Shown: positions 1 through 64,000 of the stretch, piece by piece | Position numbering within the stretch: the stretch's first letter is position 1 | Layout: each line of letters begins with the position of its first letter | NCBI GenBank assembly: GCA_046758125.1 | Contig: JBHHZR010000003.1 | Span: forward strand, 1,875 to 65,874 | DNA from: Nitrosopumilus sp. | Lineage (GTDB): Archaea; Thermoproteota; Nitrososphaeria; Nitrososphaerales; Nitrosopumilaceae | Reading direction: 5' to 3' | DNA: 64,000 bases | The notes under the pieces: model-generated | What the model was told of the DNA's origin: nothing | The model's input: the letters and a program-made list of their open reading frames with translations, nothing else | Database searches by the model: none | Made by a program: the position numbers and the translations under genes

Positions 1-39
1 TCAACCTTAACTATGATGGTAATAGAAGAACAAGAAAAT

Positions 40-1191
40 CTATAATTTCTTTATAGCATCAATTACCTGATGCATTTCAGATTCAGTATTAAAAAAATGA
101 GGTGATACACGCACGATTTTCTTTTCTATGATTTCTCTGACAGCCAAAACAATATTTTGTTTTTCAAGTTTATCTACAATTTCCTGTGATTCAAATCCAT
201 CTATATTAAAAGACACAATACTAGTTCTGTGATTTGGATCATCTGGTCCATACAGGACAATATTTGGAATTTTTGATAATTCTTCTCTGAAAAGATTTGC
301 TAGATACTGATTTTTTTTATGAATATTTTTCATGCCAAAGTTTTGTAGATATTTTATAGAAGATTCTAGCCCAACCATTCCAACATAATTTCTAAAACCA
401 GTTTGAAACTTGTCTGGTAGATCTTTGAAAGTAATATTTGTATCATCATAAATTATTGCAGATTCACCGCCGATAGTGGTTGGTTCTAATAATTTACTTG
501 AATTTCTATTACAATAAAACAAACCAGTTCCCATAGGGCCACAAAGCCATTTAGAACCATTAAAGGACATAAAATTACAATGTATCTTAGATACATCAAT
601 TCCATCTATACATCCAACAGTTTGTGCACTATCAATAAAAAATGGTACTTGTTCTTGGAGTAGTTTTCCAATTTCTTCTACAGGTAAAATGGAACCAGTA
701 TTATACAATGCATGACTAATTGCAACTAATTTTGTACTATCATCAATAGAGGATTTTAGATCATCTAATTTGAAAAAACCGTTTTTGTCTATAGGGAGAT
801 TTTTAATTGATACTTTCTCTTTTAGTCTCATCCAAGGATAAAAATTTGAATGATGTTCATGTGTCATTCCACGAATTATAATATTGGAATTTGCATCGAA
901 AGATAGACCATTTGCTACAATATTGATTCCATTAGTGGTACTTTGAGTAAGAATGACTTCATCAGGTTGGCAACAGATAATTTCTGAGATTAATTTTCTT
1001 ACATTTCTTAGTTTTTCAGTCACAAATGGTTCTGAATCCTTAGAATCAGGACCAATTGAATTGTATGATATTAGAAATTCTTTCATGGCTTCAATGCTTT
1101 GAGTAGGCATCAAAGATACTGATGCGTTGTTTAGATAGATTTTATCTGAATTAGGAAAATCATCTGAGATATCTTTTGATGCTAAATTCAT
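40..1191 (-). CDS. Class-V PLP-dependent aminotransferase (cysteine desulfurase/SufS-like fold)
   Basis: Motifs YLNNAS, EHHSN, DSAQ and NGSKWLCGP (PLP Lys). The C-terminal catalytic Cys loop of SufS is absent. Confidence 0.8.
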   Translation of the reverse strand: MNLASKDISDDFPNSDKIYLNNASVSLMPTQSIEAMKEFLISYNSIGPDSKDSEPFVTEKLRNVRKLISEIICCQPDEVILTQSTTNGINIVANGLSFDANSNIIIRGMTHEHHSNFYPWMRLKEKVSIKNLPIDKNGFFKLDDLKSSIDDSTKLVAISHALYNTGSILPVEEIGKLLQEQVPFFIDSAQTVGCIDGIDVSKIHCNFMSFNGSKWLCGPMGTGLFYCNRNSSKLLEPTTIGGESAIIYDDTNITFKDLPDKFQTGFRNYVGMVGLESSIKYLQNFGMKNIHKKNQYLANLFREELSKIPNIVLYGPDDPNHRTSIVSFNIDGFESQEIVDKLEKQNIVLAVREIIEKKIVRVSPHFFNTESEMHQVIDAIKKL

Positions 1192-1214
1192 TATTATATC
1201 TGTTAAATGCTAAA

Positions 1215-1832
1215 ATGGTGTTGGATAAAAGTCCTGAGCAGTTTTTAGATAACGATTTAACACGTGTTCAAAATGAGTTTGAAAAAAACATACCAAGTAT
1301 AATATTATGTTCTGAACCTTTTCATAAAGCAGAGTTTCTAAACAAGCTAATCAATTCAATTAAGAATCCAATAATTTTTGTTGATATGGATTTACTTTAT
1401 ACTGGATATGTTGAATCTGGAATGTTACAGAAAAAAGATAATGTAACAATTTTTCATCCTAAAAGTACAAGTTGGAGTGAAAAATTTTCAGAAATCATTA
1501 CCAAGGTATCAAAAGAGAGAACTTTAGTGGTAGTTGATTCATTTAATGGAGTTTACAACATGTTTGATGATCTAGAATCTGCTCGATTCGTCAATTCGTG
1601 TATAATGCTACTATCATCTATTGGAAGAAATACTAATTCATCTCTTGTAATAACTGCAATGGTAAGAAAGAAGGAAAATGAAGAGTGGGTATTATCTCCA
1701 GGAGGAAAACAGATCATGAAATCACAAAAAACGATGACATATTTTCTTAAAAAAATTGAGAATAATCTTGTTCTCAGTACTAGTAATGATACGGATTTTA
1801 AGATTTTCACAATAGAACTTGATAATGATTGA
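1215..1832 (+). CDS. Hypothetical protein, degenerate RecA/RadB-like P-loop fold
   Basis: Probable ATG at 1215 (the ORF track start at 1176 overlaps the divergent gene). IIFVDMD and LVVVDSF strands resemble a RecA core; no intact Walker A. Confidence 0.55.
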   Translation: MVLDKSPEQFLDNDLTRVQNEFEKNIPSIILCSEPFHKAEFLNKLINSIKNPIIFVDMDLLYTGYVESGMLQKKDNVTIFHPKSTSWSEKFSEIITKVSKERTLVVVDSFNGVYNMFDDLESARFVNSCIMLLSSIGRNTNSSLVITAMVRKKENEEWVLSPGGKQIMKSQKTMTYFLKKIENNLVLSTSNDTDFKIFTIELDND

Positions 1833-1858
1833 TTTGAGCTAGATGCGATCTAAAATTC

Positions 1859-1892
1859 AAACGCCGTTATAAAATTTGAAACGCCGTTATAA
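1859..1892 (+). repeat. 14-bp perfect direct repeat (AAACGCCGTTATAA x2, 20-bp period) upstream of the ferredoxin gene
   Basis: Copies at 1859-1872 and 1879-1892, read directly. Confidence 0.9.
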
Positions 1893-1945
1893 CTTGATAT
1901 TTTTAGGCAAATTATATTAAGACCAAATTAAGAATTAATTTTGTT

Positions 1946-2245
1946 ATGCCAGTAGGAATTATTCCAGACATCGGTGAACAAATGTGTATAGGATGTGCAC
2001 TATGTGTAGAAATCTGTACTTCATTAGGACCAGATGTACTTAGAGTAAAACCAGTTGAAGGCTGGAAGAGAGGTAAAGCATTTGTATTTTATCCAGAAAG
2101 ATGTATTTCTGATGGTGCATGCATTGGTGTATGCCCAACAAAAGCAATCTTTTGGATGAGACCAATGGACTTTACTGTTGGACAACCAGTTCCACTCTAC
2201 AAGAACTCAGTCTTCGTAAAAGGTTGGACTGAATTAATCGATTAG
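1946..2245 (+). CDS. Dicluster-type 4Fe-4S ferredoxin
   Basis: CIGCALCVEIC and CISDGACIGVCP motifs; followed by a T-rich tract. Confidence 0.92.
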   Translation: MPVGIIPDIGEQMCIGCALCVEICTSLGPDVLRVKPVEGWKRGKAFVFYPERCISDGACIGVCPTKAIFWMRPMDFTVGQPVPLYKNSVFVKGWTELID

Positions 2246-2250
2246 ATTAG

Positions 2251-2279
2251 TTCATTTTTTACTTTCTTTTTCTTATTTT
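2251..2279 (+). terminator. Probable archaeal oligo-T terminator after the ferredoxin gene
   Basis: TTCATTTTTTACTTTCTTTTTCTTATTTT immediately after the stop codon. Confidence 0.5.
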
Positions 2280-3288
2280 AGATTTTAACAGCACCTGGTT
2301 TGCTTTGTTCAGAGGATTTGTTTGATTTGCCAAATTTCATGTATGCAACTATACCTAATAGCATTATTGCAGGAACTAATATTACAGCAACCAAAATTTC
2401 ATAATAGATATCAATTCTTTTTGCTGGCTGTATAACCACTTCAGATGTTGTAGATTTTTCTTGGTTATCATATACTATTGTATCAAATACAACTGTACGA
2501 AATATAGGATTATCAACAGGTTCTCTTGCAGCACTTGCTATTCCTGAAGTTCCACCACTTACAATATTTTGAAATCTAATCTCTATAGGTCCTGATTCTT
2601 CAAAGATAAAATTTCGATAATCTCCGCCAACTTGTGTCAAACCTGTATCTCTAAATACTTCTTTACCATTTTGAGTAATTATCATTTCGTATTTCATTTT
2701 ATCCAGATTAGAATTTGTAAAAGGATCATATGTCTGAAAAACAAATGCAGTCTTTTCAAAAGTTTTGATGACAGCTGGTTCCCATGAAAGATCAAATTCT
2801 ATTAATTGATCAGGTGTAAATTGTATGATTGGAAATGATTCAATCTTGGCACCAGAAGCATCATGAGGAAAATCAGGTATGTTCTCTCCTACATTTACAA
2901 TTCCTTCCATCCAAGGATGTATAATACAATAATATGAAAATGTGCCAACCTTTTCAAATTTGTAAGTCCATGAATCATTTGGCAAAAATCTCCCACTATC
3001 AAATATTCCGTCAGGTTTTCCAAAACCACCTTGTTTCTGACTCATCCATTCGAATCTACCAGTACCCTCTCCACTTGTAACAGTATGTGCTTCTCTATCG
3101 TTATTTTCCCATGTTATCGTATCCCCAACATTGATTTGAATTATTGGAGGATCATACCATACCTCTGCCGGAGTATTTAATTCAGGATTATATGCTCCAA
3201 ATGGAATTTCAACAATATATTCCTCTGCATGTACAACAGATACCGAGCCTAAAATAACTAATACCGAAAATAGTAATAGAAATTTCAC
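2278..3288 (-). CDS. Membrane-anchored blue-copper (plastocyanin/cupredoxin) domain protein
   Basis: Signal peptide, type-1 Cu ligands (EAHTV ... YYCIIHPWM), C-terminal TM helix. Confidence 0.85.
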   Translation of the reverse strand: MKFLLLFSVLVILGSVSVVHAEEYIVEIPFGAYNPELNTPAEVWYDPPIIQINVGDTITWENNDREAHTVTSGEGTGRFEWMSQKQGGFGKPDGIFDSGRFLPNDSWTYKFEKVGTFSYYCIIHPWMEGIVNVGENIPDFPHDASGAKIESFPIIQFTPDQLIEFDLSWEPAVIKTFEKTAFVFQTYDPFTNSNLDKMKYEMIITQNGKEVFRDTGLTQVGGDYRNFIFEESGPIEIRFQNIVSGGTSGIASAAREPVDNPIFRTVVFDTIVYDNQEKSTTSEVVIQPAKRIDIYYEILVAVILVPAIMLLGIVAYMKFGKSNKSSEQSKPGAVKI

Positions 3289-3435
3289 ATTGAAATTATG
3301 TAAATTTGTTAATTAAATGCTTTAGATTATTTCCATTTTTGCAAATAATTATCAATTTAAAGAATAATCTCAGGAATAATATACTCAGAAACACTAGAAG
3401 CCTTGATATTCATATAAAATAAACATAGAACAAAA

Positions 3436-5199
3436 ATGTCGATCTCATTTAATCTTGATAAAAAACTCATTTTTTTAGTATTGGTTGTGTCAGTTGTTGC
3501 TCTTTCAATAACAGGATATCTAAGCTTCAATTATGCAGATCAGATTTTAAAGCAAAGAGCAGGAGAACAGTTAGTTGGAGAATCGACAGTACGTGGAGAA
3601 ACTCTAAGATTACTTTTTGAATCACGAATTGAACAGAATAATATTCTTGCAAGTGATCCAATGATTCAACTTTTAGTTTCAGAAATGAATGATGTTCCTA
3701 CAGAGAAATTAAAAAACATTAAAGAAGATAATCGTAGAGATTTTTTAATTCAAGTTCAAGCATTTCAAGAATTAATTGGATTCTCAATAGGGTTTGAGGA
3801 TGTAAAAATAATTGGTACAAATGGAAAAGTTTTCTTTTCTCTTGTGGGAATAACAGATGAAGATTTTTTTGAGAGTTCATTATTTCAAAGAGGATTAAAA
3901 GAATCTTTCATTAAATTTGAACCTACAGAATCAGGTAAAAAAATGATTGTTGTATCTCCAGTGTTTGCTAATGACAGCAAAATAGGAGATGAACCAATAG
4001 GAGTAATTATTTCAAGAATGAGAACAGCAACAATTGATAGTGTTTTACTAGAAAGAAGTGGATTAGGAGAAACTGGAGAAGCATACATTGTCAGTGATCA
4101 GTCTTTGATGTTATCAGAATCTAGATTTATTGAAAATACAATATTCCAACAAAAAGTGGATACTCTAGGTGTTCAGAAATGCTTCAATGAAGGACAAGAA
4201 CATGTGGGAATTTATCCTGATTATAGAGGCATCTCAATTTTTGGATCTTCATATTGTGCAAAAGATTTAGGAATTGTTTTGCTTGTTGAAATTGATGAAG
4301 CAGAAGTAGAAAAACCAATTGATATACTAGAAGATAGAATTTTTCAAACGGGAATAGCAATCACTTTGGGAATGGCAATTGTTGCTTTTGTAATTTCAAA
4401 GTCACTTTCAAGACCTCTTATCAAATTAAGAGATGCAGCAAAAAATATTGAGAGTGGAAATTTTGAGGTCAGAACCAATATCAAAACAAGAGATGAAATT
4501 GGAGAATTATCTTATGCATTTGATTCAATGGCACAAAAACTACAAGATTCATTAATTGAGATCAAGGAAAAAGAAGAAGTTATCAAACAACAAGAAGAGA
4601 TTTTGTTGAAATTTTCTCAACATGTTCAAAATGATTGTGTAGGAGTAATTGATATGAAAGATTCTACTAAAATTTCAGAAAAATTATCAGATCAAAGTAT
4701 TACCAAAATGTATGAAATCTTTCTAAACTTTATGGCAAAAATTGTTCGTGAACACAATGGTGAAGTAATAAAAAATATTGGTGATGCTTTGATGTTTAGA
4801 TTTCCAAATGTTGATCCTAATGATTCTAAAGCAATAAAAAATGTTTTAGAATGTTGTTTGCTAATGATTGAATCGCATGATAAATTAAAAGAACAACTTA
4901 ATGCAGAAGATCTGCCTACAATAGATTATAAGATAAGTGCAACATATGGTTCTGTAAAAGTAGCTGAAAGTACTACTTCTAACATAGCTGATATTTTTGG
5001 ACCTACAGTTAATCGCTGTTTTAAGATCAATTCACTTTGTCCAGGAAATAGCGTAGTAGTTGGTATCAATTTGTATGAAATGGCAAAAGATTTTCCTGAA
5101 TACGAATTAATGCAGTTTTGTTCTATTGAAATGAAACAAAAATATGGTTACAGTATATTTGAGCTTAAAAGAAAAATTGTTAACTCCAAAAATGATTAA
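3436..5199 (+). CDS. Membrane sensor with Cache-like extracellular domain, HAMP and class III adenylate/guanylate cyclase domain
   Basis: Two TM helices; HAMP (SRPLIKL...DEIGELSYAFDSM); cyclase motifs IDMKDST, IKNIGDALM and DIFGPTVN. Confidence 0.85.
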   Translation: MSISFNLDKKLIFLVLVVSVVALSITGYLSFNYADQILKQRAGEQLVGESTVRGETLRLLFESRIEQNNILASDPMIQLLVSEMNDVPTEKLKNIKEDNRRDFLIQVQAFQELIGFSIGFEDVKIIGTNGKVFFSLVGITDEDFFESSLFQRGLKESFIKFEPTESGKKMIVVSPVFANDSKIGDEPIGVIISRMRTATIDSVLLERSGLGETGEAYIVSDQSLMLSESRFIENTIFQQKVDTLGVQKCFNEGQEHVGIYPDYRGISIFGSSYCAKDLGIVLLVEIDEAEVEKPIDILEDRIFQTGIAITLGMAIVAFVISKSLSRPLIKLRDAAKNIESGNFEVRTNIKTRDEIGELSYAFDSMAQKLQDSLIEIKEKEEVIKQQEEILLKFSQHVQNDCVGVIDMKDSTKISEKLSDQSITKMYEIFLNFMAKIVREHNGEVIKNIGDALMFRFPNVDPNDSKAIKNVLECCLLMIESHDKLKEQLNAEDLPTIDYKISATYGSVKVAESTTSNIADIFGPTVNRCFKINSLCPGNSVVVGINLYEMAKDFPEYELMQFCSIEMKQKYGYSIFELKRKIVNSKND

Positions 5200-6347
5200 T
5201 TTTTAGAAAATCTAAATTTTGATGTCCAACTACCTTTTTGTTTAGTTGTCTTTAATGAAAGGTTGTCTAGCATGGCATATGTAATTGTAAATCCATTTCC
5301 TACCATAGTAGCATCTTTTGGATAATTTTCTTTGTCAGGAACAAATTCATCTGCTAAATCTTTAATTTTTTTAGTTTTTAGATCAAATAGTCGTATTTTT
5401 TTTCCATTTTCAAGTTTAATGATTGCATCACCACTTAATCCTTGAATTGAATAGGTTTCAAAGAATCTAATTGAACCACCTTCTTTTAATTCAATTATAG
5501 AATCATAGGTAAGTTTTCCCCCATAAAACAAAACTTCACGTGCAGATATTGTTACATTATCTTCTACATTAAGTACAATTATTGTATCTGCATCAAGCGA
5601 GACAGTATTGACAACATTTTCAGCAACAATTTTTCCATTTGGAGCTGAAACATGTGTTCTATTTTCTTGAATCTGAAAAACACCAACTCTTCCATCTGGA
5701 TCCTCTACTCTATATTTTCTTCCAAAGATGTTTCCTACAATAATATTTCCATTATCTGCTATAATTGCAGCACCATTTTCAATTTTGTATTTATTTTCTA
5801 AAGCATCAAGAAATTTGAAATCTCCTTTAGTTAGATGTATGTTTGTTTGAAATTCTTGTGTCCATGATGGACTAGAGATATTTCCTTGCATGATTATTGG
5901 ACCATCATAAGTAAGACTTCCTGCCATAAAATTTCCTTTTATTGATAAAGCACCGTTTGCTTTTCTTTCTAGTTCAATTTCACCTAAAGTTTTTGATCCA
6001 AACAATCTTGTTGCCGTTGCATTTGATCTGTTCAAAGCAGCTGCCCATTCTTCTGCTGATTTCATTTCTTTTGAAAGTTGTTGGCCTAGGATCTGATTTT
6101 TTCTTCTAACATCAGCTTCAGAATCACCTGAATATACCCTAGAATTTTTTAGCTTTTCAATATCAGTTTCAGGATATTTTTTTCCAATCTTGAGATCCTC
6201 GTATGCTTGTTTAATTTTGATAAATTGTTCATTTTCACCACCACGATCTGAATGATATTGTAAGGCTAATCGTCTAAATGCATCTCGAATTTCTTTCTCA
6301 GTAGAATCTTCTAAAATTCCTAAAATATCATAATTACTTTCTACCAT
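5196..6347 (-). CDS. DnaJ (J-domain) protein with uncharacterised C-terminal domain
   Basis: NYDILG...EIRDAFRRLALQYHSDR...FIKIKQAYE J-domain; the HPD motif reads HSD. Confidence 0.8.
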   Translation of the reverse strand: MVESNYDILGILEDSTEKEIRDAFRRLALQYHSDRGGENEQFIKIKQAYEDLKIGKKYPETDIEKLKNSRVYSGDSEADVRRKNQILGQQLSKEMKSAEEWAAALNRSNATATRLFGSKTLGEIELERKANGALSIKGNFMAGSLTYDGPIIMQGNISSPSWTQEFQTNIHLTKGDFKFLDALENKYKIENGAAIIADNGNIIVGNIFGRKYRVEDPDGRVGVFQIQENRTHVSAPNGKIVAENVVNTVSLDADTIIVLNVEDNVTISAREVLFYGGKLTYDSIIELKEGGSIRFFETYSIQGLSGDAIIKLENGKKIRLFDLKTKKIKDLADEFVPDKENYPKDATMVGNGFTITYAMLDNLSLKTTKQKGSWTSKFRFSKN

Positions 6348-6449
6348 ATTTCCCCCAACAGTAATAATTTTTCATTCCTATACTTGTACATTATTACATC
6401 AATGAAATATCAAGGATATAGAATAAAAATGGAAAAAGTTCAGATTGAA

Positions 6450-6872
6450 CTATTTTACAACTAGTGTTGGGATCTTTGTTTTGTGCATGACATAATTTGA
6501 TGTACTTCCAAGAAATGTTTCTTTTGCACCACCCATTCCTCTTGCACCAATTACAATCATGTCATATTTCCCTTTTTGAGCAAATTTAACAATCTCAGAA
6601 CCAGTATGACCACCAGCAGTTTTGTACTTGAAAGTGATACCAGATCTTTGTGCTTTTTGCATTGCAGGGCCAATTGCTTTAGCAGCTTTATTTTGTGCAT
6701 CATCTCGCATTTTTTTGGTATATTTTATTCCTGCTGCTAAAGGTAAGTGAAATACATAAAATCCTGTAATTTCAGCACCGCTGCCTTTTGCAATATCAAT
6801 TGCTCTTTCTAATCCCCTGTTAGAATTTTTTGAACCATCAACAGGAACTAGAATTTTTTGGACATTTGCCAT
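6450..6872 (-). CDS. Universal stress protein (Usp)
   Basis: KILVPVDGS...DMIVIGARG...FLGSTS. Probable start at 6872 (track start 6890). Confidence 0.92.
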   Translation of the reverse strand: MANVQKILVPVDGSKNSNRGLERAIDIAKGSGAEITGFYVFHLPLAAGIKYTKKMRDDAQNKAAKAIGPAMQKAQRSGITFKYKTAGGHTGSEIVKFAQKGKYDMIVIGARGMGGAKETFLGSTSNYVMHKTKIPTLVVK

Positions 6873-6996
6873 ATTTGGAAGTTTAATCATTACAATATAA
6901 AAAGAGTCATCAATTTCCAGAGTTGAAATTCAAATTATAATCAGAATTGGAAATTATATCTTCAATTTTTATACAAAAAATTTATCAAATTAAGAA

Positions 6997-7851
6997 TTGT
7001 CAGTAATTAATATTTCAAAAAAACCAATTTCAATCATAAAAAATTCTACAATTTCTGATTGCATCAGAATGCTCTTAAACACTAAGATTAGTAGATTAGT
7101 TGTTATAGATGATGGAAAACATATTGGAATAATAACTGAAAAAGACATAGGATTGTTTTTGTTTTCAGAAACTACAAAACAAGGGCTTGATGATATTCTA
7201 ATTACTACTATTATGAAACCAATTGAATATGTAAACAAAGAGATCACTCCAGAAGAATCAGCTAAAATTATGATTGAAAAAGGAATTAGTTCCTTAGCTG
7301 TTGGAAAAAACGAACAAGTAGAAGCAATTTTTACTAAAAGTGATCTTGTAAAGTATCTTGTTGATAACTTTTCAGATAAAAAGAAAGTTGTTGATTTTAT
7401 GACTCATGACTATGAGTTTACTCATACTGCTGCTCCTTTGTATAAAGTTGTTAGAAAGATGTTAGAAAAGAAGATCTCTAGGATTATTGTAAAAAATCAA
7501 AATGAAGAACCAGTAGGAATAATATCATTTAGAAATTTGTTTAGGATCTCAATTGAGCTTGGAAGTGAGGAGGATTATTCTGGATTCAGTCTTTCTGAAA
7601 ATATTAGGCGTGGATTTCTATCAAAAGAAGGGTTTGGCAATATTTCATTAGCAAGAGACATTATGACAAAAGGACTAATCACGGTAAAATTTAATGATGA
7701 TTTAGTTGATGCATGTAAAATTCTCTTGGATAATAATGTTAGTGGCTTAGTAGTATTAGATGGAAATGAATCAATTGCGGGTATTATCAGTAAGACTGAC
7801 ATTATCAAAGCATTACAAGATAATATTTCTGAAGAAACAATAAATCAATGA
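6997..7851 (+). CDS. CBS-domain protein (four CBS repeats)
   Basis: Repeated VV..G...GIIT/S..D CBS motifs; TTG start. Confidence 0.85.
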   Translation: MSVINISKKPISIIKNSTISDCIRMLLNTKISRLVVIDDGKHIGIITEKDIGLFLFSETTKQGLDDILITTIMKPIEYVNKEITPEESAKIMIEKGISSLAVGKNEQVEAIFTKSDLVKYLVDNFSDKKKVVDFMTHDYEFTHTAAPLYKVVRKMLEKKISRIIVKNQNEEPVGIISFRNLFRISIELGSEEDYSGFSLSENIRRGFLSKEGFGNISLARDIMTKGLITVKFNDDLVDACKILLDNNVSGLVVLDGNESIAGIISKTDIIKALQDNISEETINQ

Positions 7852-7870
7852 CTAAATCATAATTACAATC

Positions 7871-8554
7871 ATGAAATGGCATTTTGATGATTTTATTTAT
7901 GGTGCAATTGATGGAGCTGTAACGACTTTTGCAATTGTTGCTGGTGTTGTTGGAGCTGGATTACCATCAGGAATAATTTTGATTCTAGGTTTTGCAAATT
8001 TGTTTGCAGACGGATTTTCAATGGCAGCAGCAAATTATCAGGCATCAAAGGCAAGAAATGAATTTGTTCAGATGAAAAGAAGACAAGAAGAATGGGAAAT
8101 TGATAATCTAGAGGAACAAGAGAGAGATGAAATAAGAGACATTTACAAAGAAAAAGGATTCAAAGATGAATTATTAGAAGAAGTAGTTAGAATTATCACA
8201 TCTAGAAGAAAGGTTTGGGTAGATACAATGATGAAAGAGGAATTAGGATTAATTGAAGATGAGAAAAATCCACTAGATAGTTCTTTTAGTACTTTTGTTG
8301 GTTTTAATTTGATTGGATTAATTCCATTAATACCATTTATGATTTTTATGATAATTGGTATTAAACCAAATTCAGAAGCATTTGTTTATTCTACAATATC
8401 AGTAAGTGCTGCATTCTTTCTAGTTGGAATGATCAAAGGAGAAATTGTTAAAAAATCAAAAATTCGTGCAGGGATCTATACACTTATCATAGGTGGAATT
8501 GCAGCAATTGTAGCGTATCTAGTAGGATATGGATTAAATTTTCTAGTTAGTTAG
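7871..8554 (+). CDS. VIT1/CCC1-family Fe/Mn transporter
   Basis: [18 protein letters not shown] and [14 protein letters not shown] motifs; Glu-rich cytoplasmic loop. Confidence 0.92.
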
Positions 8555-8565
8555 GAAAATAGTAT

Positions 8566-9861
8566 ATGTCTGAATTAAAGCGTCACATGGGACTTTTTCA
8601 TCTAACTATGTATGGTGTTGGATTAATTCTTGGTGCAGGGATCTATGTCTTAATTGGAGAAACTGCTGGATTTGCAGGAAATTCTATGTGGATTTCCTTT
8701 TTGTTAGGTGCAATTGTTGCAATATTTGCTGGATTAAGTTATGCTGAACTTTCAGCTTTGTTTCCAAAAGCAGCTGCAGAATACACTTTTGTAAAAAATG
8801 CATTTAAGAATAATTTTTTTGGTTTCATAATTGGTTGGTTAACAGCAATTACATCAATTATAGTTGCTGCAACTGTAGCTCTAGGATTTGGAGGATATCT
8901 TACTCAGTTTATTGAAATACCCATCACAGTTGGAGCAATTATTCTAATTGGAATTTTGTCGATAGTAAATTTTATTGGAATCAAAGAATCTGCTTGGGCA
9001 AATACCATTTTTGCAATAATTACTGCGGGGGGATTGATACTCATAATATTTTTAGGATTCTCAACAGAACCTGTTGAATCCATAGATTATTTTGAAATGC
9101 CAAATGGTATTACAGGAATAATTCTCGCATTTGTTTTGATATTTTTTGCATTTATTGGATTTGAAGATATGGCAAATGTTGCAGAAGAGGTTAGAAGGCC
9201 TCACAAAACGATTCCTAGAGCCATTATCTTATCAATAGTAATTACTGGAGTAATTTACATTCTAGTTTCATTATCTGTAATTCGAATTTTAAATTGGGAA
9301 GAATTAGCTGTTTCATCAGCCCCTCTTGCTGATGTTGCACATTCGGTTTTAGGAACAAATGGAAGCATTGCTTTATCACTAATTGCGCTTTTTGCAACCG
9401 CAAGTACTGTTTTGATTACATTGGTTGCGGGAGCACGAATCATGTATGGAATGGCAAAAAGTAACTCATTACCACAATTTTTAGGCAGAATTCATCCTAA
9501 AACAAAGACTCCATGGATTGCAGTAATTGGAATATTAGTTACTTCAGTAGGATTTGCTTTTGTTGGAGATATTGTAATTGTTGCAAATATCGTTGTTTTT
9601 GCTGTAGTTATTACATTTGCAGCAATTAATTTAGCAGTAATTGTTCTACGATATACAGAACCAGTTTTAGAGAGACCTTTTAGAGTTCCAGTAAATATTG
9701 GAAAGTTTCCAATATTACCGTTATTTGGATTTGGAACTACAGTCTATATGGCATTACAGTTTAAAATTGAAGTTGTACTTGTAGGTATAGCAATTATTGG
9801 GATTGGTATGGTTTTGTATGTAATTTTGAAAAAAAGAAATAATTTTATAGACTCTAGTTAA
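8566..9861 (+). CDS. APC-family amino acid permease
   Basis: GLILGAGIY TM1 and FAFIGFED TM6 motifs; about 12 hydrophobic segments. Confidence 0.92.
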   Translation: MSELKRHMGLFHLTMYGVGLILGAGIYVLIGETAGFAGNSMWISFLLGAIVAIFAGLSYAELSALFPKAAAEYTFVKNAFKNNFFGFIIGWLTAITSIIVAATVALGFGGYLTQFIEIPITVGAIILIGILSIVNFIGIKESAWANTIFAIITAGGLILIIFLGFSTEPVESIDYFEMPNGITGIILAFVLIFFAFIGFEDMANVAEEVRRPHKTIPRAIILSIVITGVIYILVSLSVIRILNWEELAVSSAPLADVAHSVLGTNGSIALSLIALFATASTVLITLVAGARIMYGMAKSNSLPQFLGRIHPKTKTPWIAVIGILVTSVGFAFVGDIVIVANIVVFAVVITFAAINLAVIVLRYTEPVLERPFRVPVNIGKFPILPLFGFGTTVYMALQFKIEVVLVGIAIIGIGMVLYVILKKRNNFIDSS

Positions 9862-10514
9862 TTTCTTTTAGATTTTGTTAGCGCAACAATTGCAATAGTA
9901 ATTCCTAGAATACCAACTCCAATTCCAATATATCCAACATTCATCTGTTGTTTACTTTCTTCAAGATTTGCTACTGTATCTTTTAATTCATTAATATCTT
10001 CGATTAATGCAGTATGACCATCAATCATTTGTTGTAGTGTAATATCTGATGGTTCAGGAAATTCTATGTAAGCACGTTCTGCAACTTTTGGAGGATGCAT
10101 TGATAGACTAATTGGAGTGTCTTTAATTGTTCCTAATATGTTTGCTTGATAAAACCCAGAAACAGTTGGATTGACAAATGCATGATACTTTCCTGGAAGA
10201 TTATGATCAGGAGAAATATGAAGTGTTATGCTTTCATCTTTGTATATTAGTTTTATCTTAACTGTTTCTTGTAATCCCTCAATTCCATTTTGAAACTTTT
10301 GAGATCCTGCACATTCGATTGGTTTAGTAATTTCAGGACATGAAAATAAGGGACTAACATAGAATTCAATTGCGTTTGTTTCTCCTGAAACAACTGGCTC
10401 ATTCATCCAACCAATTTCTACCCTATAATCTCCAACAGCGTCAATTGTATGTCCATATGCTACACCAATTAAGCCTGGAATAATTAACAAAACCAGTAAT
10501 AGATAAGATTTCAA
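9858..10514 (-). CDS. Exported, membrane-anchored hypothetical protein
   Basis: Signal peptide ending AYG-H, short coiled coil, C-terminal TM helix; TTG start. Confidence 0.65.
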   Translation of the reverse strand: MKSYLLLVLLIIPGLIGVAYGHTIDAVGDYRVEIGWMNEPVVSGETNAIEFYVSPLFSCPEITKPIECAGSQKFQNGIEGLQETVKIKLIYKDESITLHISPDHNLPGKYHAFVNPTVSGFYQANILGTIKDTPISLSMHPPKVAERAYIEFPEPSDITLQQMIDGHTALIEDINELKDTVANLEESKQQMNVGYIGIGVGILGITIAIVALTKSKRN

Positions 10515-10593
10515 TACTAAAAAAACTATAGTTTGTTTTTAAAAATGTTTTAGTAATTTCTGTAAATGAGTTTGAATTTTGATGTTTTACCAA

Positions 10594-12039
10594 TTATGCA
10601 TCTGCATACATTGAAACTTCCCAAGCTGTGGGAGTTTGTGCAAATGCAGTATATTCTTTGTATTTTAGTTCAGTATATTTACCAAGAAAATCTTTGGTGA
10701 AAACCTCTTCTAAGAATGCAGAATCACTTTGTAAAGAATCAAGTGCTCCTTTTAGTGATACTGGCAGAGATCCAATGTTATACTCATGTTTCTTTTCAGC
10801 AGTAAGTTTGTAGACATTTTCTTCAATTGGATCACCAGGATCAATTTTATTTTTAATTCCATCTAGTCCTGCTAATAATAATGCAGATTCTAAAAGATAG
10901 ATATTTGCAGTAGGATCAGGTACACGATATTCTAATCTTTTACTTTTTTCTTGATTTCTAGTGTACATTGGAACTCTGATTGCAGCAGATCTATTACCTA
11001 ATCCCCAACAAACATTGACAGGTGCTTCAAATCCTGGAACTAGACGTTTGTATGAATTTGTTGTAGGGTTTGATATTGCACAAAGAGCTGATGCATGACT
11101 CAAAATTCCACCAACATAATATCTTCCAGTTTGACTCATCTGAGCTACTTTATCATCTTGATCATACATTGCATTTGTATTTTCGTTCCACAAGCTCTGA
11201 TGAGTATGCATTGCAGATGCATTATCACCAAAAATTGGTTTTGGCATAAATGTTGCAACTTTATTTTTTCGTTTAGCTTTGACTTTGACTAAATTTTTCA
11301 CTCCAATTACATGATCAGCCATCTGGATCATTTCATCATATTCAAGATTAATTTCACATTGACCAGAAGTTGCGACTTCATGATGTTCTGCTTCTATTCT
11401 AATCCCAAAGAAATTATACAAATCATCACATACATCCTTTCTAAACCCCTCTAGAGTATCCTTAGGTTGAGATGGGTAATATCCTTCTTTCAAATTAATT
11501 GCAGTACTAACATTTCCTTTAGCCCAAGGTGATTCTTTAGATTCAATAGAATATCCCGAACCACCGTATGATTGGGTTGCAGCATATGGAGATGGATAAA
11601 CATTGATAGTATCAAAAACAAAAAATTCTATTTCAGGTCCCCAGTTTGTATGAGTTAATCCAAACTCTTTGAGCTTCTTTGATGCTTTATGTGCAATTCC
11701 TCTTGAATCCCTATTGTATCTTGAACTTTCATCAGTACTTCCATCATACAAATCACAGAAGATTCGAGCATTTCTTCTATTGCTAGGATCATAATCAGAT
11801 GGAAGAATTTTAAATGAGGTTGGGTCTGGCATCAAAATCATATCAGAGTGATTTACAGATTTGAATCCAACAATTGAGCTTGCATCCAATTTCTCAAGGC
11901 CGTTTACAAAACTGTTTTCATCAATTGCATAGCTTGGCATACCGACGTTATGCAGTTCACCGAAAATATCTACAAACCAAAAATCAATAAATGAAATTTT
12001 TTCAGCTTTTATGGTTTGTAGCACTTGTTCTGCGTTCAA
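10594..12039 (-). CDS. glnA: Glutamine synthetase type I paralogue (variant active-site loop)
   Basis: GPEIEFF, HHEVA.SGQCEI, FMPKP, NSYKRLVPGFEAP and RLEYRVPDP motifs. NASAMH replaces NGSGMH. Confidence 0.9.
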   Translation of the reverse strand: MNAEQVLQTIKAEKISFIDFWFVDIFGELHNVGMPSYAIDENSFVNGLEKLDASSIVGFKSVNHSDMILMPDPTSFKILPSDYDPSNRRNARIFCDLYDGSTDESSRYNRDSRGIAHKASKKLKEFGLTHTNWGPEIEFFVFDTINVYPSPYAATQSYGGSGYSIESKESPWAKGNVSTAINLKEGYYPSQPKDTLEGFRKDVCDDLYNFFGIRIEAEHHEVATSGQCEINLEYDEMIQMADHVIGVKNLVKVKAKRKNKVATFMPKPIFGDNASAMHTHQSLWNENTNAMYDQDDKVAQMSQTGRYYVGGILSHASALCAISNPTTNSYKRLVPGFEAPVNVCWGLGNRSAAIRVPMYTRNQEKSKRLEYRVPDPTANIYLLESALLLAGLDGIKNKIDPGDPIEENVYKLTAEKKHEYNIGSLPVSLKGALDSLQSDSAFLEEVFTKDFLGKYTELKYKEYTAFAQTPTAWEVSMYADA

Positions 12040-12119
12040 TTGATAATTTTAGAAAATCAATTTACTAATGTTATCATGTAAAGATAGATTTGACAAGATG
12101 GTCAGGTAAATTATGAAAA

Positions 12120-13466
12120 TTAACTGCTTTTTGATGTCTTGAGTGCATTTAATTCATCTTCAAAGAAGAATTTGTCACCAAATGCAGGTTTTAAATCATC
12201 TAACCAAATCGCATTTTCGTCGTATTTTGCAAAAAATGGTTCTTTAACCCAGTTTGGGTTTCGCCCCTGCAAAAATCTTAAAACAAGTAATTTTTGATCG
12301 TTAAATTCTGCAGTTCCAACAACCTGAACTTTTCCAGGGGTTGCTGACATACTAGGTCCGCGTACGGTTCTTGCCAACCCACTAACAGAAGAATATGCTT
12401 GGCTAAAGATTTCATATGCTTTGACTAAAGGAACTCCGAAATAATGCTGAGCGCCTGTGTCTCTTACAACAAACATGTAGTAGGGTATACAACCAAGTTG
12501 AACTTGTTTGGTCCACATTTTTGACCACATTTCTGCATCGTCATTAATATGAGCTAAAAGTGGAGATTGTGTTCTAATTTGAGCACCAGTTTTTCTAACT
12601 TCTTTAATTGCAGATTTTACGGCATTTGTTGACAGTTCATTAAGATGATTAAAGTGCGCCATAATTGCAAGGTGTAACCCGTTATCAGTTATTTTTCTAA
12701 AAATATCTAACATTTCTTGTGAGTCAGCATCTGTCAAAAATTTGTAAGGCCAATAAGAAAGAGCTTTTGTTCCAATTCTGATTGTTTTGAGGTTTGGAAG
12801 TTTAGATTCGATAAGAGCATCTATATATTTTGAGAAAATCTTTGCTTTCATAATCATAGGATCACCACCGGTAAATAAGATATCAGAAATTTCTGGATGT
12901 TCTGAAACATATTGTATTAGTTGTTCACCTTCTTGCATAGCAAATTTCATTTCATCCATTCCAACAAATTGTGGCCATCGAAAACAAAAACTACAATATG
13001 CATGACAAGTTTGACTTTGACTAGGGAAAAAGAGGCAGGTTTCTTTGTATTTATGTTGCATTCCATAAAGTTTAGTTCCATCTTTTAGTGTTGGAACATT
13101 TAGTTCCATTTGTCCAGCTGGATGTGGATTTAATTGTAAACGAATTTCATTTGCAACAGATGCAATTTCTTTTTTATCAGAATTATTTCTTAAAACAGAT
13201 TCCATTTTTTTGTAATGTTCTGGTTTTAACATTTCCTTTTGAGGAAAAGTCAATACATACATTGGATCAGTAGGTATGTTTTTCCAATCAATTAATTGTT
13301 CAACAACATAATTATTTGCTTTAAATGGCAAAACATTTCCTACAACTTCCATTTCAAATTGAGTTTCTTTTGAAATATTCTGGATTTGTGGGAGAGTGCG
13401 GAAATTTGATAATGTGTATGATTTTAATGATGGATTCTCATCCCAAACTGATTCTTGATAGGTCAT
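12120..13466 (-). CDS. kamA: KamA-family radical-SAM amino acid 2,3-aminomutase (possibly glutamate 2,3-aminomutase)
   Basis: CHAYCSFCFR (CxxxCxxC), LFTGGDP, RIGTK, PYYMF, and the PLP Lys in PGK. Confidence 0.85.
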   Translation of the reverse strand: MTYQESVWDENPSLKSYTLSNFRTLPQIQNISKETQFEMEVVGNVLPFKANNYVVEQLIDWKNIPTDPMYVLTFPQKEMLKPEHYKKMESVLRNNSDKKEIASVANEIRLQLNPHPAGQMELNVPTLKDGTKLYGMQHKYKETCLFFPSQSQTCHAYCSFCFRWPQFVGMDEMKFAMQEGEQLIQYVSEHPEISDILFTGGDPMIMKAKIFSKYIDALIESKLPNLKTIRIGTKALSYWPYKFLTDADSQEMLDIFRKITDNGLHLAIMAHFNHLNELSTNAVKSAIKEVRKTGAQIRTQSPLLAHINDDAEMWSKMWTKQVQLGCIPYYMFVVRDTGAQHYFGVPLVKAYEIFSQAYSSVSGLARTVRGPSMSATPGKVQVVGTAEFNDQKLLVLRFLQGRNPNWVKEPFFAKYDENAIWLDDLKPAFGDKFFFEDELNALKTSKSS

Positions 13467-13596
13467 TTAGTAAATAGTACTCAAACCCTTGTTAAAGGTT
13501 ACATGTTTCTTACGCATAAAATTTTTTGAATTTGATTAGAATATGGGTTAACCTTTGTATTCTAGAACATAATTTTGGTTAGAATAGTGATTAAAC

Positions 13597-15336
13597 ATGG
13601 CTGAAGAAGAATTATCACAAATTTCTGTAGGGGAGTTTGAGACTGTTTCTGAGCTTTTAGCATCATCTGAGTCACTTCAATTAGCATTTTTCATTATGAT
13701 TGTAGGAATAATTGGAATAGTTATTGGGTATAGAAAATTTTCATCGTGGGTAGGTTCACAAAAATTCTATTATCAAAGACCTCATTTTTCAAGATTTGTA
13801 CGTAGATCTGTTCTGCCATTTTTTGCTATTGCGTTAATTACTGCAATTAATGTTTACATTCAAACTGGTGAATTATTAGGAGAAGATTTATCGCTAGTTC
13901 AAGGAGAGGATATATCTCCTCAAGAAACATTTGCAAAGATTCTCAATACTTTTAATATTTTAGTAATTGGCTATACAATTTCACATCTGATTCCAATTGT
14001 TCTTACTAAACGTGATAAATCCATCTTAGAAAAAGAGGATTTTGAAGCATGGTTTGAGATGAGAGGATTTGTTGATGATAAAGATGATCTATTTCATAAG
14101 CTGTACAAGTGGGTTCCACCAAAAATTACTCCTGAAGATATTGAAGAAGAAAAATTCCAAGAAATGCTCAAGACTGAAAAAGGAACGCAATACTTGGAAC
14201 AATTTCGAACAACAAAAGGTAATCCAATTGGAGGATATGAGAAATTAGTTGAAAATCCATTTGAAGAATGGAAGAAATCAGAACGTACAAAATATGAAAA
14301 ATATTTCCAAAATTGTATTACTGGTGAAAATCAATCTGGTAGAAAACTAAGACTTGGTGCAAAACCTGATGAGATATTTCCAATTGATATATGGCGAGAA
14401 GAGAAAAGAGTGCATGGTTATGAACCAATAATTCCAAGTTCACGTCCTCCTGGATATGCAAAAAAGAAAAGAGAAGGTATTCCAAAGTCTGCAAAACAAA
14501 TACTTCCTATAGGAATTTTCATTGCAACAATTTTGGGAGTTGTTGCATGGTGGGGAGTAGATTTGATTGTTATTGCAACAGCCACAGGAGGATTTTCAAT
14601 TGGTTTAGGTTTGGCATTACAAGAAACTATGCAGAATTATTTTGCTTATATCATGATTAGAAAAGACAAAATTTTCGTTGAAGGGGATAGAGTACAACTT
14701 GAGACTGGTTATAATGGATATGTGCATAAAATCACGCCTAGAGTAACATACATCAGGGATGCATTATACGAATCAATTGCAGTAATTCCAACTAGACAAT
14801 TAGTTTCTGCACAGATAATCAATTACACCAAAGAAAACAAACTTGTTCCAGCAGTTGTTAAAGTTGGAGTTTCTTATCTAAATAATCCTAGACAAGTTGC
14901 ATCAATTTTGGTGAAAGTTGGTAAGCGAGGAATGAAAGAGATTGTTGATGTAAAGGGCAGACATCTAGTAAGACAAAATAGATGTCCATATCTAAATCAA
15001 AATAAACCAAGTTGTGGTTGCGATAAAGAACTCCATGTAGAAATATCACAACCTGTTGTTAGATTTAATGATTTTAATGATTCATCACTTGATTTTTCAA
15101 TGTGGGTATATGTCAGAGATTATGGTGCTCAATTCAAAACAAAAACTGATTTGAGGATGATAATGTATGAAGAATTCAAGAAATATGATATTAGAATTCC
15201 ATGGCCAATTCGAACTGTCTATCAAGGAGATGAGAAGAAAGAATTTGAAGAGATTAGTCAATTAGATCCAGATAGAAATAAGGTAATTGAGGACTATGGT
15301 CTTGGGGATCTTGGACGTGGAGAAGGAGACGATTAG
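13597..15336 (+). CDS. mscS: MscS-family mechanosensitive channel with large insertions
   Basis: GLGLALQETMQNYFAYI...GDRVQL...GYVHKI...IPTRQLV...INYT MscS core; FNDFNDSSLDF C-terminal domain. Confidence 0.85.
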   Translation: MAEEELSQISVGEFETVSELLASSESLQLAFFIMIVGIIGIVIGYRKFSSWVGSQKFYYQRPHFSRFVRRSVLPFFAIALITAINVYIQTGELLGEDLSLVQGEDISPQETFAKILNTFNILVIGYTISHLIPIVLTKRDKSILEKEDFEAWFEMRGFVDDKDDLFHKLYKWVPPKITPEDIEEEKFQEMLKTEKGTQYLEQFRTTKGNPIGGYEKLVENPFEEWKKSERTKYEKYFQNCITGENQSGRKLRLGAKPDEIFPIDIWREEKRVHGYEPIIPSSRPPGYAKKKREGIPKSAKQILPIGIFIATILGVVAWWGVDLIVIATATGGFSIGLGLALQETMQNYFAYIMIRKDKIFVEGDRVQLETGYNGYVHKITPRVTYIRDALYESIAVIPTRQLVSAQIINYTKENKLVPAVVKVGVSYLNNPRQVASILVKVGKRGMKEIVDVKGRHLVRQNRCPYLNQNKPSCGCDKELHVEISQPVVRFNDFNDSSLDFSMWVYVRDYGAQFKTKTDLRMIMYEEFKKYDIRIPWPIRTVYQGDEKKEFEEISQLDPDRNKVIEDYGLGDLGRGEGDD

Positions 15337-15381
15337 TTTTATTTTTCTCAAAACTTAAGAATCCCATTAAATCACATTTTC

Positions 15382-16263
15382 TTGTTGAGTAAGATATCAG
15401 TAATTTCAGGAAAAGCTTCAGAAGATTTAGCAAGAAAGTTATCTAGAAAGATAAAGGCTAATCTCGTAAAATCAGAAATTAGAGTTTTTGCTGATGGAGA
15501 AAGTAAAATTACTCTAAAGGGAAGTTTATCAAAAAGGAAATGTGTTGTTGTACAGTCAATTTATCCTCCAGTAGATACAAATTTAGTTCAAGCATTATCA
15601 CTAATTTCAAAAGCTAAAGAAAAATCATCAGAAGTAATTGCAGTCATTCCATATATTGGGTATGCAAGACAAGACAGAGAATTTTTACCAGGAGAGATTA
15701 TTACGATGAAGGTTCTTGGCAAGTTGTTCAAAGGAGTTGGTGCATCAAAAATTCTTGCTGTTGACATTCACAGTATGATTGGCTTCAAACATTTCACTAT
15801 CAAAACAAAAAATGTAACTGCAATTCCGGATCTAGTGAAATATTTCAAGAAATTGAGCCTGAAAAATCCCCTTGTTGTATCTCCTGATCAGGGTGGAAAG
15901 GATAGAGCAAAAGAATTCGCAAAGGAATTTGGGTTAGAGTATATTGCTCTACAGAAAAAGAGAGATAGAAGAACTGGTAAAGTCAAAATTAAAACAAAAA
16001 ACGCAGATGAGGTTGTAAATAGAGATTTAATTTTAGTTGATGATATGATAAGTACTGGAGGGAGTATTATCAAAGCAACACAATTTCTTAAAAAACAAAA
16101 ATGTAAGAGAGTTTTTGTTGCATGTACACATGCCCTTTTAATGAATAATGCAGAAAAGAAAATTAGAAAAGCAGGTGTTTCAAGAATTATTAGTGCAAAT
16201 ACAATTCCAGGTAAAACATCAATTGTAGATGTTTCAAATACAATTGCAAAGGCAATAATATAA
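15382..16263 (+). CDS. prs: Ribose-phosphate pyrophosphokinase
   Basis: FADGES, PYIGYARQDR, VSPDQGG and LVDDMISTGGS motifs. Confidence 0.96.
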   Translation: MLSKISVISGKASEDLARKLSRKIKANLVKSEIRVFADGESKITLKGSLSKRKCVVVQSIYPPVDTNLVQALSLISKAKEKSSEVIAVIPYIGYARQDREFLPGEIITMKVLGKLFKGVGASKILAVDIHSMIGFKHFTIKTKNVTAIPDLVKYFKKLSLKNPLVVSPDQGGKDRAKEFAKEFGLEYIALQKKRDRRTGKVKIKTKNADEVVNRDLILVDDMISTGGSIIKATQFLKKQKCKRVFVACTHALLMNNAEKKIRKAGVSRIISANTIPGKTSIVDVSNTIAKAII

Positions 16264-17210
16264 TGCCAGAAAGTTTCTTTATTTTATCTAAAGATTATCT
16301 ACAATTAGCAATAGACGAGATAATTGCAGTATCAAAAATGTATGATAGATTTTCTAAAGTAAAAGTAATTTTTAATTTGGTAATAGTTCAATCAAAAACA
16401 AATTGGGAAACAATTGCAAAACGTGCTACATTTGTGAGAACTGCTGGCCAAATTTTAAGAAAAATGTCAGGATTATTCGTAGATGAAGAAAAATTTGAAA
16501 TACTAAAAAATGCCAATACTTTTGTTTGTAGAATTATTAATTTATCATCTAATCAATTTAACATTCCAGAATTAGAAAGTTCTATGGGGGATATGATTTC
16601 AAAATTCTCAAAAGCTAAAGTAAAAATTAAAAATCCAGACATCATCGTTTATCTAATTTTTACTGATAAAGAAAATTTCTTTGGTTTCTCAAAAAAAACA
16701 AAAAGTTCAAAGAGACCAAAAAAACTCAAAAATCATCCTAATGAATTAGATTGGAAGTTATCTAGAATTATGCTTAATTTGATAGGATTAAAAAAAGGAG
16801 AAATTGTTTGTGACCCATTTTGTGGTACAGGAACCACACTTTTAGAGGCGGAATCAATGGGGATTCATGGTATTGGAATTGATTTTAATGAGAAAATGTG
16901 TGAAATGTCAAAGGAAAATCTCAAAGCAAATGGTTTCAAATCAGATGTTTTAGAAGATGATTTTCATAAATTATCTGAAATTTCTGGAAAATTTGATGGA
17001 ATTGTGACTGATATACCATATGGAAGAAACTCTAAAACTAGAAAAGAACCAAAAGAAACTCTGAAAGAATTTTTTTCAATTATTCCTAAAAAGAAGAGAT
17101 TTGCAATAATGTTCAAAAAAGAACTTGGAAATGATTTGAAATTAAAAGGATTAAAAAAATATGAAATCTATAGGCATAAAAGCTTGACAAGGACAATTTT
17201 GATCAAATGA
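16263..17210 (+). CDS. trm11: THUMP + SAM methyltransferase, Trm11/TrmG10-like tRNA m2G10 methyltransferase
   Basis: [13 protein letters not shown] motif I and IVTDIPYG motif IV; THUMP-like N-terminus. Confidence 0.75.
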
Positions 17211-18106
17211 AACTTGTATTCTTAGGAACATCAGCAGCTCAACCTACCGAAAATAGAGGATTGTCTTGTATTTGTTTAGAGAGAGAAGGAGAGATCTTGA
17301 TGTTTGATGCAGGAGAGTCTTCACAAATTTCCTATATGAAATCAGGTTTAGGATGGAACAAAAAAATGAAAATATTTGTCACTCATCTACATGGAGATCA
17401 TTGTGTAGGTATTCTAGGATTATTACAAACAATGTCTATGCAAAAGAGAACTGAAACTTTAGAAATCTTTGGTCCAAGTGGAATTGATGAGTTCATTGGT
17501 GCGAACATCAAAATATTAAATTTTGGATTGTCATTTCCTGTTTTAATTACTACTGTTAAAGAAGGAAAAATATTTGAAGAAAAAAAATATTCCATATATG
17601 CATGCAAAGCAAATCATTCAATTATTACATTCTCATATCTATTTGAAGAAAAAGATAAGCCAGGAAGATTTAATGTAGAAAAAGCTAAAGAATTAGGCAT
17701 ACCTGAAGGAGAATTGTGGAATAAATTACAAAATGGGAATGAAATTACAATTAATGAAAAAATAATAAAACCAGAACAGGTATTAGGTGAAAAACGTCCT
17801 GGTATAAAGATAGGTATTTCAGGTGATACAATACCTACTGCAGAATTACAAAAATTTTTTGAAGAATGTGATTATCTTGTATTTGATTCTACATTTTTAG
17901 ATGAAGAAAGACAGAAAGCACAAGACACATGTCATTCTACTGCAAAACAAGCTGCAACTTTAGGGAAAAATGCACGAGTCAAAAATTTAGTTTTGACGCA
18001 TTTTTCAGCTAGATACAAAGATGAAATTAAACATTTGAAGGAAGCAGAAGAGGTTCATAATTCAGTGATAACTGCAAGAGATCTATTAGAAATAGAAATT
18101 AAATGA
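17207..18106 (+). CDS. rnz: Ribonuclease Z (tRNA 3' endonuclease)
   Basis: [16 protein letters not shown], exosite GIPEG...GE, SGDT and LTHFSARY motifs. Confidence 0.95.
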
Positions 18107-18828
18107 TGTTTGAATCAATCAAAGATCAGATTAAAGACGCTAAAAAAATTGTATTTGTAACAGGGGCAGGAATGTCACAAGAAAGTGGAATTCCTACATT
18201 TAGAGGCAAAGATGGATTATGGAGAAATTATGATGCGATGAAATTAGCTACAATTGATGCGTTTTATGATAATCCAAAATTGGTGTGGGAATGGTATAAT
18301 GAAAGAAGAAGTAACATTTTTTCAGTAGAACCAAATCAAGGACATAAGGCAGTTGCGGAACTTGAGAAATATACCAAAGTTGTGGTTTTAACACAGAATA
18401 TCGATGGTCTTCATCAAAAAGCAGGCAGTTCAGAAGTGTTAGAATTACACGGAAGCATAGTCAAAATCAAGTGTTCAGTTTGTAATTTTAGAGAGGAAAT
18501 AATGACGGAGTTTTCTGAAATTCCACCTCTTTGTAAGTGTGGAAATATACTCAGACCAGATGTGGTTTGGTTTGGAGAATCTTTACCACAAGATGTATTG
18601 CAAAAAGCTATGGTTTATGCAGGTCAATGTGATTTAATGGTGATTGCTGGTACATCACTAGTTGTATCCCCAGCAAATACACTGCCAATCTATGCAAAAC
18701 AAAATGATGCAGTTTTAGTAGAAATTAATCCAAAAGAAACTGAGATGTCTTCAGAAATGGATCTAGTTGTAAGGAATACTAGTGCAATTGCCTTGCCTGA
18801 GTTTGTTTCATTGTTTAAAGAATATTAA
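18103..18828 (+). CDS. cobB: Sir2-family NAD-dependent protein deacylase
   Basis: [28 protein letters not shown], CxxC...CxC and RPDVVWFGE motifs. Confidence 0.95.
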
Positions 18829-19560
18829 TTATTGTGTAAATACACCATTGATTTTTGAACCAGAATCATCACCTGGATTAAATACGGATGATGTAACTGT
18901 GCCATAATCTTCATGTTCGATAATCATATCTACATAGTAAGGAATACCAGTAGCATCATTTACAGTAGTTTCAAACATTGATGTAAAAAAAGTTCCCGAA
19001 AAAATTTCTTTTTGTTCAGTTCTGATCACAACATTAACACTTTTTGTTTTTCCGCTTGAATCAGAATATTGAAGTAAAATATTATCATCAGATTGTTGTT
19101 TGGTAGATAAGGATAATGTTTCATATGTTATTGGGGAAGTACTTTGATCTGATGTTGGATTATTTACAGTTTGTGTAGTAGAGGGTTTAGAATTTTGAGA
19201 ACTTGAACCGCCTGTAAAAATATTTTGTATTGATTCAAGAGGATTAAAATTAGAAACTTCTTCGGTGATTACTTTTTGAGATGATTCTTTTGCTTCAATA
19301 ATTTCATTAGAAATTGTATCTCCAGCTTCACTTATTTCATTAGTTATTGCATTGTTTGTTTTGTCTACAATTTTATCTATTGATTCATCAATTCTTTGCT
19401 CTACAGAATCTGAGGCTTTTGAACCTAAATCAGCTACATCGTCCTTTAATGAATCAAGTACAGTAGCAGAAGTGGTTGGAAATAAAGTATCAATTTCATT
19501 TGAGAATATCATGCCTCCTAAGATTACAATGCCGATAATTATACCTAATTTTATGAACAT
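18829..19560 (-). CDS. Membrane-anchored hypothetical protein
   Basis: N-terminal TM helix from the ATG at 19560, acidic helical stalk, Ser/Thr linker, beta-rich C-terminal domain. Confidence 0.65.
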   Translation of the reverse strand: MFIKLGIIIGIVILGGMIFSNEIDTLFPTTSATVLDSLKDDVADLGSKASDSVEQRIDESIDKIVDKTNNAITNEISEAGDTISNEIIEAKESSQKVITEEVSNFNPLESIQNIFTGGSSSQNSKPSTTQTVNNPTSDQSTSPITYETLSLSTKQQSDDNILLQYSDSSGKTKSVNVVIRTEQKEIFSGTFFTSMFETTVNDATGIPYYVDMIIEHEDYGTVTSSVFNPGDDSGSKINGVFTQ

Positions 19561-19633
19561 TTGATAATAATTCAAAAAAATGGATTTTAGATTCAAACTT
19601 AAAAAAATATTCAAAATGATTGAATTTTCTTAG

Positions 19634-20041
19634 CTAAGTTTCATCATCTCTAAAAATCATCCAATTGATGATCCTATCAATATTAGACGAATTAAGAATC
19701 ACCTTTATTGGTCCTAAGGGGGATTCTTCTGCTTCCTCACAAATTGCTATTTTTCCAGCAAAAGCTGCTTGTTTGTTTAGATAAAACCATGTAGTATTAT
19801 TTTCTACATTTTTTTCAAGGTTACGTCTATAGGTTTTTTGAGATTGTTTGGATTGAATTATTTCATAAATCTTTTCCAAAGAATTCAAATCATTAGATAT
19901 TGCACCAACTGAATAATTTTTAATTTCAATATTTGATTCTGGAAAAATATTTGCAATTGCTATTTTGATTTTATTTGGATCCTCAGAAGAGTTTATTGAA
20001 CATAGCATTTCTATTTTACAATCAATATTTGGAATTTTCAT
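19634..20041 (-). CDS. UPF0201/DUF54-family RNA-binding-like protein
   Basis: SEDPNKIKIAIANIFP and LNKQAAFAG motifs; ATGA overlap with the upstream gene at 20038-20041. Confidence 0.75.
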   Translation of the reverse strand: MKIPNIDCKIEMLCSINSSEDPNKIKIAIANIFPESNIEIKNYSVGAISNDLNSLEKIYEIIQSKQSQKTYRRNLEKNVENNTTWFYLNKQAAFAGKIAICEEAEESPLGPIKVILNSSNIDRIINWMIFRDDET

Positions 20042-20589
20042 TCTATCCAACTTTGAATAATTTTGTATGCAGATTCAATTAATTCATCTTTTGTCAAACC
20101 AGTATTTGATATTGCATCATCAGATAATGCAATTGGATTACTAATACCAACACCTAATTCACGACTATCTCTTTCTTTAAAGTGATCTTTTGTTTGAGGA
20201 TCATCTGATCTGCCTCTTTTTTGCAAAAAATCAAACCTTGTATCAGTTGATGCATGAATCGCAAGAAGTTTAACATTACCAAATTTTCTAAGTACTTGTA
20301 TCTCATCTATAGATCTTAATCCATCAACTAATATCACATCTGATGAAGAGGATTCTATTTTTGGCTTGATCAATTCTGCTACTGCACCAGGTCCATTTTT
20401 TTCTCTAAGCTCAAGCATTAGTTTTCCAAGATTTTCTCTGGTTGGTTCTAGATTTCTTTTTGTTGCTTCTTCTCTAACTGCATTTCCCATATTGATAATT
20501 TGATATCCTCTTGGTTTCAATCCTTCAGCAATTGTGGATTTTCCAGCACCAGGCATTCCTGTCAAGCATACAATTAGTTTTTTCAACAT
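20038..20589 (-). CDS. P-loop kinase, archaeal dephospho-CoA kinase-like (UPF0200)
   Basis: TGMPGAGKS Walker A, VDGLRS and RGRSDD motifs. Confidence 0.8.
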   Translation of the reverse strand: MLKKLIVCLTGMPGAGKSTIAEGLKPRGYQIINMGNAVREEATKRNLEPTRENLGKLMLELREKNGPGAVAELIKPKIESSSSDVILVDGLRSIDEIQVLRKFGNVKLLAIHASTDTRFDFLQKRGRSDDPQTKDHFKERDSRELGVGISNPIALSDDAISNTGLTKDELIESAYKIIQSWIE

Positions 20590-20657
20590 ATACCAAAACT
20601 GAAGCTGGTCTATGAAGCTACCGGAAATTATTATAAAGATACATCAAAGACTGTTGT

Positions 20658-21200
20658 ATGCGAACTTTTGTAGCAATTGAAATTTCAAATGATGATATAA
20701 TTAATTCCATTAAAAAATTTCAATCCGAGATCAACATTAATGCAAAACCAGTTGAAGTTAAAAATCTTCATTTTACATTACAGTTTTTAGATGAGATTTC
20801 AGAAGATATTTCTCAAAAAGTAATTCAAGCTCTTCGTACAATTGAATTTTCAAGTTTTGCTGTTTATTTAAGAGGAGTAGGTGCATTTCCAAAAGCTAAA
20901 TTTCCTAGAGTAATTTGGATTGGAACTGATGAACAAGGAGGAAATATGCTAATTCAGCTATCGAAAAAAGTTGAAAAAGTACTTGAACCATTAGGATTTT
21001 TTTCAGATAAACCATTCAAACCTCATATCACAGTATTTAGGATTAAAAAGAAGATAGGAGATATAACAAAAGAATTGGAGAAACAAAAGACAAGAGATTT
21101 TGGAATGCAAAGAGTTACTGCAATAAAATTAAAAAAAAGTGATCTTACATCAGATGGACCAATCTATTCTGATTTAGAGGAGGTTAAAGCAAGAAAATGA
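20658..21200 (+). CDS. thpR: RNA 2',3'-cyclic phosphodiesterase (2H family)
   Basis: Two HxT motifs (LHFTL, PHITV); MRTFVAI start. Confidence 0.93.
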   Translation: MRTFVAIEISNDDIINSIKKFQSEININAKPVEVKNLHFTLQFLDEISEDISQKVIQALRTIEFSSFAVYLRGVGAFPKAKFPRVIWIGTDEQGGNMLIQLSKKVEKVLEPLGFFSDKPFKPHITVFRIKKKIGDITKELEKQKTRDFGMQRVTAIKLKKSDLTSDGPIYSDLEEVKARK

Positions 21201-22528
21201 AAAAAATAATTTCCAAAGTTTCAAAAACTGTTATCCCATCAAAAATAATGGAAAAATCGAAAAAACAAACTAGTGAATTAGCATTTCAGCTAGTAGAGAA
21301 AGAAGTTAAGAAATTTCCAGAAGTGGTAGGGTTAGAATTTGGTGGTTCATTTGCAAAAGGGACTTGGTTATCAAAAGATGCAGACGTAGATATTTTTCTA
21401 AGATTCAAAAAATCTACATCAGAAGAAAAATTTGAAAAAATCTCTAAGAAAATTGGTTTTGAATCATTAAAGAAATACAATCCATATGTTAGATATTCAG
21501 AGCATCCATATGTTGAAGCAAAAATTAAAAATACTAAGATTAACGTTGTGCCATTTTATGATGTAAAAATTGGAAAGTGGAAAAGTGCTGCAGATAGATC
21601 TCCATTTCATACTAAATTTATGAAAAAATCGTTAACATCAAAAATGAGAAATGAGGTTAGAATATTGAAAACATTTCTTAAATCTAATAGAATTTACGGA
21701 GCAGAAATTGCAAAGCAAGGTTTTAGTGGTTATGTTTCAGAAGTTTTGATTCTACACTATAGAAGTTTTGAAAATGTTATCAAGTCAATATCAAAAATTA
21801 GTGAGAATGAGGTTATTGGGAAAACTTCAAAGAAGTTTGAAACATCAATTGTAATAATAGATCCAATTGATAAGAATAGAAATTTAGCTGCCGCAATTTC
21901 TGATGAAAATCTTGGAAAATTCATCCTTGCAGCTAGAGCTTTTAAGGAAAATCCTAGTTCAGCTTTCTTTAAAAATAAAAAATCCAAAGCATCAAAGAAA
22001 TATTCTAAAAATTTGTTAGTGATAAAATTTGAATTCAAAATTAGGAGTCCAGATATAATTTGGGGACAAATTAAGAGGGCGACTTCGTCTTTAGTGACTC
22101 AATTAGAGTTAGGAGGGTTCAACGTGTTAAGAAGTAAATCTTATACAGATCAACAAAAAGATGCCTACCTCTTTTTTCTATTGGAATCTACAAAGATTTC
22201 AAGTATTTATCAGAAGAATGGACCCGAATTTTTTAGAGAAAATAGTTCCAAAGGTTTTATTTCTAAAAATCGTAGGAATTTAGAATTAATATGGATTGGA
22301 AATAATAAAAAAATAATTTCGCTAGAAAAAAGAAAACATACAGATGTAGTCAAATTTATGACAGGATTTTTGAAGAAGAATCTTCAAACTGGCATTCCAA
22401 AAGGTCTTCAAAATGATTTCAAACGTGGTTTCAAAGTTTCAGTTGGAAACAAAAACTTATGCAAATCAATTAAAGAGGAAGCCGATGAATTGATTTCAAC
22501 AGATGGCACATTCCTTTATTTCAATTAA
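21197..22528 (+). CDS. cca: Archaeal class I CCA-adding enzyme
   Basis: GGSFAKGTWL..DADVDIF, EHPYV, DRSPFH, GFSGYVSE and IIDPID motifs. Confidence 0.94.
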   Translation: MKKIISKVSKTVIPSKIMEKSKKQTSELAFQLVEKEVKKFPEVVGLEFGGSFAKGTWLSKDADVDIFLRFKKSTSEEKFEKISKKIGFESLKKYNPYVRYSEHPYVEAKIKNTKINVVPFYDVKIGKWKSAADRSPFHTKFMKKSLTSKMRNEVRILKTFLKSNRIYGAEIAKQGFSGYVSEVLILHYRSFENVIKSISKISENEVIGKTSKKFETSIVIIDPIDKNRNLAAAISDENLGKFILAARAFKENPSSAFFKNKKSKASKKYSKNLLVIKFEFKIRSPDIIWGQIKRATSSLVTQLELGGFNVLRSKSYTDQQKDAYLFFLLESTKISSIYQKNGPEFFRENSSKGFISKNRRNLELIWIGNNKKIISLEKRKHTDVVKFMTGFLKKNLQTGIPKGLQNDFKRGFKVSVGNKNLCKSIKEEADELISTDGTFLYFN

Positions 22529-23264
22529 GAAATTTAATAATAAACCATATTCAGTAATTCTTGGATATCCAAAAGCTACTACTCGTCAAATAGAATCAAG
22601 AATAAATGAGTTAGAGAAATTGAAAATAAATTCAATTTCACTGGTAGGTCCTACTACACTTGGAAAGTTAGCAATTTTAGGTAAAGGATACGTTGGAGTG
22701 GTGGTTCTTGCAAAAAGAGGTGCCAAACAAGTAGCACTAAAAATTAGAAGAATGGATTCGCAAAGAAAAGAAATGAAAAAGGAAGCAGATTTGTTAAAAA
22801 TAGTAAATTCAGTCAATGTTGGACCAAGAATGATTCAAGCTAGTAAAAATTTTTTAGTTATGGAATATCTTGAGGGAGAGAAAATTGGTGAGTGGATACA
22901 AATGTTAAAAGGAGTAGGTAGTGCAAAAAAATTAAAATCTATAATTAGAAATATTTTAGAAGATTGTTATAGATTGGATCAAATAGGTTTTGATCATGGT
23001 GAATTAAGCAATATTTCTAAACATATTATTGTAGGAAAAACAAAATCCAGTCTCATTGATTTTGAAAGTTCTAGCACTAAAAGAAGACCATCAAATGTAA
23101 CATCGATTACGCAAGCAATTTTTATTGGTTCAGGTATTACAAAAAAAGTTCAAAAAATTTACAAAAATCCTTCTAAAGAAAAAATCATCAAAGCTTTGAA
23201 AAATTATAAACATGAAAAAACACGAGCAAGTTTTGAAGAGTTACTGAAAATTCTAAAATTATAA
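22503..23264 (+). CDS. RIO-like Ser/Thr protein kinase
   Basis: LGKGYVGVV, ALKI, HGEL and LIDFE motifs. Confidence 0.8.
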   Translation: MAHSFISIKKFNNKPYSVILGYPKATTRQIESRINELEKLKINSISLVGPTTLGKLAILGKGYVGVVVLAKRGAKQVALKIRRMDSQRKEMKKEADLLKIVNSVNVGPRMIQASKNFLVMEYLEGEKIGEWIQMLKGVGSAKKLKSIIRNILEDCYRLDQIGFDHGELSNISKHIIVGKTKSSLIDFESSSTKRRPSNVTSITQAIFIGSGITKKVQKIYKNPSKEKIIKALKNYKHEKTRASFEELLKILKL

Positions 23265-23338
23265 TGGGACCGGCAGGATTTGAACCTGCGACCACTAGTC
23301 CCCCAGACTAGTATCATACCAAGCTAGACGACGATCCC
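23265..23338 (-). tRNA. tRNA-Pro (anticodon GGG), CCA not encoded
   Basis: Reverse complement folds as a cloverleaf: acceptor GGGATCG/CGGTCCC, anticodon arm CTAGT-CTGGGGG-ACTAG, T-arm GCAGG-TTCAAAT-CCTGC, discriminator A followed by TT. Confidence 0.95.
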
Positions 23339-23394
23339 TCTTCTCAAATGCACAAAATGAAATTATTAAATCGTCGTATTAACTTAGATAATTT

Positions 23395-23610
23395 ATGAAG
23401 ATTTGTAGTATTTGTCATAAGATCTCTGGAACTGATCAAGATCATATTGATTGTATTCAAAAAAGAAGAATTGAACTTGAAGATGATGATCTTAAGAATA
23501 AACTTCCAGAAAAATTAGATTTAGCAAAAAATCCTCAAGATTTAGGTGTAGAAGTAAGAGCTATTTTAGAACATTTAACGAAAGAGAAAGATAAGACAGA
23601 AAAATTTTAG
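23395..23610 (+). CDS. Small hypothetical protein with CxxC...HxxC motif
   Basis: CSIC...HIDC; 71-aa ORF filling the intergenic gap. Confidence 0.65.
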   Translation: MKICSICHKISGTDQDHIDCIQKRRIELEDDDLKNKLPEKLDLAKNPQDLGVEVRAILEHLTKEKDKTEKF

Positions 23611-23629
23611 TTGTTTTGATATTTTTGAT

Positions 23630-24370
23630 TTATCGTTCTTGTGTTGTAGGTCTTATCAAAACTTCATTGACATTTACATGAGGTGGAGATTCAACTGCAA
23701 ATAGAATTGCGTTTGCAATATCTTCTGCTTGTAATGCTTCCATTTTCTTTGCATTTTCAACGAATGCCTTTAGAGATTCATCAGTAATTGTGTCATTTAG
23801 TTCTGTTGCAACAACCCCAGGTTCAATGCTAGTTACTCGAATATTAGAACGAACACTAAATTCTTGTCTCAATCCCTCACTAAATGCTGCAACTGCATGT
23901 TTTGTTGCACAATAAACACTACCAGCTGGAAAAACAATTCTTCCAGCTACAGATGAGAGATTTACAATATGACCAGATTTTTTTTCTTTCATATGAGAAA
24001 TAACCGAGGCTGTTGAATACAAAACGCCTTTGATGTTAACATCAACCATTTTATCCCATTCATCCACTTTGAGATTTTTGAAAAAACTAAGAGGCATTAG
24101 ACCTGCATTATTTACAAGTATATCAATTGAGCCCCATTTCTCTAAAACTGCTTTTGCAAAATTTTCACATTCTGTTTTTTGTGTAACATCTAATTTTTGA
24201 TAGAATACATCTCCATTATCAGCAGAGATCTTTTTTGCAAGTTCTTCTAATCTATCAACTCTTCTGGCACCTATAGCAACTTTAGCACCTGCTTTTGACA
24301 GTGCTAAGGCAGTAGCAAATCCTATACCACTGCTTGCTCCAGTAATTATTGCCACTTTATCTTTAATCAT
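23630..24370 (-). CDS. SDR oxidoreductase (YdfG/YoxD-like)
   Basis: TGASSGIG, NNAG and YCATK motifs. Confidence 0.93.
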   Translation of the reverse strand: MIKDKVAIITGASSGIGFATALALSKAGAKVAIGARRVDRLEELAKKISADNGDVFYQKLDVTQKTECENFAKAVLEKWGSIDILVNNAGLMPLSFFKNLKVDEWDKMVDVNIKGVLYSTASVISHMKEKKSGHIVNLSSVAGRIVFPAGSVYCATKHAVAAFSEGLRQEFSVRSNIRVTSIEPGVVATELNDTITDESLKAFVENAKKMEALQAEDIANAILFAVESPPHVNVNEVLIRPTTQER

Positions 24371-24475
24371 CTAGAACGCATGTGATTTCAACATCGTAAA
24401 AATGTTTAGACATTCAAAAGTTAAAGAAAAAATACTGGCAACTTTATTAAAAGAAAAATAGTAAATTAAGAAGTA

Positions 24476-24697
24476 ATGAGGTCGGAAAAATGTGCATATT
24501 GCGGAGATCTGACAGATTTACCATTTCAATGTAATTATTGTAAAGATCCATTTTGTGCAGAACATAGACTTCCAGAAGAACATAGATGTGTAAAGCTAAG
24601 TCAAATTAGGGCAAAAAGATTTGGTGAAAAAAAAGTCATACGTGATGGTGGACGAAACAAGCCAAATTTTTTCAAACGTATGTTTGGAAGATTTTAA
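24476..24697 (+). CDS. AN1-type zinc finger protein
   Basis: CAYC...FQCNYCKDPFCAEHRLPEEHRC. Confidence 0.85.
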   Translation: MRSEKCAYCGDLTDLPFQCNYCKDPFCAEHRLPEEHRCVKLSQIRAKRFGEKKVIRDGGRNKPNFFKRMFGRF

Positions 24698-24698
24698 A

Positions 24699-24983
24699 TC
24701 AATAAGGACTCTTTTCAGGAGAAATTTTTGCACGTTTTCCTTGATAGATTAATGCAATAGCTAGTGCAAACATTACCATTGCTGTTAATGGAAAATTTTG
24801 TGGGGCAGGTAAGATAAACCAATAGTAAACTCCAAAGCCGATACATACTGTTGCTTGAGTCCATAGTTTAATCCATTTTGGCGCTTTGACTAATCTACTA
24901 ATTGCCTCAACGATAAAGATTCCAATTACTGGATAAATTGTGTAAAATAGAAAATCGATTACATCAACGCCTGTATGAGACAT
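24699..24983 (-). CDS. Small membrane protein
   Basis: Three hydrophobic segments in 94 aa. Confidence 0.65.
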   Translation of the reverse strand: MSHTGVDVIDFLFYTIYPVIGIFIVEAISRLVKAPKWIKLWTQATVCIGFGVYYWFILPAPQNFPLTAMVMFALAIALIYQGKRAKISPEKSPY

Positions 24984-25014
24984 AATATGAAAATAAAATA
25001 GGCATAATTTCTAT

Positions 25015-25572
25015 CTAATCTTCCCATCTAACCTTAGTTGCGACATTTTTAGCAATTAAGGCCTGAGCATTTTCATATGGGATTGTAGCTATATCTTCGG
25101 TTTTGAAGGGGCCGTATTTTTCAAGATCAGCACCAACAATCTCATCTACTTCATTAAGAAATCTAATGACAATTTTTTTTGTTTTATGATTTTGAGATAG
25201 TGATTCAAGAAATTTTGATTTTCCATTGATTGTTGCTGAAAGAATCATTTCTGTTCTTTCTCTTTGTTCTTCATGCGAATCTAAAATGAATTTTTCCTCG
25301 TCTAGAAGATTTTCCATTTCTAAATTAGTTGAATTTGAAATTTTATCTAATCTGATATTAATCAATAATGATGTTAACTCAGTTGTCATTTCTATCAAAG
25401 CATTTTTGATTTTATTTTCTATACCATCAAATTCTTGTTTCTTTAAATTTCCAATAAAATCAGAGAGATTTCTATAAAAGTTTGGATCAATCTCCATTAT
25501 GGAATCACTTTCAGTTTCTCGTAAAACTGTATGATGTAATGAGTTGATATCGATTTGATTTGATTCTGACAT
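25015..25572 (-). CDS. GINS complex subunit
   Basis: Helical A-domain (FYRNL...IRLDKI...EEKFI) plus B-domain IVGADLEKYGPFKTEDIATIPYENAQALI. Confidence 0.82.
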   Translation of the reverse strand: MSESNQIDINSLHHTVLRETESDSIMEIDPNFYRNLSDFIGNLKKQEFDGIENKIKNALIEMTTELTSLLINIRLDKISNSTNLEMENLLDEEKFILDSHEEQRERTEMILSATINGKSKFLESLSQNHKTKKIVIRFLNEVDEIVGADLEKYGPFKTEDIATIPYENAQALIAKNVATKVRWED

Positions 25573-25626
25573 TTCTTACCTAATCCTTAAATGCTGGATG
25601 TATTTGTGTTTGATTGAAGTACAAAA

Positions 25627-27087
25627 TTGCCCTATAAAGTTAGTCATGGAAAAGCGATCCAAGTAACATACTCACCAGATGAAGTTTTTGCAAGAATTCA
25701 GCATGAGGGAATTCAATTTATTGATCTACAATTTACAGGTCTTACAGGTCGTTTTCATCATACTACAATTTCAGCAAATACATTTACTCCTGAACAAATG
25801 CGGGATGGATTACCTAAACTAGATGGGTCATCAATTATTGGTTTTACTAGCATTGATGATTCAGATCTACTTTTAAAACCAGATCCAAATACATTTGCAA
25901 TTATTCCATGGATGACAGAAAACAAAACAGCCAGACTGCTTTGTGATGTTTATTGGGGAGAAAATAGAGGAAGATTATCAAGAGATCCTAGAGGAATTGC
26001 TCAAAAAGCAGAAGAATACACCAAATCTCAGGGATTTGATTTTAGTAATTGGGGTCCTGAGGTAGAATTCTTTGTTTTTGATAAAGTGTTTTGGGATGTT
26101 TTAACACCATACAAAGGACAATCTTATGCAATTGAATCAAAAGAAGCACCATGGAATCATGATGGTGATGGATATCCAATGGGATTACAAGAAGGATATT
26201 ATCCTAGTACACCACATGATACTCTTACACCATATAGAAATGAGTGTGTAAACATTCTCAACAAAAATTTTGGAATCTTGTGTGATAATCATCATCACGA
26301 GGTTGCAACTGCAGGACAATGTGAGATTGATATTAGATATGATCTTATGACTAATGCGGCAGATGCTGCACAAACTTACAAATATGTTATTAGAAACGTT
26401 GCAAAGAAATTTGGAAAAGTTGCAACAATGATGCCTAAACCAATAGCAATGGACTCAGGTTCTGGGATGCATGTTAATGTTAGTTTATGGAAAGGAAAAG
26501 ATAATGCATTTTATGATCCAGATGATGAGATTGAATTAAGTCAAATTGGCAGATATTTCTGTGGTGGAATTATTAATCATGCAAAAGCATTATCTGCAAT
26601 TTGTAATCCTACAACTAACTCATATCATAGATTAGTACCTGGATATGAAGCTCCAGCATACATTGCATGGAGCTCAGGAAATCGTTCAGCTATAGTAAGA
26701 GTTCCAAAACATCTTACAGGAAAAGAGTATTCACATCTAAAACGACTTGAATTTAGAGCACCTGATCCTTCATCAAATCCATATCTTGTTTTTGCATCTG
26801 TAACAGCTGCGGGAATGGATGGAATAAAAAAGAAGATGGATCCTGGGGATCAGGTACGTGATGATATCTTTAAGATGACTAGATCCGATAGGGCAAAAAG
26901 AGGTATAGGCGTTCTTCCAAAAAGTCTTGGGGAAGCATTAGATGAATTAGAAAGTGATAGAAAATTCCTTAGCCCAATTTATACAAGTGATGTTATAGAT
27001 AAAATTATAGAATTAGAAAGAAGAGATCAACGTGAGATATCTATTAGACCACATCCTCACGAGTTTTATCTTTACTTTGATGTTTAG
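25627..27087 (+). CDS. glnA: Glutamine synthetase type I
   Basis: LDGSS, GPEVEFF, HHEVATAGQCEI, GSGMH, NSYHRLVPGYEAP and RLEFRAPDP motifs; TTG start. Confidence 0.95.
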   Translation: MPYKVSHGKAIQVTYSPDEVFARIQHEGIQFIDLQFTGLTGRFHHTTISANTFTPEQMRDGLPKLDGSSIIGFTSIDDSDLLLKPDPNTFAIIPWMTENKTARLLCDVYWGENRGRLSRDPRGIAQKAEEYTKSQGFDFSNWGPEVEFFVFDKVFWDVLTPYKGQSYAIESKEAPWNHDGDGYPMGLQEGYYPSTPHDTLTPYRNECVNILNKNFGILCDNHHHEVATAGQCEIDIRYDLMTNAADAAQTYKYVIRNVAKKFGKVATMMPKPIAMDSGSGMHVNVSLWKGKDNAFYDPDDEIELSQIGRYFCGGIINHAKALSAICNPTTNSYHRLVPGYEAPAYIAWSSGNRSAIVRVPKHLTGKEYSHLKRLEFRAPDPSSNPYLVFASVTAAGMDGIKKKMDPGDQVRDDIFKMTRSDRAKRGIGVLPKSLGEALDELESDRKFLSPIYTSDVIDKIIELERRDQREISIRPHPHEFYLYFDV

Positions 27088-27362
27088 ACTCTTCCAGTAA
27101 ATTGGAAGATAAAGTGTAATGAGATAGTTATTAGAGCAAATCCTCCTCCAAGAAAAATTATTCTTTTATTTTCAGATGTAGCAGCTTTGTATAATAAAAC
27201 TCCACCAGCAAGACCTACAAACAAAACTATAACTCCTAAAATTACATTGTCAAAACTTTGGTGAGTAATAATTGGATAAAAAAATCCAGAAAGTAATGCA
27301 AAAAATGCAACTAGGTAAATGTATTTGAACCCAGTGAGCATTCTGGAGGATGTTTTATTCAA
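27084..27362 (-). CDS. Small membrane protein
   Basis: Three hydrophobic segments. Confidence 0.6.
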   Translation of the reverse strand: MNKTSSRMLTGFKYIYLVAFFALLSGFFYPIITHQSFDNVILGVIVLFVGLAGGVLLYKAATSENKRIIFLGGGFALITISLHFIFQFTGRV

Positions 27363-27415
27363 TGTTGTTCGTAAATATAGTTATCAAATAAACTTTTGAA
27401 AAATTTCAAAATAAT

Positions 27416-29131
27416 TTACATCATTCCGCCCATGTCAGGCATTCCACCCATTCCAGGTGGCATTCCACCCATTCCAGGTGGCATTCCACCCATTCCAGGT
27501 GGCATGCCTCCTTCTCCTCCACCAGGTGGGCCACCTGCAGATTTTTGGGTAGCAATCACATCATCAATTCTAAGAATCATACATGCAGCTTCAGAAGATG
27601 CAGAGACAACCTGAAGTTTAACTGCAAGGGGTTCAATAATATCACTTGATTTCATATTAGCAATCTTTCCTTTCATTACATCAATTCCAGTCCATTTTTC
27701 TCCTTTCTGTTGTTTTGAACGAAGAAGTGTTAGTGTGTCAATTGGATCCATTCCAGCATTTTCAGCTAACGTTAGTGGAATTGATTCTAAAGCATCAGCA
27801 AATTTTTCTGCAGCTAACTGTTCTCGTCCTTCCAGAGATTTTGCCCATCCTCTAAGTTTTGTTGCAGCATATGTCTCAGGAGCACCTCCACCTGCAACGA
27901 TTTCAGGTTTTTCGATTACGTCTTTTACAACCATTAATGCATCATGAACAGAACGTTCAACTTCATCTACTACTCTTTGTGAACCACCTCGAAGTAGAAG
28001 TGTAACAGATTTTGGATGTTTACATCCTTCTACAAATACCCATTTATCTTCTTCAATTTTTCTTTCTTCAACAAGATCTGCACTACCTAGATCTTTCTCG
28101 AAAAGATCATCAAGATTTGTAACTATTCTAGCACCTGTTGCTTTTGCAAGTTTAGTAAGATCACTTTCTTTTATTCGTCTAACTGCAATAATTCCAGCTT
28201 TTGCTAGATAGTGTTGTGCCATATCATCAACTCCTTTTTGACATAAAACTACATTTGCGCCAGAACCAATAACTTTGTCAACCATTGTTTTTAACATACG
28301 ATTCTCTTCATCTAGGAATGATTTCATTTGTTGAGGATTTGAAATGTTAATTTTTGCATCAGTTTCAGTCTTACTGATTTCTAATGCGGTGTTAATTAAT
28401 GCAATTTTTGCTTCAGTAATTTTTCTAGGCATGCCTCCATGAACAATCTCTTTGTCAAGAACAATGCCTTGAATAATCATCGAGTCTTTGATAGAACCTC
28501 CAGCCTTCTTTTCTACTTTGATATCATCAATATCAACATCATAACTTTCAGCATCTTTTTCTGAAACAGCTAAAACAGATTTTACAACAATTTCTGCAAG
28601 TTGATCAGAATCTTTTCTAACAAGTTTAGTTTGCATTGATGTCTTTGCAATTTTAGTTAGAATGTTTTTGTCATTTGCAGAAATATTGTCTGCAATACTT
28701 TGAAGAAATTGTTTTGCTTTCTTTCCAGCTTTTCTATAACCATCAACAATAATTGTTGGATGAACATCTTGATCAATTAATGATTCAGCATTTTCTAGTA
28801 ATGCACCAGCCAAAACAACTGCTGAAGTTGTACCATCACCAACTTCATTATCTGTAGTTTTTGAAATTTCAACAAGCATTTTTGCGGCTGGATGTTGAAC
28901 ATCAATTTCTTTTAGAATAGTAGCACCATCATTTGTAATAGTAACATCACCTAAAGAATCAACTAACATCTTATCCATACCTCGCGGACCTAGGCTAGTA
29001 TGAACAATTTCAGCTATAATTTTAGATGCAGCAATGTTATTCTTTTGTGCATCTCTACCCTTAGTTTCTGAACCACCCTCCTTTAGTAATACAACTGGCA
29101 TATTTCCTTTCGAAGTAGCTTGCATGCCCAT
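27416..29131 (-). CDS. ths: Thermosome (group II chaperonin) subunit
   Basis: [28 protein letters not shown] and LRIDD motifs; GGM tail. Confidence 0.97.
27440..27502 (-). repeat. Three exact 21-bp tandem repeats encoding (PPGMGGM)3 in the chaperonin tail
   Basis: CATTCCACCCATTCCAGGTGG at 27440, 27461 and 27482. Confidence 0.95.
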
Positions 29132-29232
29132 AGATGCAAAAACTCTAGATTCCCCTTTTATACCTTCCAGATCAGAATATGAAAGATTGTGGTATCGGTG
29201 TTTTTAAATTGGGAAAATCAAGTTGCAAGATA

Positions 29233-30555
29233 ATGGCCAAGTCACAAAATAAAGAATCTTACAATAAAATTTTTACAAAATTAAAGGATCACCATAAATG
29301 GTTTGAAAATTCAATTCCATTAATTGCGAGTGAGAATGTACCTAGCCCTGCCGTGAGAGAAGCAATAATCTCAGATTTTGGTAATAGATATGCTGAAGGT
29401 TGGCCTGGTGAAAGGGTGTATGCAGGTTGTATCTACATTGATGATGTAGAGTTTGAATGTATGAAATTAGCCAAGAAACTCTACAAAGCAAAGTTTGCTG
29501 ATGTGAGACCAATTTCTGGAGTTGTTGCAAATCTTGCCATATATTCAGCTTACTCAAATCCCGGTGATGTAATGTTAGCACCTTCTATTCCAGCTGGAGG
29601 TCACATCTCACACGGTAAAAAAGAACATTCAGGAACTGCAGGATTAGTTCATGGATTAGAAATAGAGTTCTATCCATTTGATGCAGAAGAGATGACAATT
29701 AATGTTGAGAAGACAAAACAGAAAGTCAAGGAATTAAAGAAAAGTGATCGTCTTCCAAAGATAGCAATGTTTGGGGGCTCATTATTCTTATTTCCACATC
29801 CTGTCAAAGAACTAGCAGATTTTCTAAAGAGTTATGGTATGCATATTAACTATGATGCAGCTCATGTTGCAGGATTAATTGCAGGTGGAAAATTCCAAGA
29901 TCCTCTACGTGAAGGTGTAGATACTATGACTATGAGTACTCACAAGACTTTGTTTGGACCTCAGGGGGGATTGGTTTTAGGTTCTAAAGAACATGAAGAA
30001 CCTATCAAGAAAGCAACATTTCCTGGTCTTACAAGCAGTCATCATATTAATAACATGGCAGGAAAAGCAGTTGCTTTTGCAGAAGCTTTAGAATTTGGAA
30101 AAGACTATGCTGTTCAGGTAATAAAAAATGCAAAATCACTTGCAGAGGCATTAAGTGATGTAGGTTTCAAAATATTAGGAGAAAGTAGAGGATTTACACA
30201 ATCACATCAGATTGCAGTTAATGTCTTAGATTATTCTGATGGTGGAAAGGTTGAAGCAGATTTGGAAAAAGCTAACATTATTGTAAACAGACAGCTTATT
30301 CCTGGAGACATCAAAGCAGGAAGAAATTATTTTCATCCTGGTGGAATCAGATTAGGAGTTTCTGAAATTACAAGACTTGGAATGAAGAAAAATGAAATGC
30401 AAGAAATTGCATCTCTCATAAAACAAGTTGTAATTGATAAAAAAGATTCAAAGAAGCTAGTTTCAAAAGTTAAGGTTTTTAGAAAAAACTATCAAAAAGT
30501 AAAATTCTGTTTTGATAACAAATTAGGTGCCTACGAATACGTCAAATTGAGATGA
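29233..30555 (+). CDS. glyA: Serine hydroxymethyltransferase
   Basis: LIASEN, RYAEG, GGHISH, DAAHVAGL, STHKT (PLP Lys) and GIRLG motifs. Probable ATG at 29233. Confidence 0.95.
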   Translation: MAKSQNKESYNKIFTKLKDHHKWFENSIPLIASENVPSPAVREAIISDFGNRYAEGWPGERVYAGCIYIDDVEFECMKLAKKLYKAKFADVRPISGVVANLAIYSAYSNPGDVMLAPSIPAGGHISHGKKEHSGTAGLVHGLEIEFYPFDAEEMTINVEKTKQKVKELKKSDRLPKIAMFGGSLFLFPHPVKELADFLKSYGMHINYDAAHVAGLIAGGKFQDPLREGVDTMTMSTHKTLFGPQGGLVLGSKEHEEPIKKATFPGLTSSHHINNMAGKAVAFAEALEFGKDYAVQVIKNAKSLAEALSDVGFKILGESRGFTQSHQIAVNVLDYSDGGKVEADLEKANIIVNRQLIPGDIKAGRNYFHPGGIRLGVSEITRLGMKKNEMQEIASLIKQVVIDKKDSKKLVSKVKVFRKNYQKVKFCFDNKLGAYEYVKLR

Positions 30556-30556
30556 T

Positions 30557-33500
30557 TTAGGCGTAATCAGTAAGGAGTGATTGATCTCCTTGACTCTTTC
30601 CAAAAACTAATTCAATTTCATCAGAGAGAGCATAAATTCTTCCTCTTTGATATTCACCGACATCATATTTGTCAACAAGTCTTTTTGCAAGTTTAAGATA
30701 TTTTTCTACTGAACCTCTTGAAATTGTAGGAATCAGTTTATGTCCACAGATACATGTTTGAATAAGTGGCATACGACGAAATGATTTTCCACAACCAGTA
30801 CATCTAAAATTTTGTCTTGCATATGCTCTTAGATTTCCCATAATATCTGGAACAAGATGTGTTGAGATAACATTTGAAACAATTTCTGAAGTATCTACTA
30901 CGTTAATTAATTCAGCATTTCTAATTTGCATATCAAATTTGTCAAGCATAGAACCCAAAGTAGAGTATGCACTACGTGATTTTGAAGTTGTAAGTGATGA
31001 AGTTGAATGTGTAAAGAAGTAATCATAAAATTGTTTTTCAGTATCAAGTCGAGATTTGATAATTTCTACAGATTTTACATCTGATGCTTTTATATGCTTA
31101 AGTGTTGATTTAAAGAATTCTAAAGGAAATGATTTCACTACTTCAAGATTGTGAGCTTGTGGTTGAGATTCATGTGGCAAAACAAGAGGTTGAACAAGTA
31201 AAGGAGCATCCATAAGTCCACCAATTCTATCAGAAAGAAATTGTCTTGAGAAATTTAGTAAACTATCCATTAGAAGCATTATAGAATCAGCGTCACCATC
31301 AGCATCTCTTCTTTTTGCAGAGTGCCAGTTTGGTGTTCCAAAACAAACATGTGTTTCTGCATAACCAATTATTCGTCCTACTATTCCAACAGATGTATGT
31401 GGAGCTAGACCAATTATCAAATGACCAATTAATTCTTCAGAAGAACTTACATTGTAAAATGGAGATTTTCCATAAAATTTGACTAAAAGAGTATCTATGT
31501 ACTTACAGGTAGAAACTAGATACTTTCCACTATCATATGGAATTATCACATCTTGCATACGAAGCTCAACTATTTGATCTAGGTTTTCAAGAGGTTTTCC
31601 GTCGATGTCATGAGAATATCCAAGCTCCTTTAACTTCTCTATTGAAGTTCCAATCCAAGATGGTTTGAATTGTGTTAAAGGAGAATTTGTTGCATCAAAC
31701 CTAACAGTTCCATCTTTGAAAACTGTTAAACCAAAGTTTTGACGTACAAGTCCTTTTTCAATAGGTTCTGCAATTTTATCTTGATTAATTAACTCCTTAA
31801 CTCCTTTAAGTGGTTCTTGTGCACGTAAACCCATTTTTTCTTGAGCTGAAAGTAATCTTGCTTTTAATGGAAATTCTTTATGTGAATGTGATGGGGCTTT
31901 ACGTTTACATTTTTCACAGTATGGTTCGTTATGAAATTCTCTACAGTTTGAACATCTGTATGTAACTGTTGTTTTTGTATCACAGTTTGAACATTTTATT
32001 CCGATAGAAGGTTCATTGCATTGATTACAATGTCGATTAATTATGTTCGTAAAGAAGTGCTCGTTTCTAGATGCTTTTAGAAGATCTCTAGTAGGTCCTC
32101 CTTTGTCACTTATTGGAAATAATACATGGGTTGGAGGTTTCATTTGTCTAGGAGCTGCTTTTTCCGGTCTTCCTATTCGAACACCAACAGATGTTGAGAA
32201 TTTATTTCTAATTTGAATTCCAGATGATTTTGTTAAAATTTGAGGAACTGATAAATCATTGATTGATGGTTTTTCTCTAAATAATAAATTAAAGAAAATT
32301 TTTGCCTCAAGGTTTTCGAGTATTATAGTTCCATTAACAATTTTATGAGGCACTCCAAGCTTTTCAAGAATGTTTTTGGTTTTTATTTTATATTCAATTG
32401 ATATTTCATTTACTTTTGTTGGTTCCAAAAGTTGTGCAAGTTCTTCTGAAGAAATTTTATCCCAGAAATATAGATAGTGTGGGTGAAGTGGGATTTGAAA
32501 GTCAAGGGAAATTTTTAATGCTTCATCTATTGTTGGGACTTTAGTTAGGAATTGTTTCAGATATTGGTTATTTGGATCATATTTCTGAATTTTTTGTTTT
32601 AGTTCTTCTATCCAAAATCCTTCTACATATCCTGATGGTATAAGTTGAGCGTTGTTTTCAAGAAAATCTCCAAATGAAATTAAGATGTCACCAAGATGTA
32701 AGATTTTTTCAATTTGGTTTTTAATTTGTAATCCATGTTTTACATCTCTAATCTTTACAACATTACCATTTTTCAAACGAACTACCGGAGTATCTATGGA
32801 ATCAACAAATGCTACAGTTGCCCCTTTTCCTGGAATATCAATTTTGATTTGTGTTCCTACTGTGATAGTATGATCAAGAATTTCAGCAATTACTGGATGA
32901 AATCCAACTGATGCAAATCCTGTATTACATGCTCTTCCATATCTTAATCGAAACCCACCTAGTTTTTTAGGCATGGATAATACTGATCTTCCTGTAATTA
33001 CCTCACGCATTCTTTTGGCAGCTGCGTCTTCTTCATTTTCTCCTGTTTGAACTGCACCTTTCAGATCATTGAGCCACTCCCATCCATCTAAATTGTATAG
33101 CTCAATTCTTTTGAGTAATTTTTTGGATCTTCCAATCAATCCATCATTTAGAACACGTAAAGCCCCCCCTCTAACTCTGTCAGTTTTAATACGAGTCATA
33201 GATTTGTGATTTACAACTTCAAATGGATCTGTGTCTACTCCATCTAATTCAACAGGTAGATTAGAAATTACATGTTCAATATCTTCATCTAAGATGTGGA
33301 ACTGAAAGCTACTAGCCTCTCTTTCATAGATTCTTAATTCTTCAACAAATCTTCCTGTTTCATCATCAAAAGAATTAGTTTGATATTTTGATAGACCAAC
33401 TGCCTTTCTAACATGATCTGCGATTAACATTGTTACTGCAGATTCTGTTCCTCCTGCTGAACGCATTGGTCCTGCAATTGATACTGAAAGATATTCAGTT

Positions 33501-33934
33501 CCATCTTTATTTTTCTTAATCTTTACTTCACTAATTCCTTGTAATGGTGCAATTGTCACTCCTTCTGTAACAATTGCTAATCCTACACGGACTGCAAGAT
33601 CTAATTTTTCTTCTAAAGAAGCATCTGGAAGAGAATATTTTCCAAGAGCAATTTCTTTTGATAAAATTAAAGCTGAAAGTTCTTTTCCATTTATTTTTAA
33701 AAGTTCTCTTAATGGTTCAGCAATATCAATCTCGTGCATTTTTGCAACTCGATCTGCTAGATCAAATGCAATTTTTGGTTCAATAATTCCTGAAGAATCC
33801 ACTAAACTAGATTTTGCATTAGCTGCTTTTTCAAAAATTGAATATGTTTCAGTTGAGAGATTAGAGTAATAATCAAGATAATAATCTGGCATCTTAATAC
33901 CACTAATTCTAGAAATTGCATCATTTTCAGACAT
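30557..33934 (-). CDS. polC: DNA polymerase D large subunit (DP2)
   Basis: AGPMRSAGGT, FRLRYGR, FKDGTVRFDATN, catalytic KRRDADGD and C-terminal Zn modules; no intein. Confidence 0.97.
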   Translation of the reverse strand: MSENDAISRISGIKMPDYYLDYYSNLSTETYSIFEKAANAKSSLVDSSGIIEPKIAFDLADRVAKMHEIDIAEPLRELLKINGKELSALILSKEIALGKYSLPDASLEEKLDLAVRVGLAIVTEGVTIAPLQGISEVKIKKNKDGTEYLSVSIAGPMRSAGGTESAVTMLIADHVRKAVGLSKYQTNSFDDETGRFVEELRIYEREASSFQFHILDEDIEHVISNLPVELDGVDTDPFEVVNHKSMTRIKTDRVRGGALRVLNDGLIGRSKKLLKRIELYNLDGWEWLNDLKGAVQTGENEEDAAAKRMREVITGRSVLSMPKKLGGFRLRYGRACNTGFASVGFHPVIAEILDHTITVGTQIKIDIPGKGATVAFVDSIDTPVVRLKNGNVVKIRDVKHGLQIKNQIEKILHLGDILISFGDFLENNAQLIPSGYVEGFWIEELKQKIQKYDPNNQYLKQFLTKVPTIDEALKISLDFQIPLHPHYLYFWDKISSEELAQLLEPTKVNEISIEYKIKTKNILEKLGVPHKIVNGTIILENLEAKIFFNLLFREKPSINDLSVPQILTKSSGIQIRNKFSTSVGVRIGRPEKAAPRQMKPPTHVLFPISDKGGPTRDLLKASRNEHFFTNIINRHCNQCNEPSIGIKCSNCDTKTTVTYRCSNCREFHNEPYCEKCKRKAPSHSHKEFPLKARLLSAQEKMGLRAQEPLKGVKELINQDKIAEPIEKGLVRQNFGLTVFKDGTVRFDATNSPLTQFKPSWIGTSIEKLKELGYSHDIDGKPLENLDQIVELRMQDVIIPYDSGKYLVSTCKYIDTLLVKFYGKSPFYNVSSSEELIGHLIIGLAPHTSVGIVGRIIGYAETHVCFGTPNWHSAKRRDADGDADSIMLLMDSLLNFSRQFLSDRIGGLMDAPLLVQPLVLPHESQPQAHNLEVVKSFPLEFFKSTLKHIKASDVKSVEIIKSRLDTEKQFYDYFFTHSTSSLTTSKSRSAYSTLGSMLDKFDMQIRNAELINVVDTSEIVSNVISTHLVPDIMGNLRAYARQNFRCTGCGKSFRRMPLIQTCICGHKLIPTISRGSVEKYLKLAKRLVDKYDVGEYQRGRIYALSDEIELVFGKSQGDQSLLTDYA

Positions 33935-33946
33935 AATACAGTTCTA

Positions 33947-34699
33947 TTACTTGCTTCTTTGAATTGCTTTTGCTATTTCTTGGAGTTTTTTGAGACTCCC
34001 ACCTTTTTCAAGAAATGTTCCTATAACTAATGCATCAGCTCCTGCTTTAACAAGACTTTGCGCAATTTTCACATCTTTAATGCCTCCACCAACGATCAGA
34101 AATCCATTAAATGCATGTCTGACTGTTTTTATCATTTCTGGAGTGACGTTTGTTTTTGCGCCAGAGCCTGCTTCTAGATACACAAATCTCATTCCTAGAA
34201 ATTGTGCTGCAAGAGCATATGCTGCAGCAATTTTTGGTTTTTCAAAAGGAATTCCACGTGCTGAGCCTACAAACCAAGCTGAGGTTCCATCGCCTATTAC
34301 TAAGTAAGCAGTTGGAAGTGGTTCTAAACCAAATTTCAGTACACTTGGAGCTCCTAATGCTTGGGCTTGTGAGATAAAGTAAGGATTCTCTGAATTCATT
34401 AATGAACTAAAGAGGATTGCATCAGCATCAGGTACAACACCTGTTACGTTTCCAGGAAATAAGATTATTGGAATTTTAATGTGTTTTTTTATACCTTTTA
34501 CAACTTGAGCCATCTCAATTTGATCAGTAGCAGATGAACCTCCAACTAAGATTGCAGAAGCGCCCATCTTTTCAACATCTTTGGCAAGCTTACTTGATGC
34601 ATCCAAATTTGATACTTCAGAATCAATTAATATGAATAACAATGCGTCTTTCTTTTTTAATTCAGATTTTAGGAATGATTCTACTTTATTTCCAGCCAT
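33947..34699 (-). CDS. Geranylgeranylglyceryl phosphate synthase (group II)
   Basis: LVGGS, ILFPG, YLEAGSGA and IVGGGI motifs. Probable ATG at 34699. Confidence 0.92.
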   Translation of the reverse strand: MAGNKVESFLKSELKKKDALLFILIDSEVSNLDASSKLAKDVEKMGASAILVGGSSATDQIEMAQVVKGIKKHIKIPIILFPGNVTGVVPDADAILFSSLMNSENPYFISQAQALGAPSVLKFGLEPLPTAYLVIGDGTSAWFVGSARGIPFEKPKIAAAYALAAQFLGMRFVYLEAGSGAKTNVTPEMIKTVRHAFNGFLIVGGGIKDVKIAQSLVKAGADALVIGTFLEKGGSLKKLQEIAKAIQRSK

Positions 34700-34764
34700 A
34701 AAGGAGGTTTGCAAATGACTCTTTAAAGTTTAATTGGAATGTCAGTATACAGATTTGTATAGCT

Positions 34765-35127
34765 ATGGCAGACATTAAAGGATCTAATTTTAACAACATT
34801 ATACGTCAAATTATCAAAAAATCACTATTTACAGAGCGACAAATTGAAATTATTTTAAATCAGAAGGATCTTTTAGAATCCAAGTTTTTAATCACAAGAG
34901 GTGCCTATTACAGGCAAGTTGGACAGTCTAAAGAGAAATTAATTGCATTATTTTATTCAATCATACTTTTACGTGGTTTAGGCATACTTCTACCTGATGA
35001 TATTGATGTGATAACAAAACTTTCAGAGCAGATTAGTGTGATAAATGAAGGTGATGTTTTTCCTGAAAGAGAACAAGAAGTCATTAGTGTGATAGATAGG
35101 TTTGTTCGTCAGGCTTGTAGTATGTGA
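34765..35127 (+). CDS. Conserved hypothetical protein (possible HTH)
   Basis: SLFTERQIEI...ITRGAYYRQV; divergent from the GGGPS gene. Confidence 0.65.
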   Translation: MADIKGSNFNNIIRQIIKKSLFTERQIEIILNQKDLLESKFLITRGAYYRQVGQSKEKLIALFYSIILLRGLGILLPDDIDVITKLSEQISVINEGDVFPEREQEVISVIDRFVRQACSM

Positions 35128-35249
35128 TATTGATGGTGATAACAACCAAAACAATCTCATTTTGATTGTGATGATGATGTGAGTTTGTTAATCTAAAATG
35201 TGAAATAATGTTGTTCTATCACGATAAATCACAATATTAGTGTTAATTT

Positions 35250-35858
35250 GTGATGTTAGTAGAAATTCCTGATCCTGAAGTGATTTTAGGTGTGATCATT
35301 GCATTTTTGGTGGGTTTAGGTGCGTTGTATGGATTCTATAAAGTACGACCATTCATCAAATCTAGGAGGGAGATGGTTAATGCATCTCAAAGTGAGCGTT
35401 TGGAGTACTATGAAAGACAGTTAATTGACATGAAAATACGCCTAGATGCCTTAGAAATTCAAGGAGTTGAGCATAAATCAGAGGATCCTAACTTAGAATT
35501 AAAACAATATTTAGAGAAATTAGTAAAAAATGAGGCTCAGGAAAAACAAGTTGAGGAAGTTGTTAGTGGGCCAGAAATTGTGCCTGAAAAACCAGTTTCA
35601 ACACCAAATGTCTCAAACATGGATCATACAAACCCAACTGATAATGTGTTGCAATTAATCACAAACAAAGCTATGACATCACGTGACATACAAATCACAT
35701 TGAAGAGAAGTAGAGAACATACATCACGTTTAATGAAGAAATTATTTGAAGATGGTTTTGTTGAAAGAAATACAGAAACTAAACCATACATTTATTCAAT
35801 TACTGAAAAAGGAAAAGCAAAGATTGATGAGATCCAATCAAGTCCCACAATTGTATAA
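35250..35858 (+). CDS. Membrane-anchored protein with coiled coil and C-terminal winged-HTH (MarR-like)
   Basis: N-terminal TM helix; TSRDIQITLKRSREHTSRLMKKLFEDGFVER...YSITEKG. Confidence 0.75.
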   Translation: MMLVEIPDPEVILGVIIAFLVGLGALYGFYKVRPFIKSRREMVNASQSERLEYYERQLIDMKIRLDALEIQGVEHKSEDPNLELKQYLEKLVKNEAQEKQVEEVVSGPEIVPEKPVSTPNVSNMDHTNPTDNVLQLITNKAMTSRDIQITLKRSREHTSRLMKKLFEDGFVERNTETKPYIYSITEKGKAKIDEIQSSPTIV

Positions 35859-35990
35859 GGAATTTTCCAAGTTTTTTGAAATTTAGTTTATGTTATTTTT
35901 ACAGGAGTTTTACCAAAAATGGGTTATTTTATAATAATTTAATAATTATAGAATATAATAAATTATATATATTATTAATTTATAATCATA

Positions 35991-36155
35991 ATGTTGTCTG
36001 TACAGGAAAATGAGGTTTTAGTAAAAATCACTTCGGCAGGGACAATCTCTATTCCTAAACAATTTAGAAAGTATATGGATATACAAAAAGGTGAATATGT
36101 CAAGTTGATTTTAGGTAATGGAAGGTTAATTGTTAGAAAAGTCACCATTACTTGA
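35991..36155 (+). CDS. AbrB/MazE/SpoVT-family DNA-binding microprotein (54 aa, absent from the ORF track)
   Basis: My translation: MLSVQENEVLVKITSAGTISIPKQFRKYMDIQKGEYVKLILGNGRLIVRKVTIT, matching the swapped-hairpin G.I.IPK..R....I..G pattern. Confidence 0.85.
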   Translation: MLSVQENEVLVKITSAGTISIPKQFRKYMDIQKGEYVKLILGNGRLIVRKVTIT

Positions 36156-36161
36156 TGGTAA

Positions 36162-36548
36162 TTACGGTTGTTTTTGGCCTATTTTGATAGTTTGATACGT
36201 CCATTCACGTCCAGTTCTTGCTCTGTCTATCCTGCCTTTTGATGAAAATCGGGACAAATAGGTGGATATTATACTGAGTTTTATTGGTTCATTGAATTCA
36301 TCCTCATATTTTTCAAGAATGTTTGTGGAGGTAAACTTGCCCATAGGAAAGAATTTGTCCACAATATACCATACTTTAGAACCTGTTGAATCCATGTTTG
36401 TGGTTTCTTGTTCTTCTTCAATATTCATCAAATCCATCATTTCAAATATTTTGAGAACTTTGTCCCTGGTGACATTACCCTCTAATTTGATGTCATAACG
36501 TGCACCGTCTTGATCTTCCATATCTATTCGAATACGTTTTTTTGCCAT
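36162..36548 (-). CDS. Hypothetical protein with C-terminal winged-helix-like domain
   Basis: FTSTNILEKYEDEFNEPIKLSIISTYLSR...GRIDRARTGREWTY resembles a wHTH recognition helix and wing. Confidence 0.65.
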   Translation of the reverse strand: MAKKRIRIDMEDQDGARYDIKLEGNVTRDKVLKIFEMMDLMNIEEEQETTNMDSTGSKVWYIVDKFFPMGKFTSTNILEKYEDEFNEPIKLSIISTYLSRFSSKGRIDRARTGREWTYQTIKIGQKQP

Positions 36549-36678
36549 CTTTGAGATCTTGAGGATCTGACGTTAACAGTTCAATTGATCCAGTAATGTT
36601 TGTTAACTAAATGGTTTGTTAACATTGACTGCCTAAGCCATGCCTAACTAATTTTTTGTTGTTAACAATTCACTCATA

Positions 36679-36960
36679 AAATCCCCTTTAAATTAGGATA
36701 TTTTATGCCTAGAGTGGAAATAAAGGGGATAAATTTACTATATTCACAACGTTAACATCCATCTTAACGCCTAGAGTGGAAATAAAGGGGATAAAACAGG
36801 TTATTTGGGAAATTTCTTAACAGGAAATTAACATTTTGTTAACTTTTAGGTTAGGAATTAGCTATCTCACACACCAACATTTCCACTAGTATTTTTTAAA
36901 AATTTTTTTAAGAAAGAAAAAACTAACTAAAAATAATTAATTACAAACTAAACTAGAGTT
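36679..36960. other. Probable chromosomal replication origin (oriC) with ORB elements
   Basis: Two identical 27-mers GCCTAGAGTGGAAATAAAGGGGATAAA (36707-36733, 36769-36795) resembling the ORB consensus (..AGTGGAAA..GGGG). Also an inverted G-string ATCCCCTTTA (36681-36690), an inverted mini-ORB TTTCCACTAG (36880-36889) and an AT-rich tract, directly upstream of cdc6. Confidence 0.85.
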
Positions 36961-37033
36961 AGTATTCTATTCTATACTCTCGTAAATTAGATATGGTTAT
37001 GATAAAATTGAGCGGAAACATAGGTGTGTGAGT

Positions 37034-38236
37034 ATGTCTGACCCAATAGATCGATTACTTGATGCGTCAGAATCAGGAAAATCAATTATTAAAAACAGAA
37101 ACATTTTACATTTTACATATATTCCTAACATCATACTACACAGAAACTCTGAACAGGAACAAGTCACTCAATCACTATTACCAATTCTAAAACAATCAAG
37201 ACCTTCTAACCTTCTAGTTTATGGAAAGCCTGGAACTGGTAAAACTTTAGTTGTTAAAAAAGTAATATCAAAAATTCAAGAAAGAGTTGAAAAATCAAAC
37301 TTTCCAATTAAACTTGTATATTCAAATTCTAAAGAAGAGACAACTCTCTATGGTCTTTTGGTGAACCTAGGAAGGCAATTAGGCCTAAATGAAAAGGAAT
37401 TACCTACAACTGGGCTTGCAATAAGCGAAGTCTTCAAAAGACTCCTCAATAGAATAGATGAAGGAAAACTTAATGCAATTTTTGTAATTGATGAAATTGA
37501 TTATCTAGCACAATTAGTTTCTAAAACTGGGAAGGATATTCTCTATCAACTTACAAGAGCAAATGAACGTCTTCAAAATGGCTCCCTTACTTTAGTGGGC
37601 ATATCCAACGATCTCACATTTAAAGAAAAACTAGACCCTAGAGTAATTAGCAGTCTTGGGGAGGAGGAGATTGTCTTTACAAATTATAATGTTGAACAAA
37701 TCAAAAAAATTCTTGAAGAACGAATCCACGAGGCTTTTGTTGGAGGATCTGTTGAAGAACCTGCCCTAAACCTATGTGCAGCTCTAGCTGGTGGAGAACA
37801 CGGTGATGCTCGTAGAGCAATCGACTTAATTCGTGTGGCTGGTGAGATTGCTGAACGACAACAATCCGACAAAGTCACAGAAAACCATGTTAGAGAAGCC
37901 TCTCAAAAAATTGAAGAAAACAAGGAAGAAACATCACTCAAATCATATCCCCTTCATGAGAAATTAGTAATTCTTGCTATTATGAAGGCAAGTGGTTCAT
38001 CCACAGGAGAAATCTATTCTTCATACAAAAATCTCTGTAAAACTGTTGGGCGAGATGAGCTGACCCAAAGAAGAATAACTCAAATGTTAAGTGAAATAGA
38101 ACTATCTGGAATTATTACTGGAAGACTTGTCCACCAAGGAATTCATGGAAGGACCAAGAAATACAAACTTACAGTCTCACCAGAGACTGTAAAAAAAACC
38201 TTCAAAGATGATCTAACTTTGCAAGATATTGTTTGA
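37034..38236 (+). CDS. cdc6: Orc1/Cdc6 replication initiator
   Basis: Walker A GKPGTGKT, Walker B IDEID, GDARRAIDL sensor, C-terminal wHTH. Confidence 0.97.
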   Translation: MSDPIDRLLDASESGKSIIKNRNILHFTYIPNIILHRNSEQEQVTQSLLPILKQSRPSNLLVYGKPGTGKTLVVKKVISKIQERVEKSNFPIKLVYSNSKEETTLYGLLVNLGRQLGLNEKELPTTGLAISEVFKRLLNRIDEGKLNAIFVIDEIDYLAQLVSKTGKDILYQLTRANERLQNGSLTLVGISNDLTFKEKLDPRVISSLGEEEIVFTNYNVEQIKKILEERIHEAFVGGSVEEPALNLCAALAGGEHGDARRAIDLIRVAGEIAERQQSDKVTENHVREASQKIEENKEETSLKSYPLHEKLVILAIMKASGSSTGEIYSSYKNLCKTVGRDELTQRRITQMLSEIELSGIITGRLVHQGIHGRTKKYKLTVSPETVKKTFKDDLTLQDIV

Positions 38237-39658
38237 ATCTAAATTATAATTTTCATGGTATACTTTGAATGTCTTTAAATTCACCATTAATGCAATTCCC
38301 GGATTTGGGGTCATACCAACACTTGCCTGAAATGGTGTTTGTTTTTGCCATGAGCCAGAGTTAACCAATAAAATTCCCTTATACATATCCAATTCTGCCC
38401 TATGAACATGGCCCACATGAAAGATATCTGGAACACTTTCAATCACTAAAAGATCCTCCATCTCAGGCGCTATAGGGGTTTGACTTCCATAAATTGGACT
38501 TAGGTGCCTTGCCCTCAAAAGATGCTTCATTACGTTTGTTGGTTTATCATAACTTAGACCAGGAGTTGTTTTTACAATATCATCAATACTTTGTCCATGA
38601 AACATCATCACCTTAACACCATTTAATGAAACTACTGCTGGGTTTCCAACCATTATCACATTTTCTCTTTCCCACAAACTTGAATTGTATTTTTCTGGAA
38701 TTGCAGGCTGCGGAAGAGCTCTTCTTCCAGGATCATGATTTCCAGGCATTATTATGACCTTCACATTTTTAGGAATTTTATCAATCAATTCTTCCATCTT
38801 CTTTAATTGTTCTTCAATTGTTTGCCAAACTAACTCTTTATCCTGATTTGGATAAATTCCAACTCCGTCGATCACATCGCCCCCAATTAGAACAAAACGA
38901 ATTTTTCGAGCAACTGAATCAGGACTTGATAGCCATGAAACAAATTCTGTAAATTCCTCTTCCATGAAATATTTGCTTCCAATATGCAGATCTGAAAGAA
39001 ATACCGCAAATGCTTCAGATTCTGATTTGTTGACAGCCTGATCTGGAATATCAGGCAAAATCAAATCTTTAATTATAAATCCAGAATTCTTTCCCAAACT
39101 TACTCTTGCCATAACAAATTGATCAGTTAGGAGAGCGCCCGCTGTCTTTTGTAACTCATTATCAAAAACAATTCCTTCAAATGTACCTGATGGATCCTCC
39201 AAAACTAATTTTGTGATGTTTCTTTCAACATTTCTTGTCGTGACAAGACCACACAAATATACATCATCTTCTGACTTTGCAGTTTTCACAGAAGCTATAG
39301 ATTTGAGCATTCTTGATTCTGGTCTATCTGAAATAATTCGTTTGAGTTTGTTAAAACGGCTAGAAAATAAGGCATTATATCCTTTTACTCCCTCACCTGT
39401 TGTTATCTTGTTGGTAGGATCAAATAATACCTCAATTTCACTTTGCAGTGTTGGATCTTCTTTAATCCCAAGATATGTCTCTAAATCATCTTGATTAATT
39501 TGAAATAATTTTTGTCTGGTCTTTTCCCTTACTATTTCCCTTATGATCTTCTCTAATTTCTTAACATCTACATTTTCTAATATCTTAAAAGCGTCTGGAT
39601 GAATTTGAAATCCTTTGTTTAATGCATAATCTAAAGCTAAAGATAACTCCTTATTCAT
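38213..39658 (-). CDS. polB: DNA polymerase D small subunit (DP1)
   Basis: OB fold plus calcineurin-like motifs SDLHIG, GDVIDG, PGNHD, FHG and GHVH. Confidence 0.96.
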   Translation of the reverse strand: MNKELSLALDYALNKGFQIHPDAFKILENVDVKKLEKIIREIVREKTRQKLFQINQDDLETYLGIKEDPTLQSEIEVLFDPTNKITTGEGVKGYNALFSSRFNKLKRIISDRPESRMLKSIASVKTAKSEDDVYLCGLVTTRNVERNITKLVLEDPSGTFEGIVFDNELQKTAGALLTDQFVMARVSLGKNSGFIIKDLILPDIPDQAVNKSESEAFAVFLSDLHIGSKYFMEEEFTEFVSWLSSPDSVARKIRFVLIGGDVIDGVGIYPNQDKELVWQTIEEQLKKMEELIDKIPKNVKVIIMPGNHDPGRRALPQPAIPEKYNSSLWERENVIMVGNPAVVSLNGVKVMMFHGQSIDDIVKTTPGLSYDKPTNVMKHLLRARHLSPIYGSQTPIAPEMEDLLVIESVPDIFHVGHVHRAELDMYKGILLVNSGSWQKQTPFQASVGMTPNPGIALMVNLKTFKVYHENYNLDSNNILQS

Positions 39659-39736
39659 ATCAAAAAATATTCTCTGGTTTAATTAAATCTGCGCCTAACA
39701 CCTAACCCTCAAATATCGTTTACAAATAATGGTAAT

Positions 39737-40273
39737 GTGAATAAATTCAGAATAGCTACATTTTTTATTTTCTTAGCAATCTTCGCAGGAGCATATCAAA
39801 TTGGTTCAATGTCTACAGTTAGTGAAGAAGACGCACAAGATTTCATGTCTGAATTTGAAGAACTAGTATTAGATATTGATGCATTTGGAATCTTTATTCA
39901 TAACACAACTATTGCATTACCAATGTTTATTCCAGGATTTGGAGTAGCATGGGGAATTTTTTCAGCCTGGTCTACGGGATTTGCTTTTGCTTCAATATCT
40001 ACTACCACTCCCATTCTAGGAAATATTCCGCCACTTGCAATTCTTTTTCTCTCCCCATTTGGATTAATGGAACTTACTGCTTATTCATTGGGCATCTCTA
40101 GAAGTTTTATCCTCATTCGAGCAGTGAGCAAAAAAATTAATCTTATTCCATTTATCAAACCAACAGTAATAGAAATTGGAATTGTTGTAGCTCTTCTATT
40201 AGCAGGAGGATATCTTGAACACTATATGATTGAATTAGCTCAAGAGAAAGGCCTTTCAATGCCTGGATTCTAA
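39737..40273 (+). CDS. SpoIIM-family membrane protein
   Basis: IFIHN...PFGLMELTAY...AGGYLE pattern; multiple TM helices. Confidence 0.75.
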   Translation: MNKFRIATFFIFLAIFAGAYQIGSMSTVSEEDAQDFMSEFEELVLDIDAFGIFIHNTTIALPMFIPGFGVAWGIFSAWSTGFAFASISTTTPILGNIPPLAILFLSPFGLMELTAYSLGISRSFILIRAVSKKINLIPFIKPTVIEIGIVVALLLAGGYLEHYMIELAQEKGLSMPGF

Positions 40274-40340
40274 TTTTTAGGATTACCCATGGATTTGCCT
40301 AATCAGTCTAAAATAATTTAGTAGCAAATTATAAACCAAA

Positions 40341-41276
40341 TTGAAGGACACCTCTATTGTGAAAGTAGTCATTCCATTACTAGCTTTACTTGTTATTTCA
40401 TCAGGATATTTCATCAATGAAGCATTTGCAGAAATTTCTGAAAATCAAGCATTTCTTTTAGAGGGTTCTGGATTTGCAGTAACTGAAGAATCAATCAAAT
40501 TATCTGAAATTGATCTAGGTTTATCTTCTCAAAACCAACGTGGAAGTACAATTAACTTTCTAACCGAAGATGGATTTATCACATTAAATGATGAAGAATT
40601 TGTAATCTCTAATTTAGAAGGGAAATTTTTACGTGAAGGCCGTTATATCAGAATTAATGGAGATATTGAAAGCTCAGGTGGATTTGATACTACAATTAGC
40701 TTCTTTGGAAGACTAGTTGAAGAAAGCAAAGATGCGTCAGTATATGGTTTTACAGGTAGACTAACAACATCTGATGATACTTACAAAATAATTTACACAA
40801 CAAAACTATCTACTCTTTCTAAAATTGATGTAACATCTACAACATCTGAAGAATCAGATAATCTAACAGTTCATATTCTTAGAGGTTCATCGTCTATTGG
40901 AATTTCAGAAAATTATATTGGCACAGGCAGCGTACAAAATACATCAGACCCAACTAGATTAAGATATTTCTCACAAGATAGAATTACAGTAGAACCAGGA
41001 ACCACTATTACAATAGTTAACGATGATGTTGTGTCTCATAATATTATCAGTGGAAAAGAAAACTATAATGATCGTAATAATCCATTTACACCAGATGGAC
41101 GAATTTCAACAGGGGATATTGCTCCAGGTAAATCAATTAACATAACATTTGATGATATGGGATTTTATAGACTGTTTGATCAAGACTATACATGGATGAG
41201 AATCGTGGCATATGTTTTCCCAAATACTGATAGTTTAATTTTTGGTAATACAGGACCAAATCAACAAGGTAACTAA
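40341..41276 (+). CDS. Exported protein with C-terminal cupredoxin-like domain lacking full Cu ligands
   Basis: Signal peptide; ITVEPGTTITIVNDDVVSHNI...IAPGKS.NITF...FDQDYTWM. Confidence 0.7.
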   Translation: MKDTSIVKVVIPLLALLVISSGYFINEAFAEISENQAFLLEGSGFAVTEESIKLSEIDLGLSSQNQRGSTINFLTEDGFITLNDEEFVISNLEGKFLREGRYIRINGDIESSGGFDTTISFFGRLVEESKDASVYGFTGRLTTSDDTYKIIYTTKLSTLSKIDVTSTTSEESDNLTVHILRGSSSIGISENYIGTGSVQNTSDPTRLRYFSQDRITVEPGTTITIVNDDVVSHNIISGKENYNDRNNPFTPDGRISTGDIAPGKSINITFDDMGFYRLFDQDYTWMRIVAYVFPNTDSLIFGNTGPNQQGN

Positions 41277-41989
41277 CGTTCCCATTGCCATCTATAATTC
41301 ATGTATGAATCTAAACTTGTTTGATTAAATACCATTACGGATAAATCAGAAAATTCTCTTCCTTCTAATTCCTTTACAGTTCCCACAAAACTAGTTTCAT
41401 TTTCAGTTGTAATTGACTCAAAAACATGTACTTTCAATTTATCAGTATCAAAATTATGTTTACGAAGATAAACAGCAATTTCTGAGGGCATAAAATGTTT
41501 GTCTGGTTGTTTTGGCCAAGGTCTTGGAACTAAAATAACACTAAACCCATCAATCAATGCCTTTTGTAATTCCAATTTTTTGTCTTCAATAGGAGTTGTG
41601 ACATGCATTGTAATTATTTTAGATTTGTCCAAAGGAACTTTAGCTCTTGATGCAGCAACTTGAATTGAACTGATACCAGGTACAATTTCAACTTCTCCAA
41701 AAATTTCTATTAATCTATCTACAACTTCTGATTCTGAAAAATTCACATCTCCAGTAAATGGAATTACCAATGTTTTATTTTCAAGTTTTGGAAGAATTTT
41801 CTGATAAGCTTCTTCTTGATCACTCATAGTAATTTCATAAACTTCCTTTCCTTCAAGCAAATCTTTTATTGTTTTTAGCGTGTATTTGTAACCAATTACA
41901 ATATCACAATTCTCAATGATCTCTTTTACGATCTCTGTTACATATTTTGAAGAACCAGGCCCAACACCTACAGCGAAAACTTTTCCCAA
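41273..41989 (-). CDS. cbiE: Precorrin-6Y/cobalt-precorrin-7 methyltransferase
   Basis: VGVGPGS, TGDVNFS and VPGISSIQVAASR motifs. Probable TTG start at 41989. Confidence 0.85.
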   Translation of the reverse strand: MGKVFAVGVGPGSSKYVTEIVKEIIENCDIVIGYKYTLKTIKDLLEGKEVYEITMSDQEEAYQKILPKLENKTLVIPFTGDVNFSESEVVDRLIEIFGEVEIVPGISSIQVAASRAKVPLDKSKIITMHVTTPIEDKKLELQKALIDGFSVILVPRPWPKQPDKHFMPSEIAVYLRKHNFDTDKLKVHVFESITTENETSFVGTVKELEGREFSDLSVMVFNQTSLDSYMNYRWQWER

Positions 41990-41991
41990 TT

Positions 41992-42483
41992 TTACTTCGT
42001 AAATGTTTGTCTGTCCTTGATATATTGTACAAAAGGCTTCCAATCCACTTTCATGTATTTTGTAGGCTCTTTTACAGGATATTTTACCCAATCTTGAGCA
42101 ATTGCATATTGAAACTTCTCCCCTTTCCCATCCTTTTCATATTCTAACAATAAAGCACTTCCCCAATCATTATCTTCATAACTAATGTTGAAAATATCAT
42201 CAAATGCTAATTCAATATTTTTTTTATTTTCTAAATCTAGCATAAGTTGTTTTTCATCATATCCATCATGAGTAATCATCGTATTTTTTGATTTGACAAA
42301 ATTAATTACTTGTCTTTGAGTGATAGCCTTCCACCAATTCATCTTAGCTTCTGTTTTATGTATAAATGACAAATGTTTATCAGTTAAGATTAACATGCCT
42401 TCTCTTCCACCAATCGAAAGAAATTTTTTAGATTCTCTCCACACTGAAACTAGATGAGCTTGAATTTTTTCATCAGGTTGCAT
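41992..42483 (-). CDS. Hypothetical protein (possible PH-like fold)
   Basis: EGMLILTDKHLSF and IELAFDDIFNI strands. Confidence 0.6.
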   Translation of the reverse strand: MQPDEKIQAHLVSVWRESKKFLSIGGREGMLILTDKHLSFIHKTEAKMNWWKAITQRQVINFVKSKNTMITHDGYDEKQLMLDLENKKNIELAFDDIFNISYEDNDWGSALLLEYEKDGKGEKFQYAIAQDWVKYPVKEPTKYMKVDWKPFVQYIKDRQTFTK

Positions 42484-42543
42484 ATCGTTGATTTCCGTGA
42501 CTTTGTTAAAAACTAATACAATTGGCTTTTATGTCCCTTTTTT

Positions 42544-44064
42544 TTGAAGACATTATTGTATAGAATATTTCTTGTAATGGTAATATCATTATTTTTTACT
42601 AGTCTTGGAAATCAAACATTTGCTCAATCTGAAAACTTGGTAGTTCTAGAAACAAATCTTGGAAATATTGTAATAGAATTTTTCCCTGAAGATGCACCAA
42701 ACCATGTTGATAATTTCATCAAGTTAGCTGAATCTGGATTTTATGACGGAACACTCTTTCATAGAATAATTCCGGGATTTATGATTCAGGGAGGTGATCC
42801 AAATACGATCAGTGGTGATCCAAATACTTGGGGAATTGGTGGTACATCAGAAAGAGTCAATGCTGAATTTAACACAATTAAACATAATCGTGGAGTTGTT
42901 TCAATGGCAAGATCAGCTGATCCAAACAGTGCTGGTTCTCAATTTTTTATTGTTCATAAAGATTCTAACTTCCTTGATGAGCAGTATACAGTGTTTGGTA
43001 GAATTGTAACTGAAGAAAGTTTTGAAACACTTGATAAGATTGCATCAGTTGAAACAGATGATAAAGATAGACCCACAAACCCTGATCAGGTAAGAATTAC
43101 AAAAGCATCAGTAGTTAATCGTTCTGAAGTTTCAAATCTTCTAGAATTATCAGAACCTGAACGTACATTATCAACCTCTAATTCTCCTATTGGAAATCAA
43201 AAATTTGAAAGTACAGAACTTAATGTTGCATTTAGTGCCCCTGAAGGTTGGTTATTACAACAACCAGATAAAACAGGAGAAAATTCTCCTGATGTTGTTG
43301 CAGTAGGGCCAAAAGTGGGAGTTATGAATCCAGTAATTTCATTAACAGTTCAGCAGACTAATCAAAGAACTCTTGATGATCTTATTTCAGAAAAAGCGGC
43401 AACATTAAAAGAAGTAATAGACTCAGGAAATTTGAATATTCTTTTACAAAAAAAGATAACTGTAAATGGAAATCAAGCCTATGAAACTAATGCAGAAGGA
43501 TACTTTTCATCTAACGGCCAAAACTTCAACATAAAATTCAAAGAAATTATGATTTATGACAATGAAAGATTCTATACACTTGCATACAGTAATAGTTTAA
43601 CTGATTTTGATTCTCAACTTCCAAGATTTGAAGAAACACTTGATTCGTTTGAAATATTGTCCAAAGACACGTCAAATCCTATTACTGATAAAGAAGACGG
43701 AGGATGCCTCATTGCAACTGCAACATTTGGTTCTGAACTTGCACCACAGGTACAGCAACTCAGAGAACTTCGAGATAACACCATACTATCAACTGAATCT
43801 GGAACTGCATTTATGGCTGGATTCAATCAATTCTACTACTCTTTTTCACCCGCAGTAGCTGATCTAGAACGTGAACAGCCAATCTTCAAAGAAGTTATGA
43901 AAGTAACACTAACTCCAATGCTATCATCATTGTCTTTGTTAAATTATGTAGATATTGATTCTGAACAAGAGATGCTTGGATATGGGATCTCCTTAATTAT
44001 ACTAAATATTGGAATGTATTTTGTAGCGCCTGCAATAATCATCTATAAAATTAGAAAAATCTAA
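42544..44064 (+). CDS. Exported cyclophilin-type peptidyl-prolyl isomerase with PsbP-like middle domain and CFI-box-type C-terminal domain
   Basis: FHRIIPGFMIQGGDP, SMARS and GSQFFI motifs; GGCLIATATFGSELAPQVQQLRELRD plus a C-terminal TM helix. Confidence 0.88.
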   Translation: MKTLLYRIFLVMVISLFFTSLGNQTFAQSENLVVLETNLGNIVIEFFPEDAPNHVDNFIKLAESGFYDGTLFHRIIPGFMIQGGDPNTISGDPNTWGIGGTSERVNAEFNTIKHNRGVVSMARSADPNSAGSQFFIVHKDSNFLDEQYTVFGRIVTEESFETLDKIASVETDDKDRPTNPDQVRITKASVVNRSEVSNLLELSEPERTLSTSNSPIGNQKFESTELNVAFSAPEGWLLQQPDKTGENSPDVVAVGPKVGVMNPVISLTVQQTNQRTLDDLISEKAATLKEVIDSGNLNILLQKKITVNGNQAYETNAEGYFSSNGQNFNIKFKEIMIYDNERFYTLAYSNSLTDFDSQLPRFEETLDSFEILSKDTSNPITDKEDGGCLIATATFGSELAPQVQQLRELRDNTILSTESGTAFMAGFNQFYYSFSPAVADLEREQPIFKEVMKVTLTPMLSSLSLLNYVDIDSEQEMLGYGISLIILNIGMYFVAPAIIIYKIRKI

Positions 44065-44240
44065 GACTGATTTGATTTTTTGAAAGTATGATGAACATAC
44101 ATCATCACAACTATTCCAATTGCAATTACAATAATTATTGTAACATTGTTTGTAAGATTTATTCGAAAAAAATCTAATAAAAAAATTATAACTAACGATA
44201 ATGCTCCAATTAAGAGAATTCTATCTCTAAAAACACTCAA
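44061..44240 (-). CDS. Two-TM small membrane protein (59 aa, absent from the ORF track)
   Basis: TTG-start ORF MSVFRDRILLIGALSLVIIFLLDFFRINLTNNVTIIIVIAIGIVVMMYVHHTFKKSNQS; 4-bp convergent stop overlap like neighbouring genes. Confidence 0.55.
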   Translation of the reverse strand: MSVFRDRILLIGALSLVIIFLLDFFRINLTNNVTIIIVIAIGIVVMMYVHHTFKKSNQS

Positions 44241-44292
44241 TTTTTTCCATTTTTTTATTTCAAAAAATATTTGATATAATGATTTTTCCTAA

Positions 44293-45651
44293 TTACCAAA
44301 CATCGTCTACTTCATCAAGTACCTTGTATTCTTTCTCGGTTTCACGTTTCATCAATTTCAATCTAGAAATATCTCTATCGAAAAACAAATCTATTGTCCA
44401 ATCAAGCAACACTCTGAATTTTTTTTCAAAAGTTGAAATTTTTGAAAGATAGACATTTCTCCAAATCAACCATGCCCAAAATCCAGAGATATTCATTCCC
44501 AAAAATGTAGCAATGCCTGATCTCTTACCAATTATTGCCATTTGTCCTTTTGAATGGTACTCAAATTTTTCTTTTTCAGATTTTGTAATCAATGCTGCCA
44601 AATTTTTAGCTGCAATTTTTGCTTGAGCTTCTGCAATTTGTGCAGTAGGAGCAAATGGTCTTTTTGTTTCAGGATCTAAAAACAGTGCACAATCCCCAAT
44701 TGCAAAAACTCCAGGAAAATCTTGAACTTCTAGATAATCATTGATGATTACTTTTCCTTTATCTGTCTTGAACATTGTTCTCTTGATTGTATTAACAGGA
44801 GTTACACCTGCAGTCCAAATCAAAGTCTTTGTTCTAATTACATCAATTATCGATTCATCTATTGGATCTTTTGGATTCTGATCTATTGATTTTGTTGTTA
44901 CCTCATGTCCATCAAAACTAGTTATTGCAGTCTTTAATCTAATATCAATTCCCCTATCTGTCATTTTCTCTTTTGCAAATCCTGCTAATTTTTCATTAAA
45001 ACCTGGTAAGATCATTGGTAATGCTTCTATTACAACAACTCTGAGATCTTCTTTGCGAATAGTTGGATAGTGCTTTCGTGCATCCAAAAGAAGATCCATT
45101 AATTCTCCTGCAGTTTCAATTCCTGCAAATCCCCCCCCTGCTACTACAAAGTTAAGAAAACTTTTTCGAAGAATTGGATTAGTCTCATTTTCTGCTTGTT
45201 CAAGCATATCAATTATTCTATTTCTTAAAACTACAGCATCATTGAGAGTTTTCATTGTATATGCATTTTTTTCAACATCTGCCATTCCAAAGAAGTTCGT
45301 CTCACTACCAAGTGCAATTACCAAAAAATCATAATGAATTGAAATACCTCGTTTATCTCCAGTTCCCCATAAAGTTACTATCTTTCCATGAGGATCGATA
45401 TTTTTGATTCTTCCTTCATAGAACTTTGTTTTTTTACATATTGTTCTGATAGGCAAAACTATGTGTCTGGTTTCAATCATTCCAGATGCTACTTGCGGCA
45501 ACATCGGAGTAAATAGTAAAAAATTATCTTCACTTACCATAACTAATTCCATTTCGGGATCATTTCCAAACTTTGCCTCTAATTGTCTGGCACATTCTAC
45601 TCCAGCAAAGCCTCCCCCCAAGATCACAATTTTTTTCTTGTTTCTAGCCAA
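44293..45651 (-). CDS. ndh: Type II NADH dehydrogenase-like FAD oxidoreductase
   Basis: GGGFAG twice, FTPMLPQVASG, IGDCA and HSKGQMAIIG motifs. Probable TTG at 45651. Confidence 0.85.
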   Translation of the reverse strand: MARNKKKIVILGGGFAGVECARQLEAKFGNDPEMELVMVSEDNFLLFTPMLPQVASGMIETRHIVLPIRTICKKTKFYEGRIKNIDPHGKIVTLWGTGDKRGISIHYDFLVIALGSETNFFGMADVEKNAYTMKTLNDAVVLRNRIIDMLEQAENETNPILRKSFLNFVVAGGGFAGIETAGELMDLLLDARKHYPTIRKEDLRVVVIEALPMILPGFNEKLAGFAKEKMTDRGIDIRLKTAITSFDGHEVTTKSIDQNPKDPIDESIIDVIRTKTLIWTAGVTPVNTIKRTMFKTDKGKVIINDYLEVQDFPGVFAIGDCALFLDPETKRPFAPTAQIAEAQAKIAAKNLAALITKSEKEKFEYHSKGQMAIIGKRSGIATFLGMNISGFWAWLIWRNVYLSKISTFEKKFRVLLDWTIDLFFDRDISRLKLMKRETEKEYKVLDEVDDVW

Positions 45652-45716
45652 TTGTGTCCTTCCCACAAAATGGTTGAATATATGCTATGAGATAATTTCA
45701 CAAATTTTGAGAATTA

Positions 45717-46385
45717 TTAGGTTCTCAGAATATCCGAATGCAAGATATCATATGCTCTTGCAGCATCTTTCTCATTAAGAATAATTGTGATATTATCTTG
45801 GCTGAAAAATGCATTTACCAGTTCAATTCCATTAACATGAAGTACCTCAGCAACATAAGAAACAACATCTGATTGATTCTGAGAATTTGGTATCAAGATT
45901 CGAATTTTTGCTAAACCTGTACTAAACATTTCATCTTTGTTTGAAATATTATTGAAGATCTGTCTAATGTCTTCCATATCTTCAGCAAGGAATCTAAAAG
46001 AATCAGATAATCTAAAAAACTCATAATTGCTAGTTACCTTCGAGAATTTATCTAGAATTGCCATAGGATCCATCTCATCTGAATCCTTTGTTGAAAATTT
46101 AATATCCATGATTCCATCAGTTAGTGCTAATCGTGCATTTTTCAAAACTGATTCTTCTTTAACTTCTTGCTTGTTATCAAATGAATCTGCATATCTTTTG
46201 ATTGCAACTACTACCGTATTGAGATTCACAGAGTTTCCTAGAATCTTTTCAATCTTTGGTTGAATCTTTACAGCTAATGCTGTATAGTTTATCAAATCCA
46301 TCTTCATACAATCATAAATTGAACGATTTCTGGTGATAATCTCCCTCACAACTTCAGGTACAGATACACTTGAAACTCTCATCAA
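45717..46385 (-). CDS. ACT-domain protein
   Basis: N-terminal LINYTALA helical domain; C-terminal ACT-like VVSYVAEVLHVNGIELV. Confidence 0.75.
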   Translation of the reverse strand: MMRVSSVSVPEVVREIITRNRSIYDCMKMDLINYTALAVKIQPKIEKILGNSVNLNTVVVAIKRYADSFDNKQEVKEESVLKNARLALTDGIMDIKFSTKDSDEMDPMAILDKFSKVTSNYEFFRLSDSFRFLAEDMEDIRQIFNNISNKDEMFSTGLAKIRILIPNSQNQSDVVSYVAEVLHVNGIELVNAFFSQDNITIILNEKDAARAYDILHSDILRT

Positions 46386-46480
46386 GATTATTATAATATG
46401 TCACTTATAATAGGATTATGTAAGAAATCAATGAATATATAATAATCTTTATATAATGTCATACACATTACATACTATAG

Positions 46481-46984
46481 GTGAATATGACAATGTTCTT
46501 TGATAGCGAATTTGATAGAATCTTCAAAAAAATGTCAAGCTCTTTTTTTAACATAGATGACATGTTTGAGGAATTCAAAAGCGATTCTGGTTCTGGTCCA
46601 TATTATTACGGTTATACAATGACTGTTGGTCCAGACGGAAAACCTGTAGTAAAGGAGTATGGAAATGTCAAACCAGGCCTTCCACAAAAAACTTCTGATG
46701 CAAGAGAACCAGTTGTAGATACAATTGTTGATGAAAAAGAAAAGGTAGTAAAACTCATAGCTGAAATGCCAGGAGTTGAAAAGACCGATGTCAAAATTGT
46801 TGTAGACAACAAAACTGTAGATATTTCTGCAGAACATGATGACAAAAAATATCATGCAAAAGTTCCTGTAACCCATAAAGTTGATGAGAACTCTGCAAAG
46901 GCTTCTTACAAAAATGGAATTTTAGAAGTTGTCTTCAAACAAGTTGAAGAAAAACCAACTGGAAAAACGGTGGAGGTTGAATAA
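46481..46984 (+). CDS. hsp20: Small heat-shock protein (Hsp20)
   Basis: AEMPGVEK and ASYKNGILEV alpha-crystallin motifs. Confidence 0.93.
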   Translation: MNMTMFFDSEFDRIFKKMSSSFFNIDDMFEEFKSDSGSGPYYYGYTMTVGPDGKPVVKEYGNVKPGLPQKTSDAREPVVDTIVDEKEKVVKLIAEMPGVEKTDVKIVVDNKTVDISAEHDDKKYHAKVPVTHKVDENSAKASYKNGILEVVFKQVEEKPTGKTVEVE

Positions 46985-47012
46985 ACCCCACATTAATTTT
47001 TGAGGTGAAAAA

Positions 47013-49151
47013 ATGAGTGAAATAGTTTTAAAAATTGAGGAAATTCCACAACAACACGTTGGAAGAGGAAGAGCTATTGTTGATCCTAAAATCATTGAAG
47101 AACAAAAATGGAATACAGGACAAATATTAGAATTAACATATAACAAAAAAACCCACGTAAAACTTTGGCCAGGTGTACCTGAAGAATATGGAGCAGGTAT
47201 TATCAAAATTGATGGAATTACAAGACAAAATATTGGAGCAGGAATTGGCGACAAGATTTCATTAAAATCAGTTGAAGCTGTAGAAGCTGAACAAATTGTT
47301 TTATCTCCAACTGAAAAGATTGCAGCCGAAGGATTACAAGAATACATGATTTACAATTATCTTAATCATGTCTTTACAACAGGAGATTCAATTTCTCTAA
47401 ACACACAGATGGGAGGTAGAGTTCAGTTTATTGTAACTAGTACCAAGCCATCAAAACCAGTAATTGTTACTGAAAAAACATTTTTCAAACTTGGTTCTAT
47501 GACCAAAGCAGTTGATTCATCTTATCCAAGAATCACATATGATGAACTTGGAGGTCTCAAAAATGAGGTTCAAAAAATCCGTGAGATGGTAGAATTACCT
47601 ATGAGACATCCAGAGTTGTTTGACAAAATAGGAGTAGAGGCTCCAAAAGGTGTCTTATTGTATGGTCCACCTGGAACAGGAAAGACATTGCTTGCAAAAG
47701 CAGTTGCAGGAGAGACTAATGCACACTTTACTTCGCTTAGTGGTCCTGAAATTATGGGTAAATACTATGGAGAAAGCGAAGAGAAAATCAGAGAAATTTT
47801 CAAACAAGCTGAAGAAAACTCACCAAGTATCATATTCATTGATGAGATTGATTCTATTGCTCCAAAAAGAGATGAGGTTTCAGGAGAAGTAGAAAAGAGA
47901 ATTGTTTCTCAACTCTTAACATTAATGGATGGAATGAAGTCTAGAGGAAAAGTTGTAGTAATTGCAGCAACTAACAGACCCGATTCAATTGATCCTGCAC
48001 TTCGAAGACCAGGTAGATTTGATAGAGAAATTGAAATTGGAATTCCTGATGAGGAAGGAAGATTTGAGATTCTTTCAATTCATACACGTGGAATGCCAAT
48101 TGATGAAAAAGTAGATCTTAAACAAATTTCAAAGACTACACATGGATTTGTAGGAGCAGATCTTGAAGTATTATCCAAAGAAGCTGCAATGAGATCTCTT
48201 CGTAGAATTCTTCCTGAGATTGATCTTGATGAAGACAAAATTTCTTCAGAAATTCTTCAAAAGATCCAAATTTCTAGTGAAGACTTTAGAGATGCATTAA
48301 AAGAAGTTAGACCAAGTGCACTGCGAGAAGTTCAAGTTCAAATCCCAAATGTCAGTTGGGATGATGTTGGAGGTCTTGATGAATTAAAAGAAGAACTTCG
48401 TGAGGCAGTTGAATGGCCTATTAAATACAAAGAAGCATTTGATTATGTTAATGTAGACACTCCAAAAGGAATTTTGCTTCATGGTCCACCTGGAACTGGC
48501 AAAACACTAATTGCAAAAGCATTAGCAAAAATGACTGAATCTAATTTTATTAGCATTAAAGGTCCTGAACTTCTTTCAAAATGGGTTGGTGAATCAGAAA
48601 AAGGAGTTAGAGAAATTTTTAGAAAAGCACGACAAGCAGCACCATGTATTATCTTCTTAGATGAAGTCGATGCACTTGTTCCACGAAGAGGCAGTGGTTC
48701 TGAATCACATGTTACAGAAAATGTCGTATCTCAAATTCTAACTGAGATTGATGGACTTGAAGAACTACATAATGTATTGATAATTGGTGCAACTAACCGA
48801 TTGGATATAGTAGATGAGGCGTTATTAAGACCAGGCAGATTTGATAGAATAATCGAAGTTCCAAACCCTGATTCCAAAGGAAGACAACATATCTTTGAGA
48901 TTCATACCAAAAAGAAACCACTTGCAAGTGATGTAAACATTGCAAAACTTGTAGAATTAACAGATGGTTTCAGCGGTGCCGAAATTGCAGCAATTGCAAA
49001 CAGAGCAGCAATAACGTCTCTAAAAAGATACGTTAGTGGAAAATCTCAAAACGTTAAAGATATCAAGATAAAACAACAAGATCTAATTGATGCAATAGAT
49101 AAGGTAAAACCTAGAAAAAAAGAACAACCTCTAGCTCAATCCATAAAATAG
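47013..49151 (+). CDS. cdc48: CDC48/VAT-family AAA+ ATPase
   Basis: N-domain plus two AAA modules (GPPGTGKT twice, LRRPGRFDR). Confidence 0.96.
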
Positions 49152-49181
49152 TCTAAATACTAAGGAAAATGATACAAAACA

Positions 49182-49400
49182 ATGAAACTCTATCTTGACT
49201 TTGATCCATGCCAGGAATGCAATACCATGATGGCAGAACTAAGCAGCCCTGAGATGCTGTTTGCAGATGAAAAAACTAGAGCAGATGAATCTGCAAAATT
49301 TCTTAGACATCTAACGTATAATCATAACGAAGTAGTTCAAGCTGTTATGGATGATCTTCCAAAACAAAAAAGAGATCAAGAACCTGATTTCTACAAGTAA
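49182..49400 (+). CDS. Small hypothetical protein (CxxC...H...H)
   Basis: 72-aa ORF co-oriented after cdc48. Confidence 0.65.
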   Translation: MKLYLDFDPCQECNTMMAELSSPEMLFADEKTRADESAKFLRHLTYNHNEVVQAVMDDLPKQKRDQEPDFYK

Positions 49401-49476
49401 TTTTCTTTTCCATTCTTAAAAATTAGTAATCATATTCATATACGAAATTGTCTTAATGTTCTTAGGAAATTATAAA

Positions 49477-49911
49477 ATGAAATATTATCTTGTTTTTGGT
49501 TTAGTGACAATTCTTCTTACAACTAGTTTACAGTCTAGTTTTGGAGTTGAAACAGAACAAGAACCGCAACCACCAGAAATTCCAGAACCCTCCCCAGAAC
49601 CAGAACCAATTAGAAAATCTACACCTGAACCTGTACCTGATCCATTTCCAGGTGAGACTGAATCTGAAAAAATAAAACGATTAACTGAAGAAATTGACAA
49701 AGTAAAACAAGAAAACACAAATCTTCAAGGACAAATATCAACTCTAAAAAATGATAAATTAAGATTAGAATCTGAAATATCAAAACTCAATGAAACTATT
49801 GAAAGTCTTAAAGAAATTACAATGGAACAAATTCGAGTAATTATGGATCTAGTAAATCAGCTTAAGGATGTATTATTTGAAAAAATATTTTCTCCTACAA
49901 TTAACTTGTAG
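49477..49911 (+). CDS. Exported protein with Pro/Glu linker and coiled coil
   Basis: Signal peptide from the ATG at 49477 (track start 49456), PEPSPEPEP linker, heptad repeats. Confidence 0.65.
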   Translation: MKYYLVFGLVTILLTTSLQSSFGVETEQEPQPPEIPEPSPEPEPIRKSTPEPVPDPFPGETESEKIKRLTEEIDKVKQENTNLQGQISTLKNDKLRLESEISKLNETIESLKEITMEQIRVIMDLVNQLKDVLFEKIFSPTINL

Positions 49912-49927
49912 GATTTTTTTGCACATT

Positions 49928-50848
49928 CTACTCAATTAGCTTTAATGTTTTCTTAATCAAAACTGCTCTATTTCTTATTGTAACATCGCTTACTCCAGAT
50001 TCTACTGAAAACTTCTTTTGGCTGATCTTTTCACCATTCATTATACATGAAATATACAATGAAGCCGCAGCTTGTGCTACAGGGTGTTTTCCAGCAGTAA
50101 TTTGCTCTTTTTCACAGCGTTCTAGAATTTTAAATGCATCTCGTTTGCTTTTTTCTTTCAAATTCATATTGTTTGAAATTTTTGAGATAAACGAAGCAGT
50201 ATCGTATTGATTAAGATTTAATCCAAGCTTTTTGATTATGGTTCTCAAATCTCGGGAAAGTATTCTTCTTTCTACATTTCCAGCATCTGCGATATCATCT
50301 AATGTTCTTGGAATGTTGTTCTCTCTACATGCTGCATACAATGATGCTGAGACCAACGATGCCATTGTTCTTCCTCTAGTTAGTTTTGCACTAACTGTTT
50401 TTCTATAGATATACGCAGCATTCTCTACAACATTATCTGGGATTCCTAACTTTGTTTTCATTGCATGAAGTAAAGTAAAGGCTTTGCTTAAAGTAGCAGT
50501 TTTTCTTGATTTGCTTCTCTGATCCCATGTTCGTAGTCTATTGAATTCATATTTTGTTTTGCTAGATAATGCCTTTCCAGTAGAATCTTTATTGGTTCCA
50601 ATTACAGTTGATAATCCCTTATCATGCATTGTTAATGACGTAGCAGGACCTGTTCTTGTCAACTTCATAAAGTCTTCCTGAGTGTAACCGTTGCTTTCAT
50701 ATGATGTATCAGCTATGTTTTGCACTAGAATAAGCCCGCATCCACCACAAACAATTTCTCCTCTTTCAGAATCTGTAATTGCAGGATAGGTTTTGCAAGT
50801 ATCTAGTTGACACTTGACATCATAATCACTTGAATAATTTTCTACCAC
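49928..50848 (-). CDS. tfb: Transcription initiation factor IIB paralogue
   Basis: Zn ribbon, cyclin repeats (LTRGRTM...ASLYAACR), VTIRNR. Confidence 0.92.
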   Translation of the reverse strand: MVENYSSDYDVKCQLDTCKTYPAITDSERGEIVCGGCGLILVQNIADTSYESNGYTQEDFMKLTRTGPATSLTMHDKGLSTVIGTNKDSTGKALSSKTKYEFNRLRTWDQRSKSRKTATLSKAFTLLHAMKTKLGIPDNVVENAAYIYRKTVSAKLTRGRTMASLVSASLYAACRENNIPRTLDDIADAGNVERRILSRDLRTIIKKLGLNLNQYDTASFISKISNNMNLKEKSKRDAFKILERCEKEQITAGKHPVAQAAASLYISCIMNGEKISQKKFSVESGVSDVTIRNRAVLIKKTLKLIE

Positions 50849-51026
50849 TGTTACATAACAATAGTGATTTTAAAATAAAAATAATTTGTTTCAGGTAATT
50901 TTGTAATCAAAATAAAACTTTACAAACAAAAAATTCCTCAATTTTTCTAAAAATCTAATTCTTGTTTGTAATACAACACACATTGTAATAAATGTTAAAA
51001 ATCAAAAATAGATTTTTTTAAGAAAA

Positions 51027-51218
51027 TTATTTCTTAATTGATTCCAAAGAATGTCCACGATTTGTAATCATTTGAGTAACTGCTTCTACAGTATAATCAA
51101 TTCCATGTTCTTCTTCAAAATGGTCTCTTAATTTTTCAATCAATCCTAAAGTTTTTTCTTCATCTAGAGTATAATCACACTCAAAACCATAGTCTTCACA
51201 TCTTAGTTTAAGGGTCAT
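51027..51218 (-). CDS. DUF1059-like small metal-binding protein
   Basis: LRCEDYGFEC...HFEEEHG. Probable ATG at 51218. Confidence 0.75.
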   Translation of the reverse strand: MTLKLRCEDYGFECDYTLDEEKTLGLIEKLRDHFEEEHGIDYTVEAVTQMITNRGHSLESIKK

Positions 51219-51349
51219 TTGGTTTGAGGACAAAATTGAACCTATAAAAACCATATACCTACTTATCACAGAATTAAAGAATTAGGCACACATTAATTCA
51301 AAATCTTTCCAAATAGCTCTAATAACGTCTATTGATGTTTATGATATAG

Positions 51350-51730
51350 ATGAAAGGTTTAGAATTTGTTTTCCTTGCAGTAGGATCAGTACTTGGGGCA
51401 TTTTTAAGATACAAAATTACTGAATCGCCTTTACTTTTCAACACATTACCTCTGAATGTTTTAATTGCCAATGTTATTGGAGCATTTATTCTCGGTGCAT
51501 TTGTAGTAGTATCACAACAATGGAATCTTGATGGAAGGTATTCTCTTTTTGCTGCTGTTGGATTCTGTGGTTCACTTACTACAATGTCTTCATTTGCACT
51601 TGATTCAAGTAATCTTCTAGATACTAATCATTATGGAGCTCTTGGAATTAATATTGTTGCAAATGTTGGATTGTCTATTGCAGCATTAATTGGAGGAAAA
51701 TCCTTAATGAGCATGATTATCAATAATTAA
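51350..51730 (+). CDS. crcB: Fluoride efflux channel (Fluc/CrcB)
   Basis: GAFLRY, ANVIG and GFCGSLTTMSSF motifs. Confidence 0.93.
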   Translation: MKGLEFVFLAVGSVLGAFLRYKITESPLLFNTLPLNVLIANVIGAFILGAFVVVSQQWNLDGRYSLFAAVGFCGSLTTMSSFALDSSNLLDTNHYGALGINIVANVGLSIAALIGGKSLMSMIINN

Positions 51731-51736
51731 TAAGAA

Positions 51737-51967
51737 ATGGTCTATTCTTACCAAGTTATAAAATTTCAAACAATTTCCTTTGTACAGGGAACACACTGGT
51801 CTCAATCAGTAGGTGATAAAGGAATTCTTTACAAATCACTCAAAGATCCATTCTCAAAACTTATCATTCAATCTTCAAATGGTTCAAAAAAACTCTATCA
51901 TGTTCCAAAAGACAGAACAGTAATTGTATCTAATGATACTGTTCACTTTTTAGGCGAATTAGCTTAA
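51737..51967 (+). CDS. Small hypothetical protein
   Basis: 76-aa ORF 6 bp after crcB. Confidence 0.6.
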   Translation: MVYSYQVIKFQTISFVQGTHWSQSVGDKGILYKSLKDPFSKLIIQSSNGSKKLYHVPKDRTVIVSNDTVHFLGELA

Positions 51968-51968
51968 A

Positions 51969-52241
51969 CTATTTGAAAAATTGATCAACCTGATCTCTAT
52001 ATCTTAGAGCAATTTTCCCAAAATCTGCAAAATCTTCCACAGTTGGATTTTGCATTCTCATTGCATATTGATTGACAAATACAGATAATGCACTACCAAT
52101 AATTAGATTGTAAACACCATCAGCTATATTTTTTGAGTAAGGAAATGCAACTTTGATGAAAGGAAGATATGATTCTGTCTGAGAAATCATCAATTTAATG
52201 TGTTTTTCAACATAATCTTCAACATCGGATGGAATTGCCAT
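51969..52241 (-). CDS. Small hypothetical protein
   Basis: 90-aa helical ORF filling the gap. Confidence 0.6.
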   Translation of the reverse strand: MAIPSDVEDYVEKHIKLMISQTESYLPFIKVAFPYSKNIADGVYNLIIGSALSVFVNQYAMRMQNPTVEDFADFGKIALRYRDQVDQFFK

Positions 52242-52361
52242 GATTTTATTTAGATTGATTTCTTATAAACATGTAATTCTTATGCGATCTAATCCTAATT
52301 TTGATTACCAATAATGAGATTCATCTTAATGGTTTTTTAAAAAAAACTGTTCAGTAATAAC

Positions 52362-52841
52362 ATGGCAACAAAAAAACTTGCAAAAAAAAGTTCTGCTGTC
52401 AATCCATTTCTTACATCAAATTGGTTTGATATTGATAGATCAATTGAAAACTTTAGGAAAGAAATGGAAAAAGCATTCTCATCTTTTCCAGAAATATCTA
52501 TGCCAAAAATGCCTAAATCATCTTGTGATGTAATTGATGAGGGAAAACAATTCAGAGTAAAAATGAATGTTCCTGGAATCAAGAAAAAGGAGATAAAGCT
52601 AGATGTGACTGAAAATTCTGTAGATATTTCTGCAGAACATAAGGAAGAATCTGAAGAGAAAAAGAAGAACTATCTTAAAAAAGAACGTAGTCAAGTTTCG
52701 TATTTTAGAACATTACCTCTTTCTGAAAAGGTAGTTGCATCTAAGGTAAAGGCAAAACTTACTGATGGAGTTTTAGATATTACTCTACCAAAAACAAAAC
52801 CTACAAAGATTCAAAAAAAGAAATCTATATCCGTACAGTAA
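52362..52841 (+). CDS. hsp20: Small heat-shock protein (Hsp20)
   Basis: NVPGIKK, YLKKER and AKLTDGVLDITLPK motifs; C-terminal IxV motif. Confidence 0.93.
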   Translation: MATKKLAKKSSAVNPFLTSNWFDIDRSIENFRKEMEKAFSSFPEISMPKMPKSSCDVIDEGKQFRVKMNVPGIKKKEIKLDVTENSVDISAEHKEESEEKKKNYLKKERSQVSYFRTLPLSEKVVASKVKAKLTDGVLDITLPKTKPTKIQKKKSISVQ

Positions 52842-52848
52842 CTTTTTT

Positions 52849-53058
52849 TTATCTTATAATCTGAGCTAGGTATCTTTCTTTTCCCTTTCTACTTCTAGGT
52901 AGACATCTTAGCTGTCTATTACAACAAGGACAAGTAATACCTTCGTATTCTACAAATATTTCACAATAATTACATCTCTTTTGTCCAGCTGCATATCTGC
53001 CGATCTGTGTTGGTTTTAGAGCCTTGTATTCTTTACACTTGCCTATACAATAAGTCAT
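52849..53058 (-). CDS. Cys-rich zinc-ribbon microprotein
   Basis: CIGKC...CNYC...CPCC. Confidence 0.7.
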   Translation of the reverse strand: MTYCIGKCKEYKALKPTQIGRYAAGQKRCNYCEIFVEYEGITCPCCNRQLRCLPRSRKGKERYLAQIIR

Positions 53059-53164
53059 CAGGAATCAGTAAAATTATCCAAAGATAAAACCTTTGATTGC
53101 AGTGCACTACGTTTTCAAATTTTTAATGAAATTGAATTTATAATACTAGCTCTGCTTTTTATTA

Positions 53165-53464
53165 TTGCTTGAATTAGACAAGAAAATATTTGGTAATATT
53201 ACAACAAAAGAAATTATTGGTGCCGAACCACCAGAGATTCCTGACACAAAAAATATTCTTGAAAAAGAGCTCGTAACTTTACTTGTACAACTAAAATCAC
53301 AACCAAAAGAAAATCTTGTAAATCTTCTAGAACAACAAAAAATTGCTGAAAAACATGTCAATAGTAGACCAGGTGCGATGGCTTTAGCTCAAAACAAAAT
53401 TGAACTATTCAATAAATATAATAAAAAATACATTCAAAAAATTAACGAAAAGCTAGAATCTTAG
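53165..53464 (+). CDS. Hypothetical protein
   Basis: 99-aa ORF, TTG start, 4-bp convergent overlap. Confidence 0.6.
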   Translation: MLELDKKIFGNITTKEIIGAEPPEIPDTKNILEKELVTLLVQLKSQPKENLVNLLEQQKIAEKHVNSRPGAMALAQNKIELFNKYNKKYIQKINEKLES

Positions 53465-54411
53465 AGTCTTTTCTTTTTTGCACGTTTTTTAGTAGATTTT
53501 TGATTTCTTCTAATTATTAGCGAAATTATTGCGCCTGCAGGAATTCCTATTATGGTTCCAAGACTTACATATGGTGCAATAAAGAAATCACCAATCCAAA
53601 TCCCTCCATCTGTAGTTAATTCCATAAATGTTCTTGGCCTAAGAATTACTGAAACTGTTTGTGCATCTTCTTTTTTTACCCCGACATCATCTGTGTATGT
53701 TACAATAATTTCAAATGGAAGCTTATACTCTGTATTTACTTCTTCAGCTGGTGTAATGATTCTTGATGTTATTCCAACAGGAGTATCTTTTTCTATTTTT
53801 GAAAATGTATGTAATGTTTCTCCCCTAAATTCGATATCTTTTGGTGGAACTATCTTTATGTTAACATTTGAAATGTCGATATCTTGTGATATTACTTGAA
53901 CCTCAATTGGAAACTCTGCATTAGCAAAAATTGATTCAGGCGTTTTTGTATAAATTGTCACACTTGGATCTTCTTTTATTGTAATTGGAATTGCAATATC
54001 ATGAAAAAATGGAGCTTGTGGCGTTTCATTATTTGCAACAAGAATATGAGAATATTTTATATTCAAAAAATGAATTCCAGGATTTGCGTCATTTGTAATA
54101 TACAAATTAATATTTTCACCGTACGATCCACTTTGTGCAAGTTTATCTATGACAATGTTATCTGATGGTTCTATAACTAATCCTGGAATATCTGATAACG
54201 AAAATCCAAATGAAATATCTTGTTTGTCTTCCCATCCATTATTTTTTATCAGAAATGAAACAACACTTTCTCTTCCAACTATAATTTCATCCGGATATGT
54301 GATCTCAATATCCATCCCACCTTCTAGATTCTGAGTAATTGTTTCAGCATAGACATTTGGTAATAATACATAGAGTCCAACTAGTAAAGGAATCATCCAA
54401 AGAATTCTCAT
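53461..54411 (-). CDS. Exported protein with two Ig/CARDB-like domains and C-terminal TM anchor
   Basis: Signal peptide, beta-strand pattern (LPFEIIVTYTD), TM helix and basic tail. Confidence 0.7.
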   Translation of the reverse strand: MRILWMIPLLVGLYVLLPNVYAETITQNLEGGMDIEITYPDEIIVGRESVVSFLIKNNGWEDKQDISFGFSLSDIPGLVIEPSDNIVIDKLAQSGSYGENINLYITNDANPGIHFLNIKYSHILVANNETPQAPFFHDIAIPITIKEDPSVTIYTKTPESIFANAEFPIEVQVISQDIDISNVNIKIVPPKDIEFRGETLHTFSKIEKDTPVGITSRIITPAEEVNTEYKLPFEIIVTYTDDVGVKKEDAQTVSVILRPRTFMELTTDGGIWIGDFFIAPYVSLGTIIGIPAGAIISLIIRRNQKSTKKRAKKKRL

Positions 54412-54541
54412 GATTCTTATCTTGAATTACCCCCATAATGACTATTCTATGTTATTGTTAGGCTCAAATTCGGTTAAAAATCTGAAGAAAAAAAGTTGTT
54501 GATTCATAAATACGATACAACGCAGGATTCTAGAATCGTAT

Positions 54542-55447
54542 ATGGTAAGTAAAACAAAAGAACTGTGTCCAAGATGTGCACAGGGAAAATTAGTTACTGA
54601 TAATGAGTCAGGAGAGATGTTCTGCTCCAAATGTGGGTTCGTAATGACTGAAAAATTACAGGAATCAGGACCAGAATGGAGATCCTTTACTCAAGATGAA
54701 CATGGAGATAGAGCAAGAGCTGGCGCACCAACATCACTAACAATGCATGATATGGGTCTTGCAACAGTCATTAATCCTGTTAACAAGGATGCATCTGGAA
54801 GACCACTTACTGCTTCAATGAAAAGTACCATTGAAAGACTCAGAACTTGGGATAGCAGAAGTCAAGTTCATGAACCAGTTGATAGAAACTTTAGACAAGC
54901 ATTTAGTGAATTAAACAGACTAAAAGATAAACTTGCAATCTCTGATGCTGTGATTGAGAAAGCAGCTTACATTTACAGAAAAGCACTTGACAAAGGTCTT
55001 GTAAGAGGTCGTTCTATTTCAGCTTTGATGGCATCTGCACTTTATGCTGCTTGTCGCGATACTGAAACACCAAGAAATCTAAAAGATGTAGAACAAGCAG
55101 CAAATATCAAAAGAAAAGATATTGCAAGGTGTTACAGATTATTAGTTAAAGAACTTGATTTGAAGATGCCAGTAACTGATTCAATTCAATGTGTTGCAAG
55201 AATTGCAAGCAGAATTGGAATTGCTGAAAAAACAAAAAGATATGCAGTTAAAGTACTAAAACAAGCACAAGAAAATGAAGTATCAGCTGGAAAAGATCCA
55301 ATGGGATTAGCTGCTGCTGCACTATACCTATCTTGTGTTAGAAATGGTGAGGACAAAACTCAACGTGATATTGCCGAAGCTGCAAACGTTACTGAAGTAA
55401 CTATTAGAAATAGATACAAAGGTCTCAAGGATTCATTAGATCTATAA
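54542..55447 (+). CDS. tfb: Transcription initiation factor IIB (canonical-type)
   Basis: CPRC...CSKC ribbon, GPEWRSF, LVRGRS, GKDPMGLAAA and TEVTIRNRY motifs. Confidence 0.96.
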   Translation: MVSKTKELCPRCAQGKLVTDNESGEMFCSKCGFVMTEKLQESGPEWRSFTQDEHGDRARAGAPTSLTMHDMGLATVINPVNKDASGRPLTASMKSTIERLRTWDSRSQVHEPVDRNFRQAFSELNRLKDKLAISDAVIEKAAYIYRKALDKGLVRGRSISALMASALYAACRDTETPRNLKDVEQAANIKRKDIARCYRLLVKELDLKMPVTDSIQCVARIASRIGIAEKTKRYAVKVLKQAQENEVSAGKDPMGLAAAALYLSCVRNGEDKTQRDIAEAANVTEVTIRNRYKGLKDSLDL

Positions 55448-56896
55448 TCTATCCTTTTGAGAATCTTCAGATTTTTTTGTAACAAATCCACCATCAACTG
55501 AATCTGTAATAGAATCGTCTATTTTTTCACTTTCCCCAGAATCTCCTTTTGAATCATCTGGCGGCTTGACAAATCCACCTTCAACTGATTCAGGAGGAGG
55601 AATTCTTTTTGCTCTACCTAATCCAATAGTTGTAATAATTACCGAGGATAAAATGATGAAGAATATGATTTGTGGATACGCTTCTGAATTTGGTAAACCC
55701 ATAGTGACTGGATAAGTAGCAAGCACCGCTGCTGCTAATCCTCTAGGAATCATTGAGTTTGTTACTGCTCTATCTAATCTTGAAAATCTCTTTGTGAGTG
55801 TTATCTTTACAACAATTGCTCTTCCAAAGAAGACAGCAATAGTAATCAAAATACCAAAAATGACATATTCTATTTGTCCAACACTTGCCATCAATCCAAC
55901 AAACACAAAGAAGAAAGATCTAACCAAAAATGTCAGTTGATTATGTGTAGGATCATCTATCTCAATTTTTGGTAGCTTAAATCTAAGTATCCGTGAAAGA
56001 TGCTTTTTGTTTCCTAACATTAAACCAAATACTAATGCAGTTAAAGCTCCAGATTCTCCAAATGAGTTTGCCAAGAAGAACAAAACAAACAAAATTCCTA
56101 GTGTAAGCATGTAAGCATGTTGAGCATTTCCAAGTTTTGTTGAAACATACATCCAAGGAATTCCAACACCGAATCCAAGAATCAATCCTACGATTACTGC
56201 TCTTCCAATAGTTTGTTCTAATGTTTGAAAATCAAAATGACCTATGAGTATTGCTTCAAATAATATGAATGCAATAATGGTAGCCAAAATATCTGTAAGT
56301 GCTGATTCAAAACTAAGCATTGATTTAGTCTCTTCTGAAATTTTGACATTTCTAACAAGACCAAAAACAATTGCTGAGCTACTTCCACCAACAATTGCAC
56401 CTAGCAAAATACTTTCTAACCAAAGCCAATCTAATACATAATGAGCAGCAACAGCAATGATAACAACTGATAAAATAAATCCAAGAATTGCTATTGTAAC
56501 TGAAAAATGTGCAGTTTTTATAATATGTTTAATGTCTAGATTCAATCCTCCATCAAACATGATAATTATTAACGCAAGTGCTGCAAAATATGGAACCACC
56601 TGTATAACTGCATCAGGTCCAATTATTCCTAGAACAGGTCCAATAATTACTCCAAGAACCATTAAAAATGCAACATCTGGAATTCCTGTTTTTTTAAAGA
56701 ATGCTTCTCCTGCAACTCCTAGAAAAATCGTTACTCCTGCTGCAAGTAATACAACATGAGCTGCTGCAATTGGTCCCTCTTGAGTAGATAATGTTCCAAT
56801 AGAATTCTGTAATTCTGTAATTTTATCTAAGAACCAACTTGAATCAAAATCAGATAATTGAAGTACATCAATACCTTGTCCTTTAATCAGACTCAT
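55442..56896 (-). CDS. CPA1-family cation/proton antiporter (NhaP-like)
   Basis: IPDVAFLMVLGVIIGP, MFDGGLNL, FESALTD and PRGLAAAVLA motifs. Start at 56896 or 56920. Confidence 0.88.
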   Translation of the reverse strand: MSLIKGQGIDVLQLSDFDSSWFLDKITELQNSIGTLSTQEGPIAAAHVVLLAAGVTIFLGVAGEAFFKKTGIPDVAFLMVLGVIIGPVLGIIGPDAVIQVVPYFAALALIIIMFDGGLNLDIKHIIKTAHFSVTIAILGFILSVVIIAVAAHYVLDWLWLESILLGAIVGGSSSAIVFGLVRNVKISEETKSMLSFESALTDILATIIAFILFEAILIGHFDFQTLEQTIGRAVIVGLILGFGVGIPWMYVSTKLGNAQHAYMLTLGILFVLFFLANSFGESGALTALVFGLMLGNKKHLSRILRFKLPKIEIDDPTHNQLTFLVRSFFFVFVGLMASVGQIEYVIFGILITIAVFFGRAIVVKITLTKRFSRLDRAVTNSMIPRGLAAAVLATYPVTMGLPNSEAYPQIIFFIILSSVIITTIGLGRAKRIPPPESVEGGFVKPPDDSKGDSGESEKIDDSITDSVDGGFVTKKSEDSQKDRL

Positions 56897-57016
56897 AATT
56901 GAAAAAATTACCGAATTCATTGACTGGATGTAAACACATATGGATAAAAATTAAACTAGATTTGTTTGCATTTTTTAGGCTCCACCGTTAATTTTTAGAT
57001 ACACATTAAATCCGCC

Positions 57017-57577
57017 ATGATAATACCCCATTACTTGAGTGCAACAGAAACATTACGTGAAGATCATAAACAAATTAAGCGCCTAGAGAAGGTTATCATA
57101 AAGTGTTACACAGAACTTTATGCCGGAAAAAATATTCCTTTATCTGATATAGATAAAATTACGTTGGTTATAGAGGAATTTTTAGATTCTATTCATTATT
57201 CAAGAGAAGAAGATTCCTATTTCCCTTGCGTTGTTAGCTATGATCATCTCAAAGAAGAAATCCATAAACTGCTAGTTGAACATGAATTTTCTAGAAATAT
57301 ATCAATACAAATCAAAAAACATCTCAAAAGATGGAAAGAAGGAGAAGATGCAAGAGAACCAGTTGCTAGATTTCTAAGAACATATTCAATATATCTTATA
57401 GATCATATGAATAAAGAAGAAAACTTTTTTGATAAAGCTGAATCAGAAGTTCTTTCAAAAGAGGAAGAATATGATATGTATGAACAATTTAAATCAGTTA
57501 TGACAATTTCAAAAAAATTAGAAGATATGATCAAAGAAATTGAATATCTAGAAAATCAACCTTGGTTTAAAAATTAA
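57017..57577 (+). CDS. Hemerythrin/HHE cation-binding domain protein
   Basis: EDH...HYSREE...EH...HMNKEE pattern. An alternative TTG start lies at 57035. Confidence 0.85.
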   Translation: MIIPHYLSATETLREDHKQIKRLEKVIIKCYTELYAGKNIPLSDIDKITLVIEEFLDSIHYSREEDSYFPCVVSYDHLKEEIHKLLVEHEFSRNISIQIKKHLKRWKEGEDAREPVARFLRTYSIYLIDHMNKEENFFDKAESEVLSKEEEYDMYEQFKSVMTISKKLEDMIKEIEYLENQPWFKN

Positions 57578-57614
57578 CGTAAGCTCTTTATGGGCTGTTT
57601 AGATATTTTTACTT

Positions 57615-58130
57615 ATGAAACCTTTTATTCTTTGGATGACTGGTCTTCCTTGTTCAGGAAAGACTACCATCGTAAAAGATCTGCAAAAAGACATTCCAAA
57701 TTTGGCAATGCTTGATGGTGATGAATTAAGAGAATGGTTCTCTCCAAAAGATTTTTCAAAAGCAGGACGTGATGAACACAACAAAAAAGTTGCTCATTTA
57801 GCTAAGCTTTTGTTAAAACATGGCGTTCCAAGCGTTGTATCTCTAGTTTCTCCATATATTGAGAATAGAAAAAATGCTAGAGAGATTATTGATGCAGGTG
57901 ATCAGTTTGCAGAATGTTATGTAAAATGCTCACTTGAAAAATGCGAGGAAAGAGATGTCAAAGGTATGTACGCCAAGGCGAGAAAAGGAGAAATTAAAGG
58001 ATTTACAGGAATCGATGATCCTTATGAACCTCCAGAAGATGCAGATTTGGTAATTGATACAGAAAATGAACCCCTTTCTGAAAGTGCAAATAAAGTTAAG
58101 GATTTTCTTAAAGGAAGAAACCTACTCTAA
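57615..58130 (+). CDS. cysC: Adenylylsulfate kinase
   Basis: TGLPCSGKTT, LDGD, RDVKGMYAKAR and FTGIDDPYE motifs. Confidence 0.93.
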   Translation: MKPFILWMTGLPCSGKTTIVKDLQKDIPNLAMLDGDELREWFSPKDFSKAGRDEHNKKVAHLAKLLLKHGVPSVVSLVSPYIENRKNAREIIDAGDQFAECYVKCSLEKCEERDVKGMYAKARKGEIKGFTGIDDPYEPPEDADLVIDTENEPLSESANKVKDFLKGRNLL

Positions 58131-58937
58131 TTTTTTAAATTCTTCAACTATTTTTTCATGAACTAATCCATTTGTTACTAGGATTCCGTTTTGGTGATGA
58201 ACTTCTTTGTTATTGTATGTGATATCATTTCCTAACATGTCTGTCATTTTTCCTTCAGCTTCTGAAATAATACAATAAGATGCAGCCGAATCCCATTCCT
58301 TCATTTTGTTTGTAGTTGTGATATATGCTTCAGCTTCACCTGAGCTAATTTTTCCAACTTTTAATGAACTTCCTATACTTGTAAAATCTTCAATACCTAA
58401 TTTTTTGATAAATGATTTTTCTTTATCTGACAGGTGATGTCTTGAACCCACAGTTCTACATTTTGAAAGTTCTGCAACTTTAGTCACAGAGATTCTTTTC
58501 CATTCATTATTTGAGTATCTAAATGCCCCACTACCTTTTTGTGCAACAAACAAAGTTTTTTCCGTAGGCCAATTAATTACTCCAAGTATTGGTTTCTTGT
58601 TTTGTACCAATGCAATCATTACTGTAAATTCCCCTGTCTTATTAATAAAATCAGAAGTCCCATCAAGTGGATCTACAATCCATATTACATTCTCTGATAA
58701 TCTACTATGATCGTCTTTATCTTCTTCTGACAAAATTGTATGTTTTGTTTTTGATAGAATCTCTTTGATGATCTCATTACTTTTGAGATCTGCATCTGTA
58801 ATAGGAGAATCATCATCTTTTTTTGATGCCTCAAAATTCCCCTGATAAATCTCTAAGATTGCATTTCCAGCATATATTGCAGCCTGAATAGCAACATCTA
58901 ACTCAGGAATTTTATCAGATATGGGTATGTCTTTCAA
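58122..58937 (-). CDS. cysQ: 3'(2'),5'-bisphosphate nucleotidase
   Basis: PITDAD, LSEE, WIVDPLDGT and EWDSAA motifs. Confidence 0.92.
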   Translation of the reverse strand: MKDIPISDKIPELDVAIQAAIYAGNAILEIYQGNFEASKKDDDSPITDADLKSNEIIKEILSKTKHTILSEEDKDDHSRLSENVIWIVDPLDGTSDFINKTGEFTVMIALVQNKKPILGVINWPTEKTLFVAQKGSGAFRYSNNEWKRISVTKVAELSKCRTVGSRHHLSDKEKSFIKKLGIEDFTSIGSSLKVGKISSGEAEAYITTTNKMKEWDSAASYCIISEAEGKMTDMLGNDITYNNKEVHHQNGILVTNGLVHEKIVEEFKKLE

Positions 58938-58947
58938 TTGAGATTTC

Positions 58948-59163
58948 CTAAGTTGTAAGTTCTGGTTTTAGCGTCCAAACAACTCCTAGAACAATAAATG
59001 GAATTGACATAACTCCAATTATAGTAAGATAGATGTTAAATTGAGATTGTGAAACATCTGGATTATTAATTATCCAAGGTAGCGGTAAAGAGATGATTAT
59101 CCAAATAATTCCTATTAATATTATCAATTTAGCTTTTGTCTTTCTGTCTCTCATTACCATCAA
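58948..59163 (-). CDS. Small two-TM membrane protein
   Basis: Two hydrophobic segments. Confidence 0.6.
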   Translation of the reverse strand: MMVMRDRKTKAKLIILIGIIWIIISLPLPWIINNPDVSQSQFNIYLTIIGVMSIPFIVLGVVWTLKPELTT

Positions 59164-59194
59164 TTCTCCAAAGTTATATTAAATTCATGTGAAT

Positions 59195-59938
59195 TCATTT
59201 TATTGATTCTCCTCCATCTACTGCTAACACTGCACCTGTAATCCAAGAAGCATCATCTGATGCAAAATACATTACAGCTTTTGCTACTTCTTCAGGTTGA
59301 CCAATTCTACCTATTGGGTGATCATTATTCATAAATTCTATGTCTTTCTGAGTTTTCATAAATGGTTTTGTCATGTCCGTATCTACCACTCCAGGGCAAA
59401 TACAGTTAACCCTAATCTTATCTTTAGCATATTCTAATGCCCAACATTTTGTTAATAGAATTAAAGCAGCTTTTGCTGCAGAATATGCATCAGCATTAAA
59501 ATCTTGATATGCTTTTAATCCTGCATCAGATGAAATGTTAATTATCGAACCCATAGTTTTTTGTAGATAAGGAATTGCTTCTTTTGTAACTCTAAACTGT
59601 CCTGTGAGATTTACATCTAAAACTTCATTCCAATCACTTTCACCAATTTCATGTAATGGTTTGATCTTTGGAAAAATTCCAGCATTGTTTACAAGAATAT
59701 CTAATCTACCAAATTTTTCAATTAATTTTTTTACAACATTTTTTACATCATCTTTATTTCTAATATCAGCAACAATCCCAATTGCATTGTTAATCTCCGA
59801 AGCTGATTTTTCCAATCTCGTTGGTTCTTTTGCAGTTATCACAACTGTTGCTCCATTTTCTGACAAAATTTTAGCTATGGCATATCCTATCCCTCGACTT
59901 CCCCCAGTTACTAATGCAACTTTTCCAGATAATCTCAA
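59195..59938 (-). CDS. SDR oxidoreductase (FabG-like)
   Basis: TGGSRGIG, NNAG, YSAAK and VDGG motifs. Confidence 0.93.
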   Translation of the reverse strand: MRLSGKVALVTGGSRGIGYAIAKILSENGATVVITAKEPTRLEKSASEINNAIGIVADIRNKDDVKNVVKKLIEKFGRLDILVNNAGIFPKIKPLHEIGESDWNEVLDVNLTGQFRVTKEAIPYLQKTMGSIINISSDAGLKAYQDFNADAYSAAKAALILLTKCWALEYAKDKIRVNCICPGVVDTDMTKPFMKTQKDIEFMNNDHPIGRIGQPEEVAKAVMYFASDDASWITGAVLAVDGGESIK

Positions 59939-60074
59939 TAGTTTTTACATCAAAATTCGTAATTTATAGATCCATGAATCCAAATATGGGAATAAAATAT
60001 TTCATAAAATTTCATATAATCTTGTAAAAAATCATATGAAATGTTAAATAGTTAAAGTTACTATAATAATTAAT

Positions 60075-60201
60075 GCCGAAGGATATAATTCCTATCGACT
60101 AAGACTGCGTAGCCCCGCAGAACGAAAAAGGCAATCAGACGTTTTTACGATCTGACAACGAGAGGAAATCTCTCAGAGTTCTGCGATAAGGGGGTTACGC
60201 C
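60075..60201 (+). ncRNA. Putative structured non-coding RNA (three-way junction), family not recognised
   Basis: About 48% GC by my count in an AT-rich intergenic gap; nested complementary stems; TTAAATAG box at about -31 to -24; T-tract at the 3' end. Strand is inferred from the promoter and terminator. Confidence 0.65.
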
Positions 60202-60203
60202 TT

Positions 60204-60638
60204 TTAATTTTCTAAAATATCCACTGATACCGAACCTCGGATATTTCCATTAGGATTAATAATAATTGAAATTTCTTGCATCTCAGAAATCTGAATAATT
60301 TTCTCTCCTTCATATTCCCATGTAAAATATTCAGAAATTCCAGTTTGATGTGATGTACTCTGAAGCTTAAAATCTTCAGAAAAATCAAAATCTGTTCCTT
60401 TCAATGTTACTGATAAAATCTCTGGACTACTTCCATTTGGAACAAATCTAAACAAATATTCTCCTTTATCAACAGTAAATACACCAGTATAAACTCCATT
60501 AGTATACAAATCAGGATCTGCTAGAGTTGCATGAAAAATAACATTAGAATTATTTTTCTCAGATGGTTCTAAAAAAAAACCTACTACAAGAATTCCAATA
60601 ATTATAATTATAGGAATTATTACAATTTTTTTATTCAT
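60204..60638 (-). CDS. Membrane-anchored hypothetical protein
   Basis: MNKK plus hydrophobic anchor, then a beta-rich domain. Probable ATG at 60638. Confidence 0.65.
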   Translation of the reverse strand: MNKKIVIIPIIIIIGILVVGFFLEPSEKNNSNVIFHATLADPDLYTNGVYTGVFTVDKGEYLFRFVPNGSSPEILSVTLKGTDFDFSEDFKLQSTSHQTGISEYFTWEYEGEKIIQISEMQEISIIINPNGNIRGSVSVDILEN

Positions 60639-60701
60639 TAAACCAAATTCCAAATTCCATTATAAAAATAAATTTCTAATTTAATTAAAAACTATATCAA
60701 A

Positions 60702-61253
60702 TCATTTCTCTCTAATTTTTCTAGTAAGAATCTCTAATTTTTTTAAATATTCCAATATCCATGGATCATTGATTAAATCCATTATATCTTCCATTTTAAA
60801 CATTTTTGGAGTTGTAATTCCTTCTTCAAAATCATAAAGTTTTATGAGTCTATTTCTAACATTTTCAGATTCTATATTTTTGTTATGTGCAAAATTATGC
60901 GCAAAATCATTTCGAATTTCTCTTATCTCATTAAGTTTTTGTTGAATTTTTACTCTTGTATTTTCATCAATTTGATTTTTAAAATCAACATGATATTTCA
61001 TTATTCTAGACAACCAAACAATTTTTGTTCCAAACGATGCAGTTCTATCTTCATCAAATACTGTTTTTGCCCATAATGGAAAATCATTTTTATCCCGTAA
61101 AAACAAATCTGAAATAATTACAGTAAGTGTAGAATCCAAAACTGATACATAGCTTAAAAAATTACCTCGAATTCTATTAACCAAATTCACATATTCTTTA
61201 TCTGTAAGTTCTTTTGATTGCTCAGGCAAATCAAAACCAAAGGGTTCACTCAT
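60702..61253 (-). CDS. Hypothetical protein with HEPN-like RxxxxH motif
   Basis: All-helical; IRNDFAH. Confidence 0.6.
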   Translation of the reverse strand: MSEPFGFDLPEQSKELTDKEYVNLVNRIRGNFLSYVSVLDSTLTVIISDLFLRDKNDFPLWAKTVFDEDRTASFGTKIVWLSRIMKYHVDFKNQIDENTRVKIQQKLNEIREIRNDFAHNFAHNKNIESENVRNRLIKLYDFEEGITTPKMFKMEDIMDLINDPWILEYLKKLEILTRKIREK

Positions 61254-61311
61254 AAATTTATGCCTAAAAAAATACTTAAATAGATTTTTTTTACCCGATT
61301 AAGTTACTAAA

Positions 61312-61416
61312 ATGATAAAATGCCCACTTTGCGGAGAATTATTGAATGATGAATCTCTTCTACAATCTCATATACAAAAAATTCATCCTCAAAGGAAATC
61401 TGTTCCTAACATTTAG
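61312..61416 (+). CDS. C2H2 zinc-finger microprotein (34 aa, absent from the ORF track)
   Basis: MIKCPLCGELLNDESLLQSHIQKIHPQRKSVPNI = C-x2-C-x12-H-x4-H. Confidence 0.65.
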   Translation: MIKCPLCGELLNDESLLQSHIQKIHPQRKSVPNI

Positions 61417-61493
61417 TCTTGTTAGTAAAATTTTATGTGCTGTAAACCAATCTTTACACAGGAAATTAAGTACATATTCTAAAATCGAACTCA

Positions 61494-62132
61494 ATGTCTA
61501 ACTTACATAATAAGTGGTCAAAACAACCACAACCAAGTATTTCTGAAAAAATTAATGATACTATCAAGCCTAAAGGTCCATTAAAACCAAGGGTTCAAAA
61601 TGCAATTAAAAAATTACAATTACAAATTCAAAAATTAGATTCTATGTTAACAAATCTAAGAGAACGTGATGCAAAACTATTTGAAAGAATTGTAGAGGCA
61701 ACACAAAAACATGATATACAAACTAGTAAAGTTCTTGGCAATGAATTAGCAGAGATAAGAAAAGTCACAAAAATTTTGAGTAGTGCTAGAATAGCATTAG
61801 AACAAATTGAACTACGCTTAACTACCGCCAGTGATCTTGGAGATACTGTTGTTGCAATTATGCCAACAATGGGTTTGATGAAGAATCTAAAATCATCCCT
61901 TGGAAAAATTATGCCTGGAGCTGAACAAGAAATTAGTCAAATGGCAGAAATGCTAGGAGGCTTTATGACAGAAAGTTTCTCAGGAGATGCAACATTTGGA
62001 ATTGATGAAACCACAAATGCAGAATCTGAGAAAATCCTAAAAGAGGCTGCTGCTGTTGCAGAAAACTCTACTGGTCAAATGTTTCCTTCAGTTCCAACAG
62101 AAACTCAGGAAACAACTGCCAAATTTCTCTAA
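61494..62132 (+). CDS. cdvB: ESCRT-III (Snf7/CdvB-family) paralogue
   Basis: Snf7 helical core: ERDAKLFERIV...LGNELAEIRK...LEQIELRLTT. Confidence 0.88.
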   Translation: MSNLHNKWSKQPQPSISEKINDTIKPKGPLKPRVQNAIKKLQLQIQKLDSMLTNLRERDAKLFERIVEATQKHDIQTSKVLGNELAEIRKVTKILSSARIALEQIELRLTTASDLGDTVVAIMPTMGLMKNLKSSLGKIMPGAEQEISQMAEMLGGFMTESFSGDATFGIDETTNAESEKILKEAAAVAENSTGQMFPSVPTETQETTAKFL

Positions 62133-62141
62133 TTCTAAATT

Positions 62142-62645
62142 TTAATCTTCTAAAGATTCTCTAGATTCTTTAATTCTTTTTACTCGATTACCTTCATCAT
62201 CAATAATAGTATCAATACCTGATAGTTTACTCCTTAAAGTATTGATAATTGAACCAACTTCATCAGCTTCATTTTCCACTTGTTTTCTTTTACTTTCAAG
62301 TTCCTTTATTCCTCTATTTTCTTCATCAATATACTCACTAACTTTTTGAAGTTTTTCTTTCAGATTTTTAATATCAACTGATTCCTTTTCAATGTCTTTT
62401 TCAAGCAAAGTTCTCTTATCTTTTAGATTCTTAATCATTATCCCAACAGAATCTATCGCTTCTTCTAATTTAGCTCGTTTTCCCATTAATTCTCCTATTC
62501 CAATTTCACTTCCAGAACTAACTGAAGAAGACTCTTCGGGTTCAATTGTTGACATTGGTTCTTCAAATTCTTCTATCTCTTCACTCTCTTCGATTCTTTC
62601 TTCTTCCATTTCTCCTCCCTTATCTTTTCTGAATTTATCAAACAT
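62142..62645 (-). CDS. Coiled-coil hypothetical protein
   Basis: Acidic N-terminus and a long heptad repeat region. Confidence 0.7.
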   Translation of the reverse strand: MFDKFRKDKGGEMEEERIEESEEIEEFEEPMSTIEPEESSSVSSGSEIGIGELMGKRAKLEEAIDSVGIMIKNLKDKRTLLEKDIEKESVDIKNLKEKLQKVSEYIDEENRGIKELESKRKQVENEADEVGSIINTLRSKLSGIDTIIDDEGNRVKRIKESRESLED

Positions 62646-62738
62646 CTTATGATTTTCTTATCTAACTAGGAATAAAAAGTTATTATGAATCTCAAATCTG
62701 ACTATGAATAATATACTATCAATAAGAAAAAATGATGA

Positions 62739-63427
62739 TTATCTCACCAATACTGAATTCTTGAATTCTTGGTTAGAACTAATTAGTTTTTCTGAATTTA
62801 TGGTCAATTCTCCAAATTGTAGAATTTTGATATTTTTACCAATCTCAGAATTTTTTAGACCAGAATTTATCATATAGATAGAAAATACATTTTGCTCATC
62901 TGTTTCAGCAACTTTTCCATAAAATATGACTCTGTAATTAAGACCCTCCCCTAAGGCATTTCCATACATTACTACATGGGATCCATTGGATTTTCCGCTT
63001 AATTCTAGATCAAATTGTTTTTCTCTGAGGGTTAAAATGCCGTTTGTAGAAATTTTCCACAGATCCTCCCCAACCTTAGATGCTTTACCATCAAAGAGAA
63101 CAATTCCTGAATTGTATACTTTAGCATTTACATATACCCATCCAGATGTATGACCTTCAAAGGAAGCATTCTCTGTAAATCTTTATCTGAAATATTATAT
63201 GGCAATGCATATTGTCTGACTTGGAGTTTTCCATTAACAATTTTTTCAGTAAGAATTGCTCGAAGTCTCTCTTTTTCGGAATTTTTTTCAGTGTGTGTTT
63301 CATTTTGTACCGCTTTGTCTTGATCTTCATTCATGTCTGCAAATGAATAGGTCACAGATAATGGTGAAGCTCCAAGCATCAATAAGATTACAATTACTCC
63401 AGTAGTTCTGTATTGGAGTTTTACCAT
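62739..63427 (-). pseudogene. Frameshifted exported-protein gene (ORFs 63128-63427 and 62739-62969 are one gene)
   Basis: A second frame is open from about 63182 through FEGHTSGWVYVNAKV...HVV into MYGNALGEG. One added base near 63164 joins both into about 229 aa. Confidence 0.75.
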
Positions 63428-63673
63428 ATCCTGACTTGCTGAAATGATAGTTTAGGAACGGCAAGAAATCATCCTGTTCCTTAAATACTAAATTTCTTAA
63501 AATTTTACTAAAAAACCCCAAAATCATGTTATTTTTGTAAAAATTTTCAAATTGATAGTTTTTTGAGAAAAATACTCTTTTTCAAATCAACTCTCTAGGA
63601 ACAAAATTTCTAGGCATTTTTCTCCCCGCATCAATTTTATGCAAATTTCTAGCATTTTTCTAGATGAAATACC

Positions 63674-63696
63674 TGTTCCGCTTTGTGTTCCGCTTT
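63674..63696 (+). repeat. 11-bp direct repeat TGTTCCGCTTT x2 (12-bp period) upstream of the wHTH gene
   Basis: Copies at 63674-63684 and 63686-63696. Confidence 0.85.
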
Positions 63697-63743
63697 AGAG
63701 TTTCAAAATGTCCCTCATTAACCAAAGTGTCGTATACTAGGAC

Positions 63744-64000
63744 ATGTCAAAGCAACAATACAGGTCCGAAATGGGCATAATGGGTGATATCTTAGACGTT
63801 ACCGCCGATGGTGGTCGTAATGGAATCATTGTATCTGCAATCTCTCGCAAAGCCAACCTATCTCACTATGCAGTACTAGACAAATGTGAGAAACTGGTAG
63901 AAGCAGGCTTGGTCGAATCCGTCAAAAACGACAGAAATAGAGTCTTTTTGATTACTGAAAAAGGACTCCAGTTCTTTCAAGAATTCAAAAGATTCCAGGG
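63744..64000 (+). CDS. Winged-HTH transcriptional regulator (runs off the window end; absent from the ORF track)
   Basis: MSKQQYRSEMGIMGDILDV...AISRKANLSHYAVLDKCEKLVEAGLV...FLITEKGLQF; the YRS...I..DIL...ITEKG pattern is typical of archaeal wHTH proteins. Confidence 0.85.
   Translation, partial: MSKQQYRSEMGIMGDILDVTADGGRNGIIVSAISRKANLSHYAVLDKCEKLVEAGLVESVKNDRNRVFLITEKGLQFFQEFKRFQ

What the first reader, a model, noticed from the sequence alone, without database searches (positions are those of the whole stretch)
10594..15336. Candidate beta-glutamate/beta-glutamine osmolyte module: aminomutase + second GS + MscS
Seen: the KamA-family gene lies 80 bp upstream of, and co-oriented with, a second glutamine synthetase; an MscS channel is divergently transcribed across a 130-bp gap. 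A separate GS sits at 25627, and no beta-lysine acetyltransferase (ablB) is nearby. Established: glutamate 2,3-aminomutase makes beta-glutamate; GS can amidate beta-glutamate to beta-glutamine, an osmolyte of halophilic methanogens; MscS releases solutes on osmotic downshock. Inference: a compact make-and-release osmolyte system with a dedicated beta-glutamine synthetase. I cannot check how widely this has been described in AOA.
Basis: partly seen in the sequence, partly recalled or inferred. Interest (0 to 1): 0.82.

Follow-up and report, generated by a model that had tools for sequence, protein, structure and literature searches.

The report
Beta-glutamate osmolyte genes in Nitrosopumilus
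A marine ammonia-oxidizing archaeon carries a radical-SAM aminomutase that most likely makes the osmolyte beta-glutamate, paired head-to-head with a pressure-release channel, while the idea that the neighbouring second glutamine synthetase makes beta-glutamine is not supported so far.

Summary
The window is a Nitrosopumilus genome.

The KamA-family protein is not a lysine 2,3-aminomutase. Both Asp residues that hold lysine's epsilon-amine in the solved enzyme are missing, and the first is replaced by Arg335. It belongs to a separate 'R-D-T' clade of KamA enzymes. One member, 46% identical, sits in a Streptomyces PKS cassette of the kind that starts macrolactams from beta-glutamate. Published metabolomics puts beta-glutamate at 730 mM in N. 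maritimus. I read the gene as the AOA glutamate 2,3-aminomutase.

The MscS gene is divergently adjacent in 73 of 77 informative Nitrosopumilaceae species. The two promoters share an 8-mer found nowhere else in the 64 kb.

The second GS is a weaker link:
- It is absent in 18 of 76 species that keep the aminomutase.
- Chorismate synthase separates it from the aminomutase in more divergent loci.
- It has a conserved spacer of its own and keeps all canonical catalytic residues.
- Its only peculiarity is an invariant N-A-S-A-M-H substrate loop.

Verdict: a new member of known kinds. The core pair is well supported by inference; the beta-glutamine step is speculative. No enzymology exists, and I found no paper assigning this gene in AOA.

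The parts
12120..13466 (-). KamA-family radical SAM / PLP aminomutase, inferred glutamate 2,3-aminomutase (beta-glutamate synthase)
   Evidence: - C154/C158/C161 (CxxxCxxC) are invariant; R163, aligned to LAM Arg134, and K379, the inferred PLP lysine, are nearly invariant. The roles of LAM Arg134 and Lys337 are from my memory of the 2A5H structure paper.
- LAM Asp293 aligns to R335.
- The AF2 model has pLDDT 93.9, and its best PDB fold match is LAM 2A5H, E=1.6e-18.
- It scores below the cutoff of every NCBIfam KamA equivalog.
- It is 46% identical to the aminomutase in a Streptomyces macrolactam-type cassette.
13597..15336 (+). MscS-family mechanosensitive channel, about five hydrophobic segments, with a 164-aa highly charged insert between the third and fourth; inferred solute release valve
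   Evidence: - PF00924 and PF21082.
- Residues 302-442 align to E. coli MscS 72-209 and to MscK.
- Hydropathy profile and charged insert at 137-300.
- Divergently adjacent to KamA at under 300 bp in 73 of 77 informative species loci.
13467..13596 (.). Divergent intergenic region with two conserved promoter-like blocks that share the 8-mer TAACCTTT (13494-13501 on the - strand, towards KamA; 13549-13556 on the + strand, towards MscS)
   Evidence: - Alignment of 69 loci shows two blocks at 80% or more column identity.
- TAACCTTT occurs only twice in the 64 kb, both here and in mirror orientation.
- No Rfam family matches here.
- The function as a shared regulatory or BRE/TATA element is inferred.
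10594..12039 (-). GS2: type I glutamine synthetase paralog with a TTG start; facultative neighbour, role unresolved (ordinary GlnA isozyme or possibly a beta-glutamate amidating enzyme)
   Evidence: - TIGR00653 at 513.9 bits, above the 429 cutoff.
- 44% identical to GS1.
- Canonical metal, ammonium and glutamate residues are present.
- The N-A-S-A-M-H loop is invariant in 56 of 56 orthologs, against N-G-S-G-M-H in Salmonella and Synechocystis.
- Present downstream of KamA in 58 of 76 species.
12040..12119 (-). KamA-GS2 spacer with conserved blocks (ACCTGAC just after the KamA stop; ATTAGTAAA about 25-35 nt upstream of the conserved TTG start); probable separate GS2 promoter
   Evidence: The spacer is 67-98 bp in 51 loci and carries conserved blocks; sequence. 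The promoter function is inferred.
25627..27087 (+). GS1: the more canonical GlnA paralog, shown for context (likely housekeeping GS)
   Evidence: TIGR00653 at 531 bits. It scores higher than GS2 against solved GS structures, for example 380.6 against 361.7 bits to 3NG0.

Best explanation
The core is a two-gene osmolyte unit of marine Nitrosopumilaceae.

The KamA-family enzyme (radical SAM [4Fe-4S] cluster plus PLP) moves the amino group of L-glutamate from C2 to C3. This makes beta-glutamate, a non-proteinogenic anionic solute that these archaea accumulate to very high concentration. The divergently transcribed MscS-type channel opens when membrane tension rises after osmotic downshift and lets such solutes out. 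The two promoters share a conserved element, which suggests common control.

GS2 is a genuine, conserved type I glutamine synthetase paralog that usually lies just downstream, behind its own promoter-like spacer. It is dispensable for the unit. Its role is open: most likely a second ammonia-assimilating isozyme, possibly one that also amidates beta-glutamate.

Shown:
- gene order and its conservation;
- family membership and fold of the aminomutase;
- the active-site substitutions;
- transcription of relatives of all three genes in seawater.

Inferred:
- the substrate of the aminomutase;
- the solute passed by the channel;
- co-regulation of the two genes.
For: Aminomutase:
- The CxxxCxxC motif, R163 (aligned to LAM Arg134) and the inferred PLP lysine K379 are conserved. 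The fold matches LAM 2A5H.
- LAM Asp293 aligns to Arg335 by phmmer, by profile and by MAFFT. Asp330 aligns to Ser372 in my ungapped by-eye extension. An acidic pocket for the distal amine has become a basic one.
- The protein falls in an 'R-D-T' clade. That clade includes a 46%-identical Streptomyces enzyme flanked by type I PKS, a proline-iminopeptidase-family hydrolase, a PLP 'aminotransferase' and an adenylation enzyme. This matches the cassette in which IdnL4 makes beta-glutamate and IdnL3 decarboxylates it (PMC11350588).
- Another clade member lies beside a Glu/Leu/Phe/Val dehydrogenase and CoA-transferase/MaoC/CoA-lyase genes. Another lies beside a divergent BCCT osmolyte transporter.

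Metabolite:
- Beta-glutamate is the most abundant identified metabolite of N. maritimus SCM1, at 730 mM (PMC8269262).

Linkage and expression:
- MscS is divergent within 300 bp in 73 of 77 species. It stays adjacent in L073, where the PRPP synthase neighbour is missing, and lies co-directionally upstream of KamA in L067.
- TAACCTTT occurs only in these two promoters in the 64 kb and is conserved across 69 loci.
- Metatranscriptome contigs cover all three genes of a related locus.

Against lysine: there is no ablB-like GNAT among the ORFs scanned from about 2.3 to 24.4 kb of the window.
Against: - There is no biochemical or genetic test of this protein or of any close ortholog.
- It scores far below the curated model for bacterial glutamate 2,3-aminomutase (TIGR04368, 89.9 bits against 650).
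- I could not compare it with the experimentally supported archaeal enzyme MmarC7_1783 or with IdnL4 itself, because neither sequence was obtainable.
- Other R-D-T clade members sit in NRPS, type III PKS and hydrazine-synthetase-like clusters, and one is fused to a Lys/Orn-type N-monooxygenase. The clade's substrate is therefore not proven uniform.
- Nitrosopumilaceae genomes are broadly collinear here. PRPP synthase, a methyltransferase and RNase Z are conserved next to MscS almost as often as MscS is next to KamA. Adjacency alone is weak evidence of coupling.
- The shared 8-mer was found post hoc. Its total count in the window (2) is not above chance (4.4 expected); only its placement is unusual.
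Confidence: 0.62

Rival explanations
1. This is a three-gene module in which GS2 is a dedicated beta-glutamine synthetase. It amidates the beta-glutamate made by the aminomutase, giving a neutral osmolyte that MscS releases.
For: - GS2 lies within 300 bp downstream of KamA and is co-oriented in 53 of the 58 species that have it. It stays within 3.1 kb where other genes intervene.
- The N-A-S-A-M-H loop is invariant in 56 of 56 GS2 orthologs. Solved canonical GSs have N-G-S-G-M-H and GS1 has S-G-S-G-M-H. 'DASS' replaces 'DGSS' in the Asp50 loop in 51 of 56.
- These loops contact the amino end of glutamate in Salmonella GS. This last point is from my memory of the structural literature and was not tested here.
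- A GS does make beta-glutamine in Methanohalophilus portucalensis (PMC1224877).
Against: - GS2 is absent within 6 kb downstream in 18 of 76 species that retain KamA (17 of them also retain MscS). The absences fall in several different gene contexts, so they reflect several independent events.
- Chorismate synthase sits between KamA and GS2 in the more divergent loci L073 and L079.
- The spacer has conserved promoter-like blocks and a conserved TTG start.
- All canonical catalytic, metal and ammonium residues are kept, and GS2 passes the GlnA equivalog model.
- Ala at these loop positions is tolerated in bona fide GSs, according to the PROSITE GS ATP-site pattern (from memory).
- None of the eleven bacterial homolog contexts I examined has an adjacent GS. 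One has a GS about 2.5 kb away on the opposite strand.
- The one AOA metabolome I could read highlights beta-glutamate and does not mention beta-glutamine.
- In M. portucalensis the enzyme was the cell's glutamine synthetase, not described as a separate paralog.
Confidence: 0.2
2. The aminomutase acts on another amino acid (lysine, arginine, glutamine, 2-aminoadipate or an unknown). It feeds something other than the beta-glutamate pool. Beta-glutamate in AOA would then come from another route.
For: - Every curated KamA equivalog model is missed, so no specificity is assigned by homology.
- Clade relatives occur in varied natural-product clusters, including fusion to a Lys/Orn-type N-monooxygenase.
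- A CoA-dependent route to beta-glutamate was once proposed for methanogens (PMC1224877).
Against: - A basic Arg at the distal binding position argues against the cationic substrates lysine and arginine.
- There is no ablB-like acetyltransferase nearby.
- EpmB-type EF-P modification is a bacterial system (general knowledge).
- The macrolactam-type cassette context points to glutamate.
- According to the title cited and my memory of the abstract of Tunckanat et al. 2022, a radical SAM glutamate 2,3-aminomutase does make beta-glutamate in Methanococcus. The paper is not held.
- No second KamA paralog lies in the 64 kb.
Confidence: 0.13
3. The adjacency is inherited synteny with no functional coupling. 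MscS is a general emergency valve, GS2 is a general nitrogen-assimilation isozyme, and the aminomutase simply sits between them.
For: - The whole neighbourhood (RNase Z, methyltransferase, PRPP synthase, MscS, KamA, GS2, unk218) is collinear across most of the 80 loci.
- PRPP synthase is missing next to MscS in only one locus that has enough flank to judge.
- Bacterial homologs show no MscS neighbour.
- An AOA salinity study reports constitutive expression of mechanosensitive channels in two freshwater/terrestrial strains (PMC13037477).
Against: - The MscS-KamA pair persists where flanks differ (L073, and L067 with MscS co-directional upstream), while GS2 and other neighbours come and go.
- The two divergent promoters share a conserved 8-mer that is unique in the window.
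- There is precedent: in N. maritimus an MscS-type gene is linked to the ectoine/hydroxyectoine genes (Widderich et al. 2016, cited in PMC5924519; the gene linkage itself is from my memory).
Confidence: 0.25

Closest known systems
IdnL4-type glutamate 2,3-aminomutase of 3-aminobutyrate-starter macrolactam clusters (incednine and relatives)
   Same: It is full-length homologous: 46% identity over 413 residues to the aminomutase in a Streptomyces cluster with the same accessory set (PLP enzyme, adenylation enzyme, proline-iminopeptidase-family hydrolase, type I PKS). The R-D-T and G-P-x-M-S-x-x-x-G-K motifs are shared. The proposed reaction is the same, L-Glu to beta-Glu (PMC11350588).
   Different: The AOA gene has no decarboxylase, PKS or adenylation partner, so its product would be the end product and serve as a solute. 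The IdnL4 sequence itself could not be fetched, so orthology rests on cluster architecture.
Archaeal glutamate 2,3-aminomutase MmarC7_1783 of Methanococcus maripaludis (Tunckanat et al. 2022, Biochemistry 61:1077; cited; paper not held)
   Same: It is a radical SAM KamA-type enzyme that makes beta-glutamate as an archaeal osmolyte.
   Different: From my memory of the abstract, it carries an N-terminal extension of about 160 aa. The window protein aligns to LAM with only about 25 extra N-terminal residues. The closest relatives of the AOA protein are bacterial. No sequence comparison was possible.
Clostridioides difficile Eam (bacterial glutamate 2,3-aminomutase, NCBIfam TIGR04368)
   Same: Same superfamily and same logic of specificity: the two Asp residues that bind lysine's epsilon-amine are replaced. 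In Eam the replacements are Lys and Asn (my memory of Ruzicka & Frey 2007).
   Different: The window protein scores only 89.9 bits against the 650-bit cutoff, and its replacements are Arg and Ser. It is a different clade.
Lysine 2,3-aminomutase AblA/KamA with AblB (N-epsilon-acetyl-beta-lysine osmolyte pathway; structure 2A5H)
   Same: The fold, the cluster motif, the PLP lysine and the Arg aligned to LAM Arg134 are shared. The use of a beta-amino acid as an osmolyte is also shared.
   Different: Asp293 and Asp330 are not conserved, the TIGR03820 cutoff is missed (112.8 against 525.4), and there is no ablB.
ect-mscS linkage in Nitrosopumilus maritimus (Widderich et al. 2016) and the MscS-type glutamate exporter MscCG of Corynebacterium glutamicum
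   Same: An MscS-family channel is genetically tied to a compatible-solute biosynthesis gene in the same genus. In C. glutamicum an MscS-type channel passes glutamate. Both points are from my memory; the Widderich paper is only cited.
   Different: Here the channel is divergently transcribed rather than part of the biosynthetic operon. It carries a 164-aa charged insert. The solute would be an anion, beta-glutamate, rather than zwitterionic ectoine.
Methanohalophilus portucalensis glutamine synthetase acting on beta-glutamate
   Same: A type I GS that can make beta-glutamine (PMC1224877).
   Different: The review describes that enzyme as the organism's glutamine synthetase, not as a separate paralog linked to an aminomutase. 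No sequence features for beta-glutamate use are defined, so GS2 cannot be tested for membership.

Membership tests
KamA family radical SAM aminomutases | CxxxCxxC [4Fe-4S]/SAM motif | tested here: met
   C154, C158 and C161 are invariant in 42 family members.
KamA family radical SAM aminomutases | PLP-binding lysine (LAM Lys337) and the Arg aligned to LAM Arg134 | tested here: met
   K379 and R163 are nearly invariant. The K379 to Lys337 register comes from an ungapped by-eye extension beyond the HMMER alignment. The assigned roles of the LAM residues are from memory.
KamA family radical SAM aminomutases | LAM-like fold over the whole chain | tested here: met
   AF2 pLDDT 93.9. 2A5H is the top hit at E=1.6e-18, TMq 0.61 and 395 aligned columns. 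The next radical SAM fold scores E=1e-6.
KamA family radical SAM aminomutases | NCBIfam TIGR00238 curated cutoff | tested here: not met
   132.4 bits against a cutoff of 199.2. This is a divergent clade that the model does not capture.
Lysine 2,3-aminomutase (AblA/KamA) | Asp293 and Asp330, which bind the lysine epsilon-ammonium | tested here: not met
   The aligned residues are Arg335 and Ser372.
Lysine 2,3-aminomutase (AblA/KamA) | Adjacent beta-lysine acetyltransferase ablB (osmolyte operon) | tested here: not met
   No GNAT among the ORFs scanned from about 2.3 to 24.4 kb of the window.
Bacterial glutamate 2,3-aminomutase Eam (TIGR04368) | Equivalog model score | tested here: not met
   89.9 bits against a cutoff of 650.
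Glutamate 2,3-aminomutase (function) | A basic or neutral pair in place of the two LAM Asp residues | tested here: met
   Arg335 and Ser372. The Arg is conserved throughout the R-D-T clade. That this pattern defines glutamate specificity is from the literature as I remember it, not tested here.
Glutamate 2,3-aminomutase (function) | Conversion of L-glutamate to beta-glutamate | not testable with these tools
   Needs an enzyme assay. Indirect support comes from 730 mM beta-glutamate in N. maritimus.
IdnL4-type aminomutase | Sequence orthology to IdnL4 | tested here: inconclusive
   46% identity to an aminomutase in a cluster with macrolactam starter-unit architecture.
Archaeal EAM (MmarC7_1783 type) | N-terminal extension of about 160 aa (feature recalled from the abstract) | tested here: not met
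   The window protein is 448 aa. LAM residue 84 aligns to residue 109, an offset of about 25 aa.
Type I glutamine synthetase (GlnA) | Equivalog model plus catalytic, metal and ammonium residues | tested here: met
   TIGR00653 at 513.9 bits, above 429. The residues aligned to Salmonella GS D50, S53, E129, E131, Y179, E212, E220, H269, H271, R321, E327, R339, R344, E357 and R359 are present; I read these by eye from the alignment.
Beta-glutamine synthetase activity | Preference for beta-glutamate as substrate | not testable with these tools
   Only a conserved Gly-to-Ala pair in the substrate loop. No sequence signature for this activity is defined.
MscS family channels | Pore-lining TM3 plus the beta domain | tested here: met
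   PF00924 and PF21082. Residues 302-442 align to E. coli MscS 72-209.
Osmolyte biosynthesis / MS-channel gene coupling (ect-mscS type) | Co-transcription with the biosynthetic genes and osmotic induction | tested here: inconclusive
   The genes are divergent, not an operon, but share a promoter motif. There are no expression data under salinity shifts; presence in metatranscriptomes is all that is shown.

The most novel reading that the evidence does not exclude
GS2 could be a beta-glutamate-adapted glutamine synthetase. Its invariant Gly-to-Ala changes in the substrate loop would reposition the amino group. GS2-bearing Nitrosopumilaceae could then switch between anionic beta-glutamate and neutral beta-glutamine. 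The aminomutase and the channel would be co-regulated through the shared TAACCTTT element. That would be a tunable, three-part osmolyte rheostat in one of the ocean's most abundant organisms, built around an aminomutase gene shared with marine bacteria across domains.
Probability: 0.18. Interest if true: 0.7.

Novelty: new member of a known kind. Interest (0 to 1): 0.5.

Why it matters
Beta-glutamate is reported as the most concentrated identified metabolite in N. maritimus, and particulate beta-glutamate increases with depth in the ocean (PMC8269262).

Ammonia-oxidizing archaea make up a large share of deep-ocean prokaryotes. The gene that makes this solute would therefore be:
- a marker for a sizeable pool of organic carbon and nitrogen;
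- a handle on AOA salinity adaptation;
- an example of a radical SAM enzyme of a usually oxygen-sensitive class working in an obligate aerobe.

I found no paper in the searchable library that assigns this gene in AOA, so the assignment is directly testable and useful. The kinds of parts involved (glutamate aminomutase, MscS valve, GS paralog) are all known, which limits the surprise.

Tried and rejected
Function assignments rejected:
- Lysine 2,3-aminomutase / N-epsilon-acetyl-beta-lysine pathway: the Asp pair is missing and there is no ablB.
- EpmB-like or arginine aminomutase: far below the cutoffs, and a basic residue sits at the distal site.

Searches that led nowhere:
- The long (about 520-610 aa) relatives such as P0223 might have been the methanogen EAM type. 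Their named homologs are bacterial: Bacteroidales, Balneolaceae, Geopsychrobacter. P0197 is on a bacterial contig.
- I could not obtain Ruzicka & Frey 2007, Tunckanat 2022, Takaishi 2013, Robinson 2001 or Walker 2010.
- The database names of the Streptomyces-clade homologs are generic, so there is no direct IdnL4 label.
- No Rfam element lies in the locus.
- The sigma-70 promoter and terminator scan is uninformative for an archaeon.
- No RNA runs exist for this exact genome. Metatranscriptome contigs on a related locus are too short to show whether KamA and GS2 are co-transcribed.
- Most other bacterial contexts (P0272, P0124, P0127, P0139, P0145, P0129, Mycetohabitans, Nocardia) gave no osmotic or GS link.

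Not assessable:
- Whether GS2 presence tracks habitat salinity. Record titles give mixed habitats on both sides.
- Whether GS2-less genomes carry GS2 elsewhere.

Full report
**Observation.** The three ORFs are exactly as described:
- a GS paralog at 10594..12039 (-);
- a KamA-family radical SAM gene at 12120..13466 (-), 80 bp upstream of it and co-oriented;
- an MscS-family gene at 13597..15336 (+), across a 130-bp divergent gap.

Pfam and NCBIfam confirm the families. The other GS, at 25627..27087, is 44% identical to the first and also passes the GlnA equivalog model. No GNAT/ablB-like gene lies among the ORFs scanned from about 2.3 to 24.4 kb of the window. The neighbours are PRPP synthase, a methyltransferase, an RNase Z-like beta-lactamase-fold protein, Sir2, a CCA-adding enzyme, an APC permease, VIT1, a CBS protein, Usp and a DnaJ-domain protein. 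The window is a Nitrosopumilus genome. The aminomutase is 92% identical to that of Ca. N. koreensis AR1. The DNA is held almost completely by three hydrothermal-vent metagenome runs.

**The aminomutase.** It is a true KamA-type enzyme:
- The CxxxCxxC cysteines are invariant. The Arg aligned to LAM Arg134 and a Lys in the position of the PLP lysine are nearly invariant in an alignment of 42 relatives.
- An AlphaFold model (pLDDT 93.9) matches lysine 2,3-aminomutase 2A5H over 395 columns at E=1.6e-18. The next radical SAM fold scores about twelve orders of magnitude worse.

It nevertheless misses the curated cutoff of every KamA model, including the lysine, arginine, EpmB and bacterial glutamate aminomutases. 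In three independent alignments, LAM Asp293 aligns to Arg335. Extending the alignment without gaps puts LAM Asp330 on Ser372. Asp293 and Asp330 are the residues that hold lysine's epsilon-ammonium. As I remember Ruzicka & Frey 2007, C. difficile glutamate 2,3-aminomutase has Lys and Asn there. A basic residue at this site fits an acidic side chain and argues against lysine or arginine.

**The clade.** An exhaustive search found 325 clusters (at 50% identity) with E<1e-30. A tree separates an 'R-D-T' clade, which holds the AOA proteins, from relatives that lack the Arg. The nearest non-AOA member (64% identical) is on a Bacteroidota-like contig. Another (57%) lies next to a divergent BCCT osmolyte transporter.

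Homologs that are 43-50% identical over the full length sit on actinobacterial and Burkholderia megaplasmids. The most telling is in Streptomyces sp. NBC_00334. Its aminomutase is 46% identical over 413 residues and is flanked by:
- type I PKS genes;
- a proline-iminopeptidase-family hydrolase;
- a PLP 'aminotransferase';
- a stand-alone adenylation enzyme.

This matches the starter-unit cassette of 3-aminobutyrate macrolactams. There IdnL4 converts L-glutamate to beta-glutamate and IdnL3 decarboxylates it (PMC11350588). An Amycolatopsis homolog lies with a Glu/Leu/Phe/Val dehydrogenase and CoA-transferase/MaoC/CoA-lyase genes.

Other members are in NRPS, type III PKS or hydrazine-synthetase-like clusters, and one is fused to a Lys/Orn-type N-monooxygenase. 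I do not claim that the clade has one substrate.

**The metabolite.** Heal et al. 2021 found beta-glutamic acid to be the most abundant identified metabolite of N. maritimus SCM1, at 730 mM. They also found it increasing with depth in the ocean (PMC8269262). A radical SAM glutamate 2,3-aminomutase makes beta-glutamate in Methanococcus (Tunckanat et al. 2022, cited; details are from my memory of the abstract). No paper in the searchable library links an aminomutase to Nitrosopumilus or names the AOA gene.

**Linkage.** A scan of GTDB species genomes found at least 586 with a relative of the aminomutase. The best 80 loci are all Nitrosopumilaceae, with KamA 78-91% identical.

MscS, in the 77 loci with enough upstream flank:
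- divergent within 300 bp in 73;
- about 1.6 kb away in 2;
- co-directional in 1;
- absent in 1.

GS2, in 76 informative loci:
- downstream in 58, and within 300 bp in 53 of those;
- absent within 6 kb in 18.

The absences occur in several different contexts. In some loci a DnaJ-like gene follows KamA directly. In others the unk218 gene follows directly. In the more divergent loci L073 and L079, chorismate synthase sits between KamA and GS2.

One caveat applies. This family is broadly collinear here, and PRPP synthase is almost as constant a neighbour of MscS as MscS is of KamA. Adjacency alone is modest evidence.

**Non-coding sequence.** The divergent intergenic region has two blocks conserved in 69 loci. 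Each block carries TAACCTTT pointing toward its gene. The block on the KamA side ends 27 nt before the ATG, and the one on the MscS side ends 40 nt before it. This 8-mer occurs nowhere else in the 64 kb. I read the blocks as similar BRE/TATA-type promoters or a shared regulator site; that reading is inference, and the motif was noticed post hoc. The KamA-GS2 spacer (67-98 bp in 51 loci) has its own conserved blocks and a conserved TTG start, which suggests a separate GS2 promoter. No Rfam family matches in the locus.

Seawater metatranscriptomes contain contigs on MscS, KamA and GS2 of a related locus, so all three genes are expressed in situ. None of the listed contigs bridges the KamA-GS2 spacer.

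**GS2.** It keeps the canonical metal, ammonium, glutamate and ATP residues of Salmonella GS. It scores slightly lower than GS1 against solved GS structures. Its one consistent peculiarity is an N-A-S-A-M-H loop, invariant in 56 of 56 orthologs. Canonical enzymes have N-G-S-G-M-H and GS1 has S-G-S-G-M-H. In addition, 'DASS' replaces 'DGSS' in 51 of 56. These loops lie near the amino end of glutamate in Salmonella GS (from memory), so this is a lead and not a test. A GS does make beta-glutamine in M. portucalensis (PMC1224877).

**Verdict.** The best-supported reading is a two-gene core: a glutamate 2,3-aminomutase making beta-glutamate, and an MscS valve. A GS paralog of unresolved role lies next to them in most but not all species. 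This is a new member of known kinds. It is useful because it names a testable gene for a major marine metabolite. The beta-glutamine step that made the finding most exciting is not supported by the evidence available here.

Noticed in passing
window 9858-10514 (-): A 218-aa protein with a signal peptide and a C-terminal membrane anchor and no Pfam or NCBIfam hit. It follows GS2 in most Nitrosopumilaceae loci, and follows KamA directly where GS2 is missing.
   Followed up: partly
window 5196-9861: A block of stress-related genes lies between unk218 and a DnaJ-domain gene: APC amino-acid permease, VIT1, a four-CBS protein and Usp. In other lineages the DnaJ-like gene directly follows GS2 or KamA, so this block looks like an insertion.
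   Followed up: partly
L083 7001-8383 (P0272); tree: The closest non-AOA homolog of the aminomutase (64% identical) is on a Bacteroidota-like contig with T9SS-tail and OmpA genes. It is sister to the AOA clade, which suggests cross-domain gene transfer.
   Followed up: partly
L081 6337-8985 (P0128); L089 9001-15795 (Rhodococcus pDK3): R-D-T clade aminomutases occur in clusters with a SidA-type N-monooxygenase (fused to the aminomutase in P0128), a cupin, a MetRS-like ligase, a saccharopine-dehydrogenase-like protein and ATP-grasp enzymes. This resembles hydrazine-forming machinery. A beta-amino acid may be a partner there.
   Followed up: no
L090 5014-17218 (Amycolatopsis sp. AA4 plasmid): An aminomutase homolog lies beside a PLP aminotransferase, a Glu/Leu/Phe/Val dehydrogenase, a CoA transferase, MaoC dehydratases and CoA ester lyases. 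This could be a glutamate/beta-glutamate catabolic or C5-dicarboxylate pathway.
   Followed up: no
L073 1633-3825 (-): In this rearranged Nitrosopumilaceae locus, a 730-aa fusion of a D-Ala-D-Ala-ligase-like ATP-grasp domain and an M20 peptidase domain replaces PRPP synthase next to MscS.
   Followed up: no
window 3436-5199 (+): A Cache-HAMP-adenylate/guanylate cyclase sensor protein lies a few kb from the locus.
   Followed up: no
window 13597-15336, residues 137-300: The MscS homolog has a 164-aa insert between the third and fourth hydrophobic segments with 34 Lys/Arg and 32 Asp/Glu. E. coli MscS is only 286 aa and aligns to residues 302-442 alone, so it has no such insert.
   Followed up: partly
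window 27416-29131 (-): A 571-aa ORF that looks like a thermosome/chaperonin subunit (read by eye, not scanned). It ends in a repeated GGMPPGM tail.
   Followed up: no

What the first reader, a model, noticed from the sequence alone, without database searches (positions are those of the whole stretch)
10594..12039. Second GS has altered substrate-loop residues
Seen: DNASAMH in place of canonical DNGSGMH, and LDASS in place of LDGSS, while the metal ligands (GPEIE, HHE, H, RLEYR) are intact. The other GS in the window reads DSGSGMH and LDGSS. Established: the NGSG loop contacts the substrate amino group in type I GS. Inference: re-tuned for a non-alpha-glutamate substrate such as beta-glutamate.
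Basis: partly seen in the sequence, partly recalled or inferred. Interest (0 to 1): 0.55.

Follow-up and report, generated by a model that had tools for sequence, protein, structure and literature searches.

The report
Aminomutase-linked second glutamine synthetase
Many Nitrosopumilus-type ammonia-oxidising archaea keep a second, subtly altered glutamine synthetase beside the gene that probably makes their main solute beta-glutamate; it may turn that solute into beta-glutamine, but the sequence changes alone do not show this.

Summary
Window 10594-12039 (minus strand) encodes a complete 481-aa type I glutamine synthetase (GS2). It reads LDASS and DNASAMH where canonical enzymes read (F/L)DGSS and DNGSGMH. 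All metal, ATP, ammonium and arginine residues are intact.

NASAMH is a clade signature. It occurs in 59 of 60 family orthologues and 119 of 120 database neighbours. It is absent from the other 148 nearest 50%-identity cluster representatives.

GS2 occurs only in genomes that also carry the KamA-like aminomutase (64 of 66; the other two sit at contig ends). It lies directly downstream of that gene in 46.

Each Gly-to-Ala change also occurs alone in ordinary settings:
- NASGMH is the sole GS of Bathyarchaeia-type genomes, two of which have no aminomutase.
- NGSAMH is found in a sister paralogue beside glutamate synthase genes.

The linkage could also reflect a variable stress island in a strongly syntenic family.

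Best reading (about 0.4): a beta-glutamate:ammonia ligase that makes beta-glutamine. Main rival (about 0.3): a conventional, separately regulated GS isozyme.

This scan had already noted the same module in other Nitrosopumilus genomes.

The parts
10594..12039 (-). GS2: complete type I glutamine synthetase paralogue, 481 aa, TTG start
   Evidence: Pfam Gln-synt_N plus Gln-synt_C. TIGR00653 513.9 bits against a cut-off of 429. AlphaFold2 model pLDDT 91.4, TM 0.93 to M. tuberculosis GS 2BVC.
11206..11226 (-). Codons for DNASAMH (residues 272-278): E. coli N264, G265A, S266, G267A, M268, H269
   Evidence: Invariant in 59 of 60 orthologues.
11875..11889 (-). Codons for LDASS (residues 51-55): Asp50' loop with G51A
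   Evidence: Ala in 57 of 59 orthologues and 114 of 120 database neighbours.
12061..12107 (-). Conserved 46-47 nt element upstream of GS2 (consensus ACCTGAC-N4-TTGACAA-TCTATCTTACTA-N5-ACATTAGTAAA), ending about 22 nt before the start codon; probably a promoter/operator
   Evidence: Alignment of 22 intergenic regions. nhmmer finds it only once in the 1.44 Mb genome, E 5.9e-9, next best E 3. It is kept whole upstream of the relocated GS2 of G110, and its ACATTAGTAA core is kept in G096, G100 and G065. No Rfam match and no consensus RNA fold.
12120..13466 (-). KamA-family radical SAM aminomutase, divergent; candidate glutamate 2,3-aminomutase, immediately upstream of GS2
   Evidence: TIGR00238 132 bits, below every equivalog cut-off. 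Arg335 aligns with Asp293 of lysine 2,3-aminomutase 2A5H. Present in 90 of 121 family genomes.
13597..15336 (+). MscS-type mechanosensitive channel, divergent from the aminomutase
   Evidence: Pfam MS_channel_2nd and MS_channel_3rd. Conserved next to the KamA-like gene in most loci.
25627..27087 (+). GS1: the universal (housekeeping) GS of the family, reads LDGSS and D(S/A)GSGMH-x-N
   Evidence: A match in 120 of 121 family genomes.

Best explanation
GS2 is a catalytically competent, dodecamer-type ATP-dependent amide ligase. It keeps the ordinary GS chemistry: the distal carboxylate is phosphorylated at the two-metal site and then attacked by ammonia held by Asp50', Ser53', Tyr179 and Glu327. 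Its amino-group subsite has been reshaped by G265A and G267A in the Asn264 loop and by G51A in the neighbouring subunit's Asp50' loop. The most likely physiological substrate is beta-glutamate made by the adjacent KamA-like aminomutase. That would give beta-glutamine, a zwitterionic solute, in place of anionic beta-glutamate. Expression would come from GS2's own conserved promoter/operator. Shown here: intact catalytic and ammonium-site residues, the clade-specific and conserved triple Gly-to-Ala signature, purifying selection, restriction to aminomutase-bearing genomes, and the usual adjacency. Inferred: the identity of the substrate and product, and any osmotic or nitrogen-storage role.
For: All catalytic and ammonium-site residues are kept, and the fold is a standard GS in its active form. 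Beta-glutamate and alpha-glutamate are both pentanedioic acids that differ only in where the amino group sits. [quoted passage not shown] The signature is conserved across 57-92% identity. GS2 is almost as conserved as GS1, with mean identity to the window copy of 75.8% against 81.7%. GS2 is found in 66 of 121 family genomes. Of these, 64 also have the KamA-like gene, and the other two hold GS2 138 and 831 bases from a contig end. It is adjacent within 150 bp on the same strand in 46 and within 2.3 kb in 5 more. All 13 genomes where GS2 is unlinked or on another contig still have the aminomutase. Both genes are present or both absent within genera g11, g15 and g17. GS2 was not found in 70 genomes of other families of the class. 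Beta-glutamate reaches 730 mM in N. maritimus SCM1 (PMC8269262). Precedent: the GS of Methanohalophilus portucalensis makes beta-glutamine from beta-glutamate (PMC1224877).
Against: Each Gly-to-Ala change occurs alone in GS enzymes with ordinary contexts, so the residues do not demonstrate a change of substrate. Residue 265 contacts the substrate through its main chain, which an Ala keeps. Beta-glutamine has not been reported in Nitrosopumilus; the only metabolome paper found does not mention glutamine in its main text. About 26 aminomutase-bearing genomes lack GS2, and it is a pseudogene in G060 and G193, so it is dispensable. Nitrosopumilaceae are strongly syntenic, and GS2 lies in a variable island between the PRPP synthase and a DnaJ-like gene. 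That island is lost as a block in G017 and lost in part in G013, so co-occurrence may partly reflect physical linkage. In G110 the relocated GS2 sits next to an ammonium transporter and a PII-like gene, a classical nitrogen-assimilation context. GS2 also scores above NCBI's equivalog cut-off for ordinary GlnA.
Confidence: 0.42

Rival explanations
1. GS2 is a conventional alpha-glutamate glutamine synthetase isozyme. It would be kept for a different regulatory regime, such as stress, ammonium level, or tolerance of very high cytoplasmic beta-glutamate or of feedback amino acids that bind the same subsite. Its position beside the aminomutase would be inherited synteny or co-regulation, not a substrate-product link.
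For: It scores above the TIGR00653 equivalog cut-off and every catalytic residue is intact. G265A alone is the sole GS of several Bathyarchaeia-type genomes, and G267A alone sits beside glutamate synthase genes. The relocated copy in G110 lies next to Amt and a PII-like gene. GS2 has its own conserved upstream element, so it need not be co-transcribed with the aminomutase. The flanking island also carries unrelated stress genes (Usp, CBS, VIT1, APC permease) and is lost as a block.
Against: GS1 is retained in 120 of 121 genomes and suffices in about 26 genomes that have the aminomutase but no GS2. So neither a second housekeeping GS nor a beta-glutamate-tolerant one is required. No GS2 was found in a genome that demonstrably lacks the aminomutase. 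The triple substitution is invariant and unique to this clade. The window's genome lacks the split glutamate synthase cluster that accompanies the sister paralogue.
Confidence: 0.32
2. GS2 ligates glutamate, or beta-glutamate, to an amine other than ammonia, giving a gamma-glutamyl-amine or theanine-like product. Precedents are GlnA2/GlnA3/GlnA4, PuuA and glutamate-methylamine ligase.
For: GS-family paralogues often have this role (PMC8998196; PDB 9QUR among the hits). G51A lies in the loop that forms the ammonium site.
Against: The residues these enzymes replace (Ser53, Tyr179, Asn264, Glu327) are all kept in GS2. The gamma-glutamylputrescine synthetase model scores 241.9 against a cut-off of 650. 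No amine-catabolic genes lie nearby.
Confidence: 0.08
3. GS2 is a decaying or functionless duplicate.
For: Pseudogenes in G060 and G193, and absence from about 45% of family genomes.
Against: Full-length open frames in more than 60 genomes across more than 20 genera. Conservation is close to that of GS1. The active site is invariant and the upstream element is conserved.
Confidence: 0.02

Closest known systems
Type I glutamine synthetase GlnA (GSI; e.g. Salmonella 2GLS/1FPY, M. tuberculosis 2BVC, Synechocystis 3NG0)
   Same: Two-domain architecture and fold (TM 0.93, rmsd 1.7 A to 2BVC). All metal, ATP, ammonium-site and arginine residues match. It scores above the TIGR00653 cut-off.
   Different: Gly265 and Gly267 of the Asn264 loop and Gly51 of the Asp50' loop are all Ala. 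Further clade-specific departures are P-to-S112, F-to-M291 and P-to-I380. It is an accessory gene tied to an aminomutase, not the universal copy.
Glutamine synthetase of Methanohalophilus portucalensis, which amidates beta-glutamate to the osmolyte beta-glutamine (Robinson et al. 2001, as summarised in PMC1224877)
   Same: This is the reaction proposed here, carried out by a GS in an archaeon that accumulates beta-amino-acid solutes.
   Different: There the activity belongs to the cell's GS as purified, and no dedicated paralogue or aminomutase linkage is described. I could not reach its sequence with these tools, so whether it shares the loop changes is unknown.
Nitrosopumilaceae GS1 (window 25627-27087) and the GS3 paralogue (G091:C70)
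   Same: All lie in the same archaeal GS group in the tree. GS3 is sister to GS2 with support 100 and shares S112, A276 and I380 with it.
   Different: GS1 keeps both glycines but has N264 as S or A and H271 as N, and it is universal. GS3 keeps Gly265 and Gly51 and sits beside split glutamate synthase genes and a nitrite/sulfite reductase.
AblA/AblB module of methanogens (lysine 2,3-aminomutase plus beta-lysine acetyltransferase, N-epsilon-acetyl-beta-lysine)
   Same: The logic is the same: a radical SAM 2,3-aminomutase makes a beta-amino acid, and a neighbouring enzyme neutralises a charge to give a zwitterionic solute (PMC1224877, PMC9128505).
   Different: The second enzyme here is a GS-family ATP-dependent amidating ligase, not a GNAT acetyltransferase. 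The aminomutase carries Arg where the lysine enzyme has Asp293.

Membership tests
Type I glutamine synthetase (GlnA, TIGR00653) | N-terminal beta-grasp domain plus C-terminal catalytic domain, with a whole-protein score above the curated cut-off | tested here: met
   PF03951 and PF00120. TIGR00653 513.9 bits against 429.15.
Type I glutamine synthetase (GlnA, TIGR00653) | Ligands of metals n1 and n2 (E129, E131, E212, E220, H269, E357) and catalytic arginines (R321, R339, R344, R359) | tested here: met
   E136, E138, E221, E229, H278, E370, R332, R350, R355 and R372, by alignment to 2GLS.
Type I glutamine synthetase (GlnA, TIGR00653) | Ammonium site: Asp50', Ser53', Tyr179 and the Glu327 flap | tested here: met
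   D52, S55, Y187 and E338.
Type I glutamine synthetase (GlnA, TIGR00653) | Canonical N-G-S-G-M-H glutamate-binding loop (Gly265 main-chain contact) | tested here: not met
   The loop reads N-A-S-A-M-H. Gly is found at these columns in 97% and 92% of 118 representatives. The contact is through the main chain, so activity is not excluded.
Type I glutamine synthetase (GlnA, TIGR00653) | GS fold | tested here: met
   Model pLDDT 91.4. TM 0.93 and rmsd 1.7 A to 2BVC. The oligomer was not modelled.
Type I glutamine synthetase (GlnA, TIGR00653) | ATP-dependent amidation of L-alpha-glutamate as the physiological reaction | not testable with these tools
   This needs an enzyme assay.
Gamma-glutamyl-amine ligases (GlnA2/3/4, PuuA, glutamate-methylamine ligase) | Replacement of ammonium-site residues (Ser53, Tyr179, Asn264, Glu327), and a score above the family cut-off | tested here: not met
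   All four residues are kept. NF045547 scores 241.9 against 650.
Beta-glutamine-forming GS (Methanohalophilus-type activity) | Measured amidation of beta-glutamate at a rate comparable to that for alpha-glutamate | not testable with these tools
   This class is defined only by biochemistry (PMC1224877), and no sequence signature is known. The primary paper (PMC93190) is not held.
Aminomutase-linked solute module | Co-occurrence and adjacency with a 2,3-aminomutase across lineages | tested here: met
   64 of 66 genomes co-occur, 46 are adjacent and 5 are near. 13 further Nitrosopumilus genomes were checked: 11 adjacent, 2 not. Caveat: the family is syntenic and the genes lie in a variable island.

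The most novel reading that the evidence does not exclude
GS2 is a dedicated beta-glutamate:ammonia ligase. If so, many of the ocean's most abundant archaea (and their soil, freshwater and sponge-associated relatives) can convert their main anionic solute beta-glutamate into beta-glutamine, a neutral and nitrogen-rich one. This would happen under the control of a GS2-specific operator, for osmotic adjustment or as a store of ammonia, which is also their energy substrate. It would be the first GS-family enzyme shown to have evolved beta-amino-acid specificity, through a Gly-to-Ala triad around the amino-group subsite.
Probability: 0.4. Interest if true: 0.7.

Novelty: new variant of a known kind. 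Interest (0 to 1): 0.5.

Why it matters
Beta-glutamate is the most abundant identified metabolite of N. maritimus (730 mM, PMC8269262), yet the genes behind its metabolism are uncharacterised. Public annotation calls GS2 simply 'type I glutamate--ammonia ligase'. If GS2 makes beta-glutamine, three things follow. A second undetected beta-amino-acid pool would exist in a globally abundant group. Models of ammonia assimilation in these archaea that count two equivalent GS genes would need correction. And the enzyme would show how few changes redirect GS to a beta-amino acid. If GS2 proves to be an ordinary GS, the result still matters for annotation. The NGSG glycines, described as perfectly conserved, can each be Ala in working enzymes, so loop motifs alone should not be used to predict new substrates.

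Tried and rejected
- RNA switch upstream of GS2: no Rfam family matched window 9500-16000, and RNAalifold gave no consensus structure for 22 aligned intergenic regions. I therefore read the element as a DNA-level promoter/operator.
- Regulon search: the element occurs only once in the genome, so it does not tell nitrogen control from osmotic control.
- GS2 as feeder of a GS-GOGAT cycle: the sister paralogue GS3 is next to split glutamate synthase genes. The window's genome has only a distant Glu_synthase-domain protein (27% identity) and none of the partner subunits. My recalled claim that the genome has no such gene at all was wrong, and I dropped it.
- Neighbour U218 (9858-10514): this is a secreted or membrane-anchored protein with no family match, and it stays beside the aminomutase when GS2 moves. 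It is not part of the pathway.
- Contexts of unlinked GS2 copies (G096, G100, G065): heterogeneous, with a transposase, ArgG/LysX and prephenate dehydratase nearby. No common theme.
- Literature: searches for SCM1 locus tags and for Nitrosopumilus with aminomutase or beta-glutamine found nothing relevant. Robinson et al. 2001 is not held.
I used the genome search instead. The Methanohalophilus GS sequence could not be reached.

Full report
**What is there.** The window comes from a Nitrosopumilus genome (1.44 Mb, 68 contigs, 99.5% complete). Record titles of near-identical loci name Nitrosopumilus. The ORF at 10594-12039 lies on the minus strand, starts with TTG and encodes 481 aa. It has both GS domains and scores 513.9 bits on TIGR00653 against a cut-off of 429. 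An AlphaFold2 model built on a 36-sequence alignment is confident (pLDDT 91.4). It superposes best on M. tuberculosis GS bound to a transition-state mimic (TM 0.93, rmsd 1.7 A). I call this protein GS2. A second GS, here GS1, lies at 25627-27087 on the plus strand and is 44% identical. These are the only two GS genes in the genome.

**The observation.** Aligned to Salmonella GS, LDASS corresponds to D50-G51A-S52-S53, and DNASAMH to D-N264-G265A-S266-G267A-M-H269. All of the following are kept:
- metal ligands E129, E131, E212, E220, H269 and E357;
- ammonium-site residues D50, S53, Y179 and E327;
- arginines R321, R339, R344 and R359;
- H271 and Y397.

They list Gly246 of the Methanothermococcus enzyme among the glutamate/Mg-binding residues. 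Gly246 lies four residues before the metal-binding His, so it corresponds to Gly265. [quoted passage not shown] Because the active site lies between subunits, A53 of one subunit and A274/A276 of the next line the same pocket. This follows from established GS structure and was not computed here.

**How unusual the signature is.**
- In 121 genomes of the family, GS2 orthologues (57-92% identical) read DNASAMH in 59 of 60 sequences fetched. LDASS is present in nearly all.
- All 41 GS1 sequences read LDGSS and D(S/A)GSGMH.
- Of the 120 database proteins closest to the loop region, 119 carry NASAMH.
- An exhaustive HMMER search of 1.84 billion cluster representatives returned 150 nearest clusters. 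Only the GS2 cluster itself (representative P0003, from a Nitrosotalea MAG) has NASAMH. NASGMH occurs three times, NGSAMH once, and D-A-S-S about ten times.
Of these, 78 are GS2 orthologues of Nitrosopumilaceae-type archaea. The two bacterial hits have no GS similarity.
- At columns conserved in at least 80% of 118 diverse representatives, GS2 departs at only five: P-to-S112, G-to-A274, G-to-A276, F-to-M291 and P-to-I380.

**Association with the aminomutase.** The upstream gene (12120-13466) is a divergent KamA-family radical SAM protein that falls below every equivalog cut-off. Arg335 aligns with Asp293 of lysine 2,3-aminomutase, a residue I recall as holding the lysine epsilon-ammonium. This agrees with the earlier scan note that it is a candidate glutamate 2,3-aminomutase.

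In the family sample, GS1 matched in 120 of 121 genomes, the aminomutase in 90, and GS2 in 66. For the 66 genomes with GS2:

| Relation of GS2 to the aminomutase | Genomes |
|---|---|
| Directly downstream, same strand, gap of 150 bp or less | 46 |
| Within 0.4-2.3 kb | 5 |
| Far away on the same replicon | 5 |
| On another contig | 8 |
| Aminomutase not found (GS2 is 138 and 831 bases from a contig end) | 2 |

In total, 64 of the 66 genomes have the aminomutase. Conversely, about 26 genomes have the aminomutase without GS2. Within genera g11, g15 and g17, three genomes have both genes and three have neither.

Thirteen further Nitrosopumilus genomes gave 11 adjacent and 2 non-adjacent cases. 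It carries the same order: permease, U218, GS2, aminomutase, MscS. In a class-level sample, GS2 was found in 53 of 80 family genomes and in none of 70 genomes from eleven other families.

The tallies include three genomes flagged as unpublished (G077, G092, G093). They contribute only presence/absence counts. No sequence from them was fetched.

**Evolution.**
- GS2 is a 100%-supported clade in a FastTree phylogeny of 152 sequences. That method gives local support only.
- Its sister is GS3, a rarer paralogue (G091:C70, DNGSAMH, LDGSS). Both fall in the group that also contains GS1.
- GS2 identity tracks GS1 identity across genomes, with means of 75.8% and 81.7% to the window copies. This indicates vertical descent under purifying selection.
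- GS2 is nevertheless dispensable. It is truncated in G060, frameshifted in G193, and absent from G013, which otherwise shares the neighbourhood.

- Single changes occur in ordinary enzymes. G265A alone (DNASGMH) is conserved in 19 of 20 orthologues of a GS found in Bathyarchaeia-labelled genomes. In five such genomes (95-100% complete) it is the only PF00120 gene. Two of them have no KamA-family gene above cut-off, and none lies within 7 kb in four loci. G267A alone occurs in GS3, which sits divergently beside split glutamate synthase genes (FMN domain, amidotransferase, GXGXG) and near a nitrite/sulfite reductase. So each substitution is compatible with what look like ordinary assimilatory enzymes. 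Only the combination is specific to GS2.
- Linkage may be inherited. GS2 lies in a variable island between the PRPP synthase and a DnaJ-like gene. The island also holds MscS, the aminomutase, a permease, VIT1, a CBS protein and Usp. The whole island is missing in G017, and the part from GS2 to Usp is missing in G013. Joint presence or absence can therefore arise from single deletions.
- One relocated copy looks assimilatory. In G110, GS2 alone moved, leaving the aminomutase next to U218. It now lies beside an ammonium transporter and a PII-like gene.
- The product has not been seen. Beta-glutamine has not been reported in these archaea. The metabolome paper reports beta-glutamate at 730 mM and does not mention glutamine in its main text.

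**Most likely mechanism.** GS2 keeps everything needed to phosphorylate a carboxylate and amidate it with ammonia. It lacks the substitutions typical of amine-using GS relatives.

Alpha- and beta-glutamate have the same five-carbon dicarboxylate skeleton and differ only in where the amino group sits. A GS would therefore need changes only around the amino subsite, which is where the three Ala residues lie. This is inference.

The supporting points are the dependence on the aminomutase, the 730 mM substrate pool, and the methanogen precedent. In Methanohalophilus portucalensis, GS converts beta-glutamate to the zwitterionic osmolyte beta-glutamine at high salt (PMC1224877). Together these make beta-glutamate:ammonia ligase the best single reading, at about 0.4. 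A conventional but separately regulated GS isozyme is the main rival, at about 0.3.

**Regulatory element.** The 80-nt spacer upstream of GS2 holds a 46-47 nt element conserved across genera. Its consensus is ACCTGAC-N4-TTGACAA-TCTATCTTACTA-N5-ACATTAGTAAA, and it includes an inverted repeat, TTACTA-N8-TAGTAA. It ends about 22 nt before the start codon.
- It is unique in the genome.
- It has no Rfam match and no consensus RNA fold.
- It travelled with GS2 when the gene relocated.

GS2 therefore seems to have its own promoter and operator and need not be co-transcribed with the aminomutase.

**Relation to earlier notes of this scan.** The aminomutase-GS-MscS module had been noted in two other Nitrosopumilus genomes, and the aminomutase in this window. 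One note called the GS only loosely tied to the module. My counts refine this: GS2 is optional for aminomutase-bearing genomes, but it was not found without the aminomutase. Notes on GS-like plus KamA pairs in Desulfobacterota are an untested lead.

**Verdict.** GS2 is a real, conserved, clade-specific variant of type I GS that public annotation does not distinguish. The beta-glutamate hypothesis is plausible and testable, but it rests on genomic association and not on the residues.

Noticed in passing
window 12061-12107 (minus strand): A 46-47 nt element upstream of GS2 is conserved across genera and occurs once in the genome. It contains the inverted repeat TTACTA-N8-TAGTAA and an ACATTAGTAAA box about 22 nt before the start codon. 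It moved with GS2 in genomes where the gene relocated. It is probably a dedicated operator/promoter, and the binding protein is unknown.
   Followed up: partly
window 25627-27087 (GS1) and 41 family orthologues: The universal GS1 of Nitrosopumilaceae is itself non-canonical. Asn264 is Ser or Ala (D-S/A-G-S-G-M-H), His271 is Asn, and the conserved Phe before PKP is Met. Its nearest outside representative (P0005) still reads DNGSGMH.
   Followed up: partly
L226 (G091:C70:15772-29241): A third GS paralogue (GS3, DNGSAMH) is sister to GS2. It lies divergently beside split glutamate synthase genes (FMN domain, a 382-aa unknown, amidotransferase, GXGXG) and near a nitrite/sulfite reductase. The window's genome lacks this cluster.
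   Followed up: partly
L232-L251 (Bathyarchaeia-type genomes, e.g. G364:C1:1025450-1026916): The only GS of these genomes conserves DNASGMH, that is Ala at the glutamate-binding Gly265 position. The literature describes that position as perfectly conserved in archaeal GS.
   Followed up: yes
window 6450-15336; L225 (G013), L227 (G110), L252 (G017): The stretch between the PRPP synthase (15382-16263) and the DnaJ-like gene (5196-6347) is a variable stress island: MscS, aminomutase, GS2, U218, APC permease, VIT1, CBS protein and Usp. It is wholly absent in G017. The part from GS2 to Usp is absent in G013. In G110 only GS2 is excised.
   Followed up: partly
L222 (G110:C1:1171100-1184542): The relocated GS2 of G110 lies next to a 193-aa protein with a partial PII domain and an ammonium transporter gene.
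   Followed up: no
window 12120-13466: The KamA-like protein has Arg335 where lysine 2,3-aminomutase (2A5H) has Asp293. This charge reversal fits an acidic substrate. It scores below all NCBIfam aminomutase equivalog cut-offs, including glutamate 2,3-aminomutase (89.9 against 650).
   Followed up: partly
P0002 (4424 aa) and P0004 (2757 aa): Two database proteins contain 14 and 6 tandem GS-like stretches respectively. They are either giant multi-GS fusions or assembly or gene-calling artefacts.
   Followed up: no

What the first reader, a model, noticed from the sequence alone, without database searches (positions are those of the whole stretch)
12120..13466. KamA enzyme shows charge reversal at the lysine side-chain pocket
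Seen, by eye alignment: PYYMFVVR versus lysine aminomutase PYYIYQCD, and SMSATPGK versus VVDAPGGGGK. The two Asp residues (Clostridium D293 and D330) that bind the lysine epsilon-amine appear as Arg and Ser. Established (from recall): glutamate 2,3-aminomutase has Lys and Asn at these positions. Inference: the substrate is acidic (Glu or Asp), so a lysine 2,3-aminomutase label is likely wrong.
Basis: partly seen in the sequence, partly recalled or inferred. Interest (0 to 1): 0.62.

Follow-up and report, generated by a model that had tools for sequence, protein, structure and literature searches.

The report
Probable beta-glutamate-making aminomutase of Nitrosopumilus
This gene is labelled a lysine aminomutase, but it lacks the lysine-binding residues and groups with enzymes linked to turning glutamate into beta-glutamate, so it is the best candidate for the unidentified gene behind the most abundant small molecule measured in a marine ammonia-oxidising archaeon.

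Summary
ORF 12120-13466 (-) encodes a 448-aa KamA-type radical-SAM/PLP enzyme. Three alignment methods place Arg335 at lysine 2,3-aminomutase (LAM) Asp293 and Ser372 at Asp330. The Fe-S cysteines, the alpha-carboxylate Arg (R163) and the PLP Lys (K379) are kept. R335 is invariant and S372 nearly so in 140 Nitrosopumilaceae orthologues.

The interpretation (acidic substrate, lysine label wrong) is supported, and narrowed to glutamate. A 2,3-shift on aspartate would return aspartate.

The protein is not a known glutamate 2,3-aminomutase of the bacterial type (TIGR04368, 89.9 bits against a cut-off of 650) or the methanococcal MJ0634 type (20-22% identity, Lys at the Asp293 position). It belongs to a large separate clade in which Arg at that position is the rule. 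It is 44-48% identical to proteins inside incednine-type macrolactam gene clusters. There the aminomutase IdnL4 is tied to Glu-to-beta-Glu conversion by feeding and knockout.

N. maritimus holds about 730 mM beta-glutamate with no assigned gene. This is the genome's only KamA-family gene, and no ablB is present. The neighbouring MscS channel and second glutamine synthetase occur only in genomes that carry it.

No assay exists and no pocket geometry could be computed. Confidence that it makes beta-glutamate is about 0.75.

The parts
12120..13466 (-). KamA-like radical-SAM/PLP 2,3-aminomutase, 448 aa; proposed glutamate 2,3-aminomutase (beta-glutamate synthase)
   Evidence: ORF. KamA-family models match below their cut-offs. 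AlphaFold2 model has pLDDT 93.9. Best solved fold is LAM 2A5H, E 8e-20, TM 0.63-0.69.
12984..13007 (-). C154-x3-C158-x2-C161, the [4Fe-4S]/SAM cluster motif (CHAYCSFC)
   Evidence: Invariant in 87 relatives and 140 orthologues.
12978..12980 (-). Arg163, equivalent of LAM Arg134 (binds the substrate alpha-carboxylate in LAM; that role is from recalled literature)
   Evidence: Alignments. 140/140 in orthologues. 69/71 in non-Nitrosopumilaceae relatives.
12858..12872 (-). T199-G-G-D-P203, SAM-binding GGD motif
12462..12464 (-). Arg335 (AGA) at the position of LAM Asp293: the charge reversal
   Evidence: 140/140 in orthologues. 57/71 in wider relatives. 118 of 119 motif-matched actinomycete homologues read xRD here, 115 of them ERD.
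12351..12353 (-). Ser372 (AGT) at the position of LAM Asp330
   Evidence: Gapless alignment anchored on K379. 139/140 in orthologues. The position is Val in macrolactam-cluster homologues.
12330..12332 (-). Lys379, equivalent of the PLP-binding Lys337 of LAM
   Evidence: Invariant in all alignments.
13597..15336 (+). 579-aa MscS-type mechanosensitive channel, transcribed divergently from the aminomutase
   Evidence: Pfam MS_channel_2nd and MS_channel_3rd. Adjacent in 17 of 20 representatives sampled from 19 other genera. Orthologues are found in 123 genomes, all of which carry the aminomutase.
10594..12039 (-). Second type I glutamine synthetase (GS2), downstream on the same strand; 44% identical to the other GS in the window (25627-27087)
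   Evidence: TIGR00653, 513.9 bits. Paralogue identity. Adjacent in 13 of 20 representatives, and within 3.4 kb in a 14th. Orthologues are found in 107 family genomes, all carrying the aminomutase. The DNASAMH loop is conserved in 11 of 12 neighbour-locus GS2 orthologues, against DSGSGMH in GS1.
13467..13596 (.). 130-bp divergent intergenic region between the aminomutase and MscS (presumed shared promoter region; not analysed)
   Evidence: Coordinates, sequence. No regulatory test was done.

Best explanation
The gene most likely encodes a glutamate 2,3-aminomutase of the IdnL4 type. This is a radical-SAM, PLP-dependent enzyme that moves the amino group of L-glutamate from C2 to C3 and gives beta-glutamate.

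Shown from sequence: the [4Fe-4S]/SAM motif (C154/C158/C161), the GGD SAM motif, the alpha-carboxylate Arg (R163) and the PLP Lys (K379) of lysine 2,3-aminomutase are all kept. The overall fold is predicted to be that of LAM.

Inferred: chemistry proceeds as in LAM. The cluster cleaves SAM reductively to a 5'-deoxyadenosyl radical. This abstracts a C3 hydrogen from substrate held as an external aldimine on PLP. The amino group migrates through an aziridinyl-type radical, and the hydrogen is returned.

Inferred: the distal pocket, where LAM uses Asp293 and Asp330 to hold the lysine ammonium, instead offers Arg335 to the gamma-carboxylate of glutamate. The small neutral Ser372 sits at the other position.

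Inferred: in Nitrosopumilaceae the product accumulates as the main organic anion or compatible solute. The divergently transcribed MscS channel may act as its release valve. The adjacent GS2, where present, acts on or regulates the same pool, possibly amidating beta-glutamate to beta-glutamine.
For: 1. Residues. Arg335 and Ser372 replace Asp293 and Asp330 in three alignment methods. R335 is invariant and S372 is 139/140 in 140 orthologues.

2. Clade. A tree puts the protein in a large clade separate from LAM/AblA, BlsG, TIGR03822, EpmB and the MJ0634 type. Arg at this position is widespread in that clade.

3. Link to a studied reaction. Homologues 44-48% identical, reading PYYMFVERDTG and GPVMS..PGK, lie inside Vin/Idn-type macrolactam PKS clusters. 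Beside them are a VinJ-like hydrolase, an aminotransferase-fold PLP enzyme, a VinK-like transferase, two adenylating enzymes and an ACP. This holds for Streptomyces sp. NBC_00334 and Kibdelosporangium persicum. K. persicum, K. banguiense and Planomonospora parontospora are listed with an IdnL4 hit in 3-aminobutyrate clusters in the supplement of PMC10662134. Each has such a protein. IdnL4 is assigned to L-Glu to beta-Glu by feeding experiments and gene disruption (PMC11284099).

4. Need. Beta-glutamate is the most abundant identified metabolite of N. maritimus, at about 730 mM, and no gene is named for it (PMC8269262). No open paper found links an aminomutase to it in these archaea.

5. Sole candidate. 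This is the only KamA-family gene in a 99.5%-complete genome, and there is no ablB.

6. Context. MscS and GS2 orthologues occur only in genomes that have this gene: 123 and 107 of 143 carriers, and none of 158 non-carriers. Synteny is kept across genera. A Magnetococcales homologue independently sits beside a betaine-type N-methyltransferase-like gene and a 1246-aa MS channel. An Amycolatopsis homologue sits with a Glu-dehydrogenase-like gene, the same PLP partner (50% identical) and CoA-transferase, hydratase and lyase genes.
Against: No enzyme of this clade has shown activity in vitro; the review states this for IdnL4.

The IdnL4 sequence itself was not in hand. Its membership of the clade is inferred from cluster context and a published hit table.

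45% identity does not guarantee the same substrate.

Other clade members carrying the same Arg lie beside, or are fused to, Lys/Orn-type N-monooxygenases with a cupin and a MetRS-like gene. That machinery recalls, from memory, pathways that act on lysine.

The second pocket position differs between the archaeal and macrolactam enzymes (Ser against Val).

The gene is also present in Nitrosotalea (acid soil) and Nitrosarchaeum sp. AC2. A purely marine salt-stress role is therefore too narrow.

That N. maritimus SCM1 itself carries the gene was not checked directly. It is inferred from presence in 66 of 67 genomes of the window's genus.
Confidence: 0.75

Rival explanations
1. It is a 2,3-aminomutase of the same chemistry but for a different substrate, for example 2-aminoadipate, glutamine, methionine, or a lysine/ornithine derivative with a distal acidic or N-oxygenated group. 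Beta-glutamate in these archaea would then come from elsewhere.
For: Clade members with the same xRD motif occur in varied contexts. One is fused to a Lys/Orn-type N-monooxygenase next to cupin, MetRS-like, saccharopine-dehydrogenase-like and ATP-grasp genes. The same set occurs unfused in Rhodococcus. Others lie in NRPS or type III PKS surroundings. The Asp330-equivalent varies within the clade (S, V, T, I, C). No in vitro data exist for any member.
Against: No other KamA-family gene exists in the genome to make the roughly 730 mM beta-glutamate pool. I know of no other biosynthetic route to beta-glutamate. The nearest studied context, incednine-type clusters, is a glutamate-to-beta-glutamate step. 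The Amycolatopsis context is a Glu-dehydrogenase-like gene plus CoA-ester enzymes that I read as handling dicarboxylates.
Confidence: 0.15
2. It is a genuine lysine 2,3-aminomutase, as annotated. It would make beta-lysine for an N-epsilon-acetyl-beta-lysine-type osmolyte or another use.
For: Public records name it lysine 2,3-aminomutase. The best solved-structure match is LAM.
Against: Both lysine epsilon-amine ligands are replaced, one by a cationic Arg. The score is 112.8 bits against the 525.4 cut-off of the LAM model. No ablB is in the genome. Identity to LAM, AblA and EpmB is only 25-27%. The public names are automatic family-level labels.
Confidence: 0.03
3. Arg335 is structural, for example salt-bridged to the invariant Asp336. 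It says nothing about the substrate, or the protein performs a different radical-SAM reaction.
For: R335 and D336 are adjacent and both invariant. No coordinates were available to check side-chain direction. Arginine 2,3-aminomutase BlsG keeps Asp293 but lacks Asp330, so the two positions do not map simply onto substrate charge.
Against: The PLP lysine, the alpha-carboxylate Arg, the SAM motifs and the LAM fold are all retained. This argues for aminomutase chemistry on an alpha-amino acid. In the wider clade, position 336 is often Pro, Ala or Asn while Arg335 is kept. The Arg therefore does not depend on an Asp336 partner.
Confidence: 0.07

Closest known systems
IdnL4-type glutamate 2,3-aminomutase of 3-aminobutyrate-primed macrolactam clusters (incednine, Streptomyces sp. 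ML694-90F3; orthologues in Kibdelosporangium, Planomonospora, Streptomyces)
   Same: Homologues found inside such clusters are 44-48% identical over about 400-426 residues. They have the same length class (about 440-460 aa), the same QTCHAYCxxCFRW cluster motif, the same PYYMFxxRDTG motif with Arg at LAM Asp293, and the same GPxMSxTPGK PLP-lysine motif. The proposed reaction, L-Glu to beta-Glu, is the same.
   Different: Residue 334 is Glu there and Val here. Residue 372 is Val there and Ser here. In the bacterial clusters the partner is a PLP beta-glutamate decarboxylase (IdnL3-like) and the product feeds a polyketide. Here there is no such neighbour, and the product would accumulate as a solute, next to MscS and a GS paralogue. 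IdnL4 has genetic and feeding support but no in vitro activity (PMC11284099). The IdnL4 sequence itself was not examined.
Methanococcal glutamate 2,3-aminomutase (MmarC7_1783 of Methanococcus maripaludis, Tunckanat et al. 2022 Biochemistry 61:1077; MJ0634-type)
   Same: It is an archaeal KamA-family enzyme that makes beta-glutamate as an osmolyte. This is the same physiological role as proposed here. It has a cationic residue at the LAM Asp293 position.
   Different: Identity is only 20-22%. The Methanocaldococcus MJ0634-type proteins are 593-619 aa, with about 200 extra N-terminal residues. They have Lys, not Arg (PYYTFYPK), with Asn near the second site. They pass TIGR00238 (497 bits), and their next-best model is the bacterial EAM model (188 bits). 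The window protein fails TIGR00238 and scores lowest on the EAM model among the six KamA-family models. That the sequences I used are orthologues of MmarC7_1783 is from recall; the paper could not be read.
Bacterial glutamate 2,3-aminomutase Eam (Clostridioides difficile; NCBIfam TIGR04368; Ruzicka & Frey 2007)
   Same: Same family-level chemistry and same proposed substrate and product. The logic of replacing the lysine-binding Asp with a cationic residue is the same.
   Different: The score is 89.9 bits against a cut-off of 650. By recalled literature it has Lys332 and Asn369, where this protein has Arg and Ser. It serves glutamate fermentation in anaerobes. No sequence of this family could be fetched for a direct alignment.
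Lysine 2,3-aminomutase KamA/AblA (Clostridium subterminale, PDB 2A5H; Bacillus AblA)
   Same: It is the best solved-structure match (E 8e-20, TM 0.63-0.69 over about 408 columns). It shares the CxxxCxxC motif, the GGD motif, the alpha-carboxylate Arg and the PLP Lys.
   Different: Identity is 25-27%. Asp293 and Asp330 are replaced. The C-terminal Cys motif (HCDCDVC in the A. noterae orthologue) is absent. There is no ablB partner. The N-terminal region ahead of the cluster motif is about 29 residues longer.

Membership tests
KamA family radical SAM/PLP aminomutases (NCBIfam TIGR00238) | CxxxCxxC [4Fe-4S]/SAM motif | tested here: met
   C154/C158/C161, invariant.
KamA family radical SAM/PLP aminomutases (NCBIfam TIGR00238) | PLP-binding lysine near the C-terminal end of the core (LAM Lys337) | tested here: met
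   K379 aligns with K337 and is invariant in all sets.
KamA family radical SAM/PLP aminomutases (NCBIfam TIGR00238) | Score at or above the curated cut-off (199.2 bits) | tested here: not met
   132.4 bits. In the six-frame genome search it scores 128.9 bits. It is a divergent branch of the superfamily.
KamA family radical SAM/PLP aminomutases (NCBIfam TIGR00238) | LAM-like fold | tested here: met
   AlphaFold2 model pLDDT 93.9. 2A5H is the top hit by 14 orders of magnitude in E-value.
Lysine 2,3-aminomutase (TIGR03820, EC 5.4.3.2) | Asp293 and Asp330, which bind the lysine epsilon-ammonium (role from recalled literature: Lepore 2005, Chen 2006) | tested here: not met
   Arg335 and Ser372 occupy these positions.
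Lysine 2,3-aminomutase (TIGR03820, EC 5.4.3.2) | Score at or above the cut-off (525.4 bits) | tested here: not met
   112.8 bits.
Lysine 2,3-aminomutase (TIGR03820, EC 5.4.3.2) | AblB beta-lysine acetyltransferase partner (for the osmolyte pathway) | tested here: not met
   TIGR03827 finds nothing in the 99.5%-complete genome.
Bacterial glutamate 2,3-aminomutase (TIGR04368, EC 5.4.3.9) | Score at or above the cut-off (650 bits) | tested here: not met
   89.9 bits, the lowest of the six KamA-family models.
Bacterial glutamate 2,3-aminomutase (TIGR04368, EC 5.4.3.9) | Lys and Asn at the positions of LAM Asp293 and Asp330 (recalled from Ruzicka & Frey 2007) | tested here: not met
   Arg and Ser are found instead. 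The principle of a cationic residue at the 293 position is shared.
Methanococcal glutamate 2,3-aminomutase (MmarC7_1783 / MJ0634 type) | Long N-terminal extension (about 160 aa by the paper's abstract, recalled) and close sequence similarity | tested here: not met
   The window protein is 448 aa. Methanocaldococcus proteins are 593-619 aa. Identity is 20-22%.
IdnL4-type glutamate 2,3-aminomutase (macrolactam 3-aminobutyrate pathway) | Full-length similarity to the KamA-like enzyme found in Vin/Idn-type clusters | tested here: met
   44-48% identity, E about 1e-150, to proteins of Streptomyces sp. NBC_00334, K. persicum, K. banguiense, P. parontospora and Micromonospora.
IdnL4-type glutamate 2,3-aminomutase (macrolactam 3-aminobutyrate pathway) | Signature PYYxFxxRDTG and GPxMSxxxGK | tested here: met
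   The window reads PYYMFVVRDTG and GPSMSATPGK. Of 119 motif-matched actinomycete homologues, 115 read ERD; of 116 matched at the second motif, 111 read GPVMS.
IdnL4-type glutamate 2,3-aminomutase (macrolactam 3-aminobutyrate pathway) | Adjacent IdnL3-type PLP beta-glutamate decarboxylase and beta-amino-acid loading genes | tested here: not met
   The neighbours here are MscS, GS2, a permease and PRPP synthetase. The pathway context differs, as expected if the product is the end-point. The rest of the genome was not searched for an IdnL3-type gene.
IdnL4-type glutamate 2,3-aminomutase (macrolactam 3-aminobutyrate pathway) | Conversion of L-glutamate to beta-glutamate | not testable with these tools
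   This needs an anaerobic enzyme assay or heterologous expression. It has not been shown in vitro even for IdnL4 (PMC11284099).
EF-P beta-lysylation enzyme EpmB (TIGR03821) | Score at or above the cut-off (369.3 bits); Asp at the 293 position | tested here: not met
   102.9 bits. E. coli EpmB has Asp (LD) where this protein has Arg.

The most novel reading that the evidence does not exclude
A third, Arg-based lineage of glutamate 2,3-aminomutase (the IdnL4 type) would be the missing beta-glutamate synthase of the Nitrosopumilaceae. It would form the obligate core of a three-gene solute module. The GS paralogue with the altered substrate loop (DNASAMH) would amidate beta-glutamate to beta-glutamine or otherwise control the pool. 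The dedicated 579-aa MscS would vent it on osmotic downshift. The large bacterial clade that carries the same Arg would mostly comprise glutamate 2,3-aminomutases now mislabelled as lysine enzymes.
Probability: 0.3. Interest if true: 0.72.

Novelty: new member of a known kind. Interest (0 to 1): 0.6.

Why it matters
Marine ammonia-oxidising archaea are among the most abundant cells in the ocean. Beta-glutamate is the most abundant identified metabolite of N. maritimus (about 730 mM). It increases with depth in Pacific particulate metabolomes (PMC8269262). No gene has been assigned to its synthesis in the literature I could search.

Naming the gene would make that pool traceable in metagenomes and metatranscriptomes. 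It gives a simple prediction: strains of Nitrosarchaeum or Nitrosotalea that lack the gene should lack beta-glutamate. It would also correct a label, "lysine 2,3-aminomutase", that is propagated over thousands of archaeal and actinomycete proteins.

It would give enzymologists an aminomutase that must work in an obligate aerobe. It would also connect an archaeal osmolyte enzyme to the still uncharacterised IdnL4 step of macrolactam antibiotic biosynthesis.

Tried and rejected
1. Pocket geometry. The AlphaFold2 model was good, but its coordinates are not exposed. No distances or docking could be computed.

2. Bacterial EAM sequence. None was found among plasmid records or in the Acetoanaerobium record. 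The papers by Ruzicka & Frey 2007, Tunckanat 2022, Lepore 2005, the Byer 2018 methods chapter and one further review could not be read. Residue roles in LAM and the Lys332/Asn369 claim therefore rest on recall.

3. P0224 (608 aa) was tested as a possible methanogen-type enzyme. Its relatives are bacterial and about 530 aa, so the idea was rejected.

4. A marine-only distribution was tested as support for a salt-stress osmolyte role. It was rejected, because Nitrosotalea devanaterra and Nitrosarchaeum sp. AC2 carry the gene.

6. One literature search was wasted on residue names and another on locus tags.

7. The name IdnL4 did not appear among the listed names of close actinomycete homologues. 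The link was made through cluster context and the published hit table instead.

8. Aspartate was rejected as a substrate on chemical grounds: the 2,3-shift is degenerate.
Full report
**The object.** ORF 12120-13466 on the minus strand encodes 448 aa. The window is about 32% G+C. The closest public protein, at 92% identity, is from Candidatus Nitrosopumilus koreensis AR1, where it is named L-lysine 2,3-aminomutase. The protein matches KamA-family models only below their cut-offs:
- TIGR00238: 132.4 bits (cut-off 199.2)
- LAM: 112.8 (525.4)
- EpmB: 102.9 (369.3)
- arginine aminomutase: 99 (600)
- glutamate aminomutase: 89.9 (650)

The only solved relative by sequence is LAM from Clostridium subterminale, PDB 2A5H. 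An AlphaFold2 model built on 87 relatives has pLDDT 93.9. Its best structural match by far is 2A5H (E 8e-20, TM 0.63-0.69, next hit E 3e-6).

**The observation.** PYYMFVVR is residues 328-335 and SMSATPGK is residues 372-379. Three methods agree on the register:
- phmmer against 2A5H
- a profile of 87 relatives against 2A5H
- MAFFT L-INS-i with a LAM orthologue (Acetoanaerobium noterae), Bacillus AblA, BlsG, a TIGR03822 protein and E. coli EpmB

All three place Arg335 at LAM Asp293. The multiple alignment also places Ser372 at Asp330, without gaps from the PLP lysine (K379 = K337). All five canonical enzymes have Asp at the first position.

The Fe-S cysteines (C154/C158/C161), the GGD motif and R163 (= LAM R134) are conserved. 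In 140 Nitrosopumilaceae orthologues, with identity down to 63%, R335, D336, S374 and K379 are invariant and S372 is 139/140. The roles of LAM Asp293 and Asp330 (epsilon-ammonium), Arg134 (alpha-carboxylate) and Lys337 (PLP) are from recalled literature (Lepore et al. 2005; Chen et al. 2006). I could not open those papers.

**Comparison with known glutamate 2,3-aminomutases.** I could not fetch the Clostridioides difficile enzyme. I reached Methanococcales genomes through an exact-pattern scan with a remembered tRNA-Tyr segment. I then took their single KamA-family gene. These Methanocaldococcus proteins are 593-619 aa, of the MJ0634 type. By my recall of Tunckanat et al. 2022 (cited), this type is orthologous to the experimentally supported methanogen enzyme MmarC7_1783.

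They read PYYTFYPK, so Lys sits at the Asp293 position. At the second site they read IFNVPRMGK. The alignment puts Phe at the Asp330 position and Asn one residue later.

The window protein is only 20-22% identical to them. They pass TIGR00238 (497 bits), and their second-best model is the bacterial EAM model. The window protein scores lowest on that model among the six KamA-family models. It therefore belongs to neither known glutamate aminomutase family.

**The clade.** A search of 1.84 billion cluster representatives found 325 proteins at E <= 1e-30. Full-length relatives, at 30-64% identity, mostly carry Arg at position 335. In a maximum-likelihood tree this set forms a lineage apart from LAM/AblA, BlsG, TIGR03822, EpmB and the MJ0634 type. 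Arg is widespread in it, and one subclade has lost it. The charge reversal is therefore an old hallmark of a large, uncharacterised KamA-like clade. It is not a local adaptation.

**The link to a studied reaction.** tblastn of the window protein against plasmid records found cultured-bacterium homologues at 43-51% identity. In Streptomyces sp. NBC_00334 the homologue lies among:
- six type I PKS genes
- a proline-iminopeptidase-family hydrolase (VinJ-like)
- an aminotransferase-fold PLP enzyme
- two adenylating enzymes
- a stand-alone carrier protein
- an acyltransferase
- deoxysugar and glycosyltransferase genes

In Kibdelosporangium persicum the gene order is hydrolase, KamA-like, Aminotran_1_2, VinK_C, AMP-binding, PP-binding, AMP-binding, PKS. 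This is the beta-amino-acid loading cassette of macrolactam antibiotics (PMC11284099).

Within that class, a radical-SAM aminomutase together with a PLP decarboxylase marks the 3-aminobutyrate (incednine) type. There, feeding experiments show L-Glu to beta-Glu to 3-aminobutyrate. IdnL3 decarboxylates beta-glutamate. Disruption of idnL4 blocks 3-aminobutyrate supply. IdnL4 has not been active in vitro.

The genome-mining table of PMC10662134 lists K. persicum, K. banguiense and Planomonospora parontospora with an IdnL4 hit in such clusters. Each of these species has a clade member 71-73% identical to the Streptomyces protein. These proteins are 44-48% identical to the window protein. Of 119 motif-matched actinomycete homologues, 115 read PYY..ERD; of 116 matched at the second motif, 111 read GPVMS.

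I did not see the IdnL4 sequence itself. Its placement in the clade is therefore an inference from context, though a strong one.

**Physiology.** Heal et al. 2021 found beta-glutamic acid to be the most abundant identified metabolite of N. maritimus SCM1, at about 730 mM, and more abundant at depth in the ocean. They name no gene (PMC8269262). Searches of the open literature found no paper linking an aminomutase to beta-glutamate in these archaea. A 2026 survey of osmoprotection genes in Nitrosarchaeum and Nitrosopumilus does not mention it. In the window's genome (99.5% complete) this is the only KamA-family gene, and there is no ablB.

**Distribution and context.** In 301 genomes of the class, 143 carry the gene, all in one family. 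That includes 66 of 67 genomes in the window's genus and 21 genera in total. Carriers include Nitrosotalea devanaterra (acid soil), Nitrosarchaeum sp. AC2 and sponge-associated lineages. The role is therefore not limited to sea-salt stress.

In representatives sampled from 19 other genera, the MscS gene is adjacent and divergent in 17 of 20. GS2 is adjacent downstream in 13 of 20, and within 3.4 kb in a 14th. Orthologues of the MscS (123 genomes) and of GS2 (107 family genomes) occur only in genomes that have the aminomutase. None of the 158 genomes without it has either. Six hits at about 51% identity in another family were set aside as a different GS type.

GS2 is 44% identical to the window's other GS. 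It carries DNASAMH where that GS has DSGSGMH, and this is conserved in 11 of 12 neighbour-locus GS2 orthologues. By recalled GS structural work, this loop contacts the substrate amino group. Beta-glutamate differs from glutamate only in where that group sits. A role of GS2 on beta-glutamate is therefore a reasonable but untested idea.

Two bacterial contexts point the same way:
- A Magnetococcales homologue sits beside a methyltransferase whose best match is sarcosine/dimethylglycine N-methyltransferase, a cupin and a 1246-aa MS channel.
- An Amycolatopsis homologue sits with a Glu/Leu/Phe/Val dehydrogenase-family gene, the same PLP partner as in the macrolactam cluster (50% identical), and CoA-transferase, MaoC-hydratase and CoA-ester-lyase genes.

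**Cautions.**
- Other members with the same Arg are fused to, or lie beside, a Lys/Orn-type N-monooxygenase with a cupin, a MetRS-like protein and a saccharopine-dehydrogenase-like protein. From memory, that set resembles hydrazine-forming machinery that starts from N6-hydroxylysine.
- The Asp330-equivalent differs within the clade.
- No enzyme of the clade has been assayed successfully.

**Verdict.** The enzyme is most likely an IdnL4-type glutamate 2,3-aminomutase that makes beta-glutamate (about 0.75). Aspartate is excluded on chemical grounds. The lysine label is almost certainly wrong. The enzyme is a new member of a known kind of enzyme in a new physiological setting, and it supplies a candidate for a real gap in marine microbial metabolism.

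Noticed in passing
window 10594-12039 (-), compared with 25627-27087 (+): The glutamine synthetase next to the aminomutase is a paralogue, 44% identical to the window's other GS. It has a conserved DNASAMH loop instead of DSGSGMH, and LDASS instead of LDGSS. Its orthologues exist only in genomes that carry the aminomutase. It could act on beta-glutamate, but this is untested.
   Followed up: partly
window 9858-10514 (-): A 218-aa protein matches no family in Pfam or NCBIfam and has hydrophobic stretches at both ends. It lies next to GS2, and a homologue is found on the GS2 side of the locus in at least eight other genera' representatives (directly adjacent in seven). It may belong to the same module.
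   Followed up: no
L054 6337-8985 (protein P0129) and L083 9001-15795: An 882-aa fusion joins a Lys/Orn-type N-monooxygenase to a clade member (43% identical to the window protein in the phmmer search). It lies beside cupin, MetRS-like, saccharopine-dehydrogenase-like, ATP-grasp and FemAB-like genes. The same genes occur unfused on a Rhodococcus plasmid, except that a GNAT acetyltransferase stands where the FemAB-like gene is. The cluster looks like N-N-bond-forming natural-product machinery with a beta-amino-acid branch.
   Followed up: partly
L078 7001-14555 (Magnetococcales MAG, GCA_015232395.1): A clade member is followed by a 471-aa methyltransferase (best match sarcosine/dimethylglycine N-methyltransferase), a DMSP-lyase-like cupin and a 1246-aa mechanosensitive channel. 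This may be a bacterial pathway for a methylated beta-amino-acid solute.
   Followed up: partly
L081 6014-18218 (Amycolatopsis sp. AA4 plasmid): A clade member lies with an IdnL3-like PLP enzyme, a Glu/Leu/Phe/Val dehydrogenase-family gene, a CoA transferase, two MaoC dehydratases and two CoA-ester lyases, under a GntR regulator. This looks like a catabolic route for glutamate through beta-glutamate or 3-aminobutyrate.
   Followed up: no
G066:C1:302541-303398 (a genome of the window's genus): One Nitrosopumilus genome carries a second, distant paralogue (32% identity, 392-aa frame) besides the orthologue.
   Followed up: no
proteins P0278-P0396 (relatives of P0224): A separate bacterial subclade of about 520-550 aa occurs in Bacteroidales, Balneolaceae, Geopsychrobacter, Sumerlaeia and others. 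In the members examined it has an N-terminal extension, an insert of about 12 residues after the QSP motif, and xRP/xRA at the Arg position. Nearly all are named hypothetical protein or lysine 2,3-aminomutase.
   Followed up: no
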